Assembly (NCBI GenBank): GCA_053919585.1
Contig: CM132807.1
From: Euprymna scolopes
Taxonomy: Eukaryota
Direction: 5' to 3' (one strand)
Length of the DNA stretch: 64,000 nucleotides
Below are positions 1-64,000 of the stretch, in pieces (positions within the stretch are counted from its first letter, which is position 1; each line of letters starts with the position of its first letter). The position numbers and the translations under genes were made by a program. The notes beneath the pieces are model-generated. The model was not told where the DNA came from and searched no databases. It saw only the letters and a program-made list of their open reading frames with translations.

Positions 1-722
1 ATAATCTAAAAATATTCCGAGGCATAAATACATTTTTGCGAAATTTCAGAAAATCGGCTAGGCCGTTTTTTAGTCCATAGGAAACTAAATCACAAAACTG
101 TCACACACATACACACGGAAAAATACTTTTGTATAATAGTAAATATATTTTAGATAATTTATAGTAAATTACCCGTCCTTATAATTTAGATATTTCCATC
201 CAGTATAATTATACACATAGTGTATATCCTTATTCATAATGCCATTTCTTTTTTATGTGATTCAGTTTTCTTTACTGGTTCTTTTTTAAAGAACTGTTAA
301 TATATTGGTGATTAGTAAGATATCTAACTAATTACGTATATACCTATNNNNNNNNNNNNNNNNNNNNNNNNNNNNNNNNNNNNNNNNNNNNNNNNNNNNN
401 NNNNNNNNNNNNNNNNNNNNNNNNNNNNNNNNNNNNNNNNNNNNNNNNNNNNNNNNNNNNNNNNNNNNNNNNNNNNNNNNNNNNCCTAAAACTATTTATA
501 ATTCGCGCATTATATCCGTCATTATTTTCTTGTTCATTACAAAATTATGGAATTTTTTCCAACCTTACAACAATCATGATTATTTATTGTCCAAGTGTAT
601 CATGCTTTAAGAAACTAAGATAGTTCGATTCTGTATTTTAAACTCTTACTTTTATTTTATAATGGATTAGTAAATTATATTAACAAAGTCGTCAAAATCA
701 GTCATAAAAAAAGCATATTGCG

Positions 723-2061
723 TAGGCACCGCCAAAACTGGGAGGGCAGGTCAGTACTTTTTGACGGACCGTCTTTTTAAAAATCTACCAAAAATCAGGT
801 AATTATCCGATTAATACGAAATTTTCAGCGATTATTAGGAGAAGAATGAACTTTATAACGGTGTACTTATTTTTCATAAACGATATTTATATATATATAT
901 ATTTTTGCTTACAACCCCCCTTGTTTTGAAGTGGGAACAAATATGCTTAAAATAATCATCTGAAGCTGAAATCAACATATTGTGTTGTTGTAAGGGACAG
1001 AATTATAGATTCAAAAAAAAAAAAAAAAAAGTTTGCATACCTTATTTTGACGTCTGAATATCAGAACTTCGATTGTGTTTAATTATCCCGCTTTTGAGTT
1101 TTGAAGTGTGAAATTCGGTGAATATGTTAAGTAAAATAATTAATTTAAGTTAAGCAAAACAAAAAAAAAAATTTTTAATATTTATACGAAAAAAGCTATT
1201 TTAAAATTTTTGATAAATAAATTAACAATTTTTTTTTAGCGAGCCGAATAATGCATGACCATTATTAAACAGGGCATGCTTTGAATAATCGATACCAAAA
1301 AAAAAAATCGATAAATATTGTGCCCTTTGTGTTAAAAATAGCATCATTTTTTTCGATCCCGTTTGAAAACGTTTGCCGCCTTTCGACTACGGTGGACCAA
1401 ACGCACTGAAATAATTTTTTTTTATTCTGCTTTAAATTGCCCCCCCCATTTTGGGGAGCCTGGCCCCCACACACATACACATTAAAAACCAAACGTATAC
1501 AAATGGTCACCCATCTGGTACTGGCCAGCCTCAGCTTAATAATACATTGAAATTTTCGTCACTGAAAAATAAGTTTTTTTTGGCCTGTTTGGTCTTCCAT
1601 AGTTTTCTTATCATCAGACGAAAACGTAAACAGAGTCGATCTGAACTCTACGTCAACGCGAAATATCTGGTTACCTATATGAATAAGTGGAATTATTTGA
1701 AATTCAGGTACTTATATTATAATATTTTTGCATATTCTCTTAGAAAATCATCCTAAATCTTAGTTAGACCATAAATAAATTAATTAATTATTTCAAAAAC
1801 CCTTTTTTAAAAATATTTAAGTACGTTTTTTGTGCAAGACAAAAAATGTCAATTGTTAACTTTTTGGGAAAATTTAACATTTAAAATTGAATTAAAAATA
1901 GTAGAAAAAGTTTTACATTATTCTGTTTTCTATATGATAAAATTCAGGGTTTTATCTTTCTGGAAAAAAAAGTTACTCAGAAATAATGGATTTTAATAAA
2001 TGTAATTTCGTTTTAAAAAACAACAACAACTTGATTTTGCGGCCATTTTTGGCGGTGCCTA
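723..2061. mobile_element. Non-autonomous hAT DNA transposon (MITE-like, 1339 bp)
   Basis: Perfect 15-bp TIRs TAGGCACCGCCAAAA / TTTTGGCGGTGCCTA, flanked by the identical 8-bp TSD ATATTGCG (715-722 and 2062-2069). No transposase ORF inside. Confidence 0.9.
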
Positions 2062-2508
2062 ATATTGCGATATATTTATTCGAATTGTTTTCATTTTACA
2101 GATATTGGTATAATTGGTAAAACATCGCTCTTACGCGTAAGACAATGGGGAATTTGCCAACATTCTGATTGAAAATATTGATAACAGATTCTACAGAAAT
2201 TTTGTCATGCGGCTTCGTATCCACGTCTCGCTGTGCAGTTTGTCTGATGAATGAATACTATTTTAGGTTCTGTATATATACCAAAATATATCACAATCGA
2301 TTCGTCTTAAAATTTAGTAAAAAAANNNNNNNNNNNNNNNNNNNNNNNNNNNNNNNNNNNNNNNNNNNNNNNNNNNNNNNNNNNNNNNNNNNNNNNNNNN
2401 NNNNNNNNNNNNNNNNNNNNNNNNNNNNNNNNNNNNNNNNNNNNNNNNNNNNNNNNNNNNNNNNNNNNNNNNNNNNNNNNNNNNNNNNNNNNNNNNNNNN
2501 NNNNNNNN

Positions 2509-5500
2509 ATGGAGGTTATCGGAAACGAACTAAAAAGTATTGCACTTTCCAGTGACCACCCAGCGACAGAACTAAGAATTACGGACGAAACAAGACTGAC
2601 ACTCAAGAAAGGTTGTCTCTCTAAACTAGAACTAGCAGACATGCAGCGAAAAATAAATGATACTGAACAAGAACCCCCCCCCAACGGAACTGCCCGTAGA
2701 AAAAAAACACAAGTTGAAAAGTCGACAGTAAAAGCACCAAAGGTCCAGGAAGTACGACGAATGAAGACGACAAACGTTAAAACCGAGAACCATGAGACAG
2801 AACTACAGAGAATGAAGCAAATTAAATAAATAAAATAACACAGTTGATCAACGACGAAAAAACAACACTTCCAACGTTAAAGAACCAAGAGCAGAAGAAA
2901 TTAAAAACAGAAACAGAGAAGGTTAAGAAGGTCCTCCCACACATCCCAACAAACACAATCACAGACTTAAACAACCTCATTTACGCAGACGCCAAAATTG
3001 TAAGTATTAATCTCAAATAAGAAAAAAAAACAACCGGGGACAAGCGGACCGACAAAACCTGGATTGAAAATACGACTAGAAACCCAAATACAGAAACATA
3101 AAATAGAAACCAAATGATCAACAGGAAGAAAGCTATGTGGATGAAACAGAATATTGGAAATGTAACTGTCAGAGAGAGGATAAACAAGAAACATGAAGAA
3201 CTTGACCAAATAATAAAAGCAAAAGAAGCGAGATTAAGACGATATAGATATAAATCTGAAGAATACAAACAAAACAGAACATTTGAAACTAATGAAAGCC
3301 AATTCTACCAAAATGTGAACGGAGGAATAAAACCCATACAACTAAATCCGACAGAAACAAAACTCTACGGGAGTAAAATATGGGAAGAGCGACGAGATTA
3401 CAATAGAAATGCTGAATGTCTGAAAGACATGAAAGAAGAGTTACAACAAATCGAAGAAGGAACAGTGAATGAAATCAGCAAGGAAACCCTAAAGAAAATC
3501 ATAGGAAAAATGTCCAACTGGAGAGCACCAGGGTACGACGGGATAAATGCATATTGGTTAAAAAAAATCACAACTTACACGAAAGGCTAGCCCAACATCT
3601 GAGAAGTTGTAGACGGGAAGCAAACGTGCCAGACTGGATGACAAAAGGTAGAACCACACTGCTACAGAACGACACGGAGAAAGGAACCGTCCCCACGTGC
3701 CTACCCACCATGTGGAAGATACTGACAGCACAACTGATGGAACAAATGTACTACTATCTGAATAACCGTGTACTCATCCCCGAGGAACAGAAAGGATGCC
3801 AAAAATGGAAAAGAGGAACACATGATCTGCTATATGTTGACCAAAGATTCTAAAGGAGTTAAAAAGGAGGAGGAAAAAATTAGCCCTGGCATGGATCGAC
3901 TACAAAAAAGGGTACCACAGGATCCCCTTAGCATGGATAACAGCATGCCTCAAAATGTATAAAATACAAAGCGGGATCACCAAAGTAATAGAAAATGCAA
4001 TGAAAACATAGAGACTGGAACTGACAGCTGATGGGCAACACATTACAGAAATTAACATGCAAAGAGGCATATTATAAGGAGACACATTATCACCATTACT
4101 GTTCATCATAGCCACGATACTCTTGACTAGTATTCTGAGAAAGTGCCAAGCCGGATACATGTTCCGCAATACAGAGGAGAAAATAACCCACCTGATGTAC
4201 ACGAACGATGTGAAACTTTGTGCAAGGACCGAAAAGGAGCGAGATACATTAATTAACACTACCATGATCTTCAGCCAAGATATCCAAATGAAATTTGGAA
4301 TGGAAAAGTGCGCACTATAATTATAACAAAGGGAAAACTGGAAACGACGGAAGGCATGGATCTACCCAACCAAACAGAAATGAGGGCACTAGGGGAACAA
4401 GACGATTATAAATACTTGGGTATTCTGGAGCAGACACCATCAAAAGAACAGAAATGAAAGAGAAAATTGGAAAGGAATACCTCAGGAGAACAAGAAAACT
4501 CCTGGAAACGAAATTATATAGTAGAAACCTAATAAAAGGTATAAATACATGGGCAGTATCACTAGTAAGATACTCTGGAGCGTTTATAGGGTGGACAAAA
4601 GAAGGACTGAGGCAGCTCTATCAGAAAAGCAGGAAACTTATGACAATGCATAATGCACTACACCTAAAGGACGATATTGACAGACTCTACGTGAAAAGGA
4701 AAGACGGCGGGGGAGGACTGATCTTTATAGAAGACTGTGTGAAGGAGACAGAAAAAGAACTAGAAAAATACACAATGCAAAGCACTGAAGGCAACGAGAG
4801 ACACGGAGAAAACTAACCAAACAGAAAACAGAGAGACAAAAGACAAAACGAAAAAAGAGAACTGGGAAGAGAAACAACTCAACGGAAGATTCATAAGAAT
4901 GACAAAAGATGAGAATAACGAAAACACCTGGACATGGATGCGAAAAGGACATATAAACCGAGAAACTGTATCTCTAATAACTGTAGCACAAGATAAATCC
5001 ATAAGAAACAACCATATCAAAACAAGGATCGATAAAACACAAGATAACAGCAAATGCAGGTTCTGTGGACAAAGCGACGAACCGATAAACCATATAGTAA
5101 GTGAATGCAACTAACTGGGTATAAAGGAATACAAAAACAGGCATTACCAAGTTGGTAGGGCGGTGCACTGGGAATCGTGTAAGCGGCTGCATTTTGAGCG
5201 TATAGATTAATGGTACAAGCATAACCCCGCAACAGCACTCGAAAACGATAACCGCAAATTCCTATGGGACATGGATATACAAACGGACAACCCCATCCAA
5301 GCAAGAAAACCAGATGTCGTAATAATTACCAAGAAAGAGAAATCCTGGCAAATCGTAGACTTTGTTGTCCCAGATGACCATAGGGTGAGTATGAAAGAAT
5401 AGGAGAAACGAAGCAAATTCACAGAATTAGCTTGAGAGTTAAAAGGGATTGGGATGATGAAGACAATCAAAATAGTACCGATAATAGTAGGAGCACTAGG

Positions 5501-6050
5501 AACAATTCCGAAAAACCTGGAAAAAAGTATGGCAGAATTTGGAATCAGAGGAAAAGCTGGAAAAATACAACGCCTAACGATAATGAAAACGGCTTAAATA
5601 TTAAGGAAACCCCTGGAATACGGAGAATAACACAAGACAATAAAACGAAGAAGCGTTACAGGGAATGAAGAAAACTGAAGCTGCAGAACTACATGTTCTA
5701 CACCCCCATCATGCATCCCCTCCATTGTTTCACCACAGTTCCCCCAATAGAAAAAATCATCGAGCCGAGAAGAGTCAAGGAGGATGGAAAGACAGAGGGG
5801 GAGCACTGACCAGACATCTGCTGGACAAGTGTGAAGAGAACTGGGATCTTGGGGAGGCTTAGTGCCACTGAAATTCTAGTATAAACCAATGGCCACTGCC
5901 AGCGAGAAATCAATGGTAAGAGGCGGTTGCGATGATGCAAATTTATTTGCAAATTATATCGAAGGAGGAGGAGAGGGCTGGACGTCTGGGGAGACTTGTT
6001 GTCACTCAGCTTCCAGAGAACACCAGATGTCTCCAATCAGGTCGTATGTT
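2509..6050 (+). mobile_element. Decayed R4/Dong-like non-LTR retrotransposon (RT plus restriction-like endonuclease), frameshifted
   Basis: Consecutive ORF pieces give RT motifs (NWRAPGYDGINAYWLKK, PDWMTKGRTTL, TCLPTMWKILT, EEQKGC, AWIDYKK, GDTLSPLLF, HLMYTNDVKL, FGMEKC), then the CCHC knuckle CRFCGQSDEPINHIVSEC, RH, RKPDVVI..IVD and IVPIIVGALGTIP. The 5' end lies in an N-gap and the 3' boundary is approximate. Confidence 0.88.
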
Positions 6051-6929
6051 GACTTGTGTGNNNNNNNNNNNNNNNNNNNNNNNNNNNNNNNNNNNNNNNN
6101 NNNNNNNNNNNNNNNNNNNNNNNNNNNNNNNNNNNNNNNNNNNNNNNNNNNNNNNNNNNNNNNNNNNNNNNNNNNNNNNNNNNNNNNNNNNNNNNNNNNN
6201 NNNNNNNNNNNGAACCTACGAAAATTATATTAAGTGGAAATTATATCCGTGTAACGCTAAAATAATAAAAATAAAACAAAATATATTCCATATGTATAAT
6301 ATTTCCTTCCAATATCTGTGTTTGTCTTATCCATATTTTTTTAAATGTGTACTTATACTATTTGTTTTGAATGTAAATTGATGCGCAATACGCGCTTCGA
6401 TTGCCTCATTACATTTAAGATTACTCAAACCTAATTCTGTATGGACAATACACTCTTATATATATTTATAATGTTTAAGAGAATGCAAGATTAAATCCGA
6501 CGCTTTGGGTTTACGCATACAGAAGAGAAATAATTGTCAAGAATTGTAAACAAGAAAGTAATTATGTATATTATTGAAATTAGTGTACTAATCTTGTATT
6601 TATTTTCATAATGTTTCAGACAATGTGAGATCCGCATGTTTTCAGGTGTATATAATTGACCTCGGGAATCTTTGTCTGAAACTGAAAAATCTGGACGGAT
6701 TTTTTAACAGAACCATTTATGGAAAATATATGCGCACCATTCTCCTATTTCGTTATACATGACCGGATTAAACTATTAAAAAACGGAAATATAGTTTAAT
6801 TGTAAGGCGCAATGAGAATTGAATCTTAAACTGTCAGAACACTGTATTTTACAGCATAACATTCATTAACTAATTTATCTTGAATACAACGGCTCCTTGG
6901 AGAAAGAGTATACATAAAAACATAACAGC

Positions 6930-7495
6930 TGCTAAACTCCTGACTGACAAACAATATGGATTCAGGCAAGCCCGTTCAACAGCAGATATCTTAACTGTAG
7001 TTCCTGAACGTATATACCGTTCATTGGATAAAACAGGGGAGGGTAGAGCGGTGGTCCTTGATATATCTAAGGCTTTTGACAGGGTATGGCACGATGGTCT
7101 TCTAAGGAAAATTAGATCATATGGAATCACTGGAAGAATTCATAATGTAATTAACTCCTTCTTAAGTAATAGAAAAATCAAAGTTGTCCTCGACGGACAT
7201 ACATCCAAACAATATGACATAAATGCGGGAGTACCTCAGGGGTCTATCCTTGGACCTCTATTATTCCTGATAGTCATAAACGACCTCCCTGATAATATTG
7301 TTTCGGAGATTGGTATATTTGCCGATGACCCCACTCTCTGTAACAGATATGAGGGGAAAACAAATGAACACATATCCACGGAAATGGCAGAAACACTAGA
7401 GGATGACCTCCAATCTGTAGTGGAATGGGGACAAAAATGGTTGGTCACATTCAATGCTGCTAAGACTAAGCTTGTTTCCTTCAATAACTACAACC
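6930..7495 (+). pseudogene. CR1/Zenon-like LINE reverse transcriptase fragment
   Basis: Within ORF 6880-7569: QYGFRQARSTAD, LDISKAFDRVWHDGLL, GVPQGSILGPLLFLIVINDL, IFADD, WLVTFNAAKT. The ORF ends are unrelated flanking sequence. Confidence 0.88.
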
Positions 7496-7499
7496 TTCT

Positions 7500-7625
7500 C
7501 TACCACCAAATTTCTGTGAAAGCACTTCGAACATCTTCCATAGTCATGTCATTCCTGATGCGGTCGTGAACCCAAACAGCAGCACTTAAGCGCTCCTCAA
7601 CAGTAAATACACTGATGTCAGTCAT
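7500..7625 (-). pseudogene. N-terminal HTH fragment of a Tc1/mariner-type transposase (DUF4817-like)
   Basis: Minus strand reads MTDISVFTVEERLSAAVWVHDRIRNDMTMEDVRSAFTE, which resembles DUF4817-type transposase N-termini. It abuts the LINE fragment. Confidence 0.5.
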
Positions 7626-7998
7626 AACCTAAAAAAATAAATGAAATAAATTGTTTTAACAACATTAGAATATTAAAATCAATCATATTTAACAGCATTA
7701 AAATATTAAAAATAGAGTGTCCTNNNNNNNNNNNNNNNNNNNNNNNNNNNNNNNNNNNNNNNNNNNNNNNNNNNNNNNNNNNNNNNNNNNNNNNNNNNNN
7801 NNNNNNNNNNNNNNNNNNNNNNNNNNNNNNNNNNNNNNNNNNNNNNNNNNNNNNNNNNNNNNNNNNNNNNNNNNNNNNNNNNNNNNNNNNNNNNNNNNNN
7901 NNNNNNNNNNNNNNTGCACAAATAGAAAAACAACCATACACAAGTGTAGGGAGGAGGAATTTCGAGTAAAGAATTTAGGTAGGGAAACCATTCTGACC

Positions 7999-8053
<55 letters not shown>

Positions 8054-8111
8054 AATATATATATAATATATCTACAATAATATATATAAGATACATATTA
8101 AAAAGTATATA

Positions 8112-9741
8112 CAGTGATGATCATATTTATTGGCACGGTAAAATAAAAGTTAAATTTTGTCTAATAAATTCTAAAAAAGGGATTAAATTAAAGAAAATAA
8201 CAAAGTATATTATGTATTTTTACTGGCCTTTCCGATGCAGCAATCGGATTTTAGAAAAAATAAATAACAAAGGAACAACAAACATAATTGCAAAAAACCC
8301 TTGTTCAAATTTATTGGCACGATTTATTTAATAATCGATTGTATAGCCTTTGGCCTTGATTACCTTCCTCATTCGCTTTTCATAGCTTACAACCAAGTTG
8401 TTGCACTCTTCAGTAGTAATTTTAGCCAACTCTTCCTGACAATAATCCTCCAATTGAATAAGATTATTAGGCTTCCTTTGCATTACCCTCAATTTTAATG
8501 TTCTCCATAAATTTGCAATTGGATTAAGGTCTGGGCTTTGTGATGGCCACTCCAAAACATTAATATTATTGTCCTCAAGCCATTTCTTAGTCATTTTAGC
8601 CGAATGCTTTGGGTCATTATCTTGCATGAACCACCAACGACGACCAAGTGAGAGCTCTTTAGCAGGGTCTTTCAGGTTTTCATCCAATATTTTAACATAA
8701 TCTTCCTTTTTTATGCTACCTGTGACCTTAACAAGTCGCCCTGGTCCAGAGGCAGCAAAGGATCCCCAAAACATCAAACTGCCTCCACCGTGCTTCACTG
8801 TGGGTATGGTGTTCTTAGGCAGGAAAGCTTCGCCAGATTTTCTGTAAATATAAGACACTTTATTATGGCCAAATAACTCTATTTTCGTTTCGTCTGTCCA
8901 TAGAACACGTTTCCAGAATGCAACATCTTTATCAATATGACGTTTTGCAAAGGCTAGCCTTGCTTTCAGGTGCATAGGATTCAATAAGGGAGTCTTTCTC
9001 GGACGACATGCTTTTAAACGAGCTCTCTTCAAAACTCTACCAACTGTATGTCGAGATACATTCACTCCAGAGGTGCTCTGTTCATCAACAATCTCCCCAA
9101 CAGAGATCCTTGGGTTTTGTTTTACTTGTCGAACAATTTTCCGTTCATCTCTTGGGGAAAGAATCCTTTTTCTCCCTCTACCCTCTAAACCCATAACGTG
9201 GCCTTGCGATTTGAACTTGTTTATTATGGCTCTAACAGTGGATTTGGGAAGGTTTAGCTTCTTTGAAATCTTATCATAGCCCTCCCCATTGGTATGGCAT
9301 GCTAGAACAAGCTTCCTGACGTCTTCGCTGTGTTCCTTAGTTTTAACCATGGCGATTGAAAATTATAATTTAGTCACTTATAATAGTTTAAATAAATCGC
9401 TATCTAAAAATTATATGAAAAAAATTATTCACTGAATTAGCGTTAAACAAGCATAATATGGCTATAAAAAAGTTCAGAAAGCACGTAAACCGGAAATTGA
9501 TTGATATTATACTGATACTAAAAGAAAAACAAAGCCGTGCCAATAATTTTGAACAAGGGTTTTTTGCAATTATGTTTGTTGTTCCTTTGTTATTTATTTT
9601 TTCTAAAATCCGATTGCTGCATCGGAAAGGCCAGTTAAAAATACATAATATACTTTGTTATTTTCTTTAATTTAATCCCTTTTTTAGAATTTATTAGACA
9701 AAATTTAACTTTTATTTTACCGTGCCAATAAATATGATCAT

Positions 9742-9746
<5 letters not shown>
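8112..9746 (-). mobile_element. Full-length Tc1 transposon, IR/DR type, inserted in a TA tract
   Basis: ~210-bp inverted repeats (8112-8321 and 9536-9746) beginning CAGTG and flanked by TA. The internal direct repeat ATTTATTGGCACG sits at both ends of the left TIR. One transposase ORF lies between the TIRs. Confidence 0.95.
8328..9350 (-). CDS. Tc1 transposase, 340 aa, open frame but catalytic triad D,D(34)A
   Basis: Paired-like HTH N-terminus, GRGRKR linker, VLWTDETKIELFG, TVKHGGGSLMFWG, FMQDNDPKH, WPSQSPDLNPIANLW (canonical PIENLW). Confidence 0.93.
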   Translation of the reverse strand: MVKTKEHSEDVRKLVLACHTNGEGYDKISKKLNLPKSTVRAIINKFKSQGHVMGLEGRGRKRILSPRDERKIVRQVKQNPRISVGEIVDEQSTSGVNVSRHTVGRVLKRARLKACRPRKTPLLNPMHLKARLAFAKRHIDKDVAFWKRVLWTDETKIELFGHNKVSYIYRKSGEAFLPKNTIPTVKHGGGSLMFWGSFAASGPGRLVKVTGSIKKEDYVKILDENLKDPAKELSLGRRWWFMQDNDPKHSAKMTKKWLEDNNINVLEWPSQSPDLNPIANLWRTLKLRVMQRKPNNLIQLEDYCQEELAKITTEECNNLVVSYEKRMRKVIKAKGYTIDY

Positions 9747-9808
<62 letters not shown>

Positions 9809-10529
9809 TATATTAAGGCAGTATTTTTTCATTAAAGCAAATGTTATTAAATGAAACGGAGACACTTTCTATTATAATTCTTTTTTTTTTTAATTTTCGA
9901 TTTTCCGTGCCGTTTTTGTTTCTAAATCCAATATATTAATAAAAATTCCATAAGTGTTGTTGAGCCTTAATAAACTTAATAATAACATTAGTCAATTCCA
10001 CAATACAGGCTTTATTAATATATTTTATCAAAATCAAATTACATCTAAATTCAGAATCGAAGGAATCTCAATTAAAAATATCATGTCTAGATACTTGACG
10101 CCTTTTGACAGTGATTCTTAAATTACATTTTATATCTAATACAAGCAGTTCATAGCACAACATCTTGTGGTGATAAACACCTCTTCACCGCTATAGAAAC
10201 GTTGGAACAAACTAATGTAGTGTACAATACAATAACCCAAGCGAAGACTTTGGTCCAATACTATAAAACGTGCATTACACGTAATCATGTACGTGTGTAT
10301 TATTAATGCTTTAGTTACGNNNNNNNNNNNNNNNNNNNNNNNNNNNNNNNNNNNNNNNNNNNNNNNNNNNNNNNNNNNNNNNNNNNNNNNNNNNNNNNNN
10401 NNNNNNNNNNNNNNNNNNNNNNNNNNNNNNNNNNNNNNNNNNNNNNNNNNNNNNNNNNNNNNNNNNNNNNNNNNNNNNNNNNNNNNNNNNNNNNNNNNNT
10501 ATATATATATCTTATGTAAAAGCACACAA

Positions 10530-10564
<35 letters not shown>

Positions 10565-13500
10565 CTTTGTTGGTCATAGATATGTAATCTTTTAAATTGT
10601 ATCCCGTAACATGATAAGAAAAGTAGGAAAAAATAAAAAAAGAGTAAAGAGAAAAATAATATTGTATTTCATAACTAACAAAACATCAAAACGATATCTG
10701 ATTTTGGTACTTATCCTTTCCACCACGATATGAGAATTATTCGTTTTTTATACATACCAAATCAAGGAAAAGTCCATCTATCTCAGTATATTTTCTTACA
10801 GTGAAATGCCATTATTTTGCAGCTTTATTGTAATCTGGTAGATAGCATACACTCGTTGGCATTATTGATCGTAATTGATGGCTATAGGCGTTGCCGGCTT
10901 GTTCATCATGTTTGAGAACCTACGTCTATAGATGTGATGAATAGAATTCTCAGCATAATCATTTGAATGATGAAATGGCCGACGTTCGTTGAAGACACAA
11001 ATGTCCAAAGAGAGGTTGCATCAGGTCAAAATGAACGTAGGATTGTGACAACGTATACATCCCCAACACGCTACCTAACACACACGAACGTACACACGGT
11101 AGTCTCCTCTTACAGATACATACACCTATACTCTTGCGTAGAAATGAAATAAACCCCATTGGGAATAATATTTACAGCAAAACATTAAATGTGCACATAT
11201 ACAATGTATACACATCGATATAACGTCCTTGCTAAATCTCAAACAAAAGCTGAGATAAAGAAAGATCCAAAGCAAGTATATTATTGATAGTATATGCTTA
11301 TTCGTAAATAAAACAGCCGAAAATAGAATCCCATGTATTTGGACGCCATTAACTGATACACTACCCTTAAGGAAATATAGCTTTTCGAAACTTAAGACAT
11401 CCGTGATGTAATCGGAATATTGTATATCAAAAGTACGAACTGACTTAATGAATGCATGGTTTCGAAAACTCACAAAAATGTGCGTTCAAATTAAAATTGT
11501 ATTTAATTTTCCTAATTAGCTGATATTTATGCGGGAGAATATTTTTCTAAGTTTACATTTTTAATACTAAAATATATTTTACGTTATATATTGGATTACA
11601 TATAAGGTTATCACAAGAGATAACGAAACGAATTCTTACCCAATATAATAGTGCATAACACTGTGTTTTGGTGTGCATAGTACTACGTAAAAATTAAAGT
11701 CAATAACAGTTAAGGCTATATTTATAATGTGTGTATTCATAATATGTTTACCGTTTCTAATGAATGCATAATATTAATTTGGAACTAAGCAATATATCTA
11801 ATTATAAATATTATGCAAGTTTAATGCTACCTTTGATATTATTACGTGAAACAATCATATCAGTGGCAGATTCGGCTATCATTAAACCGAGGGAAATTAT
11901 TATATGTTCGGTTAACAATGTGTTTAATCTTTTTTAAATAAAACATTTCGATAAAAATGTACAATGACGTTTCAGTTAGCGCGGAGTGAAAATGCTTGAA
12001 AAATGCTCATGATAAAAAGTAGATATATTTTTGCACTTGCAATACTGAAAGTAACACTCATTATTAGTTCATACATTATATCAATCAGAGCATGCCGCAA
12101 TGAAAAGGGAATATTCAAAGTATATAAATATATAATTGTTTCAAATATAAATCAACTTTGCACTAGCAACATTTAGAACACAGATCTAGTGTTTAGTGGT
12201 TGACAAAAACTCAAGCAAGTCAAGTCATAACTTCTCATCAAAAGTGTTTTGAATTGAATTGTTTGGAATATGCTTTGGAGATACACATGTGATTAGCACA
12301 ACATCGATGTATTCATTGAAATGGTAGAATTTTGATCATAAGACATAGCATGAATGCATCAAATAAAAATAAAACTTAAGTAAAATATTATAAACGTTTA
12401 ACTTAAATAATAAAAAAATATTATAAACAAACAAAAAATAAAATAATATTGTATATAGTCTCAGACCTTACTTTAATGTGTCTAAATACATAAACCTAGG
12501 TTAAACAAAATATTTTTTTAAAAATAAGTCAAGATCCTTTTTAATTTGCCAAGTAAACATTAAACAATGAAATGGTTTTAGTAAGGTCGGTTAATTTATT
12601 AACAGTGCTTCTGTAAAGTAACAGTGCTTCTATTTTACTTTTCAGTTGAACAACCACGTACAAGCAGTTGCTTTTTTATATAATAGATGAACGAAACCAG
12701 AATTTTTCAATTCATACTTTATAGAAGCAGACAAAAATCCTTTACATTGTTTTCAACCTCAATTCAAGTGCAACGAAAGGACGCTCTTTATACAACATTC
12801 GTACTAATCTTACTAGTATGAACTAAAAAAAAAGGAAACGCTTAATACAAACGATACATCACAAATTTATCTGTTTATTCATGAATTCAAAACCAATGGC
12901 AGCCATTTTATATATTCCGTGGCCTATTTTATTCGTTTTTATTTTTATTTTCCACTCATCAATTTTATCGCCTTGGACAGCAGACAGCTTTTAAAAACAT
13001 CTATTGTACAAACAGAAGACAAGTAACACTGGCGTTTGATAATAACGGCGTCTTTACCAACGTTTTCGTCGTAGTCGTTCTCGGTCCCCATTCCCGTCAA
13101 TGGATGTGATTCAAACGGTTACTGAACCCATTTTGTTTCTATCTAGATAGCATTTCGTTAAAATTTACTTCCTAAGTTGTTTCTTAAAAATCGAATGCAG
13201 CTTTAACAACAGTAGGATAAATAGTGTTGTTTTTATTTCTAAAATCAGGAAAGATGAAAAGAGCCGCAAACATATAAAATGAAAAGAAGCGCAACCCTCA
13301 GAAAAACAAGAAAATATTCCCAACGCAAATAGCGATTTTTTTTTTAATTGATCACTATCTACAGTGCGCGTCCAAAAAGGAGAACATCTAGAGTCGAAGG
13401 CGAGAAATGGTTGACAAATGCCAGCGTTAGAAGGAGCAGAAAGAAAAACGTAATCTGATAAGATTGACGTCCTGCCCCATTGTGGTAGCGAGATACTTTT

Positions 13501-13614
13501 AAGCTAGTGTCGAGGCCGCAGGGTGTTGTTATTCTGATTACTGACGAAAGAAACAGTAAGAGAAAAAGAGCAGACATTTTTTTGAAAAGTGATGGTCATG
13601 CCTACGTATTTCTA

Positions 13615-13885
13615 AAACAGAAAAATCTGCATAGATTCCATGAACAAAACTTCTTTCTTAGAACTGGACGCCTGTGAAACTCTGTTCCGTCTGCCTGCTT
13701 CCCACCTGACTACAACTTGGATGTCTTCAAGTCCAACGTTAACAAATTCCTAATGAACCACCCCCTTAAGTAAACACTTCATCAAATCTCTACACTAACG
13801 TACTGTACTTGCAATAATCCTTATCCCTGAGTGGCTTCCGGGCCTTGATAAGTGGTGACCTTCGTGTAAAAAATAAAAATAAATA
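13615..13885 (+). mobile_element. CR1/Zenon-like LINE 3' end fragment
   Basis: Matches copies at 28849-29173, 36607-37185 and 43130-43400 (CTGCTTCCCACCTGACTACAAC...CCCTGAGTGGCTTCCGGGCCTTGATAAGTGGTGA plus an A-rich tail). Confidence 0.8.
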
Positions 13886-41442: not shown

Positions 41443-42308
41443 TGTTACATATAGGGGGTCTCATTTTTATTAAGAGGGATGTTGATGTACTCAGAGAGAG
41501 ATGTTGTTGTAAGAGACTTAGAGAGATTGTTCATATTAGGAGAGATTCTTATATATTAAATGTTCATTCCTTAATTGTGTTTATGGAAGAAGAAGAAAGC
41601 TCTTTGAGTGAGGACACAGTGTTCAGGCATTGTGTAGACATGATGTAGATTCTCATTGTGGATATGAAAAGTCGTGATGTGTATGAAACGACATTTTATA
41701 ACACAAATATATAATACAATTTCACTTTACCTTTTCGTAAGAATCATAAGACAAGACGAGCTTTACAAAACACATGATGGTTTATTTCGTCACGACCGGC
41801 CGTTTCCATCACCAAGAATTCAAAGTCTCACACTTTAGTTTCAAAGTGACGTCTCGCTTCCTAGACGCCTGACTGTCTCTCTCCGAGTTTCTTCACTGAC
41901 TGACTAACTCCAAAGTTTTTTCTCTATTCCTAGAACTTTCTATTTTCCGTGACGTCATACACATGTTAAAACATGTGCCTTCTTTCACGTGTTCTGGACA
42001 TACGTGTCCAAAACTTCTCCTATCCTCAGTAACCTATTTTTCCAATATGTTAAAAACATTATCTTATAAGCTGCATTCTTTCAATTTAAAATTTCATAGC
42101 AAACTTGACTGTTCACATTCTTCCCTTGAAATATTTATCTATATTCTAAACAAACGTTTGTCTTACATTTTTAAATTCTCACACATAATCTATTTCTAAA
42201 ACTAAACTACGAGGTTCGAATTCCGTCTGTTGCTATTTCATTTTCATTTTAACTAAATTCTCTATTTTTATACTTACATGAAAAGGGGACAGCCCTTATC
42301 ATATAACA
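41443..42308. mobile_element. Solo LTR (866 bp), same family as 27563-28452
   Basis: TGTTA...TAACA termini; flanks CGCC/CGTC (4-bp TSD with one mismatch). Confidence 0.82.
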
Positions 42309-42619
42309 CGTCGACGAAATTTGCATCTTCTAGGCATCGCAAATATACATTAATATGTTAAACTGCCTTAATTTGTAATGTTTTACGATTAATCTTTAGT
42401 TAGATCATATTTTTGTTCTTAAAACAAATCGATGTGCATGCATGAGTGAGTACATATTCAGAGTTAATTCGAAATTGTAATAATATCAATCTGTTATATG
42501 TACCCGGAATATGTACCAGGGATTGCCCGATATAAAACGCAGTGTTGATTTCCTTTTCAAAAATGAAGTATAAATCGGAAGAATAAACAGAGATATGTGC
42601 ATCTAAGTATCATTATCAT

Positions 42620-43400
42620 TTTTTAATAGTTCACTTATGACCTCCATTTGGCATCAATCCAAATGAATAGCTCCCGTTTTGGGGAAGCCTCATGTTTTGA
42701 CAAGCTTCTGGGCTTGACCTTTACTCATGCTCGGAAATTGAACACGTACATTAAATCTGTTCCAAAGGCCGCTGGAAAAAATGGTGGGATCCTTCTATGG
42801 ATCCAGTAGATATCCCACTGCTAATGCAATTCTCTATCTATATAAGAGCAAGGTACGTCCAAGGATGGAGTACTGTTGCCACATTTGGGCAGGAGCTGAT
42901 AGAAAGGACTTGTTCTGCCTTGATGGAGTTCAAAATATACTTTGTAGCCTCGTAGGAGATGTCTTTTTCTCTTCTCTGTGATCTCACAGAAGAGCTTTTG
43001 CGAGTTTGTCTCTGCTTTAACATTATGTTAACGGCAAGTGAGCTTCAATCTATTACCCCCCCCTCGCCAAACTTTCACAAGAAACAATCGCCTATCTGAA
43101 AACGCTATCAATAATTCCCCACTCTTTATCTGTGCCTAAACCTGAACGTAGATTCCATGAAAACAGCTCCTTTCTTAGAACTGCACACTCGTGGAATTGT
43201 CTTCCGTTATCCTGCTTTCCAGCTGACTACAATCTGATTGTCTTCAAGTCCAACGTAAACAAGTTCTTTATTAGCCGTTCGAATTAATTTAACAAATTTA
43301 CCGAATTTCTATTACTAACAACTGAGTACTGGACAAACTTAACCTTTAACCTCGAGTTGTTTTAGGCCTTGATGAGTGGTGATACTCATGTAAAAAATGT
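42620..43400 (+). mobile_element. CR1/Zenon-like LINE 3' portion
   Basis: ILYLYKSKVRPRMEYCCHIWAGA; family 3' motif GGCCTTGATGAGTGGTGA...TGTAAAAAA. Confidence 0.85.
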
Positions 43401-44303
43401 AGGAACATATTCAAGCTTAGTTCGAAAACAAAAGTCTACAGACAGTAAGTAAAATACGATAATAATTAAAAAAGCTTTCCATGGTATTAAAAAAAAAATT
43501 TAACCGTCCTAAGACGGTTGAAAAACAGAAAAAAAAATCCGATGTCCTCCAATTACTATTTTTTTTCAATTGTTACGCCTCATCAGTTTATAAAAAAACT
43601 AGCGACAAAATTTCAAGCGTTTAGTATAGAAATTTGTTGAGTGTACATATTGAGAGTTGTACTAAAACACACTTTACCATTTTTATAAAAATAATAAATT
43701 ATATATACTAATTGATAATGTACTAAAATATGTAGTTATATGATGAGAGAATTGTAAATGTCACATTAAATAAGTTTATCTCGTAATGTCTTATAAAAAT
43801 GAGTTTATTATAACAAAAAACGTTCCTAAAATAAATGCGTTCTAAAACAATCAGTAATACGTTAAGCGTACTGAAGGTTTTAAATATACTCCAACCTTTT
43901 TCATTTATTTTTTTCTCCAAAAGTTTAATGAAAATTTTTATATTAATTTACGCTTAGATTTCACAATATGTAACGAGAGCGGCAATATTTCATGCCACGG
44001 TAAGATTAAGCACACCTTATATATAATAACGGAAACATAACTATAAATCAACTCTTTGAATGTCATTCAGTTCCTAGCCATTTTCCATCATGAAAAAGAG
44101 AAATAAACTAAATGTTATTGTTTTTAAACGAGACCGTTAAGCCATGACAATCAAATTAGAGAACAACACAATAATATGTAATTCTCTGATAATGTTTTAT
44201 ATTTATGGTACCTCGGAAGCAGTTAATGTATATTGTTCTGCTTGATGCACATTCGATAAACCACAATATATATATTTGACACATAATTGAAATAAATAAC
44301 AGC

Positions 44304-44334
<31 letters not shown>

Positions 44335-44336
<2 letters not shown>

Positions 44337-45163
44337 GTATATAAAAGTGAACATATCTGTATGTCTGTGTGTCTTACTGTCTGCGTGCATTTCCCTACGC
44401 AATAACTCTGTCAATTTTTTCTCTACAGACTGGAAATTTGATATACAGGTTACTGAGATTTGGGAAAATCGATGTGGTAAGTTTCAGCCAATAATTTCGC
44501 TGGTAGGAGGTCAAAGTTCAACGATTTGACCTTTGAGAACCCTACCAAATTCCCCCGACAATTTTGGGTGTACACACTTAAAATTTTAGATATAGGTTCC
44601 TTGGAAATGGATCTAACGTAATAACAGGACTTGAGCATAATGCAATAAATGTTTAGGGGGTCATAATAGGGGTCAAAGTTAAAAAATTAACCCTTTTTTT
44701 GTTTTTGCTCGGAAATATACCTCCAAACACACAGGCAACGCCGAGCACCCATGTTAGTATATCAATAAACGTGAACGTGTCTGTGTGTCTTTGTGTCTGT
44801 GTGTATGTGTACATTTTTCTAGGCAATAAATCAGTAAATTTAAGTCTACAGACTCGACATTTAATATACAAGGCACTGTGATTTGGGCAAATCAATGTGA
44901 TCGGTTTTCGACTAGGAATGTGTCTGTTAAAGGGTAAAAGTTCATCGTTTCGACCTTTGAGTACGCTATCAAATTTCCCAGAAAATGTTGGGTGTACACA
45001 CTTGAAATTTGAGATATATGTTCCTTCGACAGGGATCTAACTTAATAACTGGATTTGAACCCAAAACAATAAATCTAAAGGGGTCATAATAGGGTCAAAG
45101 TTTATAAAAAATGACACTTTTTTTTGTTTTTTGCTCAGCATAAACCCCAAACACCTGGGCAAC
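44335..45163 (+). mobile_element. Two tandem ~420-bp non-autonomous Helitron-like units
   Basis: Units start near 44335 and 44757 with AAAxGTGAAC plus a (GTCT/GT) microsatellite and share internal sequence. The first ends GGCAACGCCGAG...TTAGT; the second runs into an N-gap. Confidence 0.6.
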
Positions 45164-45527
45164 NNNNNNNNNNNNNNNNNNNNNNNNNNNNNNNNNNNNN
45201 NNNNNNNNNNNNNNNNNNNNNNNNNNNNNNNNNNNNNNNNNNNNNNNNNNNNNNNNNNNNNNNNNNNNNNNNNNNNNNNNNNNNNNNNNNNNNNNNNNNN
45301 NNNNNNNNNNNNNNNNNNNNNNNNNNNNNNNNNNNNNNNNNNNNNNNNNNNNNNNNNNNNNNNNNNNNNNNNNNNNNNNNNNNNNNNNNNNNNNNNNNNN
45401 NNNNNNNNNNNNNNNNNNNNNNNNNNNNNNNNNNNNNNNNATTCTCTCTCCATTTTCTCTCTCTTTCTATCTTTTTTTCCACTGTCTTTCTCTCTCCCAC
45501 TTTTCGCTCTCTCTCTCTCTCTTAATG

Positions 45528-45594
<67 letters not shown>

Positions 45595-45849
45595 TACAGA
45601 AGAGTTTTTATTTAACAATCACTTCTTATGGAAACGTGAGAATGTAAGGTTTACAAAATATTACTGGCAGTAATATTCTATAAGTTATCCCATCTTAACA
45701 AGAATTGCTCGATATGCAAGACAGAGCAAATAAATCAAATTGTTATTCAATGAATTTAAAAAAAACTCTCATTGAAATGAAATTGAGTGGTTGAGTTTCA
45801 CATCAAAGAATGTTTATTATTCTTATCAAGACAAAGAATGCTTTAGAAA

Positions 45850-46688
45850 ATTAATCTCCTTAACCTATAGGGTTTCGGTCTCTACCATCAGAGGAGAGAA
45901 AATATTAGCAAATACCTATAAATGTATGCACCCTATTTGCTAAAGTCAGTGAGACATGGAAAGTCAAAGTCGAAATAATAAATTAATCAGAAGTCCTGTA
46001 GCAGGAGGATTTGCAGAAAAAGGATATGAAAGTTTTTTTAGATCCAGCTTGCTTGGTAAAATCCATGTTATGTGTTCTTTACATCGAAACGCTTCTTTTT
46101 GTGGATCGAAGTCGAATGTGTTATATACCGCTTTCATACATTTTCTTTTTTAAAGCGAAAGGTTTTGCCATCCAACAAACGTTATGTTATCTCTATTACC
46201 AATTTTCTATTTTTCTAATGTTGTAACTTCCCTTAAATGCGTATTATGTTGGTAAGTCTTGTAGAAAATGTTTTTTCTGAAATCATATCGTTTCTTAGGA
46301 AGCGTATAGGTCCATGTAGATTTGGTTTGGGTTCGTAAAAGTTTTGAAAATACAGGTCTTATTTTCTCTGCAACACATTTTTACTGTGGATACTGGTTGT
46401 TTGGATAAGGTGTGATCTTATAGACCTGTCGAAACGCTTACAGTGACGTGTCAGTAGGCGTATTTTGTCCTATTTAAGTGTTCGTTCTAACGTGTCAATG
46501 AAACAACGGGGGAGCCCGTTTAATCATGGGTTTTACTAGTGAGTATTTACATATTTAATATGAAACTTTTTTTCTAGAAACGCTTGAAGTAATCGGACGT
46601 ATCTTGTCACTTATAAACGAATCGACAATCCGAACATAGAAAATAATCTATTGAAGAAAATCAATAACTACCCCTGTAGTAAATGTCT

Positions 46689-46690
<2 letters not shown>
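45850..46690 (-). mobile_element. Possible decayed Penelope-like 3' fragment
   Basis: Degenerate coding-like minus strand ending in a hammerhead-like motif at 45855-45898. Protein motifs are weak. Confidence 0.3.
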
Positions 46691-46759
<69 letters not shown>

Positions 46760-48069
46760 ATTTATAAAATATATATGGCGATTAAGCTACACTGAATATT
46801 ATGCGTTTCATCTAACTATAAGATTCGTCAGGCTTATGCGCGAATTCTGTCGTTGCTTCTTGTTTTTATACATGTTGAGGATTTCTAGTTGGCCAATCAG
46901 CTTTCTAGTATCCACCGCGCCCCTTCCTACCAGCCAATGTATATATTGATTTAAAGGTTTTGAGGTGTTTTTAAGCATTAAAACGATGGTCCTTTTTGTA
47001 TTTAATAGTTTTATTGTCATTTTTTATATTTTTTATATCTCAAGCGGAACTCCACCCTTGGTAACAAAAAAGTATCGAAATGAAACACACACACACACAT
47101 ACGTGGGTGGGTGTTTGTGTGTGTGTGTGTTAGTACATCAAATAATGATAATTTGTCAAGTAATGTGAATTCTAGAAAGTATATAATCGATATAGAGGGT
47201 TAATGGGAATGTCATAATACATTACGTCATTTTTCAAATTTTGATTACGAATATATGTGTGTGTTTGGTTGTGTCGGTTTGTTTATCTATGTATTAATCT
47301 TTTCGTTTTATATTTTTAATCCTCGAGGCTAATAGTGTTATCGACACTCACGCCGAAAACCTTTCAGGTAACGTACGAAAATTTGCATTAATATCTTTGT
47401 AACTGAGACACATAATTGATTATCACTATTCTCCCTAAAAGGACGATGTGAAGCTTTTCGCTGTGTACGTTTCTAGTGGCTGGTTGAGCACGTCTATTCT
47501 ACAGGAACTTCAACCCTTTCTTATATTGGATTAACAAATTACATGAAAGATATAGGATATTCTCAATGATAACGTCAAGAATTGGCGCCGAATTACATTT
47601 CACATACTTATTTATCTAAGCCTTTCCATCCATTATTTTAATATACGGAATAATTTCGATCCGATATTTATTTTTCTAAGTTAAATGTTTACTTCCTAAA
47701 GGGGGAAATTGAAATATAGACTAACCTGTTTTACTTTTTTGTTTTTCGTCGCGCTCTTTTAAGGGGCGTATTTTTATTTATCCTAATAAAATGTATATGA
47801 AATATTATATTCATTTATTTAAATATTAAATTTAAAAAAAAATCACGGAGATAAAATATATCCATGGACAGCGATTTCTTCGTGACACCTTTTTCAGTGT
47901 TGATCAACTACTAACAAGGATTCAATTCCGGACTACGAAAGTTTTATCAATGAGACACAACAGAGTGTCAGATTTCAGAGGCGCTGGTAATCGCTTACAC
48001 ATACACGAACAGTTCTCAGTATATATATAGCGATATATTAGTAGGTTTTTATAACTGATTCTTTGTATA

Positions 48070-48147
<78 letters not shown>

Positions 48148-48148
<1 letters not shown>

Positions 48149-48502
48149 GTAAAAGAGATTTAGAAGGCTGTCACAATGCGAGGAATGAATTATAGCCCCT
48201 GTTGGTAAGAGGAGACGATAACAAGTGGCGATTTACAAATCAATAAGTGCATATATATATATTTTTTTTTTTACATATATATTTATTAAGTTGTATGGCA
48301 AAATGTCTAACTTGTAAGCTTATGCAACGTATTCCATTATTGATTTCGGAAAAAATGTCCCTTTTAGATTCAAAGCATGCTTTGAATCGACCTGTTACGC
48401 ACACCATTTGAAAAGGGAACATTTTTCCGAAATTAATAATGGAATACGTCGCATAAGCTTACAAGTAAGACATTTTACCATACAACTGAATAAATATATA
48501 TG

Positions 48503-48552
<50 letters not shown>

Positions 48553-48651
48553 TTATTGATTTGTAAATCGCCACTTGTTCTCGTCTCCTCTTACCAACAG
48601 CGACTACAATTCATTCCTCGCATTGTGACAGCCTTCTAAATCTCTTTTACA
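48148..48651. repeat. ~500-bp foldback (inverted duplication)
   Basis: Arms 48148-48365 and 48411-48651 are reverse complements with scattered mismatches. The spacer contains the perfect palindrome GATTCAAAGCATGCTTTGAATC. Confidence 0.9.
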
Positions 48652-48690
48652 CACCTATCCCACACAAGGTTTCAAGCAAACTACATATCA

Positions 48691-48756
<66 letters not shown>

Positions 48757-49791
48757 AACGGGGGTTAGAACAGTAGTCAAAAGAGCAGAATGTATTTTAA
48801 TGTGATAGCACAATTACTAATTTAATTAAAATACACGAGAAAAACGTGCTCGTTGTAATTTATTATAAGCTCGATAGGCAGACATCCTAGAGTTACTTTT
48901 ATATTTAGTAATATTAAGTAATATTTAGTAATATTTAGTAATGTGATTGATAATTTAAAATTCACATTAGAGTTAAAAAATAAAAATCTGTATGATAAGA
49001 AGGAACAACAATAAAGTAAATAATTTGTACGATCGTTTCGCAAACGATGTTTTTATTGTGATAGATATCAAGCCACGGACAATAATTTTGACATATGGTG
49101 TTTTTTAAACAAAATCTCCTCATCAGCACAAGTATTGGGTGTTTTTATATATAAAAGACTCCATAAATACACCTAGCAATTTAAAAGTAAGGCAGATGTA
49201 TCTGGAAAAAATTAACATAAAGAGGAAAATATTTATTTGATAAGAAAAGTAATATGAATTGAAAAGAAAAAAATAGAATACAATTATAAATCTGAATTTG
49301 GTTTAAATATAAGGTCATAANNNNNNNNNNNNNNNNNNNNNNNNNNNNNNNNNNNNNNNNNNNNNNNNNNNNNNNNNNNNNNNNNNNNNNNNNNNNNNNN
49401 NNNNNNNNNNNNNNNNNNNNNNNNNNNNNNNNNNNNNNNNNNNNNNNNNNNNNNNNNNNNNNNNNNNNNAATTTTATCGTATTAAGGCGTAAATATATAA
49501 TTTTAAAAAATATTATTTTGCACCAACCTAATATCGTGCAGTTAGGTGTTTCTCGTTCGGAACACACTCTTAACGATGTAATTTGAATTTATATTTTTAA
49601 TCTATATCTAATATGTAAAGTCGGTCTGCTGTTGGAAATTATACCGTGCCCAATATAAAGTAATTGCTTATAATGTTAAAAAAAAGATTAGGTGTTGTAA
49701 CTGAAACCAAGATATTCAACTGTGAAATGAACTTACTTCGTCCCGACAAGGGACGCTGTCATCTGTGTTGGTTGAGAGACATTGTTGTGTG

Positions 49792-49863
49792 CGGCCGTTT
49801 GCTCAGTTAGTAGAGTACTTGGCTCGCATGCAAGAGGCTCGGGTTTCGAATCCTGAGTTCGGA
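49792..49863 (+). pseudogene. tRNA-Ala(CGC)-derived Pol III head, copy 1
   Basis: A box GCTCAGTTAGTAGAG, anticodon loop with CGC, B box GGTTTCGAATCC. Confidence 0.7.
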
Positions 49864-49916
49864 TGTGTCTTACCAATGAGCCCAAATTAGGGCAAAATTC
49901 GAGTTTGGACTTCCGG
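49859..49916 (+). ncRNA. Degenerate type I hammerhead ribozyme, copy 1
   Basis: CCAATGA (for CTGATGA), stem II GCCC-AAATTA-GGGC, AAAAT (for GAAAC), TCGA, GT; stem I GTCT pairs with GGAC and CGGA with TCCG. Confidence 0.6.
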
Positions 49917-50030
49917 TTCGGTGACTGTCCTGACTCTTGTGGGCTGCGACGCTGTTGCCTGTGGAATTTATTATATATAATCACTCATATTCTGATAGGC
50001 CTATCCTAAGTTACTCGCTCGGTTAGCATG

Positions 50031-50094
50031 ACTGAAGTTAAAACTCCTACTTGTGAGACATCGGCTTGGGGTAATTAGTTGGTTGGATGACCGC
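50031..50094 (+). pseudogene. 5S rRNA-derived internal control region segment
   Basis: ACTGAAGTTAA resembles 5S box A (ACCGAAGTTAAG). CATCGGCTTGGGGTAATTAGTTGGTTGGATGACCGC resembles 5S CGTCGGGCGCGGTTAGTACTTGGATGGGTGACCGC (IE and box C). A short insertion separates the two. Confidence 0.6.
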
Positions 50095-50165
50095 GTCCAT
50101 TGTCGAGACGAAGTAGGTTCATTTCACATTTGCTTGGTCTTTGTTGGTTAATAGAAATTCTTGTG

Positions 50166-50239
50166 TTCGGGCGTGTGCTCAGTTGGTAGAGTACTTGCCT
50201 CGCATGCAAGAGGCTGGGGTTTCTACTCCTGAGTTCGGA
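50166..50239 (+). pseudogene. tRNA-Ala(CGC)-derived Pol III head, copy 2
   Basis: A box GCTCAGTTGGTAGAG; anticodon arm CTTGC-CTCGCAT-GCAAG (5-bp stem, 7-nt loop, CGC); decayed B box. Confidence 0.7.
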
Positions 50240-50292
50240 TGTGTCTAACTGATGAGGACAAATGAGGCCGTAACTCGAGTCTTGGATTCCGG
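50235..50292 (+). ncRNA. Type I hammerhead ribozyme, copy 2 (one core substitution)
   Basis: GTCTAA-CTGATGA(50249-55)-GGAC AAATGA GGCC-GTAAC(for GAAAC)-TCGA-GTC|TTGGAT TCCGG. Predicted cleavage after 50281. Confidence 0.72.
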
Positions 50293-50371
50293 TTCATTTA
50301 CCGTCATGGCTCTTGTGGGCTGCGAGGTTGTTTGCCTGTGGAATTTATTATATATAATGTCTCCCATTCTG

Positions 50372-50425
<54 letters not shown>

Positions 50426-50492
50426 CGAAAATGCGCAAATACGTCTGCTTCTTTGTGTTTTTGGTTTGTTTACAATGATATATATATATATA

Positions 50493-50547
<55 letters not shown>

Positions 50548-50714
50548 CGATTAACTACACAGAATATTCCGCGTTTTGTGTAGCGTAATCGACGTATCTA
50601 TTTTATAACTTACTACCTTGCTCTACCTACGTATTGAGCACTGTCGAAATAAATACTTAAAGTTTACTTATAAATTTATACTACGTATATTAATTTATGT
50701 GATTACATGATGGG

Positions 50715-50790
<76 letters not shown>

Positions 50791-50794
<4 letters not shown>

Positions 50795-51240
50795 GTGTCC
50801 CAGAATACCCGCATTATGTCGATTTTTTTAATCCATATAAATACATATGAATATCAATTTTATTATTAATAATCATAATAGATGCTAAAATTATTGACCC
50901 TCTGCGTTGATACAGTCACTTTATGCATGAAATTTATGAAGCTTAATAATACGATATGCTGATGATGTGCTATTTTAAGCTCCTCGCTCATTTTTCATGA
51001 TGATTTTACGGGGGCTTCTAGCAACATTCTCTAAAACAATTGTTGGTGTTTCTTCATCAGTTTCATTCTTTCGTCGACCACACCTCTAACAGTTAGCAAC
51101 TGACCCATTTTCTTGGTAAAGGTTAATTAAACCTCAGACCGTGATATGGACCAATAGTCTTTCTCGCTGGTGATGAGTGCGGTAGAATTCTTCAGCTACA
51201 GAGGGGTATGTAACCTCATTTCTTCCGAACATAAAAATCA
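50791..51240. mobile_element. Tc1/mariner terminal fragment
   Basis: (TA)n followed by a CAGAGTGTCCCAGAA terminus typical of Tc1-like TIRs. The other end is lost in the N-gap. Confidence 0.4.
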
Positions 51241-52991
51241 ATAATTATATNNNNNNNNNNNNNNNNNNNNNNNNNNNNNNNNNNNNNNNNNNNNNNNNNN
51301 NNNNNNNNNNNNNNNNNNNNNNNNNNNNNNNNNNNNNNNNNNNNNNNNNNNNNNNNNNNNNNNNNNNNNNNNNNNNNNNNNNNNNNNNNNNNNNNNNNNN
51401 NNNNNNNNNNNNNNNNNNNNNNNNNNNNNNNNNNNNNNNNNNNNNNNNNNNNNNNNNNNNNNNNNNNNNNNNNNNNNNNNNNTCACTCATTTGTCTCCAT
51501 TAGCCCAGCCTTGTCAGTGGAGATTTTAATTTCTCCCATATATTTTTCTGCTTACATTTATCGTTTTTTAAATAATAATATTTGAATTTCATTCCCTTTT
51601 CCTTGTATCCATTTGTGAAGTATTCCATGGATTTCTGCATTTTGGATTACTTTGGACCATCATCCAATTACGGGATTCCCTTGGATTTTACATGTGGAAA
51701 TGGAAATTAAACTAACTTTTTTCTGATGCTGAATTTTTAGATTTTATCGTTATTAGATATTTTACCCTCTTCCAGACTATCACTTTTTCTTCACCCTATC
51801 TCCTGTTTCACTTTCTCTTAATGTGACATAATGTAGCTTAATTACATATTTTGCAAGCAAAATCCAATCCCGAATTTTGCTAAATCCTACCCTCTGATGA
51901 GAAAGAAAGTATTTTTCGAAACAGCGCAGCTTAAAGAATATCCACGTATTTAGTTTTTCTTTTGCAAAATTAAATATGTTTTTAACTCGTTTTCAAAGTG
52001 GTGTTTAACATATTTTATTAACTACTTGTTCTCATATATATTGCAAAAATCCCCATCTGGACAACATTTTTTAAGTTTTCATTAACAGATTCCACATACA
52101 AATTAATTGTGTTAACTATTTTCCTCCCACTTATGTTACTTTGGAAAATTTTTATATATACTTCTCCATTCTAATAATATCTTGGATTACATTCTAGAAG
52201 AAACCTTATCACGATTGCTAATATCGATAACGGAAGTAGTTCCTACTTCTCCTATAAATATACATTCCTCCCACCGCCCGCAGTCATACGGTGAATATAT
52301 ATACACATGAAAACTATATTGCCTTGACGCCCTTCTTTACTAAATCATGCATTCATAGGCATCGAAATAATCTTTCCACTTCCCGATTAAAATAATAACT
52401 ATTTTTCGTTAGTAACATTCCAGCTATACTTATTAGCTGAGAGAATGATTATCTATTATTTAATTATAAACACATTCTTTTAGAAAACGAACACACCCAG
52501 ACTTTACAAACATGTCTGCTCTCGCTACAGCCAAAAATATTATTATAAATATTAAACCAAATACAAATTGTTACGCTCTCATAATCAAAAAGTTACGTAG
52601 TTATACACTCACATTTACGCTCAACTACCCGTAAAAACCGCTCCGTCAAATAAAATATATACAATTTACGGAAATAATTTTTTCGCATCCGATCATACTG
52701 GTTAAACGACAAGGGTGATACTTCTTTTATTGTGTTTATTTTGAGCTTAGTTTTATGACGGGCCTTTTCATTCTTCATACGTTTTCCTTTATTTACATTT
52801 TTTATTATTATGCTAACATTAAATCGCACCATACCCCTATATACCCATATAGAGAAAATATTCTGACAACTCCACCATTTCCCCCACTCACTAAACTAAT
52901 ATAGGGGTCTTACTGGCATTTTAGTTTTAGAGCATATTGGAGGTGTCCGTTCCGAATATATTCTTTCGATTAAGATGTTGGCCTTATGCAG

Positions 52992-52992
52992 C

Positions 52993-53029
<37 letters not shown>

Positions 53030-53520
53030 GCAACCGTACGTTATTCTTTTTACACGGAGAGGTGTTGTATTATAGACCAATTTTTACTGATGGGTCTTTA
53101 TCTTTGATTCAACTACACATATTCTTTTCAAATGACGACTTTTATAAACTTTCGACTACGCTGAGTCAAAAAAATCTCAGTTATATGTGGCGGATGCAAG
53201 TAGTTTTGAATAAATCTGATTGTATCCAACCGACTCTGCCGCCCCTAAATCTTTTTCCTGGTGCATAGTGTTTGCGCGTGGGGATCCTCACACCGATTAT
53301 CAAGGTTAAATTAGTGGTAAATATTTGCACACCTCCACTAATAAAACGGGGTGTCTATTCCGAACGGCGTTCAAAACATAAGGATGTTGTCCGTTACCAT
53401 CCCGAAAGCGGTTCTTACAACGCGATCGTTGGGAGGTGTCTATTCCGAAAGCAGTTCTTAACATGAGGAGGTCCATTGTTGAACAACAACAACAACAAAA
53501 ACAACAACAACAACAACAAC
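52992..53520 (+). repeat. Two (CAA)n microsatellites with nearby GGTGTCTATTCCGAA motifs
   Basis: (CAA)n at ~52992-53034 and ~53482-53520; motif copies at 52939, 53348 and 53432. Confidence 0.7.
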
Positions 53521-56500
53521 CGTATATTAATGTTTCTACAAGGGGAGAGTACCATGTTTCCACTGGGTAATGTCGGTTAACAAGTCTTGCTAGTATATAA
53601 AACACAAATGAAATAAAGAAAAATCATGCGATTTGACGTAGCAATATTATTCGTGAACACCTCTCACGGCCGGCACTCTAGTATAGACGTGATACATTTG
53701 CCAAAATCCGACTCAACATTTGGCAACGACAGACAAATTATATATTCTCAGACTCTATCAATCATACAATCTTGACATTTCTATTTTCAATTTTAGTATG
53801 GCACCCTCATGCAAAACGGTGTAGTTATCATCATGAGATTACGATAAAGGCTTCTTGTTGATGAACGCGATTTAATCTGTTTTACTTTAAACTGTTATCA
53901 TTCCTATTGAAATAAATGCCGGGAGATATGTGATTAGTATGATAACTGTCATTTTTTTTTCAATCCGAATAATGACTTTTTCTTAAATCTCCTCGACTAT
54001 TTTTTTCCAAAAGATTTACACATGAAAAAAAAACAAAGAACAAAAACACACAAAAAAACTAGTGTCTGTATTTTTATTATTGTTTTAGTGTTTTTATATA
54101 TAATTATTGAGTGATCATATTTCTGTTGCATAGCTAAATAAGTTGTAATTCTTACTCTCAATGGTAAATCTATTGACTAAACAATGACACTATAATTAAC
54201 ACACTTGATCTACAATTCAATTTCACTTACGTCTTATGTGCTAATAGAATAAGCTTCGCTTGGGTGTTCTTTTCTAAGAGAGGCTTGTTTAAGGGACTTA
54301 TTACAAACGGGCTTCTTCTAAGCTGGTAAGAACAAAATCGTTTTGGAGCAAAACCTTAACAACTTTTTGATCAGTTGGCACGTTATGCCCCTTTATTTAT
54401 AGACAATATCATCTGCACTGATTGGTCTCTCATAAAACATCCATTTAACTTTATCCTTAAGATTTTGATAAGGCATGTCTATATGGTATAAAATGGAAAT
54501 AAAAAGGTAAACATATGCTATATATATTCCTTTTCCATCTATGAATGAGAAATCTTAATTACATTGGGATACATATGGCTGATAATATCAGGTTTCATTA
54601 TAAAAAGAGCTAGATTTAAATTTAATTTAAAACAGACTTTGTGCCTCACACTGTTTCTGTGACAAAGCTATAAAATATGTATACTCTTAGGCATAGATGA
54701 TCATGTACCATAAACGTTGTCGAATCATGTGATCATTTATGTCATGTAAAATAATATCTCATTTATAGAGATCATTTTAGACATAACATGTGAGTTATAT
54801 TACTAATGGGAAGCGATCCGTCCTTATTAGTAGTAATAATGACAGCTCGTGTCAAATTAACTGAATATCATACAGCATTAAATAGTCTACTTTCGCACAA
54901 AAAGCATATGCTATCTCGCGTTAAATACAGAAATTAGACAGAATCATTTAAATGTATCTACAAAATGACAATTATAAAACAACGAGACTGATAATACACC
55001 CAGTGTAAACATTAGTGAATTATTTTGATATATCTTCAGCGGAATCTTATTTGATGAAAAAGCGAAATCTTAATTCGCTTTTAAACATTACTTTAAACTA
55101 TATTTCTCTACTGATTAATGTATTTTTTAATTCGGATTCATATCAGGATTATACTTGGCGGGGCATATATTTTTATTTCATATACAATAATGTTTGAGAT
55201 ATACAGGCTGCGTACAATGTGCAGGTTAATAATTATTAGTTAATGTTCATAGAACACCATGTCTCTGTGAACAATTTACATTGCTAGCATCTAAATTGCC
55301 CCGTTTATAACAGATCATAATTTATATTATTTAGAACCAAAGAAATGTACATTGGTGAAAATACATCTGTTGTATAACAGGAAGAAATGCGATAGATTAA
55401 AACATACAATGGGTATTATTAAATCCCTGGGTAGCAGAAGTAAATAAAAACCGAATATCCAGGTCGTTACACTATGCCGTCGTCATTAGATTCAAGTGAG
55501 AAGATTCGAAATAAAATGTTCGATTACTAAAGTGATTTAATTTCGTGAAATAGAGAGGTAATCTAGTAGCTTTAAAGCATGCTTATATGGTGCAGAAGTC
55601 AAATTTACATATGTTTAGGACAAAATTTCATTACAAAACCACACACATTTAATTTATGCTATTTGAATTTTGAGGCATATTCTTTCCCGTAAGAATATTA
55701 ACTGTGTTCATATATTTTAATAACATATAAACGACTATAAAGCGTTATTAAAAAATCACCCCCTCTTTCACCAATTCAATCGTCTTTCTTTTCGTTTTTG
55801 AAATAGAACAGCGTCATACTTTCCATATGAAACATTTTAAAATATTTGTACTGGTGTTTTTGCTTTCTAAATTTTATCCATCCAAAGAAAGTCCCGAAAT
55901 AAAGACGAAACGTTTATGAACCCATAACTCAGTGTGTTCCTTTTTCATTTTTTATCTCTATTTTGTCGCNNNNNNNNNNNNNNNNNNNNNNNNNNNNNNN
56001 NNNNNNNNNNNNNNNNNNNNNNNNNNNNNNNNNNNNNNNNNNNNNNNNNNNNNNNNNNNNNNNNNNNNNNNNNNNNNNNNNNNNNNNNNNNNNNNNNNNN
56101 NNNNNNNNNNNNNNNNNNNNNNNNNATTTTTTCTGAAAAACTTAAAATACACATCGTCAATATCAGGAGATGTTCAACTATTTCGACGTTTTGTATTGTT
56201 TTGTTTTCAGTTTTTTTTTTTTTTCATTTTCTTTTATTATTTACAACTGGAAAAGTTCATAGAGTGTAACTTTCATGGAAAATTGATAACATGTATCTGT
56301 TCGAATCATTTTTTTTCAGAAATTGAATCTATGTTGCTTATATTTTTACTTTGCCAACAGGAATGCTAGCGAATGAGCGAAGCATAAAAAAATTTCTATA
56401 CTGAATTCTTTTTCCTGAAAGAATGATTATTGCCACTCTTTATAATGTTTAATGCTGATATAATTTGAATACACAATCGAACATGATCGAAAACTGCGGA

Positions 56501-56759
56501 AGAATAAAAGTTCATTCAATTCGTTATAAAAATCATTGAATTGGTTAGGAGGAAAAAATATTGTCTACGCATCTACTTCAATTAATATATCCTTTATTAT
56601 AGTAATGTTTGCGAATATCAACACATTATTAGTTTGGAGCAAAAATAATGTAGCTTTTTTGACGTTAAATTTTAAAAAATCATAATTCTTTTCATAAAAA
56701 ATTTTATTCATCGAAATAAGAACCATTACAATCGTCACATTTTTGCCAATGAGAAACAA

Positions 56760-57660
56760 GTTTATTAATTCCATTAGCATAGAATCAGGAGTTATGAACG
56801 CGAGGAAATTATTGAAGGCCCAGTTCGCATTATCTTGGCTTTTAAAGCATTTTTCGCGCAGGAAGTTGTCGACATCCTTGACAAAGTAAAAATGCGTGGT
56901 CTGAAGGTTCGGTGAAAATTGCTGTTGTCGTGCAAGACAATAGGCTTCTACACATTAACCAATCTCGGCCACATATTTAGAGATTCTGGTGCATTTCGTA
57001 AATTTGTCGGTAGTACAACTCCACTATCGTCGTTTCGCCCGGATTCAAGAAGTTGTGATCGATAAGAGAAGCCGCAGACACCCAAACAGGCACGACACAC
57101 TTATAGCGGGCAATGTAGGCTTCACGATGTGTTGCTGAGCTTCTCAACACCCAATCACTATGCCGAACGTCGTCAGTGGTCGAAGAGGATCCACTTCTAT
57201 TGCACGTCATAATCCGATCGAAAAATATGTCGTTTTGTTATGCAGAACTAGCGGAGAAGACACTGAAAACGACGATTATTTTATTGTCGTTCAATTCATC
57301 TGGCACCCGTTTATTCAACGTTTCGACTCCTCTATTGCGTTTAAAAGGCGAACGACTGTTGTATTGTGGACGTCGAGTAAAACAGCAACTTCCCATATGG
57401 TTTGCGAGAATCAAATTCAATTAAGGCCTTCAAATGTTTGTTATCCACCGCAGTCGGCCGGACGCGACCGCCTTAATCTTGGAGGCTGTCGTCACCATTG
57501 CTAAAAGCTTGAATCACCGTTGTGCGACAGGTTCGTTAGTGTTCATGGAGTAAGCGCAGAGTTGATATCACAGGTAATCTCGGCGGCTTTTCGGCCCGGT
57601 ATGGACTAGATCAAGATCATCGTGCGAATTTGAATTTTTTCAACCATTTTGGAAAGCCTG
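56760..57660 (-). mobile_element. Decayed mariner transposase
   Basis: Minus peptides WVSAASLIDHNFLNPGETTIVELYYRQIYEMHQNL and RVPDELND (WVPHEL-like); many lesions. Confidence 0.75.
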
Positions 57661-57755
57661 CAAAAGAATAATCTAAGGGTTGAGAACGGTCACGAATAAG
57701 AGTATTCTAAAAGGCAAGTAATACTACATGAATTTGTTTATGTGAATACATCCCC

Positions 57756-57820
<65 letters not shown>

Positions 57821-57931
57821 TTTTTTTTCTTCAGAATATAATTATCTAACAATCAACTGGTATGGAAACCTGCCATTTAAAATTTAACCATTTTGCGTCA
57901 TAATTTTTAAAAATGTATTGAATGACTAAAA

Positions 57932-57997
<66 letters not shown>

Positions 57998-58179
57998 ATA
58001 CTGAGTATATAAGCCTATAGATGTAATTACTATATAATTCTTCGAATTGTTACCTACTAGTTAAATTATATGGGAAATATAATCCGTTGTAGAAATTCCG
58101 TATGATATCATACAACGTGCTGACGTTTATAGATGTAAATTTTTTCATGTTAATTCATATGTAATAAAATTATAGTTAC

Positions 58180-58216
<37 letters not shown>

Positions 58217-58528
58217 TATAATGGACTATCTCGTCGATGTAAATATATTAGGTTTCGCCACAACAAGAAAGTTGGTCGGAAATCGACACAGATTCTTTGT
58301 TTATAGTGGTGAAGGCTATGTGTAGAACCAATCCACACTTTTTATTACTTCAAACCTCCGTCAATTTAGATACCTGCCAGAGGGCAGTGTATACAGTAGA
58401 CAAAGGGTCCTTAAATCAGTGTTTCTTTTCCTAGAAAACACGTGTAAATGAAGGCAAGTGGCGTATCTTTCCCAGTTAATTAATGCGCCCCCAGCTACCA
58501 AACTGGTAAGTGTGGAGACATTATGTTG

Positions 58529-58672
58529 AACAAAGATGGCGGTGAAGAAGCAGTGCAGTCCCGATACTGAGTTTGAAATAATTGCCTGTAACAAATATGG
58601 CGTCGAAGAATCGGTGCAGTCCCGATAATGAGTGTGAAGTAATTGCCAGTAACAAAGATGGCGTCGAAGAAT
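58529..58672 (+). repeat. 61-bp tandem repeat, ~2.4 copies
   Basis: AACAAA(G/T)ATGGCG starts at 58529, 58590 and 58651. Confidence 0.85.
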
Positions 58673-59495
58673 CAAATGCCGTTCATGACGTAGACAACTG
58701 CCAACTGATTGAATCCAAAATTCGACAATTTTTATAGTAACTTTGGAAGCTTTTCATTGGTTGGTTGTTATAACTTGTGGTTATAAAAACTGTTGTATTG
58801 TTATCACAAAAAGGGCACTATTGTAAGACCGTCTAAATGTTGCTGTCTATTTGTGATAAATTCATATCTAATTGCTCATATGCAATTGTGTGTGTGACAT
58901 GTATTTTGGACATATCTTAACTTTATGCGACTATTGGTTTTATATAGCTTTTAATCACCTTGCAGGTATCGATCGCAGAAGAATGGAAATTGAATGTATT
59001 TGCTTGCTTGATGAATTCAAAGTCTTATTTTCCTACACGTCAGTACCCCCCAAGTGAAGGGAGATCGCCGACCTCTTAAGACGTCTGTTCTTATCAACAT
59101 CCACACCCAAACACACTGACTTCAGCTAACCTGATCACGTGACTCACATACAGATCCGATCAGCTGCGCCTTACTTCCAGTAAAATGTGTCTACAATATA
59201 ATTTACCATATTTCTTTCTTATGCTCATCCAATTTTCTCAACAAAACGATCGTCAAAATACTTGGTGGCATACCCCTCATTGGGAGTAAAACACATTTAA
59301 CACAGACCTTTTTTATATAATGGATTCAATTGTGTATGACTTGAGAAAAGGAAAAAAAATAAATAAAATAAAAAATAACTTAACAATAAAATAAAAAAAA
59401 TTGGGGGGGATTTGTCTTTATTCTCATTGGTTAAAAAGAATTATTAATATATGTCTATCATGTGCGCAATAAGAAGCCATTTGTTGTAAATCATA

Positions 59496-59537
<42 letters not shown>

Positions 59538-59779
59538 ACCACTTAAAATATACATATGTANNNNNNNNNNNNNNNNNNNNNNNNNNNNNNNNNNNNNNNN
59601 NNNNNNNNNNNNNNNNNNNNNNNNNNNNNNNNNNNNNNNNNNNNNNNNNNNNNNNNNNNNNNNNNNNNNNNNNNNNNNNNNNNNNNNNNNNNNNNNNNNN
59701 NNNNNNNNNNNNNNNNNNNNNNNNNNNNNNNNNNNNCTTTTGTTTAACAACAACTGAAAACATTCTGCAAGGTATTAGT

Positions 59780-61480
59780 TGGGACAGTTTACAATCAATT
59801 ATTTTTAATATATTTTTGTGTGTTATTTGGACTGTTAATGATTCTCTTTTTGGGTTTCTGAAAAGAGATTTATTCATTATTAGATTTCAAAAAGATCGCC
59901 CACAAGATGTTTTAATTTTATCCTATTTATAGGTCTAGAGATAATGTCGGCTATATTATTCTGAGACGTTACATAACTAATACTAATAGATTTTCTACTT
60001 ATGTACTCCCTGATGAAATAATATCTGAATCAATATGATTAGATCTTAGAGGGATCTAGAATTATTAGCTTATAAGTTATTACTCTGGTTGTCACAATGA
60101 ATTACTATAGTTTTTTTACTTAGATATAGTGGGTGGGGGCCACCAGGTCAACTTCACAAGTCACAATTTCAACTTCACAAGTAGAATGCAACAATATTAT
60201 ATTTTTTTAGTTTTCCAAGTGGTCATAGTCCCAGTCTTTGACAGTCTACTTTTTTCTATCGTCGGAGTTACCCCAATCTGAATATGTTCAATTTTTTTTC
60301 TGAATTTAGAAAATATGTTGACTCTTTAAATATTAAAAATTGTGCCTTGCTTCCTTTTAGATAACAAAGGATTTGTTTTTCACGAGTAAGAGTCTTATTT
60401 GTCGGTCTCGATAAGTTTTTAGATAACTTTGTTACAGTGTAACATATATCAGGTATAGTTGCTGTCATCAAGTAGATGGGGTTACCAATCATTTTTACGT
60501 ATAATCGATCATCTATTAATTTTTTTTGCGGTTTCTATTTTTTTCATTTATATCCATCAAACGGCAGTTGTACGCGGTTTGCAATCTTGCATTCCGAACT
60601 TAAGGAGCTTTTTTTTTAATTGCCGTGATTGGTTCATTGTTATATTTTCATTTTCACAGGTAAATGTTATAGCGATGATATATGACAGTCGTCAAAGATT
60701 GACAATTTTATTTTTTTTTATTTAATATATTTTTAACCTGGTTTAACATTTTGTAACAATTTGAGGCGAGTTATATATATCGTAACCTTCCTCCCCCCAC
60801 AAAATCAACAATTTATTACCTACATTTTTGGAGTACATGCACGCGTCCACGGGGCATTGCTTTAATTCTAGCTCTATTAAATAATTATGGAGTGTAAAAT
60901 TCCAATTCTGAGCTCTTTGTCTTAGTCCATATAACGATTTGTTCAGTTTCCACACGAAGTGTTTAATTTTCATTTTAAATCCCTCTGGAGGGAAAATATA
61001 GATTTCATAGTCAATCGCCTAAAGAAGCATTTTTACATCCATTTGATGTCTTTTTATATTGTTCAGCGGCAAATGGTAATACAATTCTAAATGTCGTTAA
61101 ACTTGTCGGTGGTGAAAATTTGGCAAACTATTCCAATCCAGAAATTTGTGAAAAACCTTTCGCAACAAATCTTGCTTTAAAAGTTTCACTGCCAGAAAAT
61201 GTGATTATTTTGGAAAAACACAGCGTGAAAAAAGTGTATACTTATCTGTTGCTTTTGCCACTGTTTCGTATGTGCTATTTCCAGATAAAGCTTTCAATTC
61301 GGATACCACAGCTTTTTTTCCATTCTTGGTGATTTTCTGAATTAATCGCCTCATTATAGCTTTCCGATGCGCTTTTCAACGAGTAACAGCAATCCACTGC
61401 GTAGTCTTGTATCTTTTCAATTTTAAAGAAATCTGGCATATTGGGCTCCTTTATCGGTATCGACATGTCCGATTAATAAG
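59780..61480 (-). mobile_element. Decayed Ty1/copia pol (RT and RNase H)
   Basis: Minus peptides ESYNEAINS, FKARFVAKGFSQ, VWKLNKSLYGLRQ, CPVDACMY, IYLMTATIPDICYTVTKLS, YVTSQNNIADI. Confidence 0.85.
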
Positions 61481-61704
61481 AAAGTTTTTGAACTAATTGA
61501 TTATTTTTCTTAATGGGATTTATGAGGAGTTGCTATGAGAATTAGTAAAAAAATATAAGTACCTGAATTTCAAATAATTAAAACTCTATAGATGTCGCGT
61601 AGCGAAAAAAATAATAATGCTATTTTAAAATAAACTGTATTTTGTTATTAATTATTAACAGATAATTTGATGATTAAGTGAAGGGTTTAATTCATTTTTA
61701 TAAG

Positions 61705-61802
<98 letters not shown>

Positions 61803-62269
61803 CTACATAACATCAGAAGTGCAACACTTTGAGGCTGGCCAGTACAAGATGGATAACCATTATGCGAATGGTAGGCGTCCTACATCTTGAAAACAATTCC
61901 TGAATCTAGTGGCACACTTGGTCTACAGTCTGTGAATTTACAAGAATTTCTAGAAAGAAGGTATTGTATTGTTAGTAAAATGCGCCTTTATTAATCGATT
62001 TTTTCTTGTTTTTTTTTTTTATTTCCTATTTACTTGTATATTAGCAATATTGGAATCACTAAAAGTACATTAGTAATTTAATCTACAAAGATTGAAAAGT
62101 AGTGGTTTTCGCAAAAAATAATGAAAATATATTTTAGGGGGGTATCTTAAAGATACTCATGATTTAACGAATGTCGCATTTTAAAACACAAGAGATGAAA
62201 ATAAAAAAAATAAACACATTCAAAATTCGGATTTTCAACCTGAAAATTTTATACGTGCACACATATATA

Positions 62270-62473
62270 CAGGGGGAATCAAATAAAACGGTCCCCAACT
62301 CTAATTAGGTCTCGTTTCTTAGTGTCTTGTCAGAATAAAATTAAACTTTGGTTATAACTAGTTTATTATATGCAAAACATCACATCAAAATATTTGGGTC
62401 TTTGCCCCTTTTTCTCCGTTTTACAGTATATGTTCTAGATGGCCTCCATTTAGTTTTTGTTGTTGGTCACTCC

Positions 62474-62474
<1 letters not shown>
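62270..62474. mobile_element. Tc1/mariner MITE, inverted copy of the 34328-34537 family
   Basis: The reverse complement shares GAGGCCATCTAGAACATAT, TTTTGATGTGATGTTTTG and AATAAACTAGTTAT; TA flanks on both sides. Confidence 0.8.
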
Positions 62475-62556
<82 letters not shown>

Positions 62557-64000
62557 GAAAAAAGTACATCATTATAAAGTTCATATTTCACTTAATAATC
62601 ATGAAAGGTTCGTATCGATTGGATATTGATTGTACTTTTGGTAGATTCTTAAACAGATACTTCGTAAGAAAAATACTCCCTTTTCCCGTCTTGGGCCTGC
62701 ATTGTTAAACAAGTGTTAATCCTAAATATTTGCTTTTGATTAACAAAACATGACACCAAGAAACACAGAACATAAAATATCTTCATCAATATAATAGTTA
62801 TACCATACTAGTTTTACAACGATTAATATGCCTGTTCAAATAGTGCTGCAATGAATAATAGTAATAGTATTAATGTTATCTAAATAATATCTCTCGTTAA
62901 GCTTAATAATACTAATGTATATTCGCTTTAGCTCTAAAACTGTAGTAAGTTAATAAGAGACATTGGGGTCCTTGTCGTGCTAGCATTATGTACAATAGTC
63001 CTAACGTTTAAAGAAAGCTAATGCAATTTACCGTGGGCGTTAAATTAAATATGCCCGTTTTAAAGCTGCTTGGCTCGTACCTACTGAAACAATTAACTGA
63101 TCATTTGAATTGCCGTTTTTAGTTATTCAGAAAGTCACTAATTAACCAATCAAAATGACTGCAGTATAATAATCATTATTTCGAACCATTAGCAACCATG
63201 TATCGGCAAACTGTCGCCATAGCTTTATATAATCCTCATGCAATTAGTAGACAGAGCATGCATTTGGATTTTATTATCTCTTGTACTTCTAATATTCTCA
63301 AATGTCTCATAATCACATATCCCCCTTTTTATGTTGTTTAATATCACCTCCACTCTCTTAAAGTACGGGTGATATTAATATTCGTTGCTGTTCTTTTAAC
63401 TTTCAGTAAGATTTAGGCTGATTAAGATTGCAGTATTTAATGGTTGTTAAGCGCCGAATATTTTCGTCACTACCCGTTTTTGTTAATCTTTTATTTATTT
63501 TTTAATTGGAATTGTTTAGTAAGGACTATCGGCAACTCTAAGATATATGTCACTACGTGTTTAGTAGATTCAGCAGGAACTTAGTACATTAGACTCTTAA
63601 ACAGCCAGGTTATATCCACATGGGTAGCAATCCCACGAGATTCTTTTCCATAGTTGGATGGTTCTAAAAAACTAATTTCGACAAATGAGATTTTAATTTA
63701 GTTTTAAGCACACATATAGAGAAAATCTTTCTAGAAAAATGAGTGTTTGTTGCAAAGGTTTTACAGAGAGAGAATACAGATTGAAGTTCAGTCGAACACC
63801 TACCAGAAAATTTAGGATAGAAAAATATACTCGCAAGTAATTAGGCTTCGGTGCCTTTGGGGTCCAGCATAAGCAAACCTATATTCATCATCGAACTTCA
63901 AAACCAAATTCTTCGTTCATTGGTCGAAATCTATCAGACGATACTACAATCTAAGACAATCTTCAAAACCGGATAATAGTCAGTATCTCATAAATTATCA

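What the first reader, a model, noticed from the sequence alone, without database searches (positions are those of the whole stretch)
49721..50373. Chimeric tRNA-Ala / hammerhead ribozyme / 5S-derived tandem element (retrozyme-like)
Seen: two head-to-tail units 376 bp apart. Each has a tRNA-Ala(CGC)-like head with A/B boxes running directly into a type I hammerhead. The two copies are damaged at different positions, so together they reconstruct GTCTAA-CTGATGA-stem II-GAAAC-TCGA-GTC|TTGGAC. Stem II differs between copies (GCCC/GGGC versus GGAC/GGCC) with a compensatory change at its second pair. The spacer between the heads carries 5S box A/box C-like sequence. Established: tandem repeats of a few hundred bp carrying type I hammerheads (schistosome Sm-alpha, newt satellite 2, cricket pDo500, metazoan non-LTR retrozymes) give self-cleaved monomers or circular RNAs and are thought to use Penelope-like RTs. 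Inference: this is a non-coding mobile RNA combining type 2 (tRNA) and type 1 (5S) Pol III promoter parts with a ribozyme. I cannot verify whether this family has been described.
Basis: partly seen in the sequence, partly recalled or inferred. Interest (0 to 1): 0.88.

Follow-up and report, generated by a model that had tools for sequence, protein, structure and literature searches.

The report
Dead copy of hammerhead-ribozyme jumping element
This is one old, mutated insertion of a very abundant non-coding jumping element of a large mollusc genome, which pairs a tRNA-gene-type promoter with a self-cutting hammerhead RNA; the design is already known from blood flukes and animal "retrozymes", and the proposed 5S rRNA part is not supported.

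Summary
The repeat is real. Window 49711-50373 holds 1.6 head-to-tail units (spacing 376) of a dispersed family, plus a 53-nt inverted 5' piece, ending in a (TA)n microsatellite.

Intact copies elsewhere in this 5.9-Gb genome have a 412-nt unit. Each carries a tRNA-Ala-derived head (83% identical to the genome's own tRNA-Ala genes) running straight into a type I hammerhead. Its 33-nt core occurs about 9,250 times, with none in the reversed control.

Both window copies carry core mutations and are dead.

Across 72 loci, insertions nearly always end at two internal UAUA sites next to (TA)n. They are 5'-truncated, often longer than one unit, and in 33 of 72 loci have an inverted partner. This is the insertion pattern described for Penelope-like elements.

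- The 5S likeness is a marginal local match.
- The "compensatory" stem II change is private to this one decayed copy.

The closest known relatives are Schistosoma Sm-alpha and metazoan non-LTR retrozymes, so I class it as a new member of a known kind. This scan has already reported such elements many times elsewhere in this genome.

The parts
49711..49763 (-). Inverted 5' fragment of the element (unit positions 396 to 344), joined directly to position 1 of copy 1 with unit 397-412 missing. This is a 5' inversion of the twin-priming type.
   Evidence: inverted repeat I1: 47 nt, 89%; BLAST to the natural reference unit L030:1501-1912
49762..50137 (+). Copy 1: one full unit (reference positions 1-412) shortened to 376 nt by two 17-nt deletions. 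It is about 83% identical to a young natural copy.
49795..49863 (+). tRNA-Ala-derived head of copy 1 (A and B box region; anticodon position reads CGC)
   Evidence: Rfam tRNA 25.2 bits, cut-off 29; 39/52 identical to a genomic tRNA-Ala gene, z 13
49867..49910 (+). Dead hammerhead of copy 1. CUGAUGA has become CCAAUGA, the G of GAAA has become A, and the C of the GUC cleavage triplet is deleted.
   Evidence: (15.3 bits)
50034..50094 (+). The 8-mer GAAGTTAA (50034-50041) was made by a private deletion. A 25-nt stretch (50070-50094) is 76% identical to 5S nt 70-94.
50138..50373 (+). Copy 2: unit positions 1-236, 89% identical to the reference. It ends at the family's second usual 3' end site, next to (TA)n.
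50169..50237 (+). tRNA-Ala-derived head of copy 2
   Evidence: 28.7 bits, cut-off 29
50243..50287 (+). Hammerhead of copy 2. The CUGAUGA box and the GUC site are intact, but GAAA has become GUAA and stem II has one broken pair, so it is probably inactive.
   Evidence: (28.3 bits, E 1e-4, cut-off 34)
50374..50422 (.). (TA)n microsatellite flanking the 3' end, the family's usual target
   Evidence: 83 of 100 tail-site ends are followed by (TA)n

Best explanation
Window 49711-50373 is a single old, inactive insertion of a high-copy, non-coding retroelement family with a 412-nt unit.

Unit layout, in coordinates of the natural copy L030:1501-1912:
- about 30 nt of leader;
- a tRNA-Ala-derived head carrying Pol III A and B boxes (about 32-104);
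- a type I hammerhead immediately after it (106-150, cutting after 144);
- a structured body of about 260 nt.

Inferred life cycle:
1. Pol III starts at the tRNA-like head and reads through tandem units, because the sense strand has no TTTT terminator.
2. The hammerheads cut multimeric RNA into unit-length pieces. Their helix III is only 2 bp with a palindromic UCGA loop, so they pair two by two into a double hammerhead with an 8-bp helix III.
3. The pieces may be circularised.
4. A reverse transcriptase that nicks (TA)n microsatellites primes cDNA at one of two internal UAUA stretches (unit positions about 221 and 236-245). It copies back for a variable distance, often more than one unit, and often leaves a second, inverted, 5'-truncated piece. 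The enzyme is most likely one of the abundant GIY-YIG-encoding Penelope-like elements of this genome.

Shown here: the family, its anatomy, an intact ribozyme motif in most copies, the tRNA-Ala origin, the fixed 3' ends at (TA)n, the truncations and inversions, and presence in RNA libraries.

Inferred only: Pol III transcription, cleavage in vivo, circular RNA and the identity of the partner enzyme.
For: Family and copy number:
- 1,924 first-look candidates on many chromosomes, with the best at 89-91% identity to copy 2.
- the 33-nt hammerhead core with up to 2 mismatches gives 4,654 + 4,595 matches, against 0 for the reversed control.
- a body-specific 33-mer gives 2,621 matches.

Anatomy:
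- a 6.5-unit array of 412-nt units. Hammerhead_1 scores 45 bits (cut-off 34, E 3e-10) and tRNA 33.5 bits (cut-off 29).
- the head is 43/52 identical to the genome's own tRNA-Ala(UGC) genes, z 19.6.
- the homodimer of the 45-nt ribozyme folds at -31.5 kcal/mol against 2 x -11.8, as a double hammerhead with an 8-bp helix III. The canonical monomer fold is not the minimum.
- the cut monomer RNA folds with z -3.7.
- no TTTT on the sense strand of the unit (5.7 expected; 0.9% of shuffles have none).

Insertion pattern (114 pieces in 72 loci):
- 100 pieces end at unit position about 221 or 236-245, and 83 of those are followed by (TA)n.
- 37 pieces exceed one unit.
- 33 of 72 loci have a head-to-head inverted partner.
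- 6 of 114 5' ends lie within 143-149, at the ribozyme cut site (p 0.014). One (L026) is exactly at 145.

Partner and expression:
- GIY-YIG domains give 15,395 candidates, many in open frames of about 806 aa, in tandem or inverted pairs about 2.9 kb apart.
- PMC8557442 describes partial tandems, inverted 5'-truncated copies and (TA)n targets for Penelope-like elements.
- runs labelled as RNA from several studies hold the unit, including one 439-nt contig that wraps around a full unit.
Against: - Neither window copy reaches the Rfam cut-offs, and both have core mutations. Nothing at this locus is functional.
- No direct evidence for Pol III transcription, self-cleavage or circles. Read laying showed no pile-up of RNA ends at the cut site, and contigs cannot separate circles from multimers or from DNA carry-over.
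- The 5'-end cluster at the cut site is small (6 of 114). BLAST ends are accurate only to a few nt, and other clusters exist (about 34-39, 78-83, 176-196, 390-412).
- The Penelope-like partner was not linked to the element by shared sequence.
- The sample of loci is partly biased: 30 were chosen for likeness to copy 2 and 50 for a perfect ribozyme core.
Confidence: 0.85

Rival explanations
1. One reading: a three-part chimera in which the body between the ribozyme and the next tRNA head derives from 5S rRNA and supplies type 1 Pol III promoter parts (box A, box C).
For: Two stretches of the unit (257-280 and 316-372) resemble the same part of the genome's own 5S gene (nt 58-109, which includes box C). 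With permissive scoring z is 3.4 and 4 of 500 shuffles reach the score. Against real genomic windows p is about 0.01 for the first stretch and 0.07 for the second, and most of the windows that reached the score are themselves 5S-like repeats.
Against: No Rfam 5S_rRNA match at E<=10 in the window or in an intact dimer. With standard scoring p is 0.06, and BLAST E is 2.4. The p-value depends on the scoring chosen after the fact. A 5-nt insertion falls inside the box C equivalent. The box-A-like 8-mer in the window comes from a private deletion. There is no similarity to the genome's true 5S-derived repeats, which match 5S at E 1e-8 to 4e-19.
Confidence: 0.15
2. An ordinary tRNA-derived SINE moved by a LINE (for instance one with a simple-repeat tail), in which the hammerhead is a passenger with no role in mobility.
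For: 5' truncation, a tail made of a simple repeat and a tRNA-derived head are classic SINE features. L1-type twin priming can also produce 5' inversions.
Against: Insertions are circular permutations longer than one unit (37 of 114). They end at sites internal to the repeating unit. In 33 of 72 loci they carry inverted partners with their own tails. The ribozyme is kept intact in most copies. This pattern is the one described for Penelope-like elements and retrozymes (PMC8557442, PMC7229834). The known Ceph-SINEs of squids and cuttlefish have a CORE/RTE-derived body and no ribozyme (PMC5786205).
Confidence: 0.1
3. A plain satellite or local tandem duplication that grew by unequal crossing-over, with no RNA intermediate.
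For: Tandem arrays with very similar units exist (L030, 99.7% between units).
Against: Thousands of short copies are dispersed over all large contigs, with fixed 3' ends, variable 5' ends and a (TA)n target. The unit is also present in RNA libraries.
Confidence: 0.03
4. The window locus itself is an active source copy that makes a self-cleaving or circular RNA.
For: Copy 2 keeps CUGAUGA, helix III, the GUC site and helix I.
Against: Copy 2 has GUAA in place of GAAA and a broken stem II pair. Copy 1 has three core defects and has lost the cleavage-site C. The copies are 11-17% diverged from young ones. A single near-intact hammerhead with a 2-bp helix III would need a partner to cut (PMC4209133).
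Confidence: 0.02

Closest known systems
Sm-alpha / Sj-alpha SINE-like elements of Schistosoma (Ferbeyre et al. 1998; Laha et al. 2000; as summarised in PMC6765202 and PMC2770079)
   Same: A non-coding unit of a few hundred nt. A tRNA-derived Pol III promoter is followed directly by a type I hammerhead. Copies are both tandem and dispersed, in thousands. After cutting, the promoter ends up at the 3' end of the RNA piece, so multimers are needed to pass it on.
   Different: The head derives from tRNA-Ala, not tRNA-Gln. The unit is 412 nt. The host is a mollusc with a 5.9-Gb genome. Insertions target (TA)n, start from two internal UAUA sites and often carry inverted partners. Activity of the ribozyme is not tested here.
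Metazoan non-LTR retrozymes (Cervera and de la Pena 2020, PMC7229834; Li et al. 2026 preprint, 10.64898/2026.07.22.740005)
   Same: Tandem repeats of 170-400 bp with a type I hammerhead, no coding capacity, high copy number, presence in transcriptomes, and a proposed dependence on Penelope-like elements. Helix I is 6 bp, helix II 4 bp and helix III short with a palindromic loop, the canonical metazoan form (PMC4209133).
   Different: Neither paper mentions a tRNA-like or Pol III promoter module ('tRNA' occurs only in other senses and 'Pol III' not at all). Circular RNA, the defining product, was not shown here.
Penelope-like elements and their pseudo-LTR or miniature derivatives (PMC8557442, PMC4209133)
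   Same: Partial tandems, an inverted 5'-truncated copy upstream, a preference for (TA)n, and hammerheads that work as dimers.
   Different: No reading frame. The hammerhead is the canonical type with helix III rather than the minimal Penelope variant. No sequence link to a particular Penelope-like element was established.
Newt satellite 2 / axolotl retrozyme hammerheads
   Same: A weak helix III capped by a palindromic tetraloop, so cleavage is expected through a double hammerhead (PMC7229834).
   Different: Newt transcripts are reported to be made by Pol II (PMC6765202). Here a Pol III-type head precedes the ribozyme.
Ceph-SINEs of squids and cuttlefish (SepiaSINE, Sepioth-SINE, OegopSINE; PMC5786205)
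   Same: SINEs with tRNA-derived heads in cephalopod molluscs.
   Different: Their body is a CORE-like and RTE-derived domain and they depend on RTE LINEs. They have no hammerhead, no tandem units and no (TA)n targeting.
5S rRNA-derived SINEs (SINE3 type)
   Same: Only a weak local likeness of the body to 5S nt 58-109.
   Different: Those elements carry a recognisable 5S head. True 5S-derived repeats in this genome match 5S at E 1e-8 to 4e-19, while this element does not.

Membership tests
Hammerhead ribozyme type I (Rfam RF00163) | Score at or above the curated cut-off (34 bits), with the CUGAUGA and GAAA cores, a GUH cleavage site, and helices II and III closed | tested here: met
   Intact family members score 45 bits, E 3e-10. 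The window copies score 28.3 and 15.3 bits, below the cut-off, with core mutations. The family meets the test; this locus does not.
Hammerhead ribozyme type I (Rfam RF00163) | Self-cleavage at the predicted site | tested here: inconclusive
   6 of 114 insertion 5' ends fall at unit 143-149, p 0.014, one exactly at 145. No RNA-end pile-up was seen in reads. No cleavage assay is possible with these tools.
tRNA-derived SINE head (type 2 Pol III promoter) | Significant similarity to a tRNA of the host, including the A and B box regions | tested here: met
   43/52 identical to genomic tRNA-Ala(UGC), z 19.6. Rfam tRNA scores 33.5 bits over model positions 10-63. It is not a functional tRNA: ARAGORN finds none and the acceptor stem is not kept.
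tRNA-derived SINE head (type 2 Pol III promoter) | Transcription by Pol III | not testable with these tools
   Indirect only. The sense strand of the unit has no TTTT (0.9% of shuffles), and four clear 5' ends lie at 34-39, the start of the tRNA-like part.
Metazoan non-LTR retrozyme | Short non-coding tandem repeats, each with a type I hammerhead, dispersed in the genome | tested here: met
Metazoan non-LTR retrozyme | Expression as unit-length circular RNA | tested here: inconclusive
   RNA libraries hold the unit and one contig wraps a full unit. Contigs cannot tell a circle from a multimer or from DNA.
Penelope-dependent non-autonomous element | Insertion architecture of Penelope-like elements: partial tandems, an inverted 5'-truncated copy, a microsatellite target | tested here: met
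   37 pieces exceed one unit, 33 of 72 loci are head to head, and 83 of 100 tail-site ends abut (TA)n. The window copy has 1.6 units, an inverted 53-nt piece and (TA)n.
Penelope-dependent non-autonomous element | Sequence shared with an autonomous Penelope-like element of the same genome | not tested
5S rRNA-derived element | Recognisable homology to 5S rRNA, including the internal control region | tested here: not met
   No Rfam hit at E<=10. BLAST E is 2.4. Pairwise p is 0.008-0.06 depending on scoring. No match to true 5S-derived repeats.

The most novel reading that the evidence does not exclude
The weak double likeness of the element's body to 5S rRNA nt 58-109 is real ancestry. The family would then be a retrozyme built from pieces of two different Pol III genes (tRNA-Ala and 5S) around a hammerhead, a combination not described for any ribozyme-bearing retroelement.
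Probability: 0.12. Interest if true: 0.5.

Novelty: new member of a known kind. Interest (0 to 1): 0.3.

Why it matters
The Sm-alpha design, a tRNA-type promoter fused to a hammerhead, is not confined to flatworms. It has spread to thousands of copies in a large mollusc genome.

The genomic copies also record how the element moves. They show priming at internal UAUA sites in (TA)n microsatellites, products longer than one unit, inverted partners, and some 5' ends at the ribozyme cut site. Together these give a cheap, sequence-only handle on the still unproven link between animal retrozymes and Penelope-like elements, and on whether such ribozymes cut in vivo.

The papers I could search on cephalopod genomes and SINEs do not mention hammerheads, so repeat annotation of these genomes probably misfiles the family. 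The particular locus in the window has no function of its own.

Tried and rejected
- Rfam at gathering thresholds over the whole window, and ARAGORN: no hits. The window copies are too decayed; only E-value mode and intact relatives gave answers.
- 5S origin: tested five ways. These were Rfam, three pairwise scorings against the genome's own 5S gene, an empirical null from real windows, BLAST, and comparison with true 5S-derived repeats. The result is marginal at best, so I rejected it as a finding and kept it only as the low-probability novel case.
- Compensatory stem II change: a genome-wide pattern search found no exact copy with both sides changed. All 27 listed matches are within one mismatch of the common GCCC/GGGC stem. 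Rejected as evidence of selection.
- Ceph-SINE membership: rejected from the published description.
- RNA ends and circles: read laying on four runs gave coverage but no start or end peaks and no informative joints.
The sample therefore stayed at 72 loci and the Penelope partner could not be examined.
- Target-site duplication at the window insertion: none visible. The right flank is (TA)n, and the left flank reaches a masked gap 240 nt upstream.
- Tandem Repeats Finder at score 200 did not report the 376-bp pair.
- The Ferbeyre 1998 paper (PMC108972) is not held. Sm-alpha features are cited from reviews.
- I built no consensus of my own. A natural copy (L030:1501-1912) served as the reference throughout.
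Full report
**1. The observation**

Reading 49400-50800 and the repeat finder confirm two direct copies, 49762-49996 and 50138-50373, 376 bp apart and 82-90% alike. A 47-nt inverted repeat has its right arm (50086-50132) inside the repeating unit, and its left arm (49717-49763) immediately upstream of copy 1.

At curated thresholds Rfam finds nothing in the 64-kb window, and ARAGORN finds no tRNA. In E-value mode each copy gives a tRNA match (25.2 and 28.7 bits, cut-off 29). A Hammerhead_1 match follows directly (15.3 and 28.3 bits, cut-off 34; E 1e-4 for copy 2). So the motifs are there but decayed.

**2. The family**

The window belongs to a 5.9-Gb assembly of 925 contigs. A search of that genome with copy 2 gave 1,924 first-look candidates on many large contigs, with the best at 89-91% identity.

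One locus (L030) is an array of 6.5 units of 412 nt that are 99.7% alike. I used one natural unit, L030:1501-1912, as the reference throughout and built no consensus of my own. In that unit:

- Hammerhead_1 scores 45 bits (E 3e-10), above its cut-off.
- tRNA scores 33.5 bits over model positions 10-63, also above its cut-off.
- The ribozyme reads GUCUAA-CUGAUGA-GCCC(AAAUGA)GGGC-GAAA-C(UCGA)G-UC|UUGGAC.

The 33-nt ribozyme core with up to two mismatches occurs 4,654 + 4,595 times, and the reversed control gives none. A 33-mer specific to the body occurs 2,621 times with up to three mismatches. Some of the ribozyme count may belong to sister families that share the motif.

**3. The window locus mapped on the unit**

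- 49711-49763 is unit 396 to 344, inverted.
- 49762-50137 is unit 1-412 with two private 17-nt deletions, which is why the spacing is 376 rather than 412.
- 50138-50373 is unit 1-236.
- A (TA)n run follows to about 50422.

Copy 1 is about 83% and copy 2 about 89% identical to the young reference. The two copies share subfamily-diagnostic positions with copies such as L009, including the CGC at the anticodon position where the L030 array has UGC.

Both ribozymes are broken. Copy 1 has CCAAUGA for CUGAUGA, A for the G of GAAA, and has lost the C of the GUC site. Copy 2 has GUAA for GAAA and one unpaired position in stem II. Nothing at this locus should be active.

**4. The tRNA origin is solid**

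A pattern search found the genome's own tRNA-Ala genes, and ARAGORN confirmed them. The element's head is 43/52 identical to a tRNA-Ala(UGC) gene, z 19.6 against shuffles. It is a promoter relic and not a tRNA, because the acceptor stem is not kept.

**5. The 5S origin is not supported**

I fetched real 5S genes.

- With standard scoring, the best local match to the element's body is 23-25 nt, and 17 of 300 shuffles do as well.
- With permissive scoring, a 52-nt match of unit 316-372 to 5S nt 58-109 appears (z 3.4, 4 of 500 shuffles).
- A second stretch (unit 257-280) resembles the same 5S region (p about 0.07).
- Most of the real-sequence windows that scored as high turned out to be true 5S-derived repeats. 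Those match 5S by BLAST at E 1e-8 to 4e-19, whereas the element's spacer reaches only E 2.4.
- The element shows no similarity to those repeats.
- Rfam 5S_rRNA gives nothing at E<=10.
- The box-A-like GAAGTTAA in the window arose from a deletion private to copy 1.

I keep 5S ancestry as a 12-15% possibility, not a finding.

**6. The compensatory change is not meaningful**

Of the HHRs collected from the family, most read GCCC/GGGC in stem II. A few have the 5' strand changed to GGCC, GGAC, GGCG or GGUC, with the 3' strand unchanged. Genome-wide there is no exact copy with both sides changed, and all 27 matches within one mismatch keep at least one side of the common GCCC/GGGC stem. The double change in window copy 2 is therefore private to one decayed copy that also has a broken neighbouring pair and a core mutation.

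**7. How the element moves**

I mapped 114 pieces in 72 independent loci on the unit.

- 3' ends: 100 pieces end at one of two sites, about 221 (GGAAUUUAUUAUAUA) or about 236-245 (CAUUCUGA..AUAU). 83 of those run straight into (TA)n.
- 5' ends are variable.
- 37 pieces are longer than one unit, running through position 412 into position 1.
- 33 of 72 loci have an adjacent inverted, 5'-truncated partner with its own tail on the outside.

PMC8557442 describes this architecture for Penelope-like elements: partial tandems, an inverted 5'-truncated copy upstream, and (TA)n as preferred target for some clades.

The window copy fits. It has 1.6 units, its 3' end lies at 236 next to (TA)n, and its 5' inversion has a 16-nt gap, as in twin priming.

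The genome has 15,395 first-look GIY-YIG candidates. Many lie in open frames of about 806 aa, in tandem or inverted pairs about 2.9 kb apart. Abundant young Penelope-like candidates therefore exist, but I could not read them.

**8. Signs that the RNA is made and cut**

- The sense strand of the 412-nt unit is 34% T yet has no TTTT, the Pol III terminator (5.7 expected; 0.9% of shuffles have none).
- Four clear 5' ends lie at 34-39, the start of the tRNA-like part.
- Six of 114 5' ends lie at 143-149, around the cut site (p 0.014), and L026 is exactly at 145.
- The 45-nt ribozyme prefers a homodimer (-31.5 against 2 x -11.8 kcal/mol) whose predicted structure is the double hammerhead with an 8-bp helix III. 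This matches what PMC4209133 and PMC7229834 describe for animal type I hammerheads with a palindromic loop 3.
- The cut monomer is more structured than shuffles (z -3.7).
- Runs labelled as RNA from several studies, under two species labels and a mollusc metatranscriptome, hold most of the unit's 31-mers. Contigs cover the whole unit, and one of 439 nt wraps round it. Contigs cannot separate circles from multimers or from DNA, and the one raw-read run gave few reads and no end peaks.

**9. Comparison with what is known**

The nearest described design is Sm-alpha / Sj-alpha of Schistosoma. It is a tRNA-derived SINE-like unit (tRNA-Gln, per PMC2770079) that appears to be transcribed by Pol III. 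The promoter is followed by a hammerhead that frees units from multimers (PMC6765202).

The tandem, non-coding, type I hammerhead arrangement also meets the sequence definition of metazoan non-LTR retrozymes (PMC7229834). A 2026 preprint derives those from Penelope pseudo-LTRs (10.64898/2026.07.22.740005). Neither paper mentions a Pol III or tRNA-like module.

Ceph-SINEs are a different thing. A search of cephalopod genome papers listed none that mention hammerhead ribozymes.

**10. Verdict**

The 5S component and the compensatory change do not hold, and the locus itself is a dead copy.

It is a new member of a known kind. Other agents of this scan have already reported the same class many times elsewhere in this genome, and my independent tests agree with them.

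Noticed in passing
window 25254-25348 (+), 16387-16471 (+), 1500-1532 (-); also L026:2681-2790 and L028:3148-3236: Genuine 5S rRNA-derived repeats: 69-79% identical to the genome's 5S gene over 34-112 nt, E 0.017 (shortest match) down to 4e-19. The genome-wide first look for RF00001 gave about 277,000 candidates, so a large 5S-derived SINE-like population may exist. They are unrelated to the hammerhead element.
   Followed up: partly
G000, e.g. C12:14496712-14504984, C13:17111032-17117229: GIY-YIG domains in uninterrupted frames of about 806 aa, in tandem and inverted pairs about 2.9 kb apart, with 15,395 first-look candidates. This looks like an abundant, young Penelope-like element family. 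Its DNA could not be fetched.
   Followed up: partly
L083 (G000:C2:86633916-86636945): Eleven tRNA-Ala genes (AGC and UGC) in a perfect 251-bp tandem array. Further tRNA-Ala clusters lie on C36 and C39.
   Followed up: no
window 8328-9350 (-): An open 340-aa Tc1/mariner-type transposase frame (HTH_Tnp_Tc3_2, HTH_SB, DDE_3).
   Followed up: partly
window 6880-7569 (+) and 21106-21636 (-): Reverse transcriptase fragments (RVT_1, 95 and 29.5 bits). The clade was not determined.
   Followed up: no
L077:1523-2134: The junction of an inverted pair falls exactly in the palindromic CUCGAG of the hammerhead's helix III, as if the palindrome had served as the turning point.
   Followed up: no
L033:1424-1733: A copy of the element lacks unit positions 285-396 precisely. 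The window's inverted piece also ends at 396. This may mark a 112-nt module that is optional, or was added, in the 412-nt family relative to the shorter sister families.
   Followed up: no
L030:1501-1912 and 66 of 77 other copies (unit 1-221): The sense strand has no TTTT despite 34% T, while the antisense strand has one. This fits read-through by Pol III.
   Followed up: yes
window 58529-58674: A 61-bp tandem repeat, 2.4 copies, 87% matches.
   Followed up: no
loci: 5' ends also cluster at unit 176-196, giving insertions of about 1.05-1.15 units. That would fit one round on a circular template followed by a stall at the primer, but this is speculation.
   Followed up: partly
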